A DNA stretch of 63,988 nt, counting the filler, from Rozella allomycis CSF55 (lineage: Eukaryota): the NCBI GenBank assembly GCA_000442015.1. It is 18 parts of 18 records of this genome, joined end to end, with 100 filler letters (N's around TTAATTAATTAA, not from the genome) between each part and the next. Parts side by side here need not be neighbours in the genome. Positions count along the whole stretch, not along the records: positions 36,122 to 40,290 come from KE561232.1; 17 more parts are not named here. One strand, given 5' to 3'. Position numbers and translations under genes: made by a program. The notes under the pieces are model-generated. The model was not told where the DNA came from, did no database searches, and saw nothing but the letters and a program-made list of their open reading frames with translations. Positions 1 through 63,988 of the stretch are shown piece by piece. How positions within the stretch are numbered: the first letter of the stretch is position 1; each line of letters opens with the position of its first letter.

Positions 1-60
1 GATATCTGTTAACACTCGTCAGTCACGTCTTTCCTGATACGTCGTGTCAGATAAATGCAT
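1..60. repeat. Left arm of an inverted repeat bounding contig 1 (pairs with 2495-2554)
   Basis: 1-60 equals the reverse complement of 2495-2554 at 58/60 positions; the outer 40 nt are identical. Confidence 0.95.
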
Positions 61-2494
61 TTTCTCATGATCACACCTAACCCTGTAGCCTTTGAAATGC
101 ATGCCCATGGTTCATGAACTTTCTTAAGGTCCGGCTAGGTACGCAATAATGCTACTGCGCATATTTCAGTTTCTAATTCCTGCAATTCAAGATATCACAA
201 ACTACCTACCTTAATTTCTAAACATATTAGAAATAGGTAATGTTTACCAGCATTGCGAAACATGCAACATATGAAGAGCTTTTAGCGTATATACAACTTG
301 AGCACCTTCGATATGCCCGCCATTGGCTCAGTGAACAATGGTGCTTGAACACCACAAGCACAACATGCAAGGCATTTTCATGGTTTCGAGATTGCATGTC
401 AGTTGGTAAAGATAATGCTTGTGCACAATCTTTTGCAGCAAGAGTTGCAGCCGACACAATTGGATTACAAACGATCGAAGTTAGTCTTAATCACTTTTGA
501 AATACTTCATGTACTGGTGAAGTGTAATGCAGCATTGTATGGCGTTATTGTGACCTACATTGGTTTGGTCACCATGTTGTATGCAAACTTGTCTAAAGTA
601 TCTGAATCATTTAGAGAACCACTGGCCAGGCCCAGTTTATAGATTAAGTCCATATTCAAATATGCTTGTCGACAATGTCCCCTTAAGAAGTAACAGCATT
701 TCAAAAGTCGGATTGGCCTCATCAGGTTCTTGCAACACTATAAATATAAGATTATATAGCATTATTTTAGTCAATGCCGAAGATACTTTTCAAAGGCCTC
801 CCAATGGGTCAACCAGGACAGGACGATGGTGGTGAAATGTTGTTCCTATCCTGTACAACACATTTGCATAACGAAGCGGTCTCACATCAAAACTTGTTAA
901 ATTTTGTACATTGTTTTTGTTGCTATACTCTCAATGGTCTTTTGACTCAAATAGATTTTGAACCAAAAATCGGCGCGGGGGATTATCATCAGTACGATTC
1001 GCACAAATGAGCTGTTTTCTTTCAGACACTAGACAACGACAATACAGAAGATCCAAATAAAGATTGGAAATCAAACCAATATACTATTTCTAAACACGCG
1101 AGATGTATACCAAGGTGCCGTACAGACAAAAATTCTGAGGGGAAAATCATTAATTACTGTGACCGCTAGTTTGCGATTCGTAATTGCAGCAAAACATAGG
1201 AACGTATCCCCGGGTTGTTAGGTGAATCACAAAGATATTTTTGTGGAACCGTTAACACCCATTTTACCTAGGTCATATTTCCATGGGTCATGTGCTGGCT
1301 TGCCCGCTGCCACGTCGTAGGTAATACGCCAAAATGTGGCTAGGAAAATATTCGAGATTAGTCGAACAACGTATTCGTAAGTTTATTTGCACTCAAATTA
1401 TTAATGACCTGCAACTGATATTGTTGCGATAAGCAATGTGTTAATTGTGGCTCCGGTTGGGCCAGAGGAGATCCGTTGATGGTATAATTCAAAGCGTGGC
1501 GTATGTCAGTCAATATGCAAGTAACCGAAAAAAAATCGTAACGAAAACATTGATATTGAGTTGCCAACATATTCAAAGATTTAAACATCATGTTTTGCTA
1601 AATGGGATTATAACCAACAACTAATATATTTAGTGTTAAAAACAGATGCCACATGTATAGCATACTGTACCAGCGTTCTGTGTAATGTTTTTCTTTCTAT
1701 ATACGTTATGCCGTTATAGCATTTGTGTCACAAAAGATCCGCCAATGCTTTGGTGGCCGATGAATCGAGGGCCAAATCAGGTGGAATCGATTAGGCAGCA
1801 GCTCCGCATTGGACGGCCGTATTCTTCGCAACCTCCACATTGCCCGCGGAAATAGTGCGGGTAGATAAATATTTTGAAGACCCGACCGGCGCCCTTGGAA
1901 ATCATGCACAAATGTAATTTTAACTTTGCCATAGGTATTGGTTTTTGAAGTGTAATTTTAGAGGTTCATGTCGTCATTCCTCGTGGGTGACGACATAAAA
2001 ACATTCATAAAGCGGCATCGGCGAATGTTCGTATCGACGCCATTGTAATGCATGTGTAATAAACCGTTGCCAACAAATGGTACGACTGTCATGGCGGGGG
2101 GACTGCTAAACATCGCCGAAAGCATGTCGTCGTCACGGCGCGTTACCCGCCGCGTTGTCACCAGGGTCGTCGGAGAAAAAAGGCATTCGCTCACAAACAA
2201 CAGTTATGGATTAAATGCATGCGGCCGTCACTTTCAACCATCCGCCCAATCTCAATTAACGTGTGTCAAAAAGCCTTCACCATTATCAAAACGACTAATG
2301 TCATATAACCGTTAGAAACAAATGCTAAAGCTTGACCTTTCTAAGTACGCCGACGTATGACGTAGTTACCGCACACTTAGAGTTATATGCGAGACACCAC
2401 ATATTTGTCAAGGCCCCGCGCAACACAAAACGTGTGTACATGACAACAATGATTTCTGTTATCCTACAAATACGCAATAGAAGATCATAAGCTA

Positions 2495-2554
2495 ATGCAT
2501 ATATCTGACACGAAGTATCAGGAAAGACGTGACTGACGAGTGTTAACAGATATC
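2495..2554. repeat. Right arm of the inverted repeat bounding contig 1
   Basis: Reverse complement of 1-60 with two mismatches; ends exactly at the contig end. Confidence 0.95.
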
Positions 2555-2654
2555 NNNNNNNNNNNNNNNNNNNNNNNNNNNNNNNNNNNNNNNNNNNNTT
2601 AATTAATTAANNNNNNNNNNNNNNNNNNNNNNNNNNNNNNNNNNNNNNNNNNNN
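2555..2654. other. Artificial contig spacer (44 N + TTAATTAATTAA + 44 N). 17 copies, starting at 2555, 4344, 23545, 25461, 30657, 31905, 36022, 40291, 42247, 43651, 45343, 48430, 50868, 53332, 57297, 61251, 62783
   Basis: Identical 100-nt pattern each time; TTAATTAATTAA places stops in all six frames. Confidence 0.98.
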
Positions 2655-3130
2655 GCCTTGATCTGCTCAGAATATCAAATTAATCAATAAAAAAGTTGAT
2701 ATATTTAAAAAGATAGAAACTAAGAAAAACCCCCGGTTTAGACAAACTTTTTCTGTACAAAAATGGAGGAATGGATATTGACTCATGCTGTTTATAGTTT
2801 CATCTTGGTCAAATTACCTACCTTTTCGCGGCGTATTAGGTATCTTGAGTTTTATACTGCCATAATTGTGTTCATACTTCATAGAAGAGTCAATAGTTTA
2901 CCAATGAGATACTTGTTATTTAAAAGGTTAATTAAAACCCTGTTATTAACACATAACAACATTAGATCTGACCAGCAAATGAGTATCAATGACTTCTTAT
3001 CTTTAATCTTAAAATTATCAAATCTTTCCCACAAACGACTTAATGGAAAGAAAGTAAATACCCTCCCAATTAACTTACGAACAATGATATAACTATAAAC
3101 TACTAAATGAAAATTTATTGTCAAACTGAA

Positions 3131-4343
3131 TCAGGGGCCATGGTACGATCTCAATGCTGTATAATCATCAATAAGTATAGAGATTGGCAAATCATTGTAA
3201 CCAGTTTTGCTGTTTGCAGATTCCTTTTCAAATGTTGCTTCTTTTACATTAGAAAGATACACTTCATAAAATGTATGATAAGGGTACTCTGATTCCAATT
3301 TAGCAAGAAAGCAAGTAAGTTTATGCCTAGGGTCTGACTTCATATTATATACTCTATCACGATGACTTGTACAATCCTGTTCAACTGTAAACTGAATGCA
3401 ATAAACTTCCTTTTTCTTCACATCCCGCACAAACAAATCAAATCCAGTAAAGTTAGAAACTAAAGGAATAAAAAATGTTTTGTCATTAATAATATCACTA
3501 TAGGTAGTAACGTATTGAACATGTTTTCTGTCAAAGCGTACATTGATATAATCACCCACTTTGAACAACCCTTTCGATAAAGATGACATTATAACGTATC
3601 TTTCAATTTGACTTCCTTTACCAGCTGCAGTTCTATTTGAACCAAGAATTTCGGAGGCCTTCATATTAAATGTTTCATCAAAATAATCTTTGTAACGATC
3701 CAGTAACACATCTAACGTAGCACTCCAGGCAACGTTGTTAATAAAATCAAATTCTGATTTATTAGCGTTCAGCCGTCGAATTAGTTTTTTGTCATAAAGG
3801 GAACTTTCAAAACATTCTTTACCCACTAACACTCCAATTGTATTTTTAATAATTTCTAATTAAATTAGATTAAAATAATTGCCTTTTAACTTCACTTTGT
3901 TTTCATTAGGTGCATTTTCTTCAATAAATTGTTTTATTTCAGTTTTAAACACTTCATAACGATTGCCTTGATAATCATATATTTTCTGATTATAATTTTC
4001 ACCTGCAGCTGTACAACAAAGCTTGATTTCAAGAGGAATACGTCCTGCAACTTCGTAAACGTTATTGGCATCGTCAGTTGAAATATTTGGGTCAAAGAGA
4101 CGACAAAACGCAAGAACTTCATTTGGCTGCACCTCATAATGTGTTACATTGTGAATATCAAAGTATACATTTGTATTTATTTTGACATTATTGTTCGCAG
4201 AGCAAGATGAAAACACATTGACGCTTCCACAAAAATAATGAAGCATCCCTAGTGAGTCTTCAGAATTTAACCCCGAACCATACTTGATGGTATTATATTG
4301 ATCAAAAACTAAAATAATCTTAATGCCAAGGTTGTCATAAAAT
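3131..4343 (-). CDS. Crinkler (CRN)-type P-loop NTPase + PD-(D/E)xK REase-fold protein, 5' truncated by contig end
   Basis: Walker B-like IILVFDQYN near 4300; C-terminal PLVSNFTGFDLF...CIQFTV typical of CR-REase domains. ORFs 3860-4246 and 3131-3832 join in frame via a 27-nt GC-AG intron (3856-3882). Confidence 0.65.
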
Positions 4344-4443
4344 NNNNNNNNNNNNNNNNNNNNNNNNNNNNNNNNNNNNNNNNNNNNTTAATTAATTAAN
4401 NNNNNNNNNNNNNNNNNNNNNNNNNNNNNNNNNNNNNNNNNNN

Positions 4444-7400
4444 AGAATAGAATAAGCCAAAATCATATGTAGCCTTTAAATATAGTAATATTCGTAATAA
4501 AGATTTCTGATGATACACGGTAGGTGAGTTTTGAAATTGAGCAAGCGTGTTGACTGCAAAAACGATATCAGGCCTAGTTTGCTGGGCAATATAGGAAAGT
4601 TTCATAACTAAAGATCTGTACATACCTTTTTCTTTGTCTCTTAACAATACACTTGTATTATCACTTTTCCAATTTGTAGACATTCGCGTCAGAGGTAGAT
4701 TATCGTCGTCAGTATCCCAAAGATTTAATTCTTCTAATAAATCCTGAATACGCTGACTTTGTCCGATCCAAATTCCCTTGTCCCCAATTCGTTGTACTTT
4801 AATTTTCAAGATCCAATTAGCAATGCCAATATCCTTAATATCAAACTTCATTTTTATCGTCTTCTTTACATCAATTATTTCCTTTCTCTCATTTGATATT
4901 AACAAAATGTCATCGACATAGATTACGATTATAATTATTACAGAACAATCGGGACTGGATTTGTATAACAAACAAGGTTCACTCTTGCATGTTCTAAAAT
5001 CGGATTGTTTTAGAAAATCACTAAAACATTTGTACCATTCAGCTGATGCCTGGTGCAAACCATACAAATTTTGCTTCAATTCTGCAACTAATTCAATTTT
5101 CTCTTTTGAATATTTTTCAAATCCAATAGGCAATTTCATGTAATTAGGTTCTGACAATTTTCCATACAGAACGGCAGTGTTGACATCAATTGGCTCAATA
5201 TGTAAATTCAATAAAACACATAAAGAAACCATAAACCTTACTGATTGAATTTTAACCACTGGTGAAAAAGTCGATCTATAGTCAATGTCTTCAACTTGTT
5301 GATTTCCCATAGCTACTAACCTTGCCTTAAAACGTTCAATATAGCCTTCCGAATCTATCTTATAATCAAAGACCNGAAAAAGTGGATTTATAGTCAATGT
5401 CTTCAACTTGTTGATTTCCCATAGCTACTAACCTTGCCTTAAAACGTTCAATATAGCCTTCCGAATCTATCTTATAATCAAAGACCCATTTGGAACGTAT
5501 TATTTTTCTACCTGGTGGGGGGATTACTTCACGCCACGTATTATGAGTCTTCAAAGAAGCTATCTTGTCCTGCATTGCCTTAAGAAAACATTCAGCAAAA
5601 GGTCCATTCATAGCCTCCTTCACAGTCCGAGGCACCGGTGGACATTCCGATCTCTTGATAAATATTTTTGATCGTTTAGGGTAATTATCAAGGGTCCTTA
5701 CTGGCCAGTTAATCTTTTCATTTGATGGTATCGGAAATGTTATAATGTATACAAATATTATTCGCAATATAAGATACATCATCATTTTCAAAATACTGAA
5801 TATTAATGGAAGAAGTAAACAATTCATTAAATTTCATTGAACTATTGATCTCTAACTTACCTTCGTCAAANAAAATACTGAATAATAATGGAAGAAGTAA
5901 CCAATTCATTAAATTTCATTGAACTATTGATCTCTAACTTACCTTCGTCAAAATTTGAAATTGAAATGCTTGTTATGTCGTCATTTTGGTTCGTTAAACC
6001 TCTTTTAACCTGACTACGCAATTGTCTAGTATTTTCTTCCGTATTGTTACCGGAACCTTTCAGGCCTGGAAATTCAGTAGGAAAAAAATCAACATGAAAA
6101 TAAGTATTCACTTTTCTGGATTCGAAGTCATAACATTGGTATAAATTTTCACCCTTCATTCCAACAAAAAGACCTAATTTGCCTTTAATTGTTTTCCGCT
6201 TTCTTTGCTCAGAATATAAGAATATGGTCACTAAGCAACCAAAAGGATTGACATTTTTCTTGTAAGGAGGATATCCATGAAACAACTCACAAGGTGTCTT
6301 CTCGCATCCACTTCTTACGATTCTATTCTTTAAAATACCGAATATTCCAAAGCGTAAATTTCAAAGCTTCCTTTGAGATGTGCTTGCGTTAGCATAGCTG
6401 CCGACATAATTTTGAGGGTTTGAATGTTTCGTTCCGCTAAGCCATTAAGTTCCTTTACATATGCTGGCGATGGATTCACATGAATGGGGGGACTCTTTGT
6501 GTTGCACCAATTTATGAAATCATGTGAAATCAACTCTCCTGAATCACATCGTATTTTTAGGACCTTAAATTGCACCTTTGATTCTCCAAATCCAAAATAC
6601 TTTGTTTAATTAAACTTGATGCAGCACTCTTCAATTTTGTAAAATTAATTATAATATATTTAGAATATCCATCTATAATCGGTTGCCAGTAATTGAAATA
6701 GAATTTAGAATCCAAAGGCACCAAGTTGGTATGGATTACTTCTAACAATCTCGTTGCCGGATTATTAGTGGCGTTGCAAATACTGCAAATCTGACATTTA
6801 TCAAGTGAACTGATAAATTTGTTAGGTACCTTGCAACCTAACGACTTAAGAATTGAATCTATACTTGCATGACCATATGTAACATGCAAATGCTTTAAGA
6901 TAGACTTTATGTTTTGTGTATCTAGCTTGCGACCAAAATATTCAAATATATCTGAATTTTTAAGTATATTTTCAGGATTTTCATAACAATCTGTTTGGTC
7001 GGTTTTATCTCCAATTGCATTGCTTAAAGCAAGTTGATCAGACTGTTTCAATAAACAATGTGGGTGAATATAATATAGTTTATCTTTATAGAACCCAATT
7101 TCAATGATATTGTTTTCTTTAGTTCTAGCAACTACAGAACTTTCTTTAAAAATTATTTCCCAACCAAATTTCGCTAATTAAATGATTTACGCCTATTAAA
7201 GTTGATGCCAATTCTGGAATAAGAAAGCAATTTTTGATTAAGAACACCGATTCATTAAACATCCACCTAATGGTTCCTGTTCCAACAATATCAATTAAAT
7301 TCCCATTTGCTACTTTTGCCTCTCCTTCAAAATACTGTATATTTTCCAACAATTCAGCACTATTTACCATAATATCTGTAGCCCCAGAGTCCAATATAAT

Positions 7401-8748
7401 GTTGGACACGTTTATTCCTTTAACAGAATTGCAAATAGTGAAATTGAAAAAAGGCAAATATGGTAAAGCCGGTTTATTTTCCTCTTGCATATTTTGAAAG
7501 AAACTTGATAAATCCATTTCCGGCTTATTTTCATTTAACCATTTTACGTATCTTAACGCATTTGCTTGAAAACGACATTGTTGTCCCTTTTGATGGAAAC
7601 GCTTACAAAGAGGACATTTAGAACTATTGGCATCAGACTGTTCAGCCGGCTTCTTATGACGAACAAAGCTATTTCTATTCTGAAACCTGTTGTCTGATTT
7701 GTGTGGAAAAGAGTGATACGCTTTCTTCTTGGGATATCTCTGAGATTTGCCAGAAAAATTAACTTCTGGTTTCTCTCATCTATTGTCATTTGGAACATTT
7801 CCGGAAGTGAAATGCGAAGTCATGGATGATTGAGACAAATTAACGAGATAGTCCAAAAACTGTTGAACCGACTTGAAGTCACTAAAACCTGAAGTAGTAA
7901 GCTTAGATGTTAATTCGTTAAAGAAGACAGATGATGGTGGACTTTCAAGGTACCTTCCAATGAACAACAACCACCCCCAATGTTCATTATTCGCAGTTAG
8001 TAAATCATTTACAAGTTTCTTTTCCTTTTCAGTAAGTAGTTTCCTTCAACATCCTTATCCACTTGTTTGCCTTTCACAGATTCCCTAGAGACATTCGCAC
8101 TTAAAGTCAAACCTTGAATCCATTCATAAATATCAGATGGATTTTCTGNTAAATATCAGAAGGATTTTCTGATTTTTCCTTGGAAAGAGAAGCATTAAAT
8201 AATTGCTTCAACCATAACGTCAAATCATTTCCCGAAAGTTCTTTTGCTTTAAACAGGTTTTCATATTGAATTAAAGCTTCTTTAACGTTTTTCGGTTTCG
8301 CGTCTCTCTTGAACACCATGTCATTTTCCGAATTTCGGAAACAATTTTTCACTAAGGCCAGGGCACAGTCGCTCTCCTTAATAAACTTTTGGTACTTCTC
8401 GAAATTGTTGTTATTCAATTGGTGAGCTTGGTTATGAATCTGAAACCCCTTTTGATAGGTTTCAACACGTGACTGAAACGACTTTCCAGTTTCAGCATCC
8501 TCTTGTACTGGGTACGCAGGCAGTGGAGGGACAGGAATGAGCATGGGCTTTTCAACGTCAACGACCTCTTCCGACAAAAGATGACCCAGGTTGTTTGCTG
8601 CAAGGTAGTCGACTATCTTCTCCTTGTGAGCTAGGAAAGCTGCTTTTCCGTAAGTTGTAAGCGGTGCAGGTGGGGTGCTTGCAGTGATTGAGACCTCTGT
8701 CGAGGCGCGCTTTTGTGTTAAATTATTCGACTTAGTAAAAGTATTCAT
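4444..8748 (-). mobile_element. Degenerate Ty1/Copia LTR retrotransposon (gag-PR-IN-RT order), 3' truncated
   Basis: Gag-like ORF 8107-8748; knuckle CPLCKRFHQKGQQC near 7590; protease IILDSGAT; integrase HVTYGH..CQIC, IRCDSGE, NGLAER; RT KWVF..RFKARLVA, YGLHQA, IYVDDILL. Several frameshifts and stops; LTRs not delimited. Confidence 0.95.
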
Positions 8749-9811
8749 AAAATAAAAACCAGGGTTTATTTAAAATAGATTTTCTTATTATTCAGTTTAA
8801 GTCAAATATCAGTGCCAAAAGCGCAACCTGTGCAGATTGTCTTTTGTACTTTTAACAATATTTTCGGTCCATCACGTGATGACCAACGTGTCCCATTTAT
8901 CAAGAAACCAGTGTTACATATAACGAATCACTATTAAGGTTTAAAACCACGGTTCCATCAGCCTTCAGTCGTCACAATAAACTTCCCATAATTATCTTTT
9001 GACGCTACAACCGCCCTTTGCCCTTTCGGAATATAGTGTTCAGGTGCTTGTGCGTCTACTACCAAATAGACACTATCGTTTCCTTATTTTATCGTCTCTC
9101 CAATNGTCATCATGAATTTAATTTGTCGTTGGTTGGCCTTCTACTACAGCCAATGCCGGTTCACCAATATTTGATGAAGTCTAGGGTAAATGTCAGGAAA
9201 TGTTCCAGTCCNTACTACCAAATAGACACTATGGTTTCCTTATTTTATCGTCTCTCCAATCCGCGTATTTGTGGCAAGGAGGACGAACAGCGCATGATTA
9301 ATTTTAAATTCCATTAACATTAGATGCTCGTGCGACATGCAATACCCCAGGACTAGGCCGGTTTGCGGACCTTTTAAAAGCTACGTCCCTAATTGTCCCA
9401 CTGGACAAAGGTGTCTCATCATAATATATCCATGCCTCACCATGACTCACCATTTCACCCACAGGCCTGTTTGGCCCACGCCGTNCAACCATGTCATTGA
9501 TTTTTATGTAAACAACTTCAATTATAGGTATGTGTGTTACGACCAAGTAATAGACTAAAACACGTTCCTATTACCCCTTCTAGTAGGATGTGAGTCACTG
9601 GCCGCGGAGATAATAGTGATGTGGCACAGTAGGTCTGTTTAGGACAACCGAATCTTACGTAATACAAGCTTCTCCGATCATGGCGTTATTAAACCATTTT
9701 ACGCCGTCGACAATTTTTCGCTGTTAATGTTATATAAAACAGCTTACAAACTGATTTGTACATTCATATTGTTAAATATTATGATAACTTTATTATTGCA
9801 AACTTGTCTAT

Positions 9812-11261
9812 TTATTTATTTCTTTCTTTACTTTGTTTTTGGATATATCTTGGAAAGGTATTTTGATAAACCATTCGTAAAACTTCACGCTTAATTGGCT
9901 CAAAAATATTGATATAATCCTGCTCGTTCATTTTTTTCTGAAATTCCTGGAGTACAGTAAATGGTATGTTTAATTCAAATTGAGAGCCTGGTCTTAAATA
10001 TTCATAGTAGATTTTCGAAATCTCGATACCAAAATTTTCACCAGAAAGGTTTGAAATATCTAAGACTGTCTTTGAGGTTCCGTATGTGGTTTTGTCATTG
10101 CTATACAGTTTATCTGTTGAATTTCTTGAGAGCATTTTGAAATCCAGTCTCATGGAATAGCGAGAATAGAGGCTAATCAGGGATTCAATAAAGAGAATGT
10201 TTTCTACACAGAGTTCGTTTGCAGCCTCGTCTTTCAATTCTTGGAATAATTTTGGGTTTTGCAAAATGAGATAAAAACTTCCCTCGTCAATGTTTAGACG
10301 CCTCCTATTTCGTGTAAGACTCCAAGCTAAAATTGAGGGGTGCAGAACAGACAAATATTGCATAGTCATAGACAAGATTACCAATACAAACGTTGGGCCT
10401 GAAGTACTTGATATATAACTGAAAGGACTGAACCTCAGGAAAGCAACAAATATATATAGTAGAAATCCGACTAAAGATGATATGATCTCCAATTTCGATT
10501 CAGTTGCCATCCAAAGACTGTCCTTACAGTCTTTTAGAACAATTGTAAGATATCCAATGCATAGCAATGATACTGCAATAATGAAATAGACTGGATAATA
10601 CTGACTAAAGGGACAAGAAGGCAGCGAACTGGATGTTGGGTCTATATAATATGCGACTAGTAATAAAGCGATTTCGACTAAAAATATATAACCCGATAGT
10701 TTCAATATAGATTTGGACGTTAGCTTTTGAATGTTTTTAATTTGGTGCTCCTGTATCAAAGCTGCGTCTGTTACAAATGTCTCTGGAGAGTTTTCAACTA
10801 TGTTCCTTGAGAAAATAATCCTTACACAATTGATTGCTTTTCGAACTATGTCTAAGGACATATTTGCCAAGTACTATCATGAAATACGCCAAGGGCCTGT
10901 ATTTTGTAGTTAGAACAAGATTTTTTTCATTCATTTTCTTTTGTGTCACTAAATTGGATATCGCTAAATAACACATTCGAATAATGTAGAGAAAGAAGAA
11001 GATTGGGACGAAAAAATAGTAAAGAACAAGTTGCACTCCACAATTAAAGACAGGGCGCACTCCATTAAAATATCTGCTTGTTAAAAGAAATAAGATACAA
11101 CAGCAAAAGTTGACAAATGACAAAAAGCTTAATACTGGTAGCATTCGTCGCTGGATTATATCCTGATTCTTAAACTTGAATGCTAAGAGTAATGACCCCA
11201 TAAAATAGACCGCAACACCAACTATACAGATGGATAGATTCATTGCCAGATTTTCAGACAT
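9812..11261 (-). CDS. Multi-pass (7TM-like) membrane protein with C-terminal RGS domain
   Basis: Multiple hydrophobic helices followed by RGS motifs ELCVENILFIE, IYYEYLRPGSQFELNIP, MVYQNTFPRY. The two ORFs join through a short GC-donor intron near 10840-10870. Confidence 0.85.
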
Positions 11262-11570
11262 GTTCAGCGAAATAAATTGTTGCCATGGTTAGACTCGAAT
11301 GTTGTCCTTTAGCTTTAGCAAGATGCGCACTCTTCATTTTAGGGCTAAACTGTTATAAATCTATAAATGCATTACTAATTTACTATAAAAGGAAAAGATA
11401 TGTGCATAAGTGCATTCTGAGCTGGAATTTTCATGTTTCATCTCAACTCTCAAGTAGCAAAAGAAGGGCGAGAGGAATTAACAGGGTAGCCGAAATTTAA
11501 CACAGTTAAAATGTAAAGGTTTCAATAAACAATCAATTTCCTTAACAATGGTAATTGGTAAACAAATAAA

Positions 11571-11842
11571 ATGGAAACCGATAATTACTGGGAAGACAGG
11601 GAAGATTTAAGCAATTTGCATCTTGCCATCAACAAAACAGCGATTTTTATCAATGATTTTGGTAAGCAACAATCTATTCCGCGAGAGAAAGTTACATTAA
11701 TTCAAATAATTCAGACTTATCGGAAAAAATAGACTGCATTAACAGAAAATCAAAAGAAATCGCTATTAAGGTACGTATTGCTTTGGTATGTAAAGAGTAG
11801 ATCGAAAGTGTGAGAATCCATCAAGAACCCTTGGGCAAATAA
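11571..11842 (+). CDS. BRK1: BRICK1/HSPC300, WAVE(SCAR) regulatory complex subunit (not in ORF track)
   Basis: Splicing introns 11662-11687 and 11771-11800 gives METDNYWEDREDLSNLHLAINKTAIFINDFESYINSNNSDLSEKIDCINRKSKEIAIKIESV..., matching the BRK1 pattern W..RE......I.K.A.F.N.F......L.EK....R. Confidence 0.75.
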
Positions 11843-11956
11843 AGCGGCTAGTTTTTTTACTTTATATTGTTAGATAATTATATTTTAATTATCATGCACA
11901 ATTTAAATGGTTCTGTGGTTTTGTACCTGGAATTTACTGAAAAACGATTTTTGGCA

Positions 11957-12910
11957 ATGGAGCATGATTCTTGTCCTGTTTGTAAAACAGACAAATATTT
12001 GGTACCAACAATGCAACTTTTTGCTACTCCTTGTTTTCATGTTATGTGTGAAACGTGTGCGCTGAGGCTCTTTCCTCATGGAAGTGCACCCTGCCCAACA
12101 TGTAAAATCTCGATTAAAAAGAGCGAGTTTTTCAAACCAGTGTTTAGCGATCTAGTGGTTGAAAAAGAAATAAGAGTACGTAAAAGAGTTCAGGATGTGT
12201 AAAAATATTTCTTTGGATTGACAGAATGAACAAGAGATTAGACGATTTTCAACGGGAGATAAAATCTGCCGATTCAGCTTTGGAAGCTTACAATGATTAC
12301 CTAGAACAAATAGAAGATATAGGTAAATGCATTACATGTTTGCGATAGTCTATGACCTTGTTTATGGCCACAATATTGCAGAACGAGAGCAACAATTAAA
12401 AGAAGAATTTAACTTCAACACAAGTGAAATTAAGAAGAGCAGATTGCTTTTGGAAGAGGAGGATCAAAGGATAAGAGATATGATCCACCAGGAAGAAATA
12501 GAAAAACAGCTTCAGCGTCAGGCTGATTTAGAACATATACTACAAGAAGAAAAACTTCGCGAAAAAGAGAGAAAAATGTTTATGGTAAATATAAATGAGG
12601 TTCAGCTTAGAAAGCACTGGAGTCGAACAAACCTCTTCCAAGGAAGACTGTACTTCACGATAACAATGTTACCTTATCAACGCCGGCTATATTTTTAGGT
12701 GGAAAAGAAGCAAAAAACGTTGAAATTAATGCTGATCTAGAATGGAGAGATTCATTTATATGCAAAGAGTTAAAACACATAGACGTGAATTTGGCAGATC
12801 ATTTAATCGATTTGGTTAATAAGGAATGGGACTTTTCGTCAGGACTCTCTAGAAAAATTGTATGGGGTGGAGCTGTTCATTCATTGCATGACTCCCTTTA
12901 TGTGTTTTAA
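11957..12910 (+). CDS. MNAT1: CDK-activating kinase assembly factor MAT1/Tfb3 (RING finger)
   Basis: CPVCKTDKYL..PCFHVMCETC..CPTC, FSDLVVEKEIRVRKRV, YNDYLEQIEDIVY; three 26-nt GT-AG introns. Confidence 0.93.
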
Positions 12911-12967
12911 CTCGAAAATAAATACCATTTTAAGTGGTGTATATTTATTTAAATTATTCAAAAATAA

Positions 12968-14287
12968 TTATTTGGAAGAGTTGCTTGAGAAATACCTATC
13001 GTAAATCTCATATTTGAATATGAATATGACGAACCCAAATGTTGACATGTATGCCGTACCGGATATCAATGCATGGCTATCACGAGATTCGTAAAGCAAT
13101 CCTCCGATAAATGAGCCTGCAACTGCAGACACTCCTCCATATACTGCCGCAAAAAACCCTTGCGCAGTCGCCTCTAATCCTCTAGGTGCAGCGGCGTGAG
13201 CTAAATGAACTCCAGTGGATTGCATTAAACCAGAACCGATTCCTTTGAATATTTCGATAAAAAATACCAAGTAACCATAATTTTCACTCCTTGGCAAGAA
13301 ATATAGAGCCCAAACACGGATAACCATCATTAATTGAGAAACTATTAACATTCTCGCTGGTCCAAGTTTCGCTAGTATCTTTTTCGCGAAAAAGAACAGA
13401 ACTATTTCAGCAAAGCACATTCCCCATGAAGTATGACCATATGTGCTCTTCTTCATTATTCTTTGTTTTGGATCATCTAAATAATTAACCAAGTAATTTT
13501 GAAGAGTGTGCCTACTCACTCCTTGCACAAATACCAAGAAAAGAAAAATAATAAAGGAGGGTTTTTTCAAAAGCGCCAAAACATTATTCTGTTTTGGTTT
13601 TAAAGGAGCTACCTCTGAAGTAGGAGGGGTTGAAGCTGGAATATTCTTCTCGTTGTCACCTTTTGTTTTCTTTTCAATTGTAGAGGGTAAAAGTAGTAAA
13701 GATGGTATGACGGCAGTAAAAGATGTTGCGAGAACCACCAATAGAATACTTTGAATTCCTTGTCTTTCTAAAATTTCACCTACTGCTGCAGTAGTAGAGC
13801 AATAAGCTAAAGTGCCAAATAATCTTTGTCTTCCGTAGAGAGATTTATCACCGTGCTCACTTGATGTGAGTATATCAATGGCAGTGACATCCAACAGGGG
13901 CATTATGCCGGAAATGAAGAAACCATAGAGTGCTGTAGCAAGAAATACTAATGGGAGAAAAACATTATCTTTGTGCGTGGAGTATGATTGAAAAAATCTG
14001 AATGCTTGAAAAATGAGTGCAGAACCGGCGACGCAAATTACGATTAAGAATTTAGGTCGTCTTGTCTTGTCAGAGAGCCATGTCCATATAGGTGAAGCAA
14101 AAGAGAGGACAACAGATAAAAGAACGACATTCCATTTTAGGTCTGATTTTGATAATTTTAAGCTTTGTTCAAAAAATTTGTTTCTGTAGGTGTAGCATGT
14201 GTAATAAGCAATAGAGACAAAGAACATTATTATCTTTATATTAATAAAGTTCTTTGCATAAAAGTCTTTAAAGTCTCGTTTTGTCAT
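12968..14287 (-). CDS. Major facilitator superfamily transporter (MFSD6-like)
   Basis: 439 aa intronless, about 12 TM helices, WLSDKTRRPK loop, YGRQRLFG motif. Confidence 0.88.
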   Translation of the reverse strand: MTKRDFKDFYAKNFINIKIIMFFVSIAYYTCYTYRNKFFEQSLKLSKSDLKWNVVLLSVVLSFASPIWTWLSDKTRRPKFLIVICVAGSALIFQAFRFFQSYSTHKDNVFLPLVFLATALYGFFISGIMPLLDVTAIDILTSSEHGDKSLYGRQRLFGTLAYCSTTAAVGEILERQGIQSILLVVLATSFTAVIPSLLLLPSTIEKKTKGDNEKNIPASTPPTSEVAPLKPKQNNVLALLKKPSFIIFLFLVFVQGVSRHTLQNYLVNYLDDPKQRIMKKSTYGHTSWGMCFAEIVLFFFAKKILAKLGPARMLIVSQLMMVIRVWALYFLPRSENYGYLVFFIEIFKGIGSGLMQSTGVHLAHAAAPRGLEATAQGFFAAVYGGVSAVAGSFIGGLLYESRDSHALISGTAYMSTFGFVIFIFKYEIYDRYFSSNSSK

Positions 14288-14395
14288 GAAGAATAATAAC
14301 TGTGTGGCTAGGGGAGCAGGCCAGATATATATAGAGTTATTTTTAGAATCGTGAACAAGATGTGAACAACTTTAAATAAACGTGAATGTAATTCA

Positions 14396-17300
14396 TTATT
14401 TATTTGGCTTAAGAGCTCCAAGAATAATCCAAATGGAAGAGATGTTTTGTGTGTAAGTGAATGTAAAAACTGAAACAATAAAATCATGGTGAATATCAAA
14501 TTTTGCGAAAGAATCATAGATATCTAGCAAGGAAATGTATTCGATTATTTCATCTGTGTTTGAAAAGTTGAACTGTTTCATAAAGCCAATCCAGGTATGA
14601 GATTCGAGTACTTTGGAAAAAACTTTATCTGACTTTAATTCAACTTGAAATTTTGAATAAGAATCATTTGATGCAGCTATAATATTTTCCAGCGTTTGTG
14701 AAAGAAATCTGTTCCACCTAGTTGGTGTCGTTTTCCTAAAGTCTTCAACAAGACGAACAACTTTGAATTTGATTTCATTAGATAATTCGATCTGATAGCT
14801 TTCATCTTTGACAAATTTAAGTTCCTAATGACGTATGATGTTTAATTTTACTTTTACAACATTAATGCTATTGTTGGTTTTGAATGATTTCCATTCATTT
14901 TCTTTTAAAAAATCGATATCTATTTGCCAAGGAGTGTCATTCTTTTGAAGATTAAACCAAATCTAACTTTACAAAGGTTATTAAATGTTACATTATCACA
15001 ATCGAAAACAACACCTATCTTTGTGAATGGAGTCAATGGATCTTTAAGATTGTATTTGATTCCAGTGATTGGGTCAATTAAACAGTCGCAATCATTTTCA
15101 TTCAAAAGCACAAAAATCCGTGGCTTGCCGTAACTGTAACCACAAAAACCAAACGCTTGTTTAGAAATTGATGTTAAGATTGACATTAAAAGAATGGCAG
15201 ATTCATTTGAATTAGCCCATCCATTTTCTATCGCATTCTAAATTACAGGGTAATTGTTGTGTTACAATAATGTCTATTTCATATGGGTTTGAAAGTTCAT
15301 TAACTTTTATTCTGGAAACAAATTTAATTGCTTCGTCGATTGTTTTTAGATTAATAATATCAAATTTGCAAATGAATTGATTTAAAAGATGAACTTGGTC
15401 TGAACTATTTTTAGCCCAAATCTATTTTTAGACAAAAACTTGGTTTACATTCAGATTTCTCTCAAATGATTTTTGAAGAGATCTGACTGTAGAATTTATT
15501 AAGCGAGTTTGCTCGTCATATTGCTATTGAAAGTTTCTAAACACTTTACTGTTGAACAAAAATTCTCTATTGGTTCACTTGTTAATGACGTTGATAATTT
15601 AAGAACAAGTGGACAGTTGGAAGATTTCAAATCTGAATTATAATTGTCAAGGTGCAGATATAAGAAATTCAAAATATATTAAATAGAATATGTTTACTTT
15701 AAAAGTCAAATTTAACAAGTTATTTAACGGTACAATCTTAATTGCTAAAAGATTCTAAAATTCACTTTATCAGATCAGATTACCTTTTGGCTAGAAATAA
15801 TTTCATAAATTTTAAAAATAATCTTTTTCTCTTTAGAAGATGAAGAATTTATTAATGGAAATGTAAACAATTGATTCCAAATTGGATTATCTAAATTTCT
15901 CTCATTTGAAACTCTTTTTTCTCCATTAAATTCTATTTGAATGAATATTTGCTAATTTAATTTGTCATTTTCTAATTACTTTAATATTTCTTTCCATATC
16001 CAACCTAAATGGGATTCCATGAAACTCGATAATTCTAATCCCAAACGAATCTTCCTTTCTAATAACATTTGTTTTAGGAATATTATTTTTCATTCTCAAA
16101 GTTCTCATTGGTTTAAACCAATTGAAAAACCCAAACTCTTCAACGTCTGTATTCCACTTTTCTTCATTTACGAAATTTGCTAATTGATTTCTTGATCTTT
16201 TATAGCTCAAAGACCTATTAAAGTTTCTATTAGCCTCAACAAATTCAAACTCCAAACTTTTTGATCTTTTTTCGCTTTTATTTAATTCAAAAATGCATTC
16301 TTCAAATTTTGTCATAATTTTATTCCTTTTCCAAGAATTTTCTTCATTAACGAAAACATTCACTTCTATTCCCCCAGAAAAATCAAGAAAAGAAAATTCA
16401 AAGCATTTCTCGTCTACTTTATTTCTTTTTATATCAATCAATGGAATGTAAACGGAAGTGATTTCTTTTCTTAAAATACCCTTTTCTTTCATTGTAATTT
16501 AGTTTACATGGGATATTAAAGTTAACTTTACTTTATTGGGAATCTTATTTAATTTAAACTCGAATGATTCATTCATCTCAATCTTAAAATTATCATTCAA
16601 TTGATATTTTCTCGTCTCGCATTGCCAAATACCTTCAAGGCTCAAATCAATCGAAAAATTATTGCTTTTAATCCTTCTCCTTCTCTCATATTCAATCTAA
16701 TAAATGTTTTCCATTCTTGGTACCAAGGGGCATTCATCGTCTTTAGTTAAAAGCTCTTTCTCTCTAGTAAGACAAAGATTCAAAGACAGTAACTCTATAA
16801 GCCAAAGTTTCTTTTTACCTCATCTTTCACTCCATTTTCAAGTCTTTCAACGTAAAGAAAGATTGGCATAGAAATAAATTTCTGTCTTTCTCTTAAATCT
16901 TCAATTCTTTTCCAGCATTCCAATATTTTCCAAATCAATTCACGAAAGTCGTTGACAAAGTTTGCCTATTTTACACAAATAATCATATCTACATGTTCTG
17001 GTTGATTTAGTATCTAATAAACCCATAATCTATTTCATACTGCAGAATTAAACAACTTTCTGTTCACTTCATATTCCTTGTACATTTCTTCTAGATTCCT
17101 TCCCATTTTATATTCTTCGTTGAGCAAATTAGGCATGCAAAAGTTCAATCTTTTTATTTTTATCATCATAAACAATTTTTCATCATCAAGTACATCGTTT
17201 TTGATTTCTAAAACATTTGGAGTACATTCTTGACGTATTTCTTTTTTCTCAAGGCAGTTACAAAATGGTAAATAGTTATTTAAATATTTTTCTCTTTTAT

Positions 17301-17619
17301 TTAAATACCTTTATCTACTTACTTGTCCCTTTCATTGGCACAAAGCCTTGTTGAAATTTTTTGTAACTGGTCAACGGAAAAGAGTGGAACCACTTCTTGA
17401 TAAAATCCATTTTCATCATTCAAATCTCCAGCATTTTTAATCAAAGTGCATGGGATGTTGGTGAAATCAATCAACTGAAGTATATTCCAATTTGGATTCT
17501 TGAATTTTCTATAATTCCAATCTACACCGGAATTAATTTGTCCAAGTAAGTTTTCCGCGTCTTTTTAAATATTTTAAACCAATACTACCTTGTTCAGAAA
17601 GTTCTTTTGTTTTTGACAT
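14396..17619 (-). CDS. CC2D2A: Ciliary transition-zone protein CC2D2A/MKS6 (multi-exon)
   Basis: ENGFYQEVVP..ISTRL; C2 region IRIIEFHGIPFR and GSNPIWNQ; C-terminal ESAILLMSIL..LIDPITGIKY..DNIWFNLQ..WKSF, TRWNRFLSQTL, YTQNISSIWIILGAL, colinear with animal CC2D2A. The exact 5' exon is inferred. Confidence 0.85.
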
Positions 17620-17782
17620 GACCGTTACAAATAAAAACAAACATTGAATCAAACAGCATTTTCTATATCTCAAATGTAAATATAAATAATTTTAATAATT
17701 CTTTAATTTAAAGCCGTAAATTTTGCATTGTAAATACTCTCAACAAAATCCCTCCCCAAGCCACTTAGACCCTTGTTGAAAA

Positions 17783-18505
17783 ATGGGTATGAAAAATTTT
17801 CCTTCTTACATTCTCCACGACCTTTTTAATATACATTTTAAATACAGGATCTAATATTTAGGTATTTCTCGTGATAGCCGTCATAAACGTTCTCACACTG
17901 GTGCTAAGCGTGCACAATATCGTAAAAAGAGAAAGTTCGAGTTGGGAAGACAACCAGCTAACACCAAGTTGGGTGCAAAACGTATTCATCCAGTCCGTGT
18001 CCGTGGTGGAAACACTAAATTCCGTGCTATGCGTTTAGACACTGGTAACTTTTCTTGGGGATCTGAAGCCATTACCCGTAAGTTATATATCTGCTTTTGA
18101 TTTCAAGGCAAGACTCGTATCATCGATGTTGTTTACAATGCTTCAAACAACGAGTTGGTTCGTACCAAGACTCTTGTCAAATCCGCTATTGTTCAAATTG
18201 ATGCTACTCCATTCCGTCAATGGTATGAAGCTCACTATGGATCTCTTCTCGGAAAGAAAAAATTAGCCAAGGCTGCTTCTACTGAAGCAGGTGATGCTGA
18301 AAAGAAATCAAACCATGTTCAAAGAAAAATTGAATCCCGCAAGAAGGATGCTCACGTTGACCAAGCTTTAGATGACCAATTTTCAACTGGTCGTTTGTAT
18401 GCATGCATTTCATCTCGCCCAGGACAAAGCGGACGTTGCGACGGTTACATCTTGGAAGGAAAAGAACTTGAATTTTACGTCAAGAAGATCAAGGCAAGAA
18501 AATAA
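17783..18505 (+). CDS. RPS8: 40S ribosomal protein S8 (eS8)
   Basis: [41 protein letters not shown]; introns 17787-17861 (75 nt) and 18078-18107 (30 nt). Confidence 0.99.
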
Positions 18506-18525
18506 ATTATAATTTCTGCACATAT

Positions 18526-19202
18526 TTATTGATTATTTGGTGATTCTTTTTCTTGTCTATATAGTTTCAACAATGCAGTGAAGAACTCACGAACACCGTC
18601 GCCCGTGAGTGATGACCCTTCAAAATATCTTTATTTCCTAAATGTACATTTTACGAAAGATTTGATTCGCTTGCAAATTGTTCAATGACTGTTTTTGATA
18701 TGGCCCTTCCCAAGTCGAGTTTATTACCAAATAGAAAGCCAAGAGCTTTTATATGCGACGTTTGGTTATACCTTAACTAAATGAATTAAAATGATGATAC
18801 CTTTTAAGCTCAGACATCCATTTGTTAACATTCTCAAAACTCTTCTTGCTCGTGAGATCAAAGACAATGATAAACTTGTATTTCAGTGAATTCATTATAT
18901 TACTGCATTTATATTCTCATAAAATTCATTTCTGATCTCTAAATAAACGTCATCACCTGCAGTATCAAAAAAGTCAGCTCTCACAGGTTATTAAAGAAAT
19001 ATGTTCCAACCTTTGAATTCATCTATGGAGAAATCTTTAACGCCATAATCAATTCCAATAGTAGGATGATATTCTGGAGAAAACTATGATAAAAGAATCA
19101 TTTCTTTACATTTTCTTCACAGTATCTTTTTATTAAACTACTTTTACCGACCATTGGATCACCCAATGATAAAATCCTAAGTCTTTGGATTGTTTTTGTC
19201 AT
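18526..19202 (-). CDS. RJL-family small GTPase (DNAJC27/RBJ-like, no J domain); not in ORF track
   Basis: Spliced over 5 introns: ILSLGDPMVGKSSLIKRYCEE, PTIGIDYGVK, FFDTAGDDVYLEIRNEFY, GNKLD, YFEGSSLTG. KRYCE, IDYGV and EIRNEFY are RJL hallmarks. Confidence 0.88.
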
Positions 19203-19236
19203 CAGTGCTTTTCTGAAAATTCGAGATAACTAGTTG

Positions 19237-20182
19237 ATGCAGAGCGAGGATTGTTACTATTTCATAACATCTACCTGTGCCAGAGGAGCATCCTGTTTAT
19301 ATAGACATTCTGAAAAAGCAAAAGGCACGATAGAAATTTGCAAGGATTGGCAGTTGAAGCAGAGCTGTCAAAATGCTGATTGTGAGCTTAGACATTCAGT
19401 GTATGGTCCACCGGTAAGAAAAAGATGGAAATATGAAAGGTAAATCGGTCAGAAACACAATGTTATTGGGAAATGAATGGAGGCTGCTTGAAACCTAACT
19501 GCCCCTTTAAACATCGTAAGATAACTTTTAATATTAAAAAATAGAAATAAAAAAGCCTTTATTCCCCGTAGAAACGAATGGTAAAACAGAAGAGACCAAT
19601 ACCGCTGCTGCAAACAAAACCAAGGACGGCATTAACCTTCCAAAGCAAGTATTAAAGAAGGCCGAGTTAAAAATGAATACAGAGCAATTGAAAAAGGTTG
19701 AAGAGGCTAAAAAGGTTAAGGTTGAAGATAATACAAGGACAAAGTGGATGCATTGAAAAAGATACAAGATAACAAAGAAACTAAGGNAAAAGATACAAGA
19801 TAACAAAGAAACTAAGGGAAAGAACACTCTAGATTTTCACGTTAAATCATTTGAAGAAATTATTAAAGAGAAAAGACTTCGACAGGCTACAAAAAACAAA
19901 GAAGAAGAAAAGAAAGTTGAAGGAAAAGAGAATGGCCTAATAAAGGAGCCACGAAACGTAGAAAAGGTGGAATCTGCAAAAGTTGCAACAGAAAATACGA
20001 AACTTGAGCAGGTAAACAAAAGAAAAAATACAGAAACGCCCAAGTCACCGAAAAAGAAGCAACAAATAGATCACCCCATTTTAGAGCCACATGAAGATGA
20101 AATTTTGATGCAAGATTTAGCGGATATTGGAGAAATTGATGTTAATGAATTAGATGAAGACTTGAGAGATTTATTAGATTAA
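19237..20182 (+). CDS. CCCH zinc-finger protein (ZC3H11-like)
   Basis: DCYYFITSTCARGASCLYRH, ICKDWQLKQSCQNADCELRH, QCYWEMNGGCLKPNCPFKH, later VKSFEEII; frame disturbed near single-N junction 19787. Confidence 0.8.
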
Positions 20183-20193
20183 AAAAGTATAAA

Positions 20194-21623
20194 TTAATCA
20201 TCATCTTGTTGCAAATTTGCGGAAAAACTTTCATTTTTTGCCGATCTTGCTTTTATTAAAGTATTTGAAATTTAATTACTGTCTATTACAACATAACCAC
20301 CGACTTCACAATTCGAAAGAATAGTTTTCTCTTTGATTACAGCTTTTGTGGTGATAACACAACCTTCAAGTTTACAATTCTCTTCAACCATTACACTATC
20401 CATTAGAACACAATCTGTCATTTTAACATTTGATCCAATATTGCAATTGTTTCCAATAATGCTTCTTTTGATTGTTGTTTTTTCTCCAATTCTAGTTCCT
20501 TCCCCTAAAAGAGAATCATTTCCCACTTGAGATGTTGAATGAACGTCACCAATCGCCCCTTTAATAGTTTGAGATTTCTTTTCAATTATTTTATTTATTT
20601 TTACTATTCTATTTAATGCTTTGTATGAAGCTATAGAATTAATAAACACGCTTGTTCCTCCAATCATGATAAAGGCAGCACAATAGACGTGTGATTCTTC
20701 TGGAACAGGTAATCTGCTTTGTCCAAGAAGAAAAGAAAATTGATTTGGTATTTCACCTTTTAATTTTATCATTTTTATTATACTTGACAATAACTTTGGT
20801 CTGTATTGACATTTTATTAGCCAAGGCAAAAATTCTTCTTTCAAATATGAAAATTGTTTATCACACAACAAATCCAATGCAATCTTCTTAAACAAATATA
20901 CATGAACATCACTCAAGTCTTGTCTAAGGTCCATCTCTTGAAACCTATTTCATTCATTCCTTTTAAATACTTTTTAAAACATGACATCCTTATTGAATGG
21001 TCATCTTCTTCATCGGCCTGTGGACTATAATACAATATCCTTTGTTTATTAAGGCCAATCAGGTCATATTCATCTCATCTAGCACACAATTTCCCTTTAC
21101 CTTCTGTAGGTTTCAGTTTTTCATTCTCAGGCTTTTGTACAAGAAGTGTTGTAACCAATGCATCCTTAACTCGATGCAAATCTGTCAAATGATGAAGCGG
21201 TGCATCTGTATAATAATCAGTAGAAACCACCAGAAAATCAGTCTATAATTTTCAAATTTTCGATTTACTCTAATTTTATCTCTCACAGATCTTAAAGCTG
21301 TCGCAGTCCCTTGAAAATCATCAAAACATATCACTTCAATTTTTGCCTTCCCTTCGTAATTTTTAATACTGCCAAACTTCAATCTAGATGTATCAACAAG
21401 AACAATTATGTCTATCTAAATCTATATCAATATTCATACCTAATATTCCATGATTCTCTAGCCAAAGAAATGTATGATGGATAAGTGGCTTATTTGCAAC
21501 AGGAAGCAAAGACTTATGCACTGTCTGTGTCAAAGGATGCAGAGAATGATATCCAGATGTTGCGAATACCACTAATATAAATATATTTTCATTTTTAATA
21601 CCTGCTTGAAATTCTTTTTTCAT
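20194..21623 (-). CDS. GCD1: Translation initiation factor eIF2B gamma subunit (multi-exon)
   Basis: EFQAVVFA..HKSLLPVANKPLI nucleotidyltransferase-like N-terminus, DLSDVHVYLF, C-terminal left-handed beta-helix (IKRSIIGNNCNIG). Confidence 0.9.
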
Positions 21624-21685
21624 TTGCGAAAATTACTTGTTCATGGCATTGTTGTTAATCTTTTAGCAGCCACTTGGTTACAATT

Positions 21686-22831
21686 ATGCTTCGAAAGACT
21701 CTATTCACAATATCAAGATACAAATATACTCGATCCATCTCAACCCCAAGAACACTTGAAGTGAAAAGTAAAACTAAAGGACTATTAAAATTACATGTCG
21801 ATTGGTTACGTGATCATTGTGAATGTTCAAAATGCATACACCCTACTTCTAGGCAGAAACTCCATTCTTCGGGTGATGTTGCTAACAGCATAATTCAAAA
21901 TGTTAATCAAGACGGTGAAGTGATCAATGTCATTTGGAATGATGGTCACAAGTCAATTTATAACTTGATAGATTTATTTCCGGCAAAGAAAGTTATTCCT
22001 AGACCGTTTCTTTGGGAAAAGGAAGATGTTTTGAATATTCATGTTGACCATGACGAATACATGAAAACAGAGCAAGGAATATCAAAGGTTTTAAAAAACA
22101 TAAATAAGTTTGGTTTGTGCATATTAGAAAACGTTCCTACGGATGATCGATACCTAAAATCCATCATTGAACGAATCGGTCCCATTAGGAATTCTTTCTA
22201 CGGTGACTTGTGGGATGTTAAAAATGTAAAAGATGCTAAAAATATTGCGTACACGTCGTTATATTTGGGGCTACACATGGACTTGATGTAATTTACACTC
22301 GTTTCTATTTCTAGGTATTTTGAAACCCCGCCCGGGGTTCAATTTCTACACTGTTTATCAAATTCTGTTGAGGGCGGGGAAAGCATTTTCTTAGACTCTT
22401 TTAAAGCGGTATCGATTTTAAGAAAAAAGTTTCCTGAACATTTCAATACATTGCAATCTATTCCTATTAATTTCGAATACAAGAACCAAGGAAAGCATTA
22501 TCAGTATTTACGGTGTATGATAGAAACAAATTTATTTAATGAAAAACTTGACGTTTTTTACGCGCCGCCATTTCAAGGCAAATTACAATTGGACCCTGAC
22601 TCTGCTGAAAAATTCTACCTTGCCATGCATGAATTCGAAAAAATTCTAAAATCGGATTCTTTAATATTTCAAAAGCGTTTGGAAAAAGGCCAATGCGTTC
22701 TATTTCACAACATAAGAGTATTACATGGCAGATTATCTTTCAATACTATAACTGGAGAAAGGCATTTCAAAGGAGGCTATTTAGACTGGGATGACTTCCA
22801 AAGTGCATATCGTGCTTCTTTTTTCAAATAA
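21686..22831 (+). CDS. Gamma-butyrobetaine/trimethyllysine dioxygenase family (TauD), probably mitochondrial
   Basis: WLRDHCEC..C, WNDGHKSIY, NIAYT..LHMDLMYFETPPG, LFHNIRVLHGR; 27-nt intron near 22288-22314; basic N-terminal presequence. Confidence 0.9.
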
Positions 22832-23644
22832 AAATGGTTTGCTAAGATATTCATTCTTAAATAATTGGTTTGATGACTGAACAATTACCACGTCAAAAAT
22901 CTTCATCAAACTATCAAAGTGTGGCCAATTCATCCAAAGGGAGCGTTATAATAAATTAGTCGTTGGGCGATATTTTTCCTTTTTTATGTTAAACCCACAT
23001 AATAAATACATGTTCCCAGCACCGCAATATTCCAAATTAACGCAGACATTTCCACTCTCACTCAAATTCTTCCGCCAGGCATCTGCTCACACCAGTGACA
23101 CCACCTGACCCTGACGGGTTGCGCAGTTTTGCCCGCATCCACAAAAATCTCTCTTACGGTTTCGCCAAAGTATCCTCCCTACATGTAACGTAGATATAGA
23201 CTGTAGAGAAAGGGTGTATCTCAACGTAGGATATTGCGCACAAATACCTCACGGTCATGAATTTTCGCTATTGAACACGCTGAAGTCAGAAGTTCTGAGT
23301 GAGGTATCGGCGCGCAACCTTTCTTTGTTGGCCAGCAGACTCCTTCAATTCATCGACATAGCAAGAATGGGCGGAAATACAGAGGTCAAGAAGCCTGTGG
23401 ATTAAACTTTTAAGCCTGAAATTCATCAATATATTGATACATTGGCTTTTTCACACCCGATTTGTATCCTTGAGTTATCATAATGGTTTGTTGGACAAGG
23501 AATTTTCTCAAATGAACCAAAATATTGTAGTGTCCTTGATTCACNNNNNNNNNNNNNNNNNNNNNNNNNNNNNNNNNNNNNNNNNNNNTTAATTAATTAA
23601 NNNNNNNNNNNNNNNNNNNNNNNNNNNNNNNNNNNNNNNNNNNN

Positions 23645-24216
23645 TTTCCAGTTATCGGCAAATGCTATTCTGCTACTTCAAAATCAAACTCGCACAAGAT
23701 GTTTATTTGTTCCGATCCAAAATATCTTCCATCGAATGAAAATATAATGCTTCAATCGTTTATTCCTCATTATGGCCAAGTTGGAAAGATTTATGTTATA
23801 GGAGATGATTTTTGCTTAAAATTTAGGCCATCCTTTTACTTGCCATCCTCGAATTTCGGTTTGATTCAATTTGATAGCCAGGAAATGCCTAAAAATTTCA
23901 AATTGGGTACAAAAGATAACCATAATTCGTCTCTTTCTTTTTCAGCGAGTTTAGATTTGGAAGCTGCAAATATTAGTAATGGCCAACTTTGCAACTTAAT
24001 TGACTCAGTCAAGAAAGCAGTTGGTCTTGATTTGATTGGAATAGATATTATAAAGAGTGAAGTGGATAAAAAATGGTACGTCATTGACGTAAACTATTTT
24101 CCAGGTAGGAATTTTATAACGGCTTACAAGTAGGCTACAATGATTTTCCTGACTTGAAAGAAACTTTTGAAAGATTTATTTTGTGCAAACTAAATGGGCA
24201 TGTCAATAAAGCGTAA
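23645..24216 (+). CDS. ITPK1: Inositol 1,3,4-trisphosphate 5/6-kinase (ATP-grasp), C-terminal part
   Basis: FPVIGK..SHKM, LQSFIPHYGQVGKIYVIGD, GLDLIGIDII..YVIDVNYFPG|Y; 5' part lies off the contig. Confidence 0.85.
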
Positions 24217-24340
24217 TTTTTGTGAATTAATCAATCGACTATAGAGACCCTAAAAGAGATTTAAAAACAAAAACAAAATCTAATTTTGGTTATGCAATTT
24301 ACGTGGTGTATTTTTATGTGATAACGGTTTTAATTATTTA

Positions 24341-25294
24341 ATGTTTTCGTATATTTCACCGTTAATGAAATTTAATAAAGAAATTTCTTATCAAGAATCT
24401 GATAACGGAATGGAAACCCCCATCGCCCCCGAGAAATTAATGCCAAAAAAGGTTTCCTTCCTGAACACTTCCTTCATCAAATATTTTGTCAAAGGTTCTA
24501 GTCCAAAAGAATTACATAATACAACTGTACTTTGGGAATCGAAGCTTGTGTCGCCAAAATGTATCGAATCGGGGCTTTGGAGGGGACAAACCGTTATTCT
24601 TCAATCATTGGAACTATCAGGGCAAATTATAACTGGAGTAATTAGAGTTGAGAATAGGTCCTTTGAAAAGGATATCTGTGTTTTTTATTCATTGGACAAG
24701 TGGATGTCGAAGACTTCTATCAGCGGAATATATTTATCTTCGCCTACACCTAAATATGACTATTTTAAATTTACAATGGACCTAACACATGACTTGAAAG
24801 GAAGGCGAGAGGTAGGCCATGTCCATTTCTGCATTCGATATGTTGTTTCTGATAATGAATTTTGGGACAATAATTCAGGTTCAAATTACATAGTCAGTCT
24901 TACTCCTTCTGTAATGGACCTTTTTGAAGAACCACTGAAACAAGAGTCATCTAGAATCCCTGTTCCAGTTCTGAAACGTATAGAAAATAGAAAACCCATC
25001 AATACTAAAACATTTGATAAAAAATCTGAATTTATAGGCACTGAAAGTACTCTGAGTCCTATTTCCAATTCCAATAATATGCGGCCAAGCATTGAATCTT
25101 TAATGTCAAAAGACTTTTTAAATATGGGTATTACATTACTAGAAGCCATGAATGTTAATCAGAATCTTGAAAATAAGAGAAAAAAAGCATCGCATAACGG
25201 TCTGACCTATGGGTATTCCCCATCCACGTCCCCGGATAGATATCCATATTCTCGATATAGTTATGGTACATCCCCGCCGCTATCATCATGGTAA
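24341..25294 (+). CDS. Glycogen-targeting PP1 regulatory subunit (CBM21)
   Basis: RVxF-type KKVSF; CBM21 GVIRVENRSFEK..YSLDKW and FCIRY..EFWDNNSGSNY. Confidence 0.9.
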   Translation: MFSYISPLMKFNKEISYQESDNGMETPIAPEKLMPKKVSFLNTSFIKYFVKGSSPKELHNTTVLWESKLVSPKCIESGLWRGQTVILQSLELSGQIITGVIRVENRSFEKDICVFYSLDKWMSKTSISGIYLSSPTPKYDYFKFTMDLTHDLKGRREVGHVHFCIRYVVSDNEFWDNNSGSNYIVSLTPSVMDLFEEPLKQESSRIPVPVLKRIENRKPINTKTFDKKSEFIGTESTLSPISNSNNMRPSIESLMSKDFLNMGITLLEAMNVNQNLENKRKKASHNGLTYGYSPSTSPDRYPYSRYSYGTSPPLSSW

Positions 25295-25343
25295 AATATA
25301 AATCTATAGACAGTCAATTTACATTTTCCAAAATATGATTTAT

Positions 25344-25460
25344 TTACTCAAATATTGACAGATCAAACGCGGGATTTTTGCGAACCTCCAAAAGTCTGAA
25401 GACTTCATAGTTTTCAATATCTTTGAAATCGATTCCGTTTGAGTTCCATTGTACCTCACT
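25344..25460 (-). CDS. 3' end of GATA factor B (continues from the contig at 43751)
   Basis: 25421-25460 is identical to 43751-43790; the frame continues SEVQWNSNGIDFKDIENYEVFRLLEVRKNPAFDLSIFE*. Confidence 0.8.
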   Translation of the reverse strand, partial: SEVQWNSNGIDFKDIENYEVFRLLEVRKNPAFDLSIFE

Positions 25461-25560
25461 NNNNNNNNNNNNNNNNNNNNNNNNNNNNNNNNNNNNNNNN
25501 NNNNTTAATTAATTAANNNNNNNNNNNNNNNNNNNNNNNNNNNNNNNNNNNNNNNNNNNN

Positions 25561-26826
25561 AGAAGGTGAAGATGGATTCACTGATGGTCCAAGTGAGAAA
25601 TTATTTTCTGCTACTTCAATCTTAAAAACATTATCTACCCTTGCGATTGTTCTAGATGATAACCATAGCGTTCTTCAACAAGTTCAACATGAATTACTCC
25701 CAATGATTAAATATTGTATTGAAAATGCTTACATTGATATCTTTGAAGAATTATTTGAATTGACTGAAATCATCACAACTGTCTTGAAGAATACAACGCC
25801 AGATCTTTGGTCTTTGTTTCCTTTAATGCATAAATGTATTCAGGAATTCGGAATAGATTACATCTGTGAGATGGCACCTACTATAGATAACATGATTTCT
25901 TATGGAGGTCCTTTTGTTTCTGAACATCCAGAATTGCGTGCCATGATTGTAGACTTTTGCACTAGAATTGTTGATTATCAATATTGCGGTGAAAATGATT
26001 GCAAAGCTGCTTGTTTGATCATGGAATCAACTCTTCTTCATTCATCTTCAAATGATGACATCATCCCCAACTTTATTCAACTAGTTTGGAAATCTTTTAA
26101 TTCCTTCAAACAAGATTCTACTTTATTAGCAATGTTGAATGTCTTGATTTCTTGCATCTATTCAAATCCTATTCTTTCTGTTCAGTTCATGGAACAATCT
26201 CAAATCATTTCCCTATTTTTCAGAAAATGGGTTGAATTGGCGCCAATAATGTCAAGGTATTCCATTTAACTATAAATCATTTTAGAGTTCATGATAAAAA
26301 ACTTTCAATCTCTACTATAATGCGTTTGTTGGCTCTTCCTTCCTCTCAATTACCTTCTATGGTTGGTGCATATCAACCTCTAATGGACTTGATGCTCACT
26401 TTTGTTGATTCTCTTCCTGAAGCTGAAAAGCACAGAAAAGAATTAGAAGAAGAAGATGAAGAATTTAGAAACTCTGAAAATGACGATGATGAAGACTACG
26501 ACGTTGCTGAAGAAATCCACTCCGATGAAGAAGACAATGATTTCAAGCAATCCGAACCCTTGAATCAAGAAGATGAAGATGAATTCGACGACGACGATGA
26601 AAACTTTTTACATGACATTGAAGAAGACTTGTACTTTGAATCTCCCTTGCTCTCAATCAACTCTTACTCTACATTCCAGGAATTCATCAACACTGCCACA
26701 TCTACAAATCCTGATTTGCTAAACACCTTTAACCAATTCCAACAAAAGATTACAAACACTTTGGCTTTGTGCCAAAAGAGATTGTTTGAAATCGAACAAG
26801 AGAAAATAAAGGCTGCTAAACAATAG
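25561..26826 (+). CDS. Importin-7/8 (Nmd5/Sxm1-like), C-terminal part
   Basis: PDLWSLFP..IDNMISYG, RVHDKK after splicing, acidic tract, FESPL..NSY..F; 5' truncated. Confidence 0.85.
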
Positions 26827-26945
26827 GTATCTCAAAGCATCAATAAAATTAAATTAATTCAAATTTTAATGAACAATTTATTTTATTAATTAAAATAATA
26901 TAATATTTTACGCATTTAGCATCCATTTGAATATCCTGGTCATTC

Positions 26946-27512
26946 ATGGCCTACACGCTAGCCCAAGCTTTGTATATTATTCTCCTTTCATATTTATATT
27001 ACATTTACTCTTTCACTCGCTACATTATCTATACAATCAAAAAGATACTATCAAGGTACACAATATATAAACCAAAATCATTTCCTTCAAGATTGGCTGT
27101 AATACTACGAAAATCAACCTCTTCAAATAACTTGAAAAATTTCATAATGAAATGTTCTCAAATAGAGACCCTCAAATGCCTTGTATTCTATATTAACGAA
27201 TGTGATTCATCAGATTTCAATCAAAATCTTCCATCCTCTATTAATTCTTTAAACATCCACGTGAAAACATTCTTCCAAGACCATCGTTCAATTATTGAAG
27301 AGGCATCACATGATATTGATTCTATATTTGCAAAGCCAGGTATTGACCTGACACTAGTTTGTCAAAACAAGGAATTGGATATTGACGGCTGTGATCCTGT
27401 AGGATTAAGAGCATCTGAGATTATGCTGGTGCCTAGGGATTATCCATCCGTCGGTGATTTGGAATATTGTCTAAAGGTGTATTCTTTGATAGAGAAACGT
27501 CACGGCAGATAA
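26946..27512 (+). CDS. NUS1: NUS1/NgBR-like cis-prenyltransferase complex subunit
   Basis: N-terminal TM helix, PSRLAVIL, PGIDLTLV..DGCDPVGLRASEI, C-terminal RxG (EKRHGR). Confidence 0.7.
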   Translation: MAYTLAQALYIILLSYLYYIYSFTRYIIYTIKKILSRYTIYKPKSFPSRLAVILRKSTSSNNLKNFIMKCSQIETLKCLVFYINECDSSDFNQNLPSSINSLNIHVKTFFQDHRSIIEEASHDIDSIFAKPGIDLTLVCQNKELDIDGCDPVGLRASEIMLVPRDYPSVGDLEYCLKVYSLIEKRHGR

Positions 27513-27641
27513 TTAAGAAAGTGATACACAATAAAATTGCATTGAATATTTATTTTTTCTTTCTGTTTTCTTGCGTTATTCAATCTTGATACCGCTTAAA
27601 AGGTCAATTGCTAAATTTACAAATACAACGATTGGCTGAAA

Positions 27642-29154
27642 ATGAAAGAGCTGATTGACTTGAAGCGCAGAATGACAACAATGAAAAGAAGCAAAGCGTA
27701 TACCATAACAGATGTTGAAACCATTACAACCGAAATCAAAAATCTAACTATAACCAATCTATCAAACAAGCAAGAAGAGCTCATGGCTGATTGTCTAGCG
27801 CTGCTATCTCATTTACAAGAGCCATTCAACCATGTAAACGAAAATTTATATTCGCCCTATGTCAAGCTGTGTCGTGTGAGGGCCACCTTGTATTCATTCC
27901 AGAAAACCGGCATGTTTACGCTAGATGATGTTACTAGAATCCAAAAAACGCTGCATGTAATTGAAAATACATTTGTTGTTGATGGCAAATTCCAAGTGCC
28001 TGGGTCTAATGAAGTGCTGGCTGGGCAGGCGGTTATATTTGCAACTATGAATGCGTGTTATAAGATTGCGCATCGTTTGCTGATTGCACTAGAGACTATC
28101 GAGGGGGAGATGCTGCCCGTGTATGAATCTTTGGTGACATATAAGCGCGAAATGATGGCGATGAAGCAAGGTGGGGAAATTGAGCAGAAGAGGTTGAGAG
28201 AGATACATGCTGAGCTGCATCAAATTAGCAAGACAAAGATTATGACGATATTTAATCAGGCGGATGATGAAAATGAGAATTTTGTGGCCAGAAATATTCT
28301 GATAACGATGTTGGAAGAAGCATATGATTTATTGTATGATTTGAAAGAGGATGAGATTGATTCTAATTTGCAGCGTGTTGTTATTGATCGATTATATGAT
28401 ATTGAAAAGAGGCTGATTGAAATGGACGATAGCAGATGGTCGCTGGATACTGCAACTGATCTAGTACCGATTCAAAAAGAGTTGCTGGAAATAGAAGCTT
28501 TGAAAAAGGATGGAAAGTTTATGGTTAATGGGGCTTTTGTGGTTAAAGGACAGAGAGAAGCTCATCAATGGTTGAACAGGTGCTACAGGTAGATTTTTAG
28601 AATTGATAGTTTAGATTATTTAATAGTCTATTAGCGTGTACAGAAACAGTTGATCCTTCACTGTCGTATGTCCATCAGAATCTATTAACTCTGAGAAGAA
28701 GTTTGATGGAATTTAGAAGAATAAGTATTGACACTGATGGAACATTTGAGACAAACAAAATCACTGCTTCAGATTTAATGCACTGGAGATTAAGATTGTC
28801 TTCTATTTATGGTCTTTTAATAGATGGAAAGTTTTACAATTCAAAGAATCAAGCGCCAGCAGGCCAGNTAGTATTGACACTGATGGAACGTTTGAGACAA
28901 ACAAAATCACTGCATCAGATTTAATGCACTGGAGATTAAGATTATCTTCTATTTATGGTCTTTTAATAGATGGAAAGTTTTATAATTCAAAAAATCAAGC
29001 GCCTGCAGGCCAAAGTATCTTGGCTGCTTTGTTGCATCAATGCAACGACATACTTCAGGAATTATTTGCTCATGTGGATGAAGATGATGCTTTTGAAGAT
29101 AACGAAGAAGAAGCGTATTATGAAGGGTTACCTGTTTTGTCTTTTCGAAATTGA
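27642..29154 (+). CDS. UPF0662/DUF2408 (Cub1/YPL260W-like) repeat protein
   Basis: Three repeats of DGKF.......GQ..L...L..C; intron near 28589-28614; haplotype duplication at N 28868. Confidence 0.7.
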
Positions 29155-29215
29155 AATAAACTATTACTATTTTAAGAGTGTGTTTATTAAATTAAATATC
29201 TTTTCTGAAGCAAAA

Positions 29216-30656
29216 TTAATCATAGATTTCTGATATGATTAAAACTATTAAACTTGACCAACCAGTGAAATGTTTTGATCTTTGTCCATTCCCATTCTCT
29301 GGCGAGTAATTCTCCCAAATAGTTCCAGTCTTTTCATAACTCTAAAAACAGAATAGAACATTCATATTTACCCTTGTCATTGTATTTATTATTTTAGTCC
29401 GCAAGTCATCATAAATATCTTTCGCTTGATCTTTCAATGGGCAACTTTCATGCATATAATTCTAAACTTAAAGTTATTACTTTTATTATTACATTTTTCA
29501 AACTCTTCAATGCCAGATAATTCATATTTATCCAAATTGCGCCTCTCCAATAGTTTTCTTCAGTTCCATAAAGCTCATCTTTTAATGACAATGATCGAAG
29601 TCCAAATCTAATGACTAACTTCAAGCATTCTTACGGAGAATTTAATTTCTCTGGATTCTGCATTGTTTCAAATAACTTTTGCAAACGTTCTTTATCTGAA
29701 CAGTCTACGATACCCAAAAGCAATGGCAAAATAGAAATGTAACCGTCATGAACAACATGCTTAAATGTCCCATTAACCCATTCGATATCGTAGTATCCTT
29801 GTCCATTCCAGTGAACTTTATTTCTAACAAACAATTTCTTACCATTTAATGCTTCAGTGTATCTCTTTTCCAATTCAATGAATTCTTGGTATTCAGATTG
29901 GTAGACAGATTCTTTACAGAGTAGGGCGATTGACCTAGCATAGAATATCATCCACGATAATAAATCAACATGTAATTCAAGATCAGACACTTCACCCCTG
30001 GGATAATCATCTAGCCCTGATGTTAAACAATGGCCCTTTGTTCTTCCACGCCATGTAAATAAATGTTCATGATCTATTTTCAAATTTGTTAAATTGGTTA
30101 AATCTTTTTCCTTTATTGATGATTTTTGTGTCTCAGTCATCCAGTGAAAGTGTTTGAACAATTTTGGTAATAACAATTCAATTCTATTCTGAATNCCCTT
30201 TATTGATGATTTTTGTGTCTGGGTCATCCAATGAAAGTGTTTGAACAATTTTGGTAATAACAATTCAATTCTATTCTGAATATCATCAAATTTATCGGCT
30301 TCTTTCCAAATTGATAGCAATGGAAAGATCAGTGCAGGTGGATTGGCGAAAATAGGTGTTTGTTTTTGAAAATCTGTGGGAACTTTTGATCGTGCTTCGT
30401 CACCTAAAATCTGTTCTCTTGGTATCCAGCCAGTTTCATCCATAGAAGCAAACCAACTCTCAATTATTTCAAGGCTTTGTACTACTTCAAATTCTACAAT
30501 TACCTCAAGTGTGGATCCCATTTAGATATTATCATATTTTGGAACCCAGAATCCCATAGGAAGCCTCTTGGGAAAAATGCTCTGTTAGGAACATCTGTAA
30601 ATAATGAATATTCTTTTTCAGTTAATCTGCCTTCTTCGTTTTCATTGCCAATAATG
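29216..30656 (-). CDS. CWH41: Mannosyl-oligosaccharide glucosidase I (GH63), C-terminal part
   Basis: [67 protein letters not shown]. Confidence 0.95.
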
Positions 30657-30756
30657 NNNNNNNNNNNNNNNNNNNNNNNNNNNNNNNNNNNNNNNNNNNN
30701 TTAATTAATTAANNNNNNNNNNNNNNNNNNNNNNNNNNNNNNNNNNNNNNNNNNNN

Positions 30757-31280
30757 GCGAGAAATTCCCAAACGGATTGATATGTGTAGTCTTTGACGAG
30801 ATTGTTTTTAGCCTTTTAAGAAAGGAACGTATTTTCCATATTCGTAAACTGCTGCCTGAAAAATCATCTCCCTGTACGAAATACTACTACAAAGATTTAG
30901 TACTACCTTTTTATAATAGACATGTATTTGATGATATTTCTCACCTTGCAGAATTAATATCTAATCGTGTTGATAACAGAAATGTTTTATTTAAAGTATC
31001 AAAGAAAGAAGAGGATCAAATTGATTTTGCCGCGATATTTAACGGCAAGTTGTGCCTTTTGAAAAGTGCTATGGGTGTCAATTATTCAAGTGCGCCTAGT
31101 TATATTGAAGAAATCAAAAAGGTGATCTCTCAATCGAACAAAGATTTGGCTGAAAATGCAATATTTGCCTACATAGTTCCTGAATATGACATTAAGTGGA
31201 GCGAAAGTTACCTTGGATATCTTTTAACGGTAAGGTTGGACGAAGAAACTATACATAATCCAATCTATCCAGACTATTAA
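30757..31280 (+). CDS. C-terminal fragment of a hypothetical protein, possibly a CRN-type REase domain
   Basis: Open from the contig start; EDQIDFAAIFNGKLCLL and AIFAYIVP resemble REase-fold effector C-termini. Confidence 0.4.
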
Positions 31281-32098
31281 TAAACGAAAAATAAATAGAT
31301 GGTCCTTTTTTACTTTTACTCTGTTTCCATCATGAAAACCCCACTTTTTACTTTTATATGTAGTATACCTTACCATACATTAAGACTGGCGAGTGAGTAG
31401 TGTCAATGCGCTACATATTTAGAGATTTTCCATATGGAGATTTTTCCATTGGAAATATTCCACATGACAGTTACGAAAGTTCCGAGAAATTCCTACCTCA
31501 ACCCATAACGGTTACTTTAATATTACTAGCACAAAAGATCAGTGCAAATTATATATAGGCAAATGATCACATACCCTGCTAGTCAGGCAGTCAACATTAT
31601 CTTCGCACTTAATCACATACAAGGCGGCGGAGAAATTATCTAACTATGAACAAACTCTTTCTATATTATATTTCATAACAAGATGTACAATCTATGTAGT
31701 AATACGAATATAGTAATGTATCTATCATCTATGCCACAAATCATGGCGACTTTCAAATCGTATTACTGGGACTAACCGATTGTTAAAAGTCCCTGTTTTG
31801 CATATCTTCTTAGAATTATTGACGACGCTAGAAGAATTTAATACAACGTTTTACCTAAACATGCATTCCTAATCATCTAAACAAAATCATCGTACCCAAA
31901 CGCTNNNNNNNNNNNNNNNNNNNNNNNNNNNNNNNNNNNNNNNNNNNNTTAATTAATTAANNNNNNNNNNNNNNNNNNNNNNNNNNNNNNNNNNNNNNNN
32001 NNNNAAATACCACTACTACAGTTGAATCATTAGTATTTTTATATTAATTCCGAAAACTGTTTTCCGGTGCAAAATTTCGTGAATTTTTCTTTCAGAAG

Positions 32099-32894
32099 AT
32101 GAGAACAGATAATCGAGAAAACAATGATATACGCCCTCTCAAAATTATCCAAAATTTATTGACCAGATGTGATGGCAGTATACAACTTGAGCAAGGAAAT
32201 ACAGTCGTTCTTGTTTCTGTTACAGGCCCCGTTGAGGCACCTCGTAGAGTTGAAGAACCGACGCGGTTAGTTCTAGATGTTCTTTTTAAACCTTGCAGTG
32301 GATTGCCAAGTAAAAAAATATTCGATGAGAGACTTAGGCTGCCGTGAAAAGAAATTTGAAATTTTTGTTAAGCAAACGCTGGAGTCTTTTATAGACCTTA
32401 CTTCCCTTCCCAGAACTTTAATTACAGTTGTTATTCAAGAAATTAAAAATGATGGAGCGGTATTTTTGAATTAGTTTGTAAATTAGCTTTTGGCTTGCTG
32501 CATAAATGCTGCTACTTTAGCGCTGATGGAAGCCGGGATTTCATTGCTTAATAGATGTGCTTCAATTACCATGGCTATTTCACAGGACGAGTTTGTTTTG
32601 GATCCTGTATTAAAGGAAGAGGTATCAATTGCTAAATTTAGTAAAGCTAGGAGGGAGCGGACTCTTTGCATACAATCGTCTTTTCTAAATATAGCGAACA
32701 AGAATATTCAATAATATCTTTGGATTCCACTGGGATTTTCAACTTAGATTCTGTAAGAAAAAGTTAATTTTGCAAAATAGCTTAACGAAACGATTACAAG
32801 ATGCAAGCTAGCTGCCAATGCTATTAATTTGATTATGGACAAGGCTATGATTTCTAAAATAGAAAAGATGTCGAACGACATAATGAAGGAATAA
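32099..32894 (+). CDS. RRP46: Exosome RNase PH-like subunit Rrp46
   Basis: LTRCDGS..QGNTVVLVSVTGP, LPRTLITVVIQ..DGALLACCINAATLALMEAGI; four introns of 27-29 nt. Confidence 0.88.
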
Positions 32895-32920
32895 ATTTAT
32901 ATTCGGTTTGACTTCATATA

Positions 32921-34000
32921 TTAAAAAAATCTGGAAAACAATCCGTCAAATTGATAAAATTCTTCTGTATTACAATGCAAACGGCGTAAATCATTTGCCT
33001 CGGCCAGTTTCTCATTTAAAAAACTTATTCTCTCATGATGAGGAGGATGCGTAGCCAATAACGATGGAACTGATGCGCCAATTTTTAGTTTTTCCATTTT
33101 CTACTGGAAAAGTTAAAAATGTTTTACTTTCCAAAAATTTACCGCTCCGTTTGGATCATAACAAGCTCGACTCATTATTAGGAGGCCAACATGGTCGGCC
33201 TCTTTTTCGCTTCTTGGAAATAAAGTCAGTTTTTTACTTTAAACGTGAATAGGGTAACATAAAACCAAAAGTTCCAAGAGTATCAAAGAATGCACCCATT
33301 CCTAACGTTAGATCAAGTGCGATTCTTGCCAGTCCCAGTAAAATTCGAAGTGAAATTCCTTGAGCTGGATGTCTTAATATCACATGCGACATCTAATTTG
33401 CTTGTTTTCGAATGCTCCTTACTTCATGCCCAATGACAGCCGCGATCTCGTCGTCCGATGTAGCAACACGCAGTAAACCAGTAAATACAAAGATTTGACC
33501 TCCTGGGATAACAAATGCGTTCTCAATAGGTGCATCAATAACAAAAAGTTGCCAATCCCTAGAATATCTTTGATCATTTTCAAGAGATTGTATTAATTTA
33601 TCAGCTACTGATTGAATTCTACGATAAATCTAATCAATGCAATAAAGATATTCATACAGGATGCCATTTAGGAAGAAATTGATGACGGTATCGTGCAGTG
33701 ACTTGATTATACGTCATTTTGCCTAGATCTGGCATAAATGCATATTTTCACCTATGGCTTTTTCAGTGGATGGGCTTATTGCAATAAATCTCTTTTTTCC
33801 TTTAAAATAGATGCCCTTTATTTACCCAAATATGGAATTTCTTCTCTACTGTAAAAGTAAAAACCGGCGGAAAAGCATGTAGTAAAGGCAAAAAGTTTCC
33901 ATTTGTTTGGTGAATAGTACCATGGATTAGATCCTTTAAACCTTTTTAAGTTGTTTGAAAAACGCCGCCTTGATTGATTAAAGAGAATTTTGGAAAACAT
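32921..34000 (-). CDS. OMA1: Mitochondrial M48 metalloprotease OMA1
   Basis: Spliced: NAFVIPGGQIFVFTGLL, AAVIGHEMSH (HExxH), LPYSRLNEKEAD, ACYDP, LATHP. Confidence 0.92.
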
Positions 34001-34494
34001 TTAGATTTATCTGAAATAATTTCGAAAGGCTTTAGATATTTGTAGGGCGTGAATCAATGAGATTGTTGTACACAAATAATTTCCCTTAGAGTAATAGTTT
34101 GAACATATGAAACTTCCAATTTAAGGGCGTTAGCCAAATAGACAAGGCCTCAAATTGCATACTCAACGTCAGAGGCCATTTATGTGGATAATTATCGGAT
34201 TTCGGGGCTAAAAACTTAGGATTAATTGGAAAGATGAAAGATGTGAGCGTTTCAAGATCCTATGAAAACAAAGTCTTTGAAACAAGTGGATCTAAATGAT
34301 GTGAATGTTAGATCAATGACAAAAATAATGAGATGATTGCATTATCTATGTAAATCTGTATAAAGGGAGCAGTTTTCGTAAACCGTTAATCTGGACCTAT
34401 TTAGTATGAAAATTGAAAGTTGGTGCTTCACCGCTGCCTGCTTAGAACAAAATGTCCTGCTAATCATACTAGAACCTTTAAAGAGATAGAGTCT

Positions 34495-35544
34495 TTATTT
34501 TTTAATTGCTTTATGTACCTCGGAATTGTGGAGATCAATTCTATCAAAAAGCGTTGTATCTATATGCAATTCACGTATAAACTCTTTGTAGTTTGAAATT
34601 AAACAGTTGAAAGACCCATCGTCAGTCATTTCTAAGCAATCCTGGAACTTTGAAGATAAATTTTTGTACGTTTGAGAAAATTCGACCACGTTTTGATATA
34701 GATTTAACAAGTTAATGCTCTCCATGTTCAACTGTTGGACTTCACCTAATTGTTGCAAATGTTCGAAATTGATAACAGCATAGTTCAAAGTTTGCTTAAA
34801 GGTTTCTCTTTTAGAAATATCAGCAGGTTCAAGTGGTACATATGCTAAGCCAGCATGGAAATCGTTCTGAGATCTTTCAAATGTGAGTATACGATTCGTA
34901 AAGATACGATTCCGATCAATATCATTAAAAATTTCGTTAGTGATGATGTAAAAAATGACAGAATCACTATCTGCGCCAATCTTTTCTTCGCGGCTTAAAT
35001 CTAGTAATGGTTTCAAAGCATTAAATAACCACATATTAAAATTTACATGGGGATGAGATAATATGTTTTTGCCATTGACACTTATAAAAGGAGATGAAAG
35101 TTCTTCTACTGTTTTCTCACCGTAATAAACAGGCATCGAGCTGTAAGCATGGAATTCGTACATAACTTTAGCTAATTCAAAATAATCTCTAGCGGGGCTA
35201 AAAATGGTACGGCCCTGCCCAAAGTAGTCCAAGTCGACATCCCGGCAGGAATATCCAAAATCGATGATCTTAACAATTGACCCGTTAACCAAAAGAATAT
35301 TTTCCATCCTCAAATCATTGTGAGTAAGACCTACTCTTCTCATATCCTCCAAAGCGAAAATCAATTTAGCATATATCGCTACTTGCTGAGAGAACAGAAA
35401 TCTAGTTTTGGAGGTTGCTTCATAAAGGTCTTCTCCGTCTATATACTCCATTGCATAATATAACTGGCTTTCACCACCTCTATCTCCACCCAGGTCACTC
35501 ATACAGACTGAGACTACATCTGGAAAAAAGTTTGAAAAATGCAA
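34495..35544 (-). CDS. Divergent protein kinase; N-lobe region upstream is disrupted (possible pseudogene)
   Basis: YYAMEYIDGEDL, THNDLRMENILL, IIDFG. In-frame TGA just upstream; a KIVGLKV (VAIK-like) remnant near 35650 is separated from the ORF by stop codons. Confidence 0.75.
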   Translation of the reverse strand: MHFSNFFPDVVSVCMSDLGGDRGGESQLYYAMEYIDGEDLYEATSKTRFLFSQQVAIYAKLIFALEDMRRVGLTHNDLRMENILLVNGSIVKIIDFGYSCRDVDLDYFGQGRTIFSPARDYFELAKVMYEFHAYSSMPVYYGEKTVEELSSPFISVNGKNILSHPHVNFNMWLFNALKPLLDLSREEKIGADSDSVIFYIITNEIFNDIDRNRIFTNRILTFERSQNDFHAGLAYVPLEPADISKRETFKQTLNYAVINFEHLQQLGEVQQLNMESINLLNLYQNVVEFSQTYKNLSSKFQDCLEMTDDGSFNCLISNYKEFIRELHIDTTLFDRIDLHNSEVHKAIKK

Positions 35545-36121
35545 GCATCACGTGCCACATGTCCACTCCACTCCCCCGAAATTGCGTGTTTTCATTTTGT
35601 ACAAATGTTTTTTAAGTTATAAAAGCGCGTGATTTTTCACTTTGCAAACTTTCAAACCTACTATTTTCAAACGACACGATGATTAACATTTCAATAAACT
35701 TTAATCTTTACAAATTTTCCATTTTATACCAGTTTTCCATTCCTCTTCAGTGCTTCACTACTTTATACTTGGAAAAGTCAAAAATGGGAAATTCCCTTTC
35801 ATATCAAGATATCCAATTACTGCTCTCGCCATACGAAATAATCAATGACAAGATGTCGCCAGCGCACATTACCAAAACGTACTCTTTAAATCTACACAAG
35901 AAAGGAAAGCCCGAGGCCGACTAACAAAATCGTTTTGCATGTCGAATGACAAGCTTGTTAAAATATTCATGAAACCGTCCAAGAGCAGTATAGATGTATC
36001 AGAGATTCTGGCGAAATACAANNNNNNNNNNNNNNNNNNNNNNNNNNNNNNNNNNNNNNNNNNNNTTAATTAATTAANNNNNNNNNNNNNNNNNNNNNNN
36101 NNNNNNNNNNNNNNNNNNNNN

Positions 36122-38972
36122 TTAGTTTATTTCCTTGTTGCTGTAATGAAAGTTGTAATCTAATCTACATACAAGATTGACTATAAACAATAAACAAATA
36201 AAATTACTCATGTGATGTTCATAATCAGCCGCCGCAAAATAATTTAAAGATTCAACCAACTTTTTAGCTTCCAATGTAAAATTCTGATCTAATTGCGATA
36301 ACTGTAGATTGAATTCATTTAGATTGATTTGATTGCTTGTCATTTGAAAAACAGAGCTACAAAACAAATGACACAAATTAATCATCTTTTCAAATATCAA
36401 TAATAACTTTTCATTTGATAGCATGCATTCTTTTAAACAAGTATCTAAAAAGTCTGAATGAATTTTTAATATTTCATCAACTAGTTTAGCTGATTCTAAT
36501 TTATTTATAAAATAGTTCCAATTTGGTTCAATCACTTCAAAATATGAATAGTATTGAATGTTTTCTATAAAATTTAACATTTTCTGTCTAATTGAATCTC
36601 CAAGTGGAATTGAATATGGTTTCAACTCTGAAAATGTTTCACTCAACAATCTTTCAATGTGTTTACAATTAAATAAATGTCTGAATATTATTTGATATTT
36701 TGTTAACACTTTCTTTGATACAATCAACGACACTGGAAACTCTACTTGGTAATCCAAAATAAATGATTCAAAGCCATTCAATTCATTTCTCATTCTCTCA
36801 ATCATCCCATTCTCATTCACACTAATAATTCTCTTCAATTGCTCATAAAGACTCATTATAGAAAAATCACATTTAACACACTCATGATTCTCATTAAACG
36901 CACTCGTCCCACTCTTCAAACTCAACTCCAACAACGACTGCAATTTAGTCATCGACATTTCTCTATTCTTCTTGGCCAACTCATCACTAGATATATCCAT
37001 AAAATGAGTCAGAAAATCACCTCGCTCCAACAAAAAGAATTGCTTCAATGATAAAATATGACTCTTCAATTTCTTTTCTTTTAAAAAATTCACCAAAGAT
37101 TCATTCGCTTCAATATTCATTTCTGAAATTTTATTTCTATTTTTAGATTCCAATTTGTGAAATTTACTTGTTGAAATCTTGAAATTTCATCTTTTTAAAA
37201 TTCTTCTTAAATTCCTTCATCACATTCACACACTTGCCACCCTGCAATATTTCTTTTTGATATTTCTCTAAAAACGTCGGTGTTCTATCATTCACAAACA
37301 CAAATCTACTAGTCCAAAACCCATCATTAAAATCTTCCTTCAAATCCTCCTTTGAATACTCTGGCTGCTCCTTTATCATAAACTCTTCATACGGATCTCT
37401 AATCTCCCCCTTGCTCATCCACACNTTTTAAATCTTCCTTTGAATACTCTGGCTGCTCCTTGATCATAAACTCTTCATACGGATCTCTAATCTCCCCCTT
37501 GCTCATCCACACAAATATCATCTCATAATACGGCTCACTCGTCACCCTCAGTATATTACAATACATCTCTTTAATCTTCTCATCCCCAGAATAACAAATA
37601 TACGTATCATATATCAACGACAACAGTGATCCTCCCTTGCAATTACTCTTCTCTATAGACATCGCCAACGAATAGATCCCCTTCATCTTACTCTGCATCG
37701 GCTGCACATAAAACCAAAATCTTTGCAACGTCAACTCATTCCTATTAAATTGATACTCCAGCTGAGCTATCAACGTCAAATAATCCTTTCCACTCCATAA
37801 AACACCCTTACTTGCAGAATCTCTTTCACACAATGACAAAACGCATGCTGAACAAACCCATACTCAAACTTGGCANATCTATCAAACACCCTTACTTGCA
37901 GAATCTCTCTCACACAATGACAAAACGCATGCTGAACAAACCCATACTCAAACTTGGCATGCTCATCACAGAATCTCTTTAAAAATAAATACCACTCACA
38001 CATACACAACATCCTTTCAACCATCTGAAACAACGTTCCATCCAACCCATTGTCAACCTCAAACACTATCCCTTCCCCCTCCCGCTTGAACTTTACATAG
38101 TTCCCTTCAATTCCAATCAACACATACAACAAATCTTCCATTATCAAATACTCTTGAACAACAAACGAATGTCTAGCCAAACTCTCGTCATTCTCTATCA
38201 CACTCTCCTCACTGCTCAGAAACGTCATCGAATTAGAAAATCTGATCGTCGCCTCTGTCCTCTTCGTCTTACCAGTCATCGTTTCTCTTAACCCACACAC
38301 ACATTTCCTTACCTGCTCCAATTCCATTCGCAAGGCCATCCCTTCCATTCGGCGTCTTGGGCGCCAGAGAACTCTTCATACTCATCAACTGCGCAGCAAT
38401 CTATCCACACACCATCATCCCCTTACCTTGGCAGCCCTCTGCTCCTTGACCAAATCACCCTCACTCTTCACNCATACTCATCAACTGTGCAGCAATCTAT
38501 CCACACCCCACCAAACGTTTACCTTGGCAGCCCTCTGCTCCTTGACCAAATCACCCTCACTCTTCACAAACTCACTCTTCACACCCTCAACCTCCGCCGC
38601 CTCCCGCACCCTTAACAGTCTCCTCAACCCCTCATCCTCCCGCATCTTCTTCATCAATATCAACAACGCATCAACCTCCTTGATCCTACATCACACCACC
38701 CATCAACCCATACTGCTGCCCCTTCAGTCGCTCATATTTCCCCAAAAATTCATCACTGTTCGGACACTTTTTAGAAAGCTCCTGCGCTATCGTAAACGAC
38801 GTCACCTGTGTGAATAACTTTCAGAGCTTACTTTGTTGATTTGGAATGACTGCGGGCGAGATAGTCGATCAACACATTCGCTGGCATTTTTAGGCGGTAT
38901 TGAGAGGTCGGAAAATAACTGAGATACTAGATGTGGAATCGTAAAGGAACTCATGTGGCTTGGATCTGGCAT
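36122..38972 (-). CDS. TUBGCP2: Gamma-tubulin complex component 2 (GCP2/Spc97), multi-exon
   Basis: MSSFTIPHLVSQL..EFLGKYERLK, QEYLIMEDLLYVLIGIEG, LTLQRFWFYVQP, IRDPYEEFMI, LKQFFLLERGDFL, RLDYN; three single-N haplotype duplications. Confidence 0.93.
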
Positions 38973-39627
38973 TGCGACTAGTGGAGAGTAGATATAGTTT
39001 TATTGAATATGCAATAAGGTATTAAGTAGTAGTATCATGATAAAATATCATGAGTTGCACTAGTTGATATTGGATAGTTCAAGCATTTTCAACATTTAAT
39101 GTATCATTTGCGAAATTTCTAACATTGAAAGGACAATGCAAACCTTAATTACGATCTGATGAAGACTTATAAGATGATCTCCAAAGCATATTCTGTGCAT
39201 ATAANGTAGACATAGTTTTATTGAATGCAATTAAAAGTATTAAGTAGTAGTATCATGATAAAATATCATGAGTAGCACTAGTTGATATTGGATAGTTCAA
39301 GCAGGTTTTAACATTTAATTGATCATTTGCGAAATTTCTAACATTGGTAAACCTTAATTACGGTCTGATGAAGACTTATAAGATGATCTCCAAAGCATAT
39401 TCTGTGCATATAAGAAGAGCTTCATGGAAGCTGAACCCAGGTTGTGCCGTTTAGTTATCCTTTAACCCAATTTAAACAATATTGCCCAATATATGCTTTA
39501 GTAATAGCGATATAGTTAAATGCCATTGAAGTTTTGCTAAATGCTAATCAAATGAAATTTGATGATTACAAGTTACAACATGAACAAGGGGGTTAAAAAT
39601 ACCCAAGGCCCTCAAGAGTGAAATTGA

Positions 39628-40290
39628 CCAAGATAATCAATGAAAGAAGAAAGTGCATGAGCATAAACAGGCACAATGGGAGAGCTTCAAGAAGTTTTTG
39701 AAATTCTTGAGATGCAAAATGTGGATATCCAGAAACGAAACGGGCGCATGTCATGAAACAAGATCGTGTTTCGGGATAAAGATGTACGTCAAGACGCTCA
39801 ATAATATGGTGGAGAATCTTTGCGCAATTTGCCTGTTTATGTTGATGGACTTTCTTCATTTTGTTATTATCTTGGCGAAAAACATTTGACATTTCTTCGT
39901 ATCTACTATTGGCGGCTTTAACATCTTCAAAGCAATGAAATGCCTCTTAAATTTCATTTGATTAGCTAACCTTTTAACATTTCAATAAACTAAAAAGAAT
40001 TGTTCATTTATTTATTGAGAAGCACGGTCAATGGGATCGATCTTTTTCTTTTACTATTCTCGATTTTAATATCATGTTTTCATTTTTCAATGACGCAACT
40101 AAATGCAAACAATGATGTTACAATACCTAAAGATGACGCTGCCTTGCCAACATCGGCAAAACATTTCATGAGACAAGGTCGTGTTTCGGGGTGCAGATGC
40201 ACGTCAAGACGCTCAATAAGATGGTGGAGAATCTTTGCGCAATTTGTCTGTTGTTGTTGATGGACTTTCTTCGTTTTTTTATTTTCTTGT
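39628..40290. repeat. Imperfect inverted repeat (39628-39680 / 39823-39875) plus a diverged direct copy (39751-39875 vs 40166-40290)
   Basis: Arms match at 42/53 nt; each copy encodes KKVH(E/Q)xxQ on its own strand. Confidence 0.8.
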
Positions 40291-40390
40291 NNNNNNNNNN
40301 NNNNNNNNNNNNNNNNNNNNNNNNNNNNNNNNNNTTAATTAATTAANNNNNNNNNNNNNNNNNNNNNNNNNNNNNNNNNNNNNNNNNNNN

Positions 40391-42246
40391 CTCCATGGGA
40401 ACGAAACCTTCTAGCATCTTCCTCTAACTCTCCCTCCTCTAAGAACGCGACATTCTTTCTTGGAATAAACTTCATTAATCTGGACACATGATATTCACTT
40501 TCCTTCCCAAATTCATTTATCACTAAATAAACATTCTTCTCTAATTTCTTTATTATCCTATACGGGCCATCATATCTTGGTTTCTTCTTATCCCAAATAT
40601 GCCCTTTTCTAATCTTAGAATTTAGCACTAAAACGAACGATCCAACTTCAAACTGGGGTACAATTGAGGACGATCTCGACTCTCTGTTACTCTTAAATCT
40701 AATTCCATTAACATTTTCAATTTCTGCTTTTCTTAATTCAACATTTCCTTCAAGTATTTCATCATCCTTATTAATTATAGGTAATCTTGCTTCAACTCCA
40801 AATAACAAATAATGGGGCGATTTTCCTGTTCTGCTATGTACTCTAGCACGATAACCTTGCAAAATACTCAATAAATTCTCATCCCATCTTTCAAATTTCT
40901 TACTTTCTACACTCTTAGTAATTCCATATCGACAAGTTCTGTTCCAACCTTCAACAAAACCTACCCATTCTGGTTGATATGCTGGAATAAATTCAACTTT
41001 AATTCCCATTTTCTCACATGTTTCCCGAAAGTACGAACTAGTAAATCCTTTATCACAATCCGATATTATCTTCCCAGGAACTCCAAATAAAGAACATAAT
41101 TCTTTTAAGCAAGTTATAGCTGTTATAGCCGTCGTATCACTAACTGCCTTAGCAAAAGGGTAACCAGATAAAACTTCAACAAAGTTCAAAACATAACGAT
41201 TTCCATTTTCACTCACCGGAAAGGGACCCAAATAATCGAACTGCCAAACATGAAATAATCCTGAGATAGATGATCTTCCGTCGAACGAATACTGGGGCTT
41301 CACCATCAAAAATTTTTGACATTGCAAGCATGAAAAGACGAATTGCTTCACTTCAGAATATAGATGAGGACGCCAACACCTCACTTTAATCCAACTCCAA
41401 ATCGTTTGAAAAGAGAAGTGACCCAAATTATCATGCAAGTTTCTCAGCAATAATTCTAATTCTTCCTTGTTCATCAAAACTCTCAAAAGGACCTTAGATT
41501 TTCTATATAATAAACCTTCAATTAATACAAATCTCTTAATATTTCTTCTAAATTTTCTTGACAAACCAACATGCGAGTTACACTCTCCCCCCTCTAAAAA
41601 CTTCTTGTACTCAACCAACATATTCCCCCCAATAAATTCATCATTTATTGCTTCTCCTACCAACACTTCTTCGATGTCATTTCTTCTCACAGGGCGCGAC
41701 AAGAAATCAGCAACAACGTTCAATTTTCCAGCTCTATGCTTTATTTCACAATCAAATTCTGATAATAAATTGATCCATCTAATAACTCTTCCACTTGGTT
41801 CCTTCATTCGAAATAAAGCTGAAATCGCCGAATTATCAGTAAACACTGTAAAATGTCTTCCAAGAAGATAACAACGAAAATGTTTAATTGACGCAATCAC
41901 AGCCAAACCTTCTCTCTCGAAGTTAGCATAATTTCTCTCAGCGGAAGTCAACCTTCTTGAATAATATGCGACGGGTCTCAACACTCCTTCTTGATCCATC
42001 TGCTCAAGAACTGATCCCAGGGCAACTCCCGAAGCATCAGTTGACAATACAAACTCTCCAGAATCATCAGGCTGTTTCAGAATCGGCGCAGTCGTCAATA
42101 AATTCTTAATTTCTTCAAAAGCACTTTCACAATCTTTAGTCCAAATAAATTCAATTCCATCTTTTAACAATAATTGCAAGGGCTCAACGACGTCAGTAAA
42201 ATGAGAAATAAATCTTCTAAAATACGAACCCAAACAAACAAAAGAT
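40391..42246 (-). mobile_element. Ty3/Gypsy LTR retrotransposon pol fragment (RT end, RNase H, integrase), open frame
   Basis: YFRRFI, STDAS..LGSVLEQ..PVAYYSRRL..ERNY..ERE, TDN, NVVADFLSR; HHCC LHDNLGH..CLQCQ; FDYLGPFP, SD, VEGWN; GPY module. Confidence 0.96.
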
Positions 42247-42346
42247 NNNNNNNNNNNNNNNNNNNNNNNNNNNNNNNNNNNNNNNNNNNNTTAATTAATT
42301 AANNNNNNNNNNNNNNNNNNNNNNNNNNNNNNNNNNNNNNNNNNNN

Positions 42347-43563
42347 ACAAGCATGGACATTATTACATAGTTTGTGCTGCAATGATTGCATTGGAAGATG
42401 CCAACACCTTTCAATGGATTTTTCATAATCTTATGGAGTGTTGCCCTACGTTTTCTTTGTCCACGACAGTCGTCTTCACTGACAATGACGCAGCTATGAC
42501 TTTGGCATTTGAAAGTTTTCCGTTCGTAGCGCATTATCTAAATTTGTTTCACTTTATTCAATGTCTTGATCGTAACTTACGGTTTAAAATGCGTAGTTAT
42601 CACACATTTAAGACGAGGATATGTAAGTTAGTGAAGTCAGAGGATTCGTCCATTGTTACATTAGAACTCGATAAATTGAAACGGGAACACGCGATTACAA
42701 CTGCCGGTCGCCAATATATAGACACATACGTTAAACCAATACTACCTAAAGTGTGTGTTAAAGACAGATGTCAGTACTTTGATTTAGGTCAGTCCGGTAC
42801 AAAAGCGTGTGAAGCATTTAATAGAGTGGTCAAAAGTTATGGAGCTAACTTTAATTCACCTGCTTTGTCCATAATTCAAATTCTCGATTACATATTTGAA
42901 ACTTATACTTATAAAAATCAGTGCCTTGTTGCGAAAACTCAATCATTAACAAAAACATGCGATCTAAGTCCAATGGAAAAATCTCTCAAATTAACGTTAG
43001 GAGTATATGCTGAAACAAAGTTAATTAAACAAATGCGTAAATCTATTAGCAACACGTTAACTACTTTAACTGACAACTGCTCTTTTGCGATAGTAGACTG
43101 CACAGGGATTGCTTTTACCGTCCAATTTGATGATAATGCATCCGCGTTCAAGTGTTCTTGTGGCTATTTCCAGCGCAAAGGAATACCGTGTTCCCATATG
43201 ATATCAGTTAAACAAAAATTGGGCAAGCCTGTTACGTACACTGATTGCATTCAACGTTGGCATATAGGAGGCGAGCCGAGTACATCCACGTCCCACGAGG
43301 GGCCGACCACCACCACAACGCATCGAACACACACAAATATTCGCCATTATCGCCTACAATTGCAGTCTTTGCATAAACTGATCTATAACAACACCTACAA
43401 CGATCTTGATGCGATTAAAGCCGCTACCGAAGGTTATCGTACTACATTCACCTCTATTTTTCCAGGTACACCTATTAATGTCCACAATGTATCAACGGAT
43501 CCGACTCTTCGAAAGGACAAAGTGAGACGACTTCGCAAACATTTAACAAGAAAGAAAAAATAA
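42347..43563 (+). mobile_element. MULE/FAR1-like transposase with SWIM zinc finger (5' truncated)
   Basis: VFTDNDAAM..AF..F...H.L..FH, CEAFN, SWIM CSCGYFQRKGIPCSH. Confidence 0.88.
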
Positions 43564-43750
43564 ACGTAAATTCATTTATTAAAATATGCTCTTGCGATCG
43601 TCAAGCCCAATTTGATTTTTGCGTTTAAATGCGTATGTACAGTCTTCGGGNNNNNNNNNNNNNNNNNNNNNNNNNNNNNNNNNNNNNNNNNNNNTTAATT
43701 AATTAANNNNNNNNNNNNNNNNNNNNNNNNNNNNNNNNNNNNNNNNNNNN

Positions 43751-44093
43751 CTTTGAAATCGATTCCGTTTGAGTTCCATTGTACCTCACTAAGCGGTGAA
43801 TGTCCATCTTTTAGATCGTTTAGATCTACAACCTCCTTGCCGACACAATCTTCAGGACTGGCATCTTGAAAAGATTTCAGGTATCCATATTTCCTATAAT
43901 GAAGTCCACATCTTATTTTTTGTGATGCTATTTTTTACCTGTTGCACATGCTTTTTCTCTCATTGTTCTCGTCAATATAGTTTCGCCATAGTGGAGTTGA
44001 TGTAATATGACAGTTAAAGCATTCCTTGTGTCTTTCACCTTTGGCAAGTTTTTGCAAACAACCTGAAATACTGTTTTGTGATGTTTTTGTCAT
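43751..44093 (-). CDS. GATA zinc-finger factor B (not in ORF track; 3' end at 25344-25460)
   Basis: CFNCHITSTPLWRNYIDENNERKSMCNR|CGLHYRKYG with a 27-nt intron at 43912-43938; the start codon is tentative. Confidence 0.85.
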
Positions 44094-44559
44094 ACCCTTG
44101 CCAATACAGCCATCACATGATTGGCGTAATCAAAAATCAACCATAGACAAGTCTTGGGTATATTAATCATTAACTTTCTTAGTCTGTATATATTTAATCT
44201 ACCCTTGATTGGCAGACTATATATAATAGATAAGTATCCCAGTTTGGAATGGATAAAGTTCGAAACTTAATGGCGATAACATTATATAAATATATCAAAC
44301 TACTTCAAATCCTTTTTCATCTTAATAATCGGTTCTAGAACACAACCAAGAACTCGGCCCTCGGAACACAAAGATCTAGACAAAATGTATTTTTAAAACT
44401 TCTCACATTATGATTATATCTTGAATCAGGAATGAATGCTTTACTACTTCGGTTATTATTCTTATCGTCATTACCTTTTCAACATCTTAAAGGAGTCTTA
44501 TGATTATATAATAGAGGGTGCTTAGAATAACTCAGAAAGGGTATATGTTTATTTGTTTT

Positions 44560-45017
44560 CTATTGAGAGGTGCCTTTGGGTGAGTCATCATGATCATCAA
44601 AGGCGGAAAGGTCAATGCTGGTATTTTTTCTACTTTCCAATAGTCGAATGACCTGTATGCTCTTCGGATCCGTCAAATCAAGGTCAATATTCTCAATGTC
44701 AAGGTGAAGGAGTGTATCTGAAATCTGGACCCTTTGTGTGATCTCAGGTGGGTGTGACGTGTGATGCTGAGGTAATATGCCATGTTTTTTAAGATAAAGT
44801 CCGCATCTAAATAAGATTGTATTACCAAGAAGTACCGATTGCAAATGGTATGTTGTTTATGGTCGTTGCCAACATAGGTTCTCCATAAAGGAGTCTGATT
44901 TACGGCACAATTAGCGCAGGATCTGTTCAGATTGCTTTTTCTCCTTTTTCTTGAAACAAAATTTTCTGCGTCGAAAGTGGCCTTTTGCTTTGGCATTACC
45001 CTGGTTGTTTTATCCAT
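44560..45017 (-). CDS. GATA zinc-finger factor A
   Basis: CANCAVNQTPLWRTYVGNDHKQHTICNR|CGLYLKKHG with a 29-nt intron at 44807-44835. Confidence 0.88.
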
Positions 45018-45442
45018 AGCTTCAAATTGTGCAGATTTTTCATTGGCTTTGGGATGTAGCAGCCACCAATTTTATAAATTAGCGAGTTATTTTAGTGATT
45101 TTTTATGCGAATTGTTATTTTGTTTGACAAAAAGTGTTACTTGCTTGCAAAAATTTAATTTTATCCTTTTCGTTGATTTATGGCAATGTAAGTGATATAG
45201 CTATTGTCTAGACTTTCAATATAGAAAGTTATGGATTAATCTGTTTACACTGATCGTGGCTGGGTCTAGACTCTTGAAAATGACGAAAAATGACATCATC
45301 ATTGCCATTATAGCGGTACGGGCTAAAATACCCCGTACATTTNNNNNNNNNNNNNNNNNNNNNNNNNNNNNNNNNNNNNNNNNNNNTTAATTAATTAANN
45401 NNNNNNNNNNNNNNNNNNNNNNNNNNNNNNNNNNNNNNNNNN

Positions 45443-45577
45443 AGAGTTTAAAGAAAAGGTGATTGAGAGATTAAAGTCCGAGAACATATAATAAATGGCT
45501 TTAAAGAAATATTTATTTATGTAACAAAATCTGGCCCAGCGTTAATTAACCGTGCCACTTTTTGTGGCTTTAATCGA
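45443..45577 (+). repeat. Diverged direct repeat of about 47067-47215 (CRN 3' end plus 3' end of the RCC1 gene)
   Basis: Shared blocks agagtttaaagaaaaggt, gattaaagtccgag, taacaaaatctggcccagcgttaattaacc, ctttttgtggcttt. Confidence 0.85.
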
Positions 45578-45920
45578 AATGAAATGTTAGTTAACGAGGT
45601 CACATCAATTATATCGCGTAATCAACATCTGTACATATGTTTCTATGCATCTGAAATGATCTCATCAGAACTTCTTTTTGACTATAATGGCTAGAAAAAT
45701 CAACCTAAAAAACCTAAGTATACCCTGGATGTTTAGACTAAAGCAGCCAATAGTACCTTATATGAACTTAGAGTATGATGGCATCAGATTGTGGCCAACG
45801 ACGACGAATACTTATTGCGCCTCCAGAAATATGGNTGAACTTAATGGTTTGTGCCTGAAGTCCGGGTCTTAACAGCCGCCTTTGTAGAAAAATCAACCTA
45901 AAAACCTAAGAATACCCTGG

Positions 45921-47091
45921 ATGTTTAGACTAAAGCAGCCAATAGTACCTTATATGAACTTAGGGTATGATGGCATCGATTTGGAACAACCTCATCTTAA
46001 GAGAAAACTTTTGGTCGATCGCTTGGTTGACTATTGTTGTATAAGTAAATTTGTACCGCTTATTGCCCCTCCTGGATCAGGAAAGACTTCACTGCTTGCG
46101 CTTTTTGCTGACAGGGTGGATATCGAATGCATTTACATTTCTTGTGATACAAAGGGACACAATTTGTCGCGTCTTCTCATGCCTCATGGAATAGATTTGG
46201 AAAATCAAAGTGTGACTGGTGATCGGCCTCGCGTAATTATGTTGGATGATGCACAAAATACGTATTTAGACTATGATAGTTGGGTTATTTTAGTCAAAGT
46301 GGTGAGTCGATATATTCCACAAACCCGATTCATTATTGCTGCAACACATTCCCTGAAAGGTGGCTATGATAGTGGAGTTGAATTTAACTCATTTCCAATG
46401 CTCCGTCGACATGATCTACTTTTGAGTGATGGAGAATCGACACAACTGTTAATGTGTGATGACCGTGATCTTGGGCTCGCAGAACACTTGCAGTTTGATG
46501 GTCTAGTTAGAATTATCTCATCAGAGTGTAATGGTCTTATCTCTGCCCTGCGTATTACAATCAATTACATATCAATGTGCTTTTCTAAGGAAAACCCTAC
46601 AGAGAGTACATTGATACAGTTTTACTCATCCGTTGAAATTCCGTGGATAGATTGGTATTGTTTCTACAGGGCTCATAAAAACGTCCCGGATCATTTGAAG
46701 CCCTTTCTTATTAATTGCTTGAATGGTTCCTGTGAATTACCGGTACAGATTGTGGCCAACGACGACGAATACTTATTGCGCCTCCAGAAATATGGGATAT
46801 TGATTGTGGATGGGAATATAGCACATTATTCATCACCATTAGCCCGCAAATATTTCTATAGATATCTATTTTCCAATTAAGCTGGTGAAGGTGTTAAGCA
46901 CTTTTGCTTTCGCAGAATTAATAAAATATGTGTGCATTGTTCTTTATAAGTTATTGAACAAAAACGACAAAGAATCCTTTACGATCAAGCGTCCAAATTC
47001 ATTGACTATTAACCCAAAAGAGTCATTCGTGATGTTTCGGATTTGTCATTTGGAATTCTTTGACAAAGAGTTTAAAGAAAAGGTAGATTAA
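45921..47091 (+). pseudogene. CRN-type AAA/P-loop NTPase with apparently truncated C-terminal effector domain
   Basis: Walker A APPGSGKTS, Walker B VIMLDDAQ; stop at 46880 followed by a remnant tail; a deleted partial copy lies upstream (45692-45834). Confidence 0.65.
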
Positions 47092-47133
47092 AGTCCGAGG
47101 GCATATAATAAATGGCTTTAAAGCACTATTTAT

Positions 47134-48429
47134 TTATGAACTTGCAATAACAAAATCTGGCCCAGCGTTAATTAACCTCACCTTTTCCAAATCAACTTTT
47201 TGTGGCTTTGATCGATGTATTGATTTTAGTACTGATTCATCCTTTAGTTTATTCCACCTGTAAATGTCACCATTAGAATCTATGAAATCGCATTCATCAA
47301 AGCTCGCAGTCAACTGTTGAATGTCACCGCCAAACGTGAGTATTGGCCTAATGAACAATTTATTGTCATTCTCATCTTGACAAACAGAAAAAACTTCATC
47401 TTCATTAAAATCGTGCTCTATTTCTAGACAAGATATTGAAAAGAGAGTATTATCATCTACATAGTACAACTTGATATGTCTGATTACCAAATTTGACAAT
47501 GTAGAAACCTATTAATGTAAAACACACATTGATTACCCGGGCCCTTATATAATGCTTTTAATGGAACTTTTGATTCGAACAATGAAAGTGGAATCATCCA
47601 TTTTGGGCCTTCACTATACGTCTTTGTTGGTGAAAACACTCTGCTATCAAGCGGAGACATTGGCGCTTGTTCGGGAAATGTCCCGAATTCACCAAAGATC
47701 CAAAGTTCAGAGCAATTATTACCGTCATCCAAGCGCTCATGTCGGTCATTAATATTCTGGTAGGGAGTCAAGTATACGAGAATAGACCACGGCGAAGGCA
47801 AAATGTCCCAAACTGTGTGGTTAGACAAGGTTGTGAACTCAACTGGAAGGTTTGCTGTATCATTATAAGGCTCGCGCTTCACCTTCACTGGCGGGCCAAT
47901 CAAATGCCAATAAAGCTTATGAAGGGTTGACAAATGATCGAATTTGGGTTCATTTAGCGGCAGTTGTTTTTGAGTTGGCAAAAGCCCAAATATATAAAAC
48001 TTGCGGTCCTTTTGATTCAATGGCGTTTTGTATTTTTCAGTTTCGGGTTCAATTTCGTCACAACTCATTTCTTGAAACATTTCTCCATCCACCAATTCCC
48101 TTCTTTGGTCTGCAAGCGCTATAGTGTAGTAGCCACTGGCCCATACTCGATGAACCCGCGTCAATGAGAAATAGTTCACCTTTGAAGGCACGCATGTAAA
48201 TGAATCTGATCCCAAGCCTAATCCATGTGCACCCCATGTGTAAAGTTCGCCTGAGTAACAGGATCTAGGTATCTGTACCTGATTTGAGCACCGCTGCATT
48301 ATGAAAATATCCAACAGCCAGATCTCGTATTTGACCTACCGGCAGTTCATTTTCTGGATTATCGGCCAATACTTCCAATTCTTTCTGAGTTTGTTCCGAT
48401 TCCCACAACGGAACAATGACGCCGGGCGT
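47134..48429 (-). CDS. RCC1/BLIP-II repeat protein, C-terminal part
   Basis: GELYTWGAHGLGLG..PSKV..VHRVWASGYYTIAL; further FYIFG, LWIFG, GDIYRW and INAGPDFVIA repeat motifs. Confidence 0.7.
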
Positions 48430-48529
48430 NNNNNNNNNNNNNNNNNNNNNNNNNNNNNNNNNNNNNNNNNNNNTTAATTAATTAANNNNNNNNNNNNNNN
48501 NNNNNNNNNNNNNNNNNNNNNNNNNNNNN

Positions 48530-48899
48530 ATTTCATCACTAAAGATAATTAAAACCAAATTGTCTCCAGCATTTAATACAGAAAGTGGCTTTCTATCCAA
48601 GTTGGCAGATTGGACAGTCACACTATCCAGCGAAACGAGTATCACACCTTTTTTAGTGATACACACACAGTTCCTTTCATTTACGGGTACAACTTTTAGA
48701 AAAACAGTGTTGGGCGACACGTCGAATGAATTTATAATACGCGCTTCAGAAATCTACCGTTTATACTCAAAGTTAGTGTTACACTGTATCTGTATACTCC
48801 GCGGCCGTCAATAGCGACGAGAACAGAGTTTTCGCTTAGATCTTGGGTTATCGAACATTTATCTTGGAAATTGTGAGCTGTAATCTTTTCTTGAAACAT
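48530..48899 (-). CDS. Possible Utp8/NOL11-like beta-propeller N-terminus (3' truncated)
   Basis: VLVAIDGRGVYRYS|ISEARIINSFDVSPNTVF across a 29-nt intron resembles Utp8/NOL11 N-termini. Confidence 0.45.
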
Positions 48900-49351
48900 T
48901 GAAAAAAATATTCGGCTCAAGCCACAGGAGAAGGATTTTGGAACTCGAGGACGGGAATCTTAAGAATAATAGAAATTGACTATAGAACTTGGAATTCATG
49001 AAATTATTAATTTGTTGCAGTGTAGTGGTCGAGTAAGAGGTAGATATCAAAGTCACATTGAAATGGAAGGAACTTGTGATTTTTGAATCGCACATTTATT
49101 AATTTACCACGTAAATTTTTAATGCGAATGGTATTGAATGATAAAACTATCTTATTTTTGAATCAGACCCAAGTTTTGATCATTTGATGTTTGGCGTTAA
49201 ATATTAGAGTGGCATATGCTATTTATGCAGACTCGCAATTGCTATTATTTGCAACTGAACATTTGCAACATTAGCACTTTTGTTTCGTGATTTCAGGCTT
49301 CTCAAGCGGCTTGGTTAAAGCAAAGGAATTTATATCGGTGGCTTGTCACAA

Positions 49352-50852
49352 ATGGAAAAACGTGTGTGGTGCTTCATTTTCTTGTTTATTATACAAGTGA
49401 AATGCATCCAAGATGATTGGACTGTTATTGATTCTTTATTTGACCAGTATGCGTTGGCAGAGGATGCTGTGAAGAACGTGAAAGCCGGGGGAAACCATTT
49501 GCTTCATTCTAAAGACCGGGTTGAAGAGGATTTTGATTTTATTGATCTTGAAGAGTTTCCTGGTGGATATGATTTGCGGGATCTCGGGTCTGAGAGTGAG
49601 AAGGAGAGGTTTGAGGATGTCGGCTTTGAAGATGTTCCAGTTCCTGTTGTGAAGGATTCCAAAGCTGATGGTGAAGAGCTTGAGGAAATTGATCTTGAAG
49701 ATCACGTTGAATATGATTTCAGAGATTTAAATCCTGAAAGTGAAAGATTTGAAGAAATCCATGTTGACGCCCCTGTTGTTGATGGAAAACAAGATCAAGC
49801 AGAATTCACAGTGATCGATGAAACTGATGATGAATCTGATGCGATACTAATAAACCGTGAAACCGCAAAAGAAGAAGATTTGGATCTCGCAAGCTACGTT
49901 GTTATAGACAAGGACGAATATGACGATATAATTGAAGAATATGATGACGTTATAGCAGATGAAGGTCTTGAAGGGAATGAAAATTCTATTCCTTCACGAT
50001 TGCAAGCCAAAGTTCTGATGATTATTGATCATATAATGAATTTCTTTTCTAGATATGCTGATATGNATCACAGTGATCGATGAAACTGATGATGAATCTG
50101 ATGAGATACTAATAAACCGTGAAATCCCAAAGGAAGAAGATTTGGATCTCTCAAGCTACGTTGTTATAGACAAGGACGAATATGACGATATAATTGAAGA
50201 ATATGATGACGTTATAGCAGATGAAGGTCTTGAAGGTAATGAAAATTCTATTCCTTCACGATTGCAAGCCAAAGTTTTGATGATTATTGATCATATAATG
50301 AATTTCTTTTCTAGATATGCTGATATGTTCGATTATGTGAAAGTGTCAAAAGATATTCCAGAGGAAGTTAATGGAGTTGAACCAATTAGTGGTGTTTTAG
50401 AAAAATCGAAAGAGTTTGCCAGAGGAATAAAGCAGAAAGTTGTTGGAAGTGGAAGATATCTTGTTGACAAGGTGAAAGATAAGTTGAAAGAGCAAAAATC
50501 ATTCAAGAAACTGTACAAGATATATGGCTATGTTGAAAAGTATAAGAATACTGTCAAGACAGCAAAGATGTTGGTTGAAAGTGTTAAGGCTTCAGTGAAG
50601 GATCCTAATGTGTGGTTGGCTGCTTCTTCATCGTTGGTTGATATTAGATTTGGGTTCTTTCATTCTCTTGTTTATCTTTTTAAAGTGAAGGTGGTTCCAT
50701 ACCTTAAAGAACAACTTGAAATGCAGCCTGATAATGAAATGGTTAAATCTCAATTGAATTTGATTGATTTATTTGAACAGTATGGAACATCTAGCATTCA
50801 TGTTCTCTTTGGATTGAATGTTTTAGCCAGAGCTTTTATCTATGGAAACTAA
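49352..50852 (+). CDS. Predicted secreted acidic repeat protein with multiple LIR/AIM- and SIM-like motifs (about 410 aa after collapsing the duplication at N 50066)
   Basis: MEKRVWCFIFLFIIQVKC signal-like N-terminus; Asp/Glu-rich repeats; basic helical C-terminal domain; no introns needed. Confidence 0.75.
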
Positions 50853-51635
50853 ATAAACTCTTTAGAANNNNNNNNNNNNNNNNNNNNNNNNNNNNNNNNN
50901 NNNNNNNNNNNTTAATTAATTAANNNNNNNNNNNNNNNNNNNNNNNNNNNNNNNNNNNNNNNNNNNNACTCTGAATTGAATGCGGTTCAGTAGTTTTAAC
51001 ACTAACATTGTTCCTACTTTTTATTACTTACAAGTTACAAGCAACATTATAACATATGTATCATTCGCCTGGCCAAAAGAGACTTCCCCAACAGCGAAGT
51101 GTGAGAAACCACGATAAATTAAAGATATTCACTAACAGTCTCTTTTTTTCTAAATTTTACAGTTGTTCCTTTTTTGCCAGCTAATAAATTTCTACCAAGC
51201 TTCCCATTGAATCTTTCTTTCATTTATTAGCTGCTCTATTTGTTGATTTGCGATAATATCATTTTTTAAGTTGTTTGTGAAAATCTCGAGTAAAGATTTC
51301 TTAATTTCTTTTGGCAGGCTTGTCCTTTTTACCATATCTAATTTTTATGATAAAGCTTTAGGAAGGAAATCGGGATTCTCATGGCTCATTCCTTCACGTT
51401 GGCTGATTTGAAAGATTATTATAAATAATTTCGTCAACTCAAGCAAGTTGATTCATTATGCTAACAAACGACTTGACAAACCATGAGATTTTTAGATGTC
51501 TTTTGTGAAGTGAATCGTGATACAGTTTAAGTTATGGTACAAAGCGGATTTTGGCGAGGAAGCCAAAATCATATTTCTGAACCTTAAAAAAATATTACGA
51601 AATAGACTATCTTAAATATCCCTGTCACTTGTCAA

Positions 51636-53331
51636 ATGAAAACAAATGGTGTTTCCAAAAGAAAAGGAAAGGATGAGCACTCCGTACAGACCACCAAGAA
51701 GCCGAAATCGGACAAACTACAAGCAAGACTTGTAGAGCTAGAAGCACAACTTAAAGCTCAGGAAGAAAAAGCCAAAGTTGAAAAGGCGAAACGTGAAAAA
51801 GAAAAGGAACACAACTTAAAGCTCAAGAAGAAAAAGCCAAAGTTGAAAAGGCGAAACGTGAAAAAGAAAAGGAAGAGCTAGAAGCAAAAGTTAAAGCTCA
51901 AGAAGAAAAAGCCAAAGTTGAAAAGGCGAAACGTGTAAAGCTAGAAACAAAAGTTAAAGCTCAAGAAAAAGGTAAAATCATTACAAAACTTGTTTTTAGT
52001 GAATTTTCATGAATACAAAAAGAATCCTGAATATTTAAAGTATTTGGAAATAGGCAACAAATTACGAGACGAGCCCGAGTTTAAGAATGTTGAAGACTTA
52101 ATTAATGACATCAACACGACTGATATTAACGACGACTTGGCCTTTGTTGTTTTAGCGGCGTCAAGTGGCACTGGGAAAACTCAAACTGCGTTTACTTTGT
52201 TGGCTAATAATCGAAAGGTGAAATATGTGACGTGTTGCTCTGTCGGGGAGACTTCCCAAAATATTTATGAAGCATTTTCAAGCATTTCAGAAGGTTTCGC
52301 AAAATCTATTGACAGGGATCTGACAGTCTATAAAAGGTATGGCNAAATCGAAATGTGAAATATCTGACGTGCTGCCCAGTCGGGGATAGTCCCCAAAAGA
52401 TTTATCATGCATTTTCAAGAATTTCAAGCTGTTTCGCAAAATCTATTGACAGGGATCTGACAGTCTATAAAAGGTATGGCCTTGATAATTTCTGGGAGTT
52501 GAAAAATAACGATGATTTTAAGTTAATGTCGTATGGCTTTATTAAGGCGTATATTCTTGAGACTCCCAAGGTTGAAGCTATTACAAGAGAAGAAGTGCTA
52601 GTCTGCTTAGAGTCCCGTGATGTTATTTTTTTTCTGGATGAATTTCCTTGTAATGACGAAGAAAATCCAAAATTGACCAAACGTTTGCGCTACATAAGAA
52701 ATGTGTTTCGTTNGGTCCCGTGATGTTATCTTTTTTGTGGATGAATTTCCTTGTCATGACGAAAGAAATCCAAAATTGACCAAACGTTTGCGCTACATAA
52801 GAAATGTGTTTCGTTCATTAGATATTTGCCTCATTATTTCATCCACCAATACTACGGCAACAAATTTAGTTAAACCTTCGAATGCTTCAAGATGCGGATC
52901 TCGTAAATGGTGTTATGTCGTTACACGATTTCCAAAATTTAAATGTGATCCTGAGTTAAATCTCCCTGACTGGTTGCGTTATATTTTATCGAACAGTAGG
53001 CCATGGTTCTCAAGCGAAGCCCTATGATATTTTTCGCAAAATGTTTTCAGTGAAAATTGCTCAATTATAGATTATCTCAATTCTATGTTCAAAGAGCTGT
53101 TTCAGAAATTCCAGCTTAAAAAGGAATCTTACAAGGGATATTTACATGGTCAGGTATGCCTATTGTTAAGTACGAATCACATTGAGTCAAAAGATGGAGA
53201 AAGAAATAGTCTCATTGAAGGTCATTATGCAAATTTAATTGAAGAAGAAATTTTTACTTTATATTTAGCTAACCAATTATATAAAGATGATAAGGTTGAA
53301 TGGAGGCCACAATTTAAATTTCCTTCTCCTG
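51636..53331 (+). pseudogene. CRN-type P-loop NTPase with N-terminal coiled-coil repeats; frameshift and nonsense codon
   Basis: Walker A AASSGTGKTQ, Walker B IFFLDEF; in-frame TGA at 53025-53027; a 65-nt repeat unit breaks the frame. Confidence 0.7.
51735..51970 (+). repeat. Coding minisatellite (ELEAKVKAQEEKAKVEKAKRE), periods 65/75/63 nt
   Basis: ttaaagctca recurs at 51751, 51816, 51891 and 51954. Confidence 0.9.
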
Positions 53332-53583
53332 NNNNNNNNNNNNNNNNNNNNNNNNNNNNNNNNNNNNNNNNNNNNTTAATTAATTAANNNNNNNNNNNNN
53401 NNNNNNNNNNNNNNNNNNNNNNNNNNNNNNNTAACTATGGTTAATATTCCCCTGCTTCACCAATCTCTTCTTTTCTTTCAAATGCTTTATTATCTCCTTA
53501 CCAACACCCTTCACATACTCTTCTTGATTTTATATGGTTACTGACCCTTGGTCACCGTGGAACGGAAATTTACTGAAATCTAA

Positions 53584-55920
53584 ATGTCACAACAACAAAC
53601 AGTATTGCAGACTTTACTGCAAGCTGAACTTGAGTTGCGTCGTCTTTTAAGAACCGAAAAAAATGATAAAGAAATAAAAAGTCTCTCAGAACGCTGTAGA
53701 GAAATAAGGATTGACATACTATATGAACACAATCGTGACGAAAAAGACGAACAGAAAAAGAAGGAACGCATAAGAGCTATGAGACAATTAAAAGCTATGA
53801 ATTTGTTATCAAAAAACTCGGAGAATAAATTTATAAAGAGTTTGTCAGGGGAACACAGAGAGTTTTTCCAATTGTTTTGTGAATCCTGGCAAGTTGAAAT
53901 CGACAACATAAGTTTTTGGATTCAGGAATTCGAAAATACAAAACGATTAATACGGAAAAAAACATATTGCAAGGATGAAGAGATATCAGAGCATTTTGCT
54001 AAGTGGTTAAATACTGATATCGACGAACAATATTTTGATAAAATTGATACACATCCTGACAAATTGGGAATTCAAATAACGTAAACGATAAATGATCATT
54101 TAAGTAGTGGGAAAAGGATGTCTTTTCATAACTTCCTCGATATGCATCAGGATATCATTACGTATGGCACAGATTCCAATGCGCTTCCAAACGAACTGAA
54201 GGTTGTTGTCGACGAGATATTGTGCGAAAACACCGCTCTTAATGTAAATGTGTAACTTCCCAGTCATTTCAGGGCGTGGACCATACCAATGGGTTACGGG
54301 TTGTTGAAAAAAGTGACGCAAAATGGACAACAATAGGGAAAATGCAATCATCAGTTTTAGAAGACGTGTGTAACTTTGTCACAGTGGCTCTAAAGAGGGT
54401 CATTTATGAAAGTGCCAGTGAATATCTCTGTGATACCATGATCTACAGCAATTTTATCGATCGAGCTATCGTGTCACTATGTGAAGACAATGCTTGTTCA
54501 ATGTTTCTGGCCAAGTAAAACATATTTTTCCTTTTATTAAGAAATGATGAATTTAAAACTCAAATAAATCTATATTTTGACAATATGGTCTATCAGTTCA
54601 AGCCAAAACCAGATTGCATTGCTGGCGTCTCGGAGGAGCTAATCTTTTTTCTTTTTGAAGCCAAAAAAATCAAAAATGAACAGGATGAAGAGTAATGGTC
54701 CCATGCAACACTAGTTTTAGATTTTGCCTATTGGTTGAAAGTCTGGCATTCCTGAGAAGATTNAAAAGTTGATCAAAAGAAATGAATGGGCATTCAATAT
54801 GAGGAGAATAAGTGTAACTACATTTTTTTCGGTATATGCTGACGGTCTAACCTTCAAGTTTTACCTAAATTATTACGCTGACAAAAGGTTTAATTGCTTG
54901 AAATTCGCTCAAGTTACAATACGCGAAAGGCAAGATATCAAACGCTGTTGGCTCATATGCCGAAATATTTTTGCACATATTATTGAATCTTTTAAAGACG
55001 ATGACATCATTGTGAGATTAAAATCAGCCGTACTTAGCAATACAAGAGCGACAAGTTCGAAAAATCCGCCATTTTTAAGTCCTACACAAGCTGGGCTTAA
55101 AAAATCTAAAGATAATAGAAATTCAAACACACGCGTTTACCAGGTATTCTGTTTATTTATGTTACATAGTTAAATAATGAAACAGGGGTTGTAGAAAAAC
55201 TGTTTGAATCAGTTCAAAGCGCTGAACGAGAACTTAGCTTCTATCAAAGATTGAGTCAATCTAATGTTATTCCGCGTCTTATAGATCATAATGTTTGTTA
55301 TTCTCAAAATAAGCCATGCATTAGGCTGGAAGAAATATATGAGCGTAGTAGTGCGGTCAGAACATTAGAGGATTGGTTTTCTGTTTCGGAACAGCTCTTT
55401 GAAGTAACAATACATATTTGTTAATATATTTGGCAATCAAAGTCATTCACGCACATAAGGTGATGCATGGGGATATAACTCCCGGTAACATTCTTGTAGA
55501 TGAAAATGGGGTATTAAAATTAATCGACTTCGGCAACTCGTTCTTTTTTGATGAACTTCCCACAAGCTCAAATCATTGTGCGCCTGCATTTGCGGCTCCT
55601 GAAGATCTTCAAGAACAGTCAAGTGATTTGTATAGTGGCGCAAAAACGATGTTATGGTACTTACAACAGGTAAAGAAATTGGTCATAACTAATAGATTAA
55701 TACACTGCCAGATATAGAGCAGAAAATATCATATTGCCTCTCAAGATTATGTTTCGCAGTGCCAAAACTGCGTGCTACTCCAGATAAGGTCATTAACGCC
55801 CTACGACACGTAAAGTCTGGACTTAACGAAGATCTACTGCATAAGCATATTCCTAGCGCAGCAAAAATTAACTCACAAAATTGGATCGAAAAGGCTACAG
55901 AATTTTCGTTTCTCAAATAA
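53584..55920 (+). CDS. Multi-exon REase-fold + protein kinase fusion (CRN-like effector architecture)
   Basis: KPKPDCIAG..FLFEAKK PD-(D/E)xK motif near 54600-54670; kinase VVEK..ERE, MHGDITPGNIL, LIDFG, FAAPE, SDLYS; introns of 26-29 nt; N at 54763. Confidence 0.75.
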
Positions 55921-56005
55921 AGAACAATTTTCCTTTCCTTAGTTTTGGCTTGAATCCCAAGAATTCTGTTTCTAGTTGCTTTAAATCTTCATCCAGCATC
56001 ATCGA

Positions 56006-57165
56006 ATGCATCGATATTTTCTTATCACACTCAAATTGCCTTTCAATATGTTCAGGCTTCAACTGTTGCTTTCTCTTTGTTCGTATTGGCTTCCATCCAT
56101 TGACAATAACTATCTTGTAAGGATTGCTTCGCGTTTTGGATGGGGTGAAATAGTTAAATTGCTTATCGCAAATGAAAAGGTTAATCCCGCTGCAAATAAT
56201 AATTAGGCATTTAGAGAAAATCATGTGGATGTTGTAAAGGTTTTACTTGAAGATGAGAGGGTTGATCCCAGTTTTAATTATAATATTATGGTTAAAAAGG
56301 CTTCTGAAGAAGGAAACATAGAGATTGTAAAGTTACTAGTTAATGATTCAAGAATAGACCCAGCGCATAGTAATAATTATGCCATAAGAAAGGCATGGCA
56401 GAATGGACATATTGAAGTTGTGAAATTATTACTTTGTGATGGAAGAGTTGATCCCGTCAGCAGATGGTCAATCAAATGTTGTTAATCCCGACTTGTGACA
56501 ACCATTATGCTATTCGTACTGCATGGTTGAACGGACATACTGAGATTGTAAAGCTGTGGCTCCAAGATAAGAGGGTGAACCCAGGATTTAGCTATCATTT
56601 AATGGTTAAAAAGGCATCTGAAAATGGTGAAATTGAGATTGTGAAATTGTTAATAAATGATCCAAGAATAAATCCAGGATATGACAATAACTATGCGATA
56701 AGAAAGGCGTGGTTGAATGGACACAGAGAGATTGTAAAGTTGTGGTTGCAAGATGCTAGAGTTGATCCTAGTTTTGATTTTCATGCAATGGTTAAAAGAG
56801 CATCCGAAGAGGGGGATGCTGAAACAATAAGGTTGTTGATTAATGACAAGAGAATTGACCCTTCATTTCAAAACAATTATGCTATAAGAAAAGCTTGGAT
56901 GAATGGCCATACAAAAGTAGTAAAGTTGTTGTTGCAAGATGCGAGAGTTGATCCTGCATTTAATGACTATAAAATGATAATAAAGGCATCAGAGGATGGT
57001 GACACTGAAATAATAGAGATGTTGATTAATGACCCAAGAATAGACCCCACCTATAAAGATAATTTTGCTATTCGTGGTGCACTGTTAAATGGGCACATTG
57101 ATGTTGTTAATACATGGCTTAAAGATACGCGAGTTGATCCAAATCTTTGTTCTAGAATAAATTGA
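56006..57165 (+). pseudogene. Ankyrin-repeat protein (31-aa repeats); 5' half disrupted, 3' half open
   Basis: NYAIRKAW.NGH.EIVKL.L.D.RVDP alternating with ..MVKKASEEG..EIVKLLIND.RIDP; stop at 56206 and frameshift near 56470. Confidence 0.85.
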
Positions 57166-57396
57166 TTAATATTTTTGATCAATAAATCCTTTTGACCAAT
57201 TGTATAACTTTAAACTTGCACTTTAAACCTTTACAAATATTACTCTCTAATTATAGCACTTTAAACTTGCACTTTAATTTATTTAAATAATGCCAANNNN
57301 NNNNNNNNNNNNNNNNNNNNNNNNNNNNNNNNNNNNNNNNTTAATTAATTAANNNNNNNNNNNNNNNNNNNNNNNNNNNNNNNNNNNNNNNNNNNN

Positions 57397-58227
57397 TACA
57401 AGCGTAAACATACCTTGGTCTTCTTATAGTCGGATATAGGGTTATTTCTTGGAATATTATATCAGAGGGAAAACAAATCAAGGAGAGACCGAAAATGATA
57501 GATCAATTAAGGTCAGATTTCCCGCAAATAAAGCAATATGCCAGATTGACTGTTGTTATTGATGATCCCAACAAGAATTTTCAACTTGTAACTATATCTT
57601 TACATTTGGATAGAATTCTTCAAATGTTCTTGTGAAACAATATGATATACTCTCTGTTCAACCGACTACGGAAAAGGCATTCATGTCAGTATGCTCCAAC
57701 GTTGATTTTGACATACTCTCACTTGATATGTCAAATAGAATTTCATTCTTGGTAAAGCATAAACAAGCGAAACAACTACACGAGAAAAAGGTACAAATAG
57801 AAATAACATACACATCGTTTATGGCATCAGGTAGAATAGTCGATGATCAAGAAATCTAGACGATATACAAAAACGCTATGCTTTGTCTAATGCTATGCAA
57901 CTAGTTAGATCAAGCGGTGGAAAAAACATCATATTCAGTAGTGGAACTTTAGATTCTTTTAAACTGAGAGGTCCAGAAGATGTTTCTAACATGTAGGTTT
58001 ATTTTCTGTGTTTAACGAAAGGGCAGTTATGATGGGAATTAATGACAACGGTTTGGCCATGAAAACGGTAACCGAAAATCCCAGAACTACTATTTTCCAC
58101 GCAGGTAATGATTATTGGCGCATTTTTATTAGCTGCGAGATTGAAAACATATAGAGGTGTTGTAATGGAAGTTAAAGATATCCATGATTTTGAAGATGGA
58201 TTGGATTATGTCTCTTTCCAAGAATAG
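57397..58227 (+). CDS. RPP30: RNase P/MRP subunit p30 (Rpp1), 5' truncated
   Basis: QYARLTVVIDD, YDILSVQPTTEKAF..DILSLD, IEITY, GKNIIFSSG..LRGPEDVSN. Confidence 0.92.
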
Positions 58228-58489
58228 TATTGTATTAATTTAATAAAATCATTTTCTCAAACTAAAAATGGAGTGAATGTCTATTTTTAGGTCAGCCAAC
58301 TTGTTTCAATTGCACCCCCTTAAACCCTTTCTTCAGAATGGAGAGTCTTTATTGGGTATTAGNTTCTTTCCAAGAATAGTATTGTATGAATTTAATAAAA
58401 TCATTTTCTCAAACTAAAAATGGATTGAATGTCTATTTTTAGGCCAGCCAACTTGTTTCAATTACACCCCCTTAAACCCTTTCTTCAGA

Positions 58490-60964
58490 ATGGAGAGTCT
58501 TTATTGGGTATTAGACGACTACAACGGTGAATCTTCAAATACTCTGAATATTTTTAAGGAGCAAATAGTTTTGGTTTACCAAAAGGAAGAGACAGGCTGG
58601 TGGTATGGATACGTGAATGGTGAAGAAGGATGGATTCCAATGAATTATTTAGAAGAAATTAAACGTTTAAGGTACGGATATATATTTAAAAGAAATTAAG
58701 ACACATCGACGAATACAATTCATGGAAGAATATTTTGGAGTCCTACTGTACGATCATAGAGCAAGTGAAGCAAAACTCAGTTCAAAATAACGCATTTTAT
58801 GTTTTACACGACATTTGCTGCTTCACAGCGGCATCAAACAACAAGGAAAAGTTCTTTGAATTACTTGATACTGTCAACAGCATTATTAGGGATTACAAAA
58901 ACGGTGTAAACAATGAAAGAGCATTAGAATTACTAATACTTGCCTCAAATTTGAACTTTATAANAATTTTTTACACGACATTTGCTGTTTCACAGCGGCA
59001 TCAAGCAACAAGGAAAAGTTCTTTGAATTACTTGATACTGTCAACAAAATGAAATTTCTTTTTTCGACTAACCTTTCTTTTGTCTATAACAGTGCATCCC
59101 GAGCATACCAAGCTCGTTTTCTTGCTTCTTTTTTACAATCATTATGGGGGAAACCTTCTGAAGAGGCTGCTGTGACTTCACAGTGGACCTTTAGAAGGTC
59201 TAACCGTTCACACCGTGGGTTTATCCCAGTTCACAANACATGGAAGAAAATACTCCGTAGATTCGATTATCACACAGGACGTCAAATTCCAAAAGGCCAA
59301 AAAGTTTTTTGGTGAAAACCTGGATACAGTGCTCGAAGGTAAGTATGATGATGTATCCAATGAATACTGGTACCTTGAAACAGAAAACAACATTCAATGT
59401 ATCGAGTATTCTGCAGACGGATCAGTCAAAGCGGCCACTTTGGATTCGGCAATAATATATTTGACGACAACAGGTAAAATTATATGCACATATAAAATAG
59501 ATGATCCGAATTTCCGCGAGGCGTTCTTCACTACACTTTTGCAGTTTACGACTTCAAAGCTGATTATAGATTTAATGAAGCAAAGATTTTTCATAAATAC
59601 AGCGTTTCCATTGGACCAAAACGATGAAACCGTGTGGAAAACGACGTATTTGTATCCTATTAGGTTACGTATTCTGCAATGCCTAAAGTCATGGATAAGA
59701 CTAACGTTTCGGGCATCCGAAGACAGCGATTTGCTAGACGGTCTTAAAGATATACTTTCCAGTGAAGATGTATGCTTAAAGGGGAGAAATATGCTATGTA
59801 CCATAAACGAAATGATTCAAAATTCTCTCAGCGCCCATTCAAACCCCGTATCAATTCCCGACCAACCGTTTCCCTACCCTCTCGAAATGAGTCCTACCCT
59901 CATTCTATCCAATCACAAAGTAGCATCCCAGCANATTACGTATTCTGCAATGCCTAAAGTCATGGATGAGACTAACGTTTCGTGCTTCCGAAGACAGTGA
60001 ATTGCTAGACGGTCTTAAAGATATACTTTCCAGTGACGAGGTATGCTTAAAGGGGAGAAATATGCTATGTACCATAAACGAAATGATCCAAAATTCTCTC
60101 AACGCCCATTCAAACCCCATATCAATTCCCGACCAACCGTTCCCCTACCCACTTGAAATGAGTCCTACCCTCATTCTATCCAATCACAAAGTAGCATCCC
60201 AGCAGCTATGTCTTATCCAATTCGATCTCTTCAAATCCCTGCCCAAATCCTCGCTCGGTTTCCTGAAATGGTCCAACAAGGACACCAACCCCGCTTCCCT
60301 AAACTCAATCGACACTTTCTTTGAATCAGTAACCATAATCCATAACCTCAATTAGATTAGCAAATGGACAATCCACTCGATCCTGCGCCAAAAGAGCGCC
60401 AAACAGCGCAGCAATACGCTCAAGCAGTTCATCCGCCTAGCCTCCGAATCCCTCCGGATCCGCGACTACAGCTCGTTCATCGCCATCTGCTCGGCTCTCA
60501 AATCGTCGTACATTTCTAAACTCTCTGAAAGCTGGCAGCTAGCCGGTCTGAAATACCGACTCAAGATTGAAGACATGTCGCAGTACCTCGACCCATCGCG
60601 TAATTTCGGCAAGTATAGGGAGCTGCTGAGATCATCGCCGGCGCCGGCTGTGCCGTTTATGGGAGTGCATGTGCGCGATGTGATGTCGATACAGGCGAGC
60701 TACCCGACGCATACTGAGAAGATGTATGTGAATTTTGAAAAGTTTGGCAGGATGCATAGGATTATTGAGAGCGTGATGACGTTTCGGGATGTGGATTACA
60801 AGTATAGGAGGAATGAGGTGTATGATGTATTGTGCTGTTTGATTAAAAGTGCGGGTGATGTTGTTGAAGATGAGTTGAGTGGGATGATGGGCGAAGAGAG
60901 AGTGTCTGGTGTGAATAGTACCGAGACTATTCACAAAGCTCTTCAAGACTCTGGTTTTCTGTAG
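58490..60964 (+). CDS. SH3 + REM + CDC25 Ras guanine-nucleotide exchange factor
   Basis: SH3 GWWYG..EGWIPMNY; REM VKAATLD..FFTTLLQFTT..RLRILQCLKSW; GEF DPSRNFGKYRELL..PAVPFMGV..YVNFEK; haplotype duplications at N junctions. Confidence 0.92.
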
Positions 60965-61350
60965 AACGAAATAAAGTTGCAAAAAACAAGATTAAATCTC
61001 CAATAAATTTCAATTACTTTCAATTTTTTTTAAATATATACAATTAATTCAATAATCGTATTTATTAAGGATGAGGGATCCACATCGTCAAAATCACCGA
61101 GTCGAACCAGAAAATTCGGAAACATGGGTTGGGCTCGAACCATGCACCTAGACGTCNGAAAATTCGGAAACATGGGTTGGGCTCAAACCATGCACCTAGA
61201 CGTCCGCAAAGTTATACCTGGTCATACTTATGGAATGGAAAGAGGGCATTNNNNNNNNNNNNNNNNNNNNNNNNNNNNNNNNNNNNNNNNNNNNTTAATT
61301 AATTAANNNNNNNNNNNNNNNNNNNNNNNNNNNNNNNNNNNNNNNNNNNN

Positions 61351-61593
61351 TCCAATAAGAGCAAAAATGAGACTATAGATATTGAAGTCTTAAAAGAAAT
61401 AGAAGCAATTAAAAGTGGAATTGAAACTTTAAAGGAATTTCTGTGGTATCTTGGCTATATAATTAAAGTGTTAATCAATGTGATAGATGATTGGATATAT
61501 TTTGTCGATGTAGAAAGAGGTGCATGGGCGATGGACGTGATGGCTAGCATGAAATTTATGTTACAAAATATATTCACTTCAATTCAACTATAA
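61351..61593 (+). CDS. 3' fragment of an unidentified gene
   Basis: Coding-like sequence ending DDWIYFVDVERGAWAMDVMASMKFMLQNIFTSIQL*. Confidence 0.4.
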   Translation, partial: SNKSKNETIDIEVLKEIEAIKSGIETLKEFLWYLGYIIKVLINVIDDWIYFVDVERGAWAMDVMASMKFMLQNIFTSIQL

Positions 61594-61989
61594 AGCGATT
61601 CATAGAATTACGAAAATAACAAAATCTATTAAGAATTTGAAAAGAAAGCAATAATAAATATGTTATTACAACTCGAACCCTCCACTTTAATAATTGGCTA
61701 TTTTGTTTTCGATTTGCCTAATCTATTCAATGATGAATTTACATCAGAAGATTACCATAAAGAATAAATTCCATGGCAGACCAAGACCCCTGAAACTCTG
61801 TGTACAGTACTGGATTGTGCGCGCGCCTCTGCTGTAGCGCCTTGAGCAATATACTCCTTTCAGATTGTCATGCCTGTTGTTTCCAATAAGACTTTTGATA
61901 TTCATATTACGAATAAAGGCAATAAAAATACTTGACTTGATCTTATAAACATTTAAACTAGTTTTCCTCAATAAACACGTGTGGCACTC

Positions 61990-62782
61990 GCCTTGACAAT
62001 GTGCTCCACCAAGCCACCCAAAAAGATAGAAAATGTTTTTCATACTTTTCGCTTTCCTCCTTTTGCAAATCCTGTGTACTCCCAACAGCGAGCATACCAT
62101 AAACAACGCTTTAATATCATCAATATTTACAAACTATGGTAAGATATCTGGTGTGAATTTACAGAAAATGTGTTATCGCCACAGCGAATGTTGGTTCAAA
62201 AAGAGTCTCTGAAAAATTTGCAGAGTGATCTGAATTTCAAGTCGATTAGAGGCCATGTGTCGAGTATAGTGATGGTATCGCGTGTTGTGCAAACGGAGAT
62301 TGGATTGAAGCAGCTGTTGGATAAGATGGATGCGATGTGGAGTATAGGAAGTTCCAAGCTGACGATAAGTGTGCTTAATCTTGAGAATAGTAAATGGTTG
62401 ATGAGTGTGAGACACTAGTTGCGGATGCTATGAAAAATCATTATTATTATGGAGATGTTTCTGTCAAGGAAGTGGATGACACGTTTATAGAGTTTTTTGG
62501 GATGACGAGGGACCATTTGAATGATCTGGCGAGTGAGATTGTAGAGGTTAGGACGAGTGCGAGTAGATTGAAGAAGAATATGGTTAGTGTTGTGGAGGAT
62601 TTGGAGAAGAGTTTGTCTGGGAATAAGGAGAAGAGTAGTTTTAAGGGGCTTGTGGATAAAATGAGTGCAATGAGGTTGATGGATAGATGTTTTAAAAAGA
62701 AGCATGAGAGTAGAGATGTGGCTAGAGAGTTTATGGAAAATAATGGTGGGCTGACAATGCGCGAATATAACGAGTTGGCTTT
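61990..62782 (+). CDS. Unidentified multi-exon gene, 3' truncated; upstream part contains stops
   Basis: ORFs 62170-62418 and 62394-62782 can be joined by a 29-nt GT-AG intron; no family recognised. Confidence 0.45.
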
Positions 62783-62882
62783 NNNNNNNNNNNNNNNNNN
62801 NNNNNNNNNNNNNNNNNNNNNNNNNNTTAATTAATTAANNNNNNNNNNNNNNNNNNNNNNNNNNNNNNNNNNNNNNNNNNNN

Positions 62883-63188
62883 TATCTTCACAATCTTATT
62901 GATGGGGGAGAAGTAATCTCTATTATTGAAAAGGTCATGGATGCAATAAAGTACATTTCACAGAAACTTGTAGAGCACTCGAGATTTTGGTCTTCATCGG
63001 TACAAGCGGCACATAATCGTCACGATGATTTTCCTCAATTATGCGAAAAGTTTGTCAAATTGATATCATTAATGGATGAGACTTGGACAAATTTCTACTA
63101 CGATTTTGAAGAATCTCTTACCTTTAATATTTCAATTGCAAAAGTACTAGATCAATATTATGAGAAAATGTCATTTTTCAGGTACTGA
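62883..63188 (+). CDS. Fragment of an unidentified helical protein
   Basis: Open frame from the contig start; no motif recognised. Confidence 0.35.
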   Translation, partial: YLHNLIDGGEVISIIEKVMDAIKYISQKLVEHSRFWSSSVQAAHNRHDDFPQLCEKFVKLISLMDETWTNFYYDFEESLTFNISIAKVLDQYYEKMSFFRY

Positions 63189-63571
63189 CTACTCGACAGT
63201 TAAACAATAAAGACTCAATCTTTGATTTTATTTAAAAGAAATTCAAAAGTTTAAACAACGAGCGTGTTCTAATAGTACATTTTTACCTGCTGGCCGGTTT
63301 ATTTATACCTAGAATGTCGTTATATGAATTTTTCCTAGAAACACTCTTTCTGAAATAGGAAATACTACAAGACATGCCGTATCAAATATCATTAATAGAT
63401 GATATATGGGCAGATAATGCTCCCAATGATTCGCATCATTCGAAATTTTTGTGACAATCTGATAGACAAATGACCTTAAGTTTTAATTTTCCTTCCTTTT
63501 CTCAGCTAATGATTATAGAAGACTTGATAGCTTAAATGCATTAAATATAAATTGGTTTATTATGCGTATGT

Positions 63572-63988
63572 TTAATAATCTTCGAATCTTGATTTCTTAA
63601 ACTTTGGATAAGACAAAACAAGGTCTACAGGCTTTGGCAATGAAAATTCCTTGTCTTCTTCATTTTGAGTCCATTGTTCACCATGTCCTAATTCACTAAA
63701 TTGGGTGCCATATTCGCTTTCATGAAATATGCCATCATGGATTTCGTGGTAAAAATAATCTTCATCGTCTGCATATACATTTGAAAGTTCGTGTTCGAAA
63801 TTTTCATTGTCATCGAAAACGGCATCTTCCATTTCCAAATTATCTAGGACCTTTTCAGGAACTTTTTCAGGAGAAACTGGAGTGAATGTCATTTTATATT
63901 TCTTTTTTTCATGTTTTACAGCTTTAGAAATTACTGTATTTTGCAAAGTTTTAACGACTCTATCTTTGTAGCTGGACAAGAAAGAAAA
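63572..63988 (-). CDS. 3' fragment of an unidentified acidic protein
   Basis: Open frame running off the window end. Confidence 0.45.
   Translation of the reverse strand, partial: FSFLSSYKDRVVKTLQNTVISKAVKHEKKKYKMTFTPVSPEKVPEKVLDNLEMEDAVFDDNENFEHELSNVYADDEDYFYHEIHDGIFHESEYGTQFSELGHGEQWTQNEEDKEFSLPKPVDLVLSYPKFKKSRFEDY

What the first reader, a model, noticed from the sequence alone, without database searches (positions are those of the whole stretch)
36800..39000. Sharp C-rich to G-rich strand-skew switch inside GCP2 that also reshapes introns (replication-origin-like)
Seen: on the + strand, about 36800-38760 becomes increasingly C/A-rich and almost devoid of G, with GC content rising, then flips to G/T-rich near 38800. 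The minus-strand gene spans the switch. Its first exon uses C-rich codons and later exons G-rich ones, and even its introns are skewed (gtatgggttgatgggtggtgtgatgtag; gtaaacgtttggtggggtgtggatag), unlike the AT-rich introns elsewhere. Known: a fixed bidirectional origin gives C>G to its left and G>C to its right. Inference: a strong, local, strand-asymmetric mutational process at fixed sites (origins or another recurrent nick/repair site), not codon selection.
Basis: partly seen in the sequence, partly recalled or inferred. Interest (0 to 1): 0.7.

Follow-up and report, generated by a model that had tools for sequence, protein, structure and literature searches.

The report
Extreme one-strand G-rich tract in GCP2
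A 2-kb stretch inside a Rozella tubulin-complex gene has lost almost all C and gained G on its coding strand, even in introns and silent sites, which looks like a strand-specific mutation footprint tied to the gene rather than a replication origin.

Summary
On the + strand, 36774-38757 holds C 556 and G 150 (binomial p 1e-55), and GC rises from 0.30 to 0.54. The flip is sharp, at 38751-38808. Three DNA runs from three studies carry the same sequence.

The gene is GCP2/Spc97 of Rozella allomycis, on the minus strand, with ATG at 38972 and the stop at 36122. It has 805 codons and six introns of 26-31 nt. The flip lies in exon 2.

Silent sites and introns carry the skew:
- 4-fold sites of codons 51-600 read G78 C8 A21 T32, against a window background of G .15, C .16.
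- Intron interiors read G .49, C .01.

So this is not codon or amino-acid selection. The signature is G+T enrichment of the sense strand, as expected from A>G plus C>T.

The origin reading is not supported. The tract is one-sided, sits inside one gene, decays within 2 kb, and its right flank is not a mirror image.

My best reading (about 0.45) is a transcription-linked transition bias on the non-template strand, R-loop-like. It would be an extreme, local form of the known fungal pattern of C-rich 5' ends and G-rich gene bodies.

Similar tracts occur in three other genes of the window. One of them, the RasGEF gene, shows a mirror-image flip that this reading does not explain.

No whole genome and no RNA data were available.

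The parts
36122..38972 (-). GCP2/Spc97 (gamma-tubulin complex component 2) gene. ATG at 38972, stop at 36122-36124, 805 codons, 7 exons: 38972-38832, 38805-38714, 38685-38523, 38496-38313, 38284-37896, 37785-37168, 37136-36122. Assembly duplicates were removed for this model.
   Evidence: Gene model. Residues 181-805 map at 92-100% to P0001, a Rozella allomycis protein carrying PF17681 and PF04130. The exon 2-3 segment aligns with the N-terminal region of orthologues P0003 and P0010. Exon 1 is inferred only from the ATG, the open frame and a canonical 26-nt intron.
36774..38757 (-). Skew tract. The sense strand is G+T-rich and nearly free of C. Sense-strand G falls from about 45-50% near 38700 to about 25% at 37000. 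GC falls from 0.54 to 0.30.
   Evidence: + strand counts A542 C556 G150 T545. Codons 51-600 at position 3: G248 C25 A94 T183. At 4-fold sites: G78 C8 A21 T32.
38751..38808 (.). Sharp 5' boundary (change point) of the tract. It lies in exon 2, about 215 nt downstream of the ATG and just after intron 1.
   Evidence: best split between 38756 and 38758; sense-strand G/C per 60 nt goes from 10/17 to 17/9 to 25/5.
38699..38722 (-). G-cluster block (GGGG..GGG..GGG) on the sense strand, followed by at least 220 nt with 40% G or more. It is the only locus in the window, on either strand, that fits the R-loop-forming-sequence criteria as I recalled them.
   Evidence: G-run list: 29 runs of G3 or longer against 1 run of C3 or longer in the tract.
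38686..38713 (-). Intron 2, 28 nt, G14 C0.
38497..38522 (-). Intron 3, 26 nt, G12 C1. The second haplotype copy at 38402-38427 has a very different interior.
38285..38312 (-). Intron 4, 28 nt, G12 C0.
37786..37895 (-). Intron 5, 26 nt once the assembly duplicate 37794-37877 is removed, G11 C0.
38806..38831 (-). Intron 1, 26 nt, unskewed (G5 C5). It lies just outside the tract.
37137..37167 (-). Intron 6, 31 nt, AT-rich (G4 C3). It lies in the fading part of the tract.
38800..39800 (+). Right flank, holding exon 1, the presumed 5'UTR and promoter, and upstream DNA. It shows a weak opposite skew (G173 C116) with A>T. It is not a mirror image of the tract.
37339..37426 (.). Assembly artefact: a tandem near-duplicate (second haplotype) joined by a single N. 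The same applies to 37794-37877, 38377-38472 and 38988-39205.
   Evidence: 3 to 24 differences per pair. table 5: public contigs skip 88, 84, 96 and 209 nt.
62150..62782 (+). Second tract of the same kind, in a + strand gene for a hypothetical protein (P0121). Exon 1 is C>G. After intron 1 (62139-62164), position 3 is G .42-.44 and C .04-.05. The tract runs to the contig end.
60600..60960 (+). Third tract: the last 120 codons of a RasGEF gene, with position 3 G .44 C .11 A .10 T .35. It ends at the stop codon.
59820..60600 (+). Mirror tract in the same RasGEF gene. The sense strand is C+A-rich (position 3 C .36-.47), GC3 reaches 0.8, and the intron at 60329-60360 is C-rich (G1 C6). It includes the assembly duplicate 59665-59933 / 59936-60204.
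27975..28454 (+). Fourth tract, in the 3' half of a DUF2408 gene. Position 3 in 40-codon windows is G 12-22 and C 0-3.

Best explanation
The tract is the footprint of a strand-specific substitution bias acting on the non-template (sense) strand of the transcribed GCP2 gene. A>G and C>T changes on that strand have accumulated to near saturation.

The geometry is a sharp start about 215 nt after the ATG, at a block of G clusters, and then a gradual fade over about 2 kb. This is what is expected if the sense strand is repeatedly left single-stranded by co-transcriptional RNA:DNA hybrids (R-loops). Such hybrids would begin at the G clusters and end at variable distances downstream.

The process would feed on itself. 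A G-richer non-template strand gives a more stable hybrid, which exposes the strand more, which adds G and removes C.

Shown here:
- the composition, its boundaries and its presence in introns and silent sites;
- its effect on the protein;
- its orientation relative to the gene.

Inferred, not shown:
- that the cause is mutational rather than selection on the RNA;
- that transcription drives it;
- that R-loops or single-stranded DNA are the intermediate.

I regard it as an extreme, local form of the known fungal pattern of a C-biased 5' end and a G-biased gene body.
For: 1. The skew acts on non-coding and silent positions.
- 4-fold sites read G78 C8 A21 T32, against background G .15 C .16 A .32 T .38 in 43 other ORFs.
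- Interiors of introns 2-5 read G .49 C .01.

2. The signature is a transition asymmetry.
- Position 3 G+T is 0.78 against 0.53 in the background.
- NNR codons are G-ending 132 times and A-ending 47 times; the background is 770 against 1473.
- NNY codons are C-ending 11 times and T-ending 117 times; the background is 800 against 1679.

3. The gradient differs for the two changes (computed from the table).
- G/(G+A) at position 3 is 0.70-0.94 over codons 51-400, then 0.47-0.83 to codon 600, then at background.
- C/(C+T) stays at 0.05-0.20 out to codon 700.
So C loss is saturated along the gene, while G gain is graded from the 5' boundary.

4. The tract is one-sided and runs in the direction of transcription. 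The same holds for the P0121 gene, where it starts right after intron 1, and for the DUF2408 gene.

5. The only locus in the 64-kb window that meets the G-cluster plus 40%-G criteria sits at the tract's 5' edge, on the sense strand.

6. The promoter, 5'UTR and exon 1 are C-rich on the sense strand; for example 38981-39040 holds G2 C15. This matches the fungal pattern of a C-biased 5' end and a G-biased body that also affects 4-fold sites (PMC3315797, abstract, Results and Discussion read).

7. The protein is shifted in the tract only. Residues with obligatory-C codons are 12.7%, against 14.4-25.2% in 22 orthologues. Residues with obligatory-G codons are 34.0%, against 23.9-31.0%. The 3' control region lies within or at the edge of the orthologue range.
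Against: 1. The RasGEF gene carries an equally strong tract of opposite polarity. Its sense strand is C+A-rich (position 3 C .36-.47), and the intron there is C-rich. It lies directly upstream of a G+T-rich tract in the same exon. Sense transcription alone does not explain this; antisense transcription would have to be assumed.

2. Silent-site skew is not general in this window.
- Only 26 of the 47 untied ORFs (48 examined) have G>C at position 3 (p 0.56).
- Pooled 4-fold skew is -0.04.
- Counting genes with extreme silent-site tracts gives 5 that are sense-G-rich and 2 that are sense-C-rich. That is not significant.

3. Runs with |skew| > 0.35 do track gene direction (13 of the 15 assignable; 17 runs found, 2 unassigned; p 0.007). 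This count is confounded by the universal G excess at codon position 1.

4. The fungal pattern in the literature has A>T going together with G>C. Here silent sites have T>A.

5. The G-cluster test is partly circular, because it scores G-richness. Its criteria were recalled from memory, not read.

6. There are no expression data, and GCP2 is not an obvious highly transcribed gene.
Confidence: 0.45

Rival explanations
1. A fixed bidirectional replication origin or initiation zone lies at about 38800. The parental strand that serves as lagging-strand template on each side accumulates C>T and A>G. The + strand therefore becomes C+A-rich on the left and G+T-rich on the right.
For: The polarity fits. 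At silent sites the left side has the expected G+T-rich minus strand. The RasGEF flip at about 60600 is two-sided and mirror-symmetric, with GC3 peaking near its centre. That geometry is origin-like and is not explained by sense transcription.
Against: - At GCP2 the two sides are very unequal: -0.55 over 2 kb against +0.20 over 1 kb.
- The right side has A>T, not T>A.
- The skew fades within 2 kb inside the same gene, whereas a fork would carry it to the next terminus.
- At three of four strong flips (GCP2, P0121, DUF2408) only the side lying downstream in the gene's direction is strongly skewed.
- The flip lies in a coding exon of 45% GC.
- The amplitude is several-fold above the replication skews I recall for eukaryotes (about 0.1). 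That figure is recalled, not read.
Confidence: 0.08
2. A recombination (double-strand-break) hotspot with GC-biased gene conversion produces a local GC peak. Strand-specific resection and repair synthesis produce a skew that flips at the break site.
For: There are local GC peaks of 0.5-0.54 in a genome of 34-35% GC, at 38200-38800 and 60100-60800. GC3 decays over about 0.4-2 kb from a centre, which is the scale of resection and conversion tracts. In human hotspots the flanking 2 kb show strong strand-asymmetric mutation (PMC7615360, passages read).
Against: - The polarity is wrong. In human hotspots the forward strand is single-stranded to the left of the break and loses C and A there (PMC7615360, passages in section 4 and the Fig. 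1 legend). Here the + strand to the left of the flip is rich in C and A.
- Placing the break at the other edge (about 36770) puts the strongest effect farthest from the break.
- GC-biased conversion by itself is strand-symmetric.
- The tract is one-sided at GCP2.
Confidence: 0.12
3. Selection acts on the transcript or the DNA rather than mutation. Examples are avoidance of C in the pre-mRNA (the CTP-limitation idea of McLean and Tirosh), selection for an unstructured G/U-rich RNA, or selection for a G-rich element with a regulatory role.
For: Introns belong to the pre-mRNA, so their skew does not exclude selection at the RNA level. The C-avoidance hypothesis is in print for fungal genes (PMC3315797, Discussion read). 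The organism is an intracellular parasite, so nucleotide supply could plausibly matter; that is my own inference.
Against: - The RasGEF gene has a tract with 36-47% C at position 3 on the sense strand, the opposite of C avoidance.
- Most genes in the window show no silent-site skew.
- The graded G gain with uniform C loss looks like dose-dependent damage rather than a target composition.
- No RNA family or structure was detected.
Confidence: 0.1
4. An assembly, amplification or contamination artefact.
For: The assembly is fragmented. It carries haplotype duplications at single N's.
Against: - Contigs from three DNA runs in three studies reproduce the tract at 99% or more.
- The tract encodes a conserved GCP2 protein, 98% identical to an independently annotated Rozella protein.
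- The artefactual duplicates do not change the composition.
Confidence: 0.01

Closest known systems
Intragenic GC skew of unicellular fungi: C-biased 5' ends, G-biased bodies and 3' ends (McLean and Tirosh 2011, PMC3315797; Fujimori et al. 2005, PMC555766, seen only in a search listing)
   Same: The sense strand is C-rich at the promoter and start of the coding region, then G-rich. The skew also affects 4-fold sites and extends outside codons. It shifts amino-acid usage. Many genes show it but not all. The RasGEF gene (C-rich for most of its length, G-rich in the last 360 nt up to the stop) fits their 'group four' description.
   Different: - The amplitude here is far larger: skew 0.55-0.76 in windows, and 0.81 at 4-fold sites.
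- The change is a step within about 60-100 nt, not a gradient.
- G-richness declines towards the 3' end in GCP2.
- At silent sites G>C goes with T>A (G+T-rich), whereas they report G>C going with A>T.
- Their study did not include this lineage.
[quoted passage not shown] 2010, PMC2927911; the Green 2003 and Touchon 2003 papers are recalled)
   Same: The polarity and type are the same: the sense strand is enriched in G and T. Introns are affected. There is a promoter-proximal component within the first 1-2 kb.
   Different: As I recall, mammalian skews are a few percent; here the tract is near saturation. The mechanism in mammals is itself debated. No substitution rates could be measured here.
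GC-skewed R-loop-forming regions: human CpG-island promoters and gene 3' ends (Ginno et al. 2013, PMC3787257) and immunoglobulin switch regions (PMC4245955). Only search-listing abstracts were seen.
   Same: The non-template strand is G-rich, starting just downstream of the gene start. There are G clusters at the upstream edge. The tract is 1-2 kb long, and its end is tied to falling G density. RasGEF has a second tract type at a gene's 3' end.
   Different: No hybrid has been shown here. The genome is AT-rich and has no CpG islands. In the tract, CpG is neither depleted nor enriched (observed/expected 0.93).
Replication-origin skew jumps (bacterial oriC; human skew 'N-domains', recalled)
   Same: The direction of the jump is the same (C>G then G>C on the + strand). 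The strand that runs 5' to 3' away from the jump is G+T-rich.
   Different: Origin skews are symmetric about the origin and extend over the whole replicon. This one is one-sided, 2 kb long and confined to one gene.

Membership tests
GCP2/Spc97 gamma-tubulin complex component (identity of the gene) | GCP N-terminal and C-terminal domains (PF17681 and PF04130) and similarity to GCP2 orthologues | tested here: met
   the C-terminal 354 aa hit 1355 proteins at E<=0.001. The 120 best are listed, all carrying PF17681 and PF04130, and many named GCP2/Spc97/Alp4. The best hit, P0001 (Rozella allomycis), is 98% identical. P0001 maps along 38228-36125.
Fungal 5'-C / 3'-G intragenic skew (McLean and Tirosh) | Sense strand C-biased around the start codon and promoter | tested here: met
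   sense-strand G/C per 60 nt is 2/15, 9/18, 10/15 and 10/17 from 39040 to 38801; codons 1-50 have skew -0.33 at position 1 and -0.45 at position 2.
Fungal 5'-C / 3'-G intragenic skew (McLean and Tirosh) | Sense strand G-biased further into the gene, also at 4-fold sites and outside codons | tested here: met
   (4-fold G78 C8). (introns).
Fungal 5'-C / 3'-G intragenic skew (McLean and Tirosh) | Positive AT skew (A>T) accompanying the positive GC skew | tested here: not met
   in codons 51-600, position 3 is A94 T183 and 4-fold sites are A21 T32. T exceeds A.
Fungal 5'-C / 3'-G intragenic skew (McLean and Tirosh) | A pattern seen on average over the genes of the species | tested here: inconclusive
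   Only 64 kb were available, because no genome is held. Pooled 4-fold skew of 43 ORFs is -0.04. 26 of the 47 untied ORFs (48 examined) have G>C at position 3. Several genes show the C-to-G progression.
Replication-origin skew switch | C>G to the left and G>C to the right on the + strand | tested here: met
   The pattern reads the same on both strands, so a minus-strand gene with a G-rich body gives it too.
Replication-origin skew switch | Comparable skew on both sides, with T>A accompanying G>C | tested here: not met
   the left side holds G150 C556. The right side holds G173 C116 with A269 T225 (G+T fraction 0.51).
Replication-origin skew switch | Skew persists over replicon-scale distance irrespective of genes | tested here: not met
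   on the left the skew returns to background at about 36770, inside the same gene. The right side cannot be followed beyond 40290, where the contig ends.
Replication-origin skew switch | Mapped initiation of DNA synthesis | not testable with these tools
   No nascent-strand or Okazaki-fragment data were available.
R-loop-forming sequence | G-cluster initiation zone followed by 100 nt or more with at least 40% G on the non-template strand (criteria recalled from the QmRLFS model, not read) | tested here: met
   1 locus in the whole window on both strands, at 38722-38699 on the sense strand, with an elongation zone of at least 220 nt (cut short by an N).
R-loop-forming sequence | RNA:DNA hybrid actually formed on transcription | not testable with these tools
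   No RNA holder was listed for the stretch. No hybrid-mapping data were available.
Meiotic break hotspot with biased gene conversion | Strand asymmetry with the polarity seen at mapped hotspots (the strand ending 3' at the break loses C and A) | tested here: not met
   Polarity taken from PMC7615360 (passages read), compared. It is opposite if the break is placed at the flip.

The most novel reading that the evidence does not exclude
Rozella genes carry discrete, sharply bounded tracts of 0.4-2 kb in which one DNA strand has undergone near-saturating A>G and C>T change.

The tracts occur in either polarity and do not coincide with gene ends. They would therefore not be the smooth gene-wide gradient known from yeasts. 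They would be a sequence 'fossil' of fixed sites where one strand is recurrently single-stranded, through stable R-loops from sense or antisense transcription or through fixed initiation or repair zones.

If so, such sites could be read directly from a genome sequence. The process would also be strong enough to reshape protein composition locally.
Probability: 0.3. Interest if true: 0.6.

Novelty: new variant of a known kind. Interest (0 to 1): 0.42.

Why it matters
Strand-compositional skews inside eukaryotic genes are usually a few percent and are only seen in averages over thousands of genes. Here a single gene shows a near-saturated, step-bounded version. At 4-fold sites G outnumbers C about ten to one, introns are almost free of C, and the encoded protein is measurably shifted.

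If the tracts mark recurrent single-stranded DNA, for example R-loops, this small, AT-rich, early-diverging fungal parasite would be a natural system for three things:
- separating transcription-linked from replication-linked mutational asymmetry;
- testing whether skew and R-loops reinforce each other;
- measuring how far mutation pressure can push a conserved protein.

If the tracts instead turn out to be the ordinary fungal 5'-C / 3'-G pattern at high amplitude, the finding is a useful extreme example but not new in kind.

Tried and rejected
- **Whole genome.** None is held for this window.
- **RNA evidence.** No RNA holder was listed for the stretch. The one RNA-labelled run laid (X12) gave no contig on it. 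This says nothing about expression.
- **Palindrome or hairpin at the flips.** Inverted-repeat search found only weak matches, the longest being 30 nt at 70%. Rejected.
- **RNA genes.** No tRNA and no Rfam family anywhere in the window.
- **Repeat or transposon upstream of GCP2.** The segment 38990-40290 matches only itself within the window. Its internal repeats are a haplotype duplicate and one local 128-nt repeat.
- **Antisense gene in the tract.** The 219-aa + strand ORF at 38158-38817 is a shadow ORF. The + strand there lacks G, so TAG and TGA cannot occur.
- **N-terminal homology.** phmmer of residues 1-185 against the 122 fetched proteins returned no hit. Only the MAFFT alignment shows a similar segment, in 2 of 22 orthologues. 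Exon 1 therefore remains a model.
- **SNP polarity.** The allelic differences in the tract are too few and cannot be polarised without an outgroup. One search lists 15 differences, 6 of them G/A and 2 of them T/C on the sense strand. No close relative exists in the protein database; the next hit is at 37-43% identity.
- **Automatic intron finder.** The first version chose wrong introns. The model was then set by hand and checked by translation.
- **Contig 1.** It was searched against plasmids with no match.
- **Literature.** Searches for Rozella together with GC skew (6 papers, all on mitochondrial genomes) and for Rozella allomycis with intron, GC content and genome (24 papers, the 12 listed all on mitochondrial or other genomes) found no report of this nuclear skew in the held library.
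- **Supplementary files.** They were not consulted.


Full report
**What the window is**

The 63,988-nt window is not one chromosome segment. It is 19 contigs of 1.1-19 kb joined by N44-TTAATTAATTAA-N44 linkers. The finding lies in one contig of 4169 nt (36122-40290).

The window also holds 23 single N's. Seventeen of them are flanked by a tandem near-duplicate of 30-269 nt with 0-12% differences. Public contigs skip the four that lie in this contig, jumping 88, 84, 96 and 209 nt (table 5). These duplicates are therefore two haplotypes assembled in tandem, not real repeats.

Proteins encoded in the window are 98-100% identical to named proteins of Rozella allomycis CSF55 (P0001, P0121, P0122). 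The organism is thus this early-diverging fungal parasite or a very close relative.

**The observation**

It is confirmed in every particular.
- + strand GC skew is -0.46 to -0.66 in all 400-nt windows from 36600 to 38799. GC rises from 0.30 to 0.50. The skew then flips to +0.23.
- Change-point analysis places the flip between 38756 and 38758 (support 38751-38808) and the other edge at about 36773.
- After removing the duplicates, the tract holds C 556 against G 150 (p 1e-55).
- It is the longest and strongest of the 17 runs with |skew| > 0.35 found among 575 windows of 300 nt.
- Contigs of three DNA runs from three studies carry the same sequence at 99% or more. It is not an artefact.

**The gene**

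I built a model on the deduplicated minus strand.
- ATG at 38972, stop at 36122-36124, 805 codons, seven exons.
- Six GT-AG introns of 26, 28, 26, 28, 26 and 31 nt.

Residues 181-805 are the annotated Rozella GCP2/Spc97 protein (PF17681 and PF04130). The segment encoded by exons 2-3 aligns with the N-terminal region of two of 22 orthologues. This requires a start upstream of exon 2. Exon 1 itself has no detectable similarity and remains a model.

The flip lies 48 nt into exon 2, about 215 nt after the ATG.

**Where the skew sits**

| Class of site | G | C | A | T |
|---|---|---|---|---|
| Codons 1-50, position 3 | 10 | 12 | 15 | 13 |
| Codons 51-600, position 3 | 248 | 25 | 94 | 183 |
| Codons 51-600, 4-fold sites | 78 | 8 | 21 | 32 |
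| Background, 4-fold sites of 43 other ORFs (fractions) | .15 | .16 | .32 | .38 |

- Among two-fold codons, G-ending beats A-ending 132 to 47 (background 770 to 1473). T-ending beats C-ending 117 to 11 (background 1679 to 800).
- Introns 2-5, inside the tract, have interiors with G .49 and C .01. Introns 1 and 6, at or beyond the edges, are ordinary. So are 34 other candidate introns, with G .17 and C .13.
- Across 40 candidate introns, intron skew follows the flanking silent-site skew (rho 0.46, p 0.003). The candidate set is an automatic, unverified list.
- The protein is shifted as well. In 426 aligned columns of the tract, residues with obligatory-C codons (P, H, Q, T, A) are 12.7%, against 14.4-25.2% in 22 orthologues. 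Residues with obligatory-G codons are 34.0%, against 23.9-31.0%. The 3' control region is within or at the edge of the range.

The skew is therefore imposed at the nucleotide level and drags the protein along. It is not the other way round.

**The signature**

At silent sites the sense strand is enriched in G and T and depleted in A and C (G+T 0.78 against 0.53 in the background). This is the pattern expected from excess A>G and C>T on that strand.

The two components behave differently along the gene (from the table).
- G/(G+A) at position 3 is 0.70-0.94 for codons 51-400, then 0.47-0.83 to codon 600, then at background.
- C/(C+T) stays at 0.05-0.20 to codon 700, against 0.31 in the background and 0.48 in codons 1-50.

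C loss looks saturated. G gain is graded from a sharp 5' edge.

**Origin or not**

A C-rich-then-G-rich pattern is its own reverse complement. The polarity therefore cannot distinguish an origin from a minus-strand gene with a G-rich sense strand, or from divergent transcription.

What does discriminate is shape.
- The left side has skew -0.55 over 2 kb. The right side has +0.20 over 1 kb with A>T, so it is not a mirror image (G173 C116 A269 T225).
- The left side returns to background inside the same gene.
- The flip lies in a 45% GC coding exon.

None of this is expected of a bidirectional origin. I found no inverted repeat, tRNA, Rfam family or shared repeat at the flip.

**Other tracts in the window**

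Scanning position 3 in 907 windows of 40 codons and inspecting sequence found the same kind of tract in three more genes.
- The P0121 gene on the + strand. Exon 1 is C>G. Directly after intron 1, position 3 is G .42-.44 and C .04-.05, up to the contig end.
- The 3' half of a DUF2408 gene on the + strand.
- The last 120 codons of a RasGEF gene on the + strand, ending at the stop codon.

In all of these the G+T-rich strand is the sense strand.

The RasGEF gene also has an upstream tract of the opposite kind in the same exon. There the sense strand is C+A-rich (position 3 C .36-.47, GC3 up to 0.8), and the intron within it is C-rich (G1 C6). The flip is at about 60600. This is the main observation that my preferred explanation does not cover.

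Counting genes with extreme silent-site tracts gives 5 sense-G-rich and 2 sense-C-rich. That is not significant.

Of the 17 runs with |skew| > 0.35, 15 could be assigned to a gene, and 13 of those are sense-G-rich (p 0.007). That count is confounded by the general G excess at codon position 1. At position 3 only 26 of the 47 untied ORFs (48 examined) have G>C.

**Mechanism**

The best fit is a transcription-linked bias on the non-template strand.
- Fungal genes are known to be C-biased at the 5' end and G-biased further on, also at 4-fold sites (PMC3315797, abstract, Results and Discussion read).
- The step-like start at a block of G clusters and the graded fade over about 2 kb suggest a specific geometry. 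Single-strandedness of the sense strand would start at a fixed place and end at variable distances, as in R-loops.
- The only locus in the window that meets G-cluster plus 40%-G criteria is at 38722-38699, on the sense strand. The criteria were recalled, and the test is partly circular.
- A self-reinforcing loop (more G, more stable hybrid, more exposure) would explain why only some genes run away to the extreme. This step is inference.

A break hotspot placed at the flip would have the wrong polarity by analogy with human hotspots (PMC7615360, passages read). Selection for C avoidance is contradicted by the C-rich RasGEF tract.

**Comparison and novelty**

In kind, this is transcription-associated strand asymmetry of the fungal 5'-C / 3'-G type. 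It differs in four respects:
- amplitude, which is near saturation;
- step-like boundaries that do not coincide with gene ends;
- a G+T signature rather than the reported G+A signature;
- tracts of both polarities.

Two literature searches for Rozella with skew or composition terms returned only mitochondrial or unrelated genome papers. I found no report of this in the held library. Supplementary files were not consulted.

I rate it a new variant of a known kind, of moderate interest. Its value depends on a genome-wide count that I could not run.

**Verdict**

The origin interpretation is not supported. The most likely cause is a gene-linked, single-strand-type transition bias (confidence about 0.45), and the RasGEF mirror tract remains unexplained.

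Noticed in passing
whole window (linkers at e.g. 36022-36121 and 40291-40390): The window is a chain of 19 unlinked contigs joined by N44-TTAATTAATTAA-N44. Any feature that seems to cross a linker is not real synteny.
   Followed up: yes
single N's, e.g. 5375, 28868, 37425, 50066, 59934: 17 of 23 single N's are flanked by tandem near-duplicates of 30-269 nt with 0-12% differences. These look like two haplotypes of a heterozygous genome assembled in series. Public contigs skip the four tested ones.
   Followed up: partly
59820-60960: The RasGEF gene has a mirror-image flip at silent sites at about 60600, within one exon. It goes from C+A-rich (position 3 C up to .47-.60, GC3 up to 0.8) to G+T-rich. 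The intron in the C-rich part is itself C-rich. Sense-strand transcription bias does not explain this.
   Followed up: partly
62030-62782: A gene for a hypothetical protein (P0121) has a signal-peptide-like, C-rich exon 1. From just after its first intron to the contig end, its body is G-rich and nearly free of C.
   Followed up: partly
40391-42246: This contig is a fragment of a Ty3/Gypsy-type retroelement pol gene (RNase H, integrase zinc finger and core, SH3) on the minus strand. It is open over 618 codons. The sense strand is depleted in C (position 3 C .08) but is not G-rich like the GCP2 tract.
   Followed up: partly
38692-38708 (intron 2 of GCP2): One contig of run X1 lacks 17 nt inside the 28-nt intron 2 and has a change at the last base of exon 2. 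The remaining 11 nt could not be a normal intron. It may be a defective allele or a contig error in a low-complexity G/T stretch.
   Followed up: no
38377-38567: The two haplotype copies around N 38472 are nearly identical in the exons but differ strongly inside intron 3 (7 differences in 95 nt, mostly in the intron). Both intron versions are G-rich and C-poor.
   Followed up: no
1-2554: The first contig has perfect 30-nt terminal inverted repeats containing EcoRV-like and HpaI-like sites. Its GC is 0.41, it has no ORF of 130 aa or more, and it has no match among plasmids. It may be an adaptor or cloning artefact, or a small linear element.
   Followed up: partly
38228-38972: The database protein P0001 starts at the Met at 38228. 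The model here adds about 180 residues upstream (exons 1-4), part of which aligns with GCP2 N-termini of two orthologues. The public annotation of that copy is probably truncated.
   Followed up: partly
39747-39874 and 40162-40289: There is a local 128-nt direct repeat (89% identical) upstream of GCP2, with short minus-strand ORFs of similar sequence. No family match was sought.
   Followed up: no

What the first reader, a model, noticed from the sequence alone, without database searches (positions are those of the whole stretch)
49352..50852. Secreted protein with about 12 tandem acidic LIR/AIM-like motifs: candidate host-autophagy (Atg8) effector
Seen: an 18-aa signal-like peptide followed almost immediately by DDWTVI, then EEDFDFI, DFIDL, ERFEDV, GFEDV, DFRDL, ERFEEI, AEFTVI, ASYVVI, DEYDDI, EEYDDV and DMFDYV. 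These sit in a low-complexity acidic region built from a degenerate ~45-aa repeat, ahead of a ~170-aa basic helical domain with hydrophobic segments. Known: the Atg8-interacting motif is acidic-[W/F/Y]xx[L/I/V] (p62 DDWTHL), and pathogens target it (Phytophthora PexRD54, Legionella RavZ). Several cores (FIDLE, EIDLE, VVID, TVID) also fit SUMO-interacting motifs. Inference: a signal peptide would separate these motifs from the organism's own cytosolic Atg8, so a polyvalent Atg8/UBL-binding effector acting in host cytoplasm is plausible for an endoparasite. Caveat: the LIR consensus is short and common in acidic sequence.
Basis: partly seen in the sequence, partly recalled or inferred. Interest (0 to 1): 0.8.

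Follow-up and report, generated by a model that had tools for sequence, protein, structure and literature searches.

The report
Rozella orphan protein with LIR-like array
A gene found only in the fungal endoparasite Rozella allomycis encodes a probably secreted, very acidic, disordered protein with about a dozen motifs of the type that bind the autophagy protein Atg8, but an assembly error inflates the gene in this window and no binding has been tested.

Summary
The motifs are real and more frequent than chance. In the mature acidic part (220 aa), 11 [WFY]xx[LIV] cores occur against about 4.3 in composition or local-block shuffles (P about 2e-4). Only the i+3 spacing is enriched. Seven cores fit the published xLIR pattern, against 0.75 expected. 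The N-terminus looks like a cleavable signal peptide, and the C-terminal 174 aa are basic, amphipathic, helical and have no transmembrane-grade segment.

The 49352-50852 "ORF" is not one frame. A single N at 50066 joins two unmerged allelic contig ends, which duplicates about 260 bp and shifts the frame. The true protein is about 412 aa. GenBank O9G_005990 (468 aa) keeps a false 56-aa duplicate. The window is a chain of unlinked short contigs, so gene neighbourhood carries no information.

No homologue was found outside Rozella allomycis, and no Pfam, PDB or Atlas match. SUMO-interacting-type cores are not enriched. Atg8 binding, secretion and expression could not be tested. The parasite lies in a host-membrane-bounded compartment, so a signal peptide alone does not put the protein in host cytosol.

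Verdict: a real lineage-specific candidate host-exposed protein with a linear-motif array. Atg8 is the leading partner candidate, but this is unproven.

The parts
49352..49405 (+). Signal-peptide-like N-terminus (residues 1-18, MEKR + 12-aa h-region + V-K-C)
   Evidence: the 12-aa window VWCFIFLFIIQV has mean KD 2.68, while the best 19-aa window is only 1.37, too short and weak for a membrane anchor. V at -3 and C at -1 before IQ fit the recalled (-3,-1) rule; a stop lies 11 codons upstream in frame, so the ATG at 49352 is the first start. SignalP was not run.
49406..50065 (+). Acidic, probably disordered region (residues 19-238, haplotype A) with 11 [WFY]xx[LIV] cores: W23, F61, F63, F87, F92, F123, F133, F152, Y182, Y190, Y197
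   Evidence: D+E is 69 of 220 and net charge is -51. The AF2 model of the allele P0003 has pLDDT below 50 and almost no secondary structure over this part (single sequence, so weak evidence).
49568..49702 (+). Copy 1 of the degenerate ~45-aa repeat (residues 73-117)
   Evidence: local alignment with residues 121-159, score 73 against 40.0 +/- 6.8 in shuffles (z 4.9).
49712..49828 (+). Copy 2 of the degenerate ~45-aa repeat (residues 121-159)
50066..50066 (.). Single-N scaffold join that breaks the reading frame
   Evidence: the two ORFs either side are in different frames.
50067..50327 (+). Artefactual second copy (haplotype B) of 49805-50065
   Evidence: 8 differences in about 261 aligned columns; a contig of run X6 is collinear with the unique upstream DNA (48538-50014) and carries all 7 of the copy-2 variants that fall in its span, so copy 2 is an allele at the same place. 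P0003, from an independent assembly, has one copy; the deposited model O9G_005990 keeps a 56-aa duplicate.
50328..50852 (+). C-terminal basic amphipathic helical domain (174 aa) plus stop codon; begins with the 12th core, FDYV
   Evidence: K+R 28, D+E 20; best 19-aa KD is 1.25, below the recalled ~1.6 guide value for a membrane span; hydrophobic periodicity peaks at 104 degrees (z 6.2); five helices, mean pLDDT 49.1.

Best explanation
This is a real, single-copy gene specific to Rozella allomycis (GenBank O9G_005990 / ROZALSC1DRAFT_24698). Its true product is about 412 aa and has three parts:
- a cleavable ER signal peptide of 18 aa;
- a disordered stretch of about 200 aa with net charge about -51, carrying 11-12 acidic [W/F/Y]-x-x-[L/I/V] short linear motifs, partly generated by a ~45-aa repeat;
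- a 174-aa lysine-rich amphipathic helical domain with no transmembrane-grade segment.

Most likely mechanism (inferred). The protein is exported by the wall-less intracellular plasmodium to the host-parasite interface. The helical C-domain holds it on a membrane or in an oligomer. The motif array acts as a multivalent ligand for a host protein. Among the motif classes tested, only the LIR/AIM class fits, so host Atg8 is the leading partner candidate. The protein would then act as a sponge or tether in the manner of Plasmodium UIS3 or Phytophthora PexRD54.

Shown: the gene model, the architecture, the motif enrichment and its spacing specificity, the lack of relatives, and the allelic polymorphism.
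Inferred: secretion, host exposure, function of the motifs, and the identity of the partner.
For: - Gene model. A 412-column alignment of the two window halves with the contiguous allele P0003. The first in-frame ATG follows a stop 11 codons upstream. The frame stays open in three haplotypes.
- Signal-like N-terminus.
- Motif array. 11 cores against 4.3 expected (P 2-4e-4), robust to block shuffles. With one repeat copy and one tandem unit removed, 8 against 3.4 (P 0.007) and xLIR 6 against 0.55. Only the i+3 spacing with the aromatic residue first is enriched. [WFY][DE][DE][LIV] occurs 5 times against 0.42 expected.
- Fit to published LIR patterns. xLIR 7 against 0.75 and cLIR 3 against 0.28. 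Both patterns were checked against iLIR paper passages in PMC5119064.
- Background. In the other 26 ORFs of at least 150 aa in the window, the best 220-aa stretch holds at most 2 xLIR matches, median 0.
- Acidic residues lie within 3 positions upstream in 10 of the 11 cores. Passages of PMC7615515 say such residues are preferred.
- Residues 59-66, EDFDFIDL, resemble the validated C-terminal AIM peptide of PexRD54...DFDWEIV (passage of PMC4775223).
- The mature protein has no Cys and no N-x-S/T sequon (read). By inference, this suits action in a reducing cytosol.
- The protein is an orphan with fast-changing alleles: 13 non-synonymous to 4 synonymous among the 17 listed variants, pN/pS about 0.8. 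This matches the abstract of PMC5423893, which describes microsporidian host-exposed proteins as rapidly evolving.
Against: - No binding, localisation or expression data exist.
- SignalP was not run.
- The LIR consensus is short, and the iLIR authors themselves warn of many false positives (passages of PMC5119064).
- The motifs are not independent, because repeats and a tandem EYDD[IV] unit generated several of them.
- Two allelic changes swap aromatic and aliphatic residues at the first core position: L110F gains a core and F152I loses one. A strict LIR would not tolerate this, so general hydrophobic positions are also compatible.
- DFRDL has Arg at X1, and two cores are preceded by Arg at -1.
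- pN/pS near 0.8 fits weak constraint as well as it fits an arms race, and 9 further variants were not shown.
- The parasite sits in a host-membrane-bounded compartment (PMC6317583 passages). No RxLR or RxLx[EQD] host-targeting motif is seen after the signal peptide (read), so there is no known route into host cytosol.
- Both AF2 models are low-confidence, so disorder and helicity are only suggested.
Confidence: 0.45

Rival explanations
1. A secreted or secretory-pathway acidic matrix protein with no host-cytosolic target, for example a coat on the naked plasmodium, a cyst, resting-spore or discharge-plug component, or a low-affinity Ca2+ buffer. On this reading the Phi-x-x-Phi pattern is a by-product of repeat ancestry or of a propensity to form short strands or helices.
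For: - Signal-like N-terminus, extreme acidity (69 D/E in 220 aa) and repeats.
- The compartment topology keeps a secreted protein outside host cytosol.
- Aromatic and aliphatic residues swap between alleles at core positions.
- Constraint is weak.
Against: - No similarity to any wall, matrix or Ca-binding family.
- The mature protein has no Cys and no N-glycosylation sequon, which is unusual for an extracellular structural protein (inference).
- The enrichment is limited to aromatic-first i+3 spacing. Aliphatic-first [LIVM]xx[LIV] is if anything depleted, 8 against 11.75. Generic amphipathicity does not predict that.
Confidence: 0.3
2. The protein is not exported. The N-terminal hydrophobic stretch is not a signal peptide, and the protein works inside Rozella, for example as the parasite's own Atg8-binding receptor or adaptor, or as an acidic activation-type domain.
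For: - The acidic aromatic motifs also resemble acidic activation domains (recalled, not tested).
- LIR motifs normally act in the same cytosol as Atg8 (PMC7615515).
Against: - The n-h-c layout of the first 18 residues is typical of a cleaved signal: a 12-aa h-region with KD 2.68 and small or neutral residues at -3 and -1.
- No DNA-binding or other domain was found.
Confidence: 0.1
3. A young or decaying orphan ORF under little selection and with no specific function. The motif pattern would be an accident amplified by internal duplication.
For: - No relatives anywhere.
- pN/pS about 0.8 in the acidic part.
Against: - A 412-codon frame stays open in three haplotypes of a genome with about 35% G+C.
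- The C-domain differs at only 4 of 174 residues between the window and P0003, against about 15 of 204 in the acidic part.
- Enrichment survives collapsing the repeats.
Confidence: 0.1

Closest known systems
Phytophthora infestans PexRD54 (RXLR-WY effector with a C-terminal Atg8-interacting motif)
   Same: A protein secreted by a eukaryotic parasite with an acidic aromatic AIM. The validated peptide ends ...DFDWEIV (passage of PMC4775223), and residues 59-66 here read EDFDFIDL.
   Different: PexRD54 has one functional AIM on a folded WY-domain body and an RXLR uptake signal. This protein has 11-12 candidate motifs in a disordered acidic array, no WY fold or Pfam match, no RxLR (read), and no binding data.
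Legionella pneumophila RavZ
   Same: A pathogen protein that combines several LIR motifs with a C-terminal membrane-binding module to engage Atg8 on membranes (passages of PMC8634866). Here too a motif array is followed by an amphipathic helical domain.
   Different: RavZ is a type IV-secreted bacterial cysteine protease with a catalytic domain. No catalytic domain or homology is seen here.
Plasmodium berghei UIS3
   Same: A protein of an intracellular eukaryotic parasite living in a host-membrane-bounded vacuole. It binds host LC3 and so shields the parasite from autophagy (passages of PMC8634866). This is the closest match to the proposed mode of action.
   Different: UIS3 is a transmembrane protein of the vacuole membrane. 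This protein has no transmembrane-grade segment and no sequence similarity to it was found.
C53/CDK5RAP3 disordered region with several shuffled AIMs
   Same: Several Atg8-binding short motifs clustered in one disordered region (passage of PMC7615515).
   Different: C53 is a conserved cytosolic ER-phagy receptor whose motifs are of the IDWD type. The motifs here follow the canonical order, the protein carries a signal peptide, and it has no homologues.
Microsporidian host-exposed, rapidly evolving species-specific proteins
   Same: A related lineage of intracellular parasites. Those proteins are described as rapidly evolving in the abstract of PMC5423893.
   Different: Those proteins were identified by proximity labelling in infected hosts. 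This one has no experimental support and no sequence relation to them.

Membership tests
LIR/AIM-containing Atg8-binding proteins | Core [W/F/Y]-x-x-[L/I/V], preferably with acidic residues just upstream (cLIR and xLIR patterns) | tested here: met
   There are 11 cores in residues 19-238, and 10 of them have D/E within 3 positions upstream. Seven match xLIR and three match cLIR. The patterns were checked in PMC5119064. All counts are enriched over shuffles.
LIR/AIM-containing Atg8-binding proteins | Motif lies in an accessible, disordered segment | tested here: inconclusive
   The AF2 single-sequence model has pLDDT below 50 and almost no secondary structure over the acidic part. A single-sequence model is weak evidence, and no disorder or ANCHOR predictor was available.
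LIR/AIM-containing Atg8-binding proteins | Motif is exposed to the cytosol that contains Atg8 | not testable with these tools
   The signal-like N-terminus and the host-membrane-bounded compartment (PMC6317583) argue that an extra translocation step would be needed. No localisation data exist.
LIR/AIM-containing Atg8-binding proteins | Direct binding to the LIR docking site of an Atg8-family protein, lost on mutation of the aromatic or aliphatic residue | not testable with these tools
SUMO-interacting motif (SIM) proteins | Hydrophobic core of the [VI]-x-[VI]-[VI] / [VI]-[VI]-x-[VIL] type with acidic flank, present more often than composition predicts (patterns recalled, not from a call) | tested here: not met
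   The loose pattern gives 3 against 4.3 expected (P 0.81) and the stricter pattern 1 against 1.8 (P 0.82) in residues 19-238. Single matches such as VVID exist but are no more frequent than chance.
Classical secretory proteins (cleaved ER signal peptide) | Positively charged n-region, h-region of 7-15 hydrophobic residues, small or neutral residues at -3 and -1 (rule recalled) | tested here: met
   MEKR, then VWCFIFLFIIQV (KD 2.68 over 12 aa), then V-K-C|IQ. The best 19-aa window is only 1.37, so a stable anchor is unlikely. This is a heuristic only; SignalP was not available.
FFAT-motif (VAP-binding) proteins | Core of the [DEST][FY]xD[small]x[DEST] type in an acidic tract (pattern recalled) | tested here: not met
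   There are 0 strict matches. The loose [FY]xD[aliphatic/small] pattern occurs 6 times, but position 5 is V, I or L, not a small residue.
RXLR / PEXEL host-targeted effectors | RxLR or RxLx[EQD] shortly after the signal peptide (patterns recalled) | tested here: not met
   Read directly from the translation. The Arg residues in the first ~110 mature residues sit in RVEED, RDLGS, RFEDV and RDLNP, and none fits either pattern.

The most novel reading that the evidence does not exclude
A polyvalent Atg8 trap. The Rozella plasmodium exports a protein whose amphipathic C-domain coats the membrane around the parasite. Its 11-12 tandem LIRs bind many host Atg8 molecules at once. This either blocks xenophagy of the parasite compartment, in the manner of UIS3 but by avidity, or draws host autophagic membranes and cargo to the interface, where the parasite phagocytoses host cytoplasm. 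It would be the first effector mechanism described for Cryptomycota and the densest LIR array known to me in a pathogen protein. That last comparison rests on recall and on the reviews seen, not on a systematic survey.
Probability: 0.12. Interest if true: 0.8.

Novelty: new variant of a known kind. Interest (0 to 1): 0.4.

Why it matters
Rozella sits at the base of the fungal/microsporidian radiation. It grows as a naked, phagocytosing cell inside another fungus, and how it holds off host defences is unknown. I found no effector mechanism for it in the papers I searched. No paper held Rozella, Atg8 and LIR together, and neither locus tag appears in any paper. A secreted protein with a statistically solid array of Atg8-type motifs gives a concrete hypothesis that can be tested cheaply with peptide arrays or pull-downs against Allomyces Atg8. 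There is also a practical point. The public gene model O9G_005990 is wrong by a 56-aa false duplication caused by a single-N join. This window holds 23 such single-N joins in all, so other gene models in this assembly may hide the same artefact.

Tried and rejected
- Own-genome searches for paralogues were not possible because no genome is held. tblastn within the window found none; the next best E-values were 3.3 and 9.2.
- Pfam gave 0 families at E <= 1.
- The exhaustive HMMER search with P0002 gave 2 hits at E <= 0.001. One is the allele P0003. The other, P0005, is an 876-aa repeat protein hit in 6 stretches at E 2.7e-4, which I judged spurious.
- Word-based searches gave 2 of 974, 2 of 481 and 1 of 1848 candidates. 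All hits are Rozella or the window itself.
- ESM Atlas gave no usable hit, either for the whole protein or for the C-domain.
- The PDB sequence search gave a best E of 0.077, so nothing is credible.
- Both AF2 jobs were low-confidence, with mean pLDDT 37.8 and 49.1. I ran no fold search because matches to such models are meaningless.
- No RNA holder was listed. The one RNA run laid, X11, placed 0 contigs.
- Read laying showed no contig or joint bridging the N. The proof of the artefact is therefore indirect: the collinear X6 contig plus P0003.
- The X6 contig leaves the window sequence after 50014 with 22 unlike letters. This is unexplained.
- A blastp self-comparison printed nothing. The repeat was then shown by Smith-Waterman alignment against shuffles.
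- Other motif classes showed no signal: SIM, strict FFAT, clathrin box (1 against 0.41), Yxx[LIVMF] (4 against 2.0, P 0.11), FxDxF and DPF/DPW/NPF.
- Earlier findings of the scan gave nothing.
- James et al. 2013 (the Rozella genome paper) and Powell et al. 2017 (interface ultrastructure) were not in the library and were not read. They are known only through citations in PMC6690862 and PMC6317583. Supplementary files, such as secretome lists, were not seen and could bear on whether this gene was ever called secreted.

Full report
**What the window is.** The 63,988-base window is not one piece of chromosome. Seventeen 100-base linkers (runs of N around TTAATTAATTAA) join 18 short contigs. The linker core occurs 17 times against 0.06 expected, and the contig map is. 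The finding lies on a contig of only 2,338 bases, 48530-50867, so the other genes of the window are not its neighbours. G+C is 29-40%. The organism is Rozella allomycis CSF55. The protein matches two NCBI records: hypothetical protein ROZALSC1DRAFT_24698 (P0003, 378 aa, partial, 97% identity) and hypothetical protein O9G_005990 (P0006, 468 aa). P0006 sits on a contig of exactly 2,338 bases.

**The coordinates hide an assembly artefact.**
- 49352-50852 is 1,501 bases and is not one frame. The ORF listing returns two ORFs, 49352-50083 (243 aa) and 50055-50852 (265 aa), each containing an X.
- A single N at 50066 is flanked by two near-identical copies of about 260 bases, 49805-50065 and 50067-50327. 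They differ at 8 positions.
- Three observations show that these are two alleles of one segment and not a tandem duplication.
  - P0003, from an independent assembly, runs straight through with one copy (alignment A2).
  - A 1,499-base contig of run X6 is collinear with the unique upstream DNA from 48538 to 50014. It carries all 7 of the copy-2 variants that fall in its span.
  - Run X4 shows pairs of variant contigs at the same places elsewhere on the contig, so the source is polymorphic.
- The true product is therefore about 412 aa (412 alignment columns).
- The deposited 468-aa model bridges the N with what must be a false intron, and so repeats 56 residues.
- No laid contig bridged the N itself, so this conclusion is strong but indirect.

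**Anatomy of the protein.**
- *N-terminus.* Residues 1-18 are MEKR, then a 12-residue hydrophobic core (mean Kyte-Doolittle 2.68), then V-K-C. The best 19-residue window scores only 1.37, which suits a cleaved signal rather than an anchor. A stop lies 11 codons upstream in frame.
- *Acidic region.* Residues 19-238 hold 69 D/E and 18 K/R, for a net charge of -51, and no Cys. A degenerate repeat of about 45 residues aligns residues 73-117 with 121-159 (z 4.9). There is also a tandem EYDD[IV] pair.
- *C-domain.* The last 174 residues are basic (28 K/R against 20 D/E). Hydrophobic periodicity is helical (104 degrees, z 6.2). The best 19-residue hydropathy is 1.25, below the usual guide value for a membrane span, which is recalled.
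- *Structure prediction.* AF2 predicts helices in the C-domain and almost no structure in the acidic part. Confidence is low in both jobs (mean pLDDT 37.8 and 49.1), so I did not search for similar folds.

**Are the motifs more than chance?** Yes.
- Eleven of the 19 aromatic residues in residues 19-238 have L, I or V at +3. Composition shuffles give 4.3 +/- 1.75 (P 0.0002-0.0004). Shuffles within blocks of 10-30 residues give 3.9-4.2 (P <= 0.0002).
- The control spacings i+1, i+2, i+4, i+5 and i+6 give 2, 5, 2, 6 and 2. The reversed order gives 4, and aliphatic-first gives 8 against 11.75. The signal is therefore specific to aromatic-x-x-aliphatic.
- [WFY][DE][DE][LIV] occurs 5 times against 0.42 expected.
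- Seven hexamers fit the xLIR pattern (0.75 expected) and three fit the stricter cLIR pattern (0.28 expected; P 0.002). I checked both patterns against the iLIR paper, PMC5119064 (passages).
- Removing one repeat copy and one tandem unit leaves 8 cores against 3.4 (P 0.007) and 6 xLIR against 0.55.
- Among the other 26 ORFs of at least 150 aa in the window, the best 220-residue stretch has at most 2 xLIR matches, median 0.
- SIM-type cores are not enriched (3 against 4.3; 1 against 1.8). Strict FFAT, clathrin-box, YxxPhi and FxDxF/DPF/NPF patterns show nothing either.

**Relatives.** None was found outside Rozella allomycis.
- Pfam gave 0 families.
- The word-indexed searches of 5.8 billion proteins returned only the alleles and the window's own models.
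- The exhaustive HMMER search of 1.84 billion representatives returned the allele and one repeat protein that I consider spurious.
- PDB sequences (best E 0.077) and the ESM Atlas gave nothing.

**Variation between alleles.**
- The acidic part differs more than the C-domain: about 15 of 204 residues plus a 2-residue indel, against 4 of 174.
- Of the 17 X6 variants listed in the coding part, 13 are non-synonymous and 4 synonymous, giving pN/pS about 0.8. Nine further variants were not shown.
- Changes at core positions are I26V, V90I and V200I, which all keep the aliphatic residue. L110F creates a core and F152I removes one.

**How it most likely works.** I commit to the following model. The protein is exported by the wall-less plasmodium. 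It is held at the host-parasite interface through its amphipathic C-domain. Its acidic array acts as a multivalent ligand for a host protein. Of the motif classes I could test, only LIR/AIM fits, so Atg8 is the leading partner candidate.

The absence of Cys and of N-glycosylation sequons in the mature protein suits a protein that works in a cytosol; this is an inference. The closest working analogues are:
- Plasmodium UIS3, which binds host LC3 from the vacuole membrane;
- RavZ, which pairs several LIRs with a membrane-binding module (both from passages of PMC8634866);
- PexRD54, whose validated AIM peptide ends DFDWEIV (PMC4775223 passage), compared with EDFDFIDL here.

**Against this model.**
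- Nothing shows secretion, expression or binding.
- The consensus is short and prone to false positives, as the iLIR authors say.
- Several of the motifs arose by duplication.
- The aromatic position is not strictly kept between alleles.
[quoted passage not shown] A further membrane must therefore be crossed, and no RxLR or PEXEL-like signal is visible (read).

I put the motif-array host-exposed reading at 0.45, and Atg8 as the true partner at roughly 0.12-0.15.

**Rivals.** The alternatives are an acidic matrix, coat or Ca-buffer protein of the secretory pathway (0.3), a parasite-internal role (0.1), and a weakly selected orphan with no specific function (0.1).

**Comparison with what is known, and novelty.** The gene is in GenBank as a hypothetical protein. 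Neither locus tag occurs in the searched literature, and no paper held Rozella, Atg8 and LIR together. Pathogen proteins that bind Atg8 through LIRs are a known kind. A secreted disordered array of a dozen such motifs from a cryptomycete would be a new variant, if it is real. Membership of the LIR class is met at the level of sequence pattern only. Accessibility is inconclusive, and topology and binding could not be tested.

**Score.** Interest is 0.4. The sequence signal is clean and statistically robust, and the hypothesis is testable.

Noticed in passing
window 1-63988: The window is a chain of 18 unlinked contigs (1.1-19 kb) joined by 17 linkers of 100 bases, each N...TTAATTAATTAA...N. Gene order across linkers means nothing.
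   Followed up: yes
window, 23 single-N positions (e.g. 5375, 8149, 28868, 37425, 45835, 52344, 58363): Single-N scaffold joins are common in this assembly: 23 in the window. The one at 50066 hides an unmerged allelic overlap and a frame shift. The others may distort gene models in the same way.
   Followed up: no
window 49352-50852 vs GenBank O9G_005990 (P0006): The deposited 468-aa model carries a false 56-residue internal duplicate (ILINRE...SRLQAK twice) because an intron was called across the N.
   Followed up: yes
window 49805-50327 and P0003: Three different haplotypes of the duplicated segment exist: copy 1, copy 2, and a mosaic in P0003. That is more than two alleles for what is labelled one strain.
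   Followed up: partly
window 50014, run X6: The 1,499-base X6 contig leaves the window sequence after 50014 with 22 unlike letters. It may be a chimeric contig or another junction; this is unexplained.
   Followed up: no
window 40335-41999 (-): A Ty3/gypsy-type retroelement pol fragment with RT RNase H, integrase zinc-binding and integrase core domains. It fills its own short contig.
   Followed up: no
window 42382-43563 (+): A 393-aa ORF with a SWIM zinc finger (E 6.5e-8). It may be transposase-derived.
   Followed up: no
window 48530-48753 (-): An open frame of about 74 codons runs off the start of the finding's contig on the opposite strand. It may be the end of a neighbouring gene.
   Followed up: no
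window 12968-14287 (-), 36122-37120 (-), 24341-25294 (+): Ordinary eukaryotic genes lie on other contigs: an MFS_1-like transporter, the C-terminal part of a gamma-tubulin complex component, and a CBM21 starch-binding-module protein.
   Followed up: no
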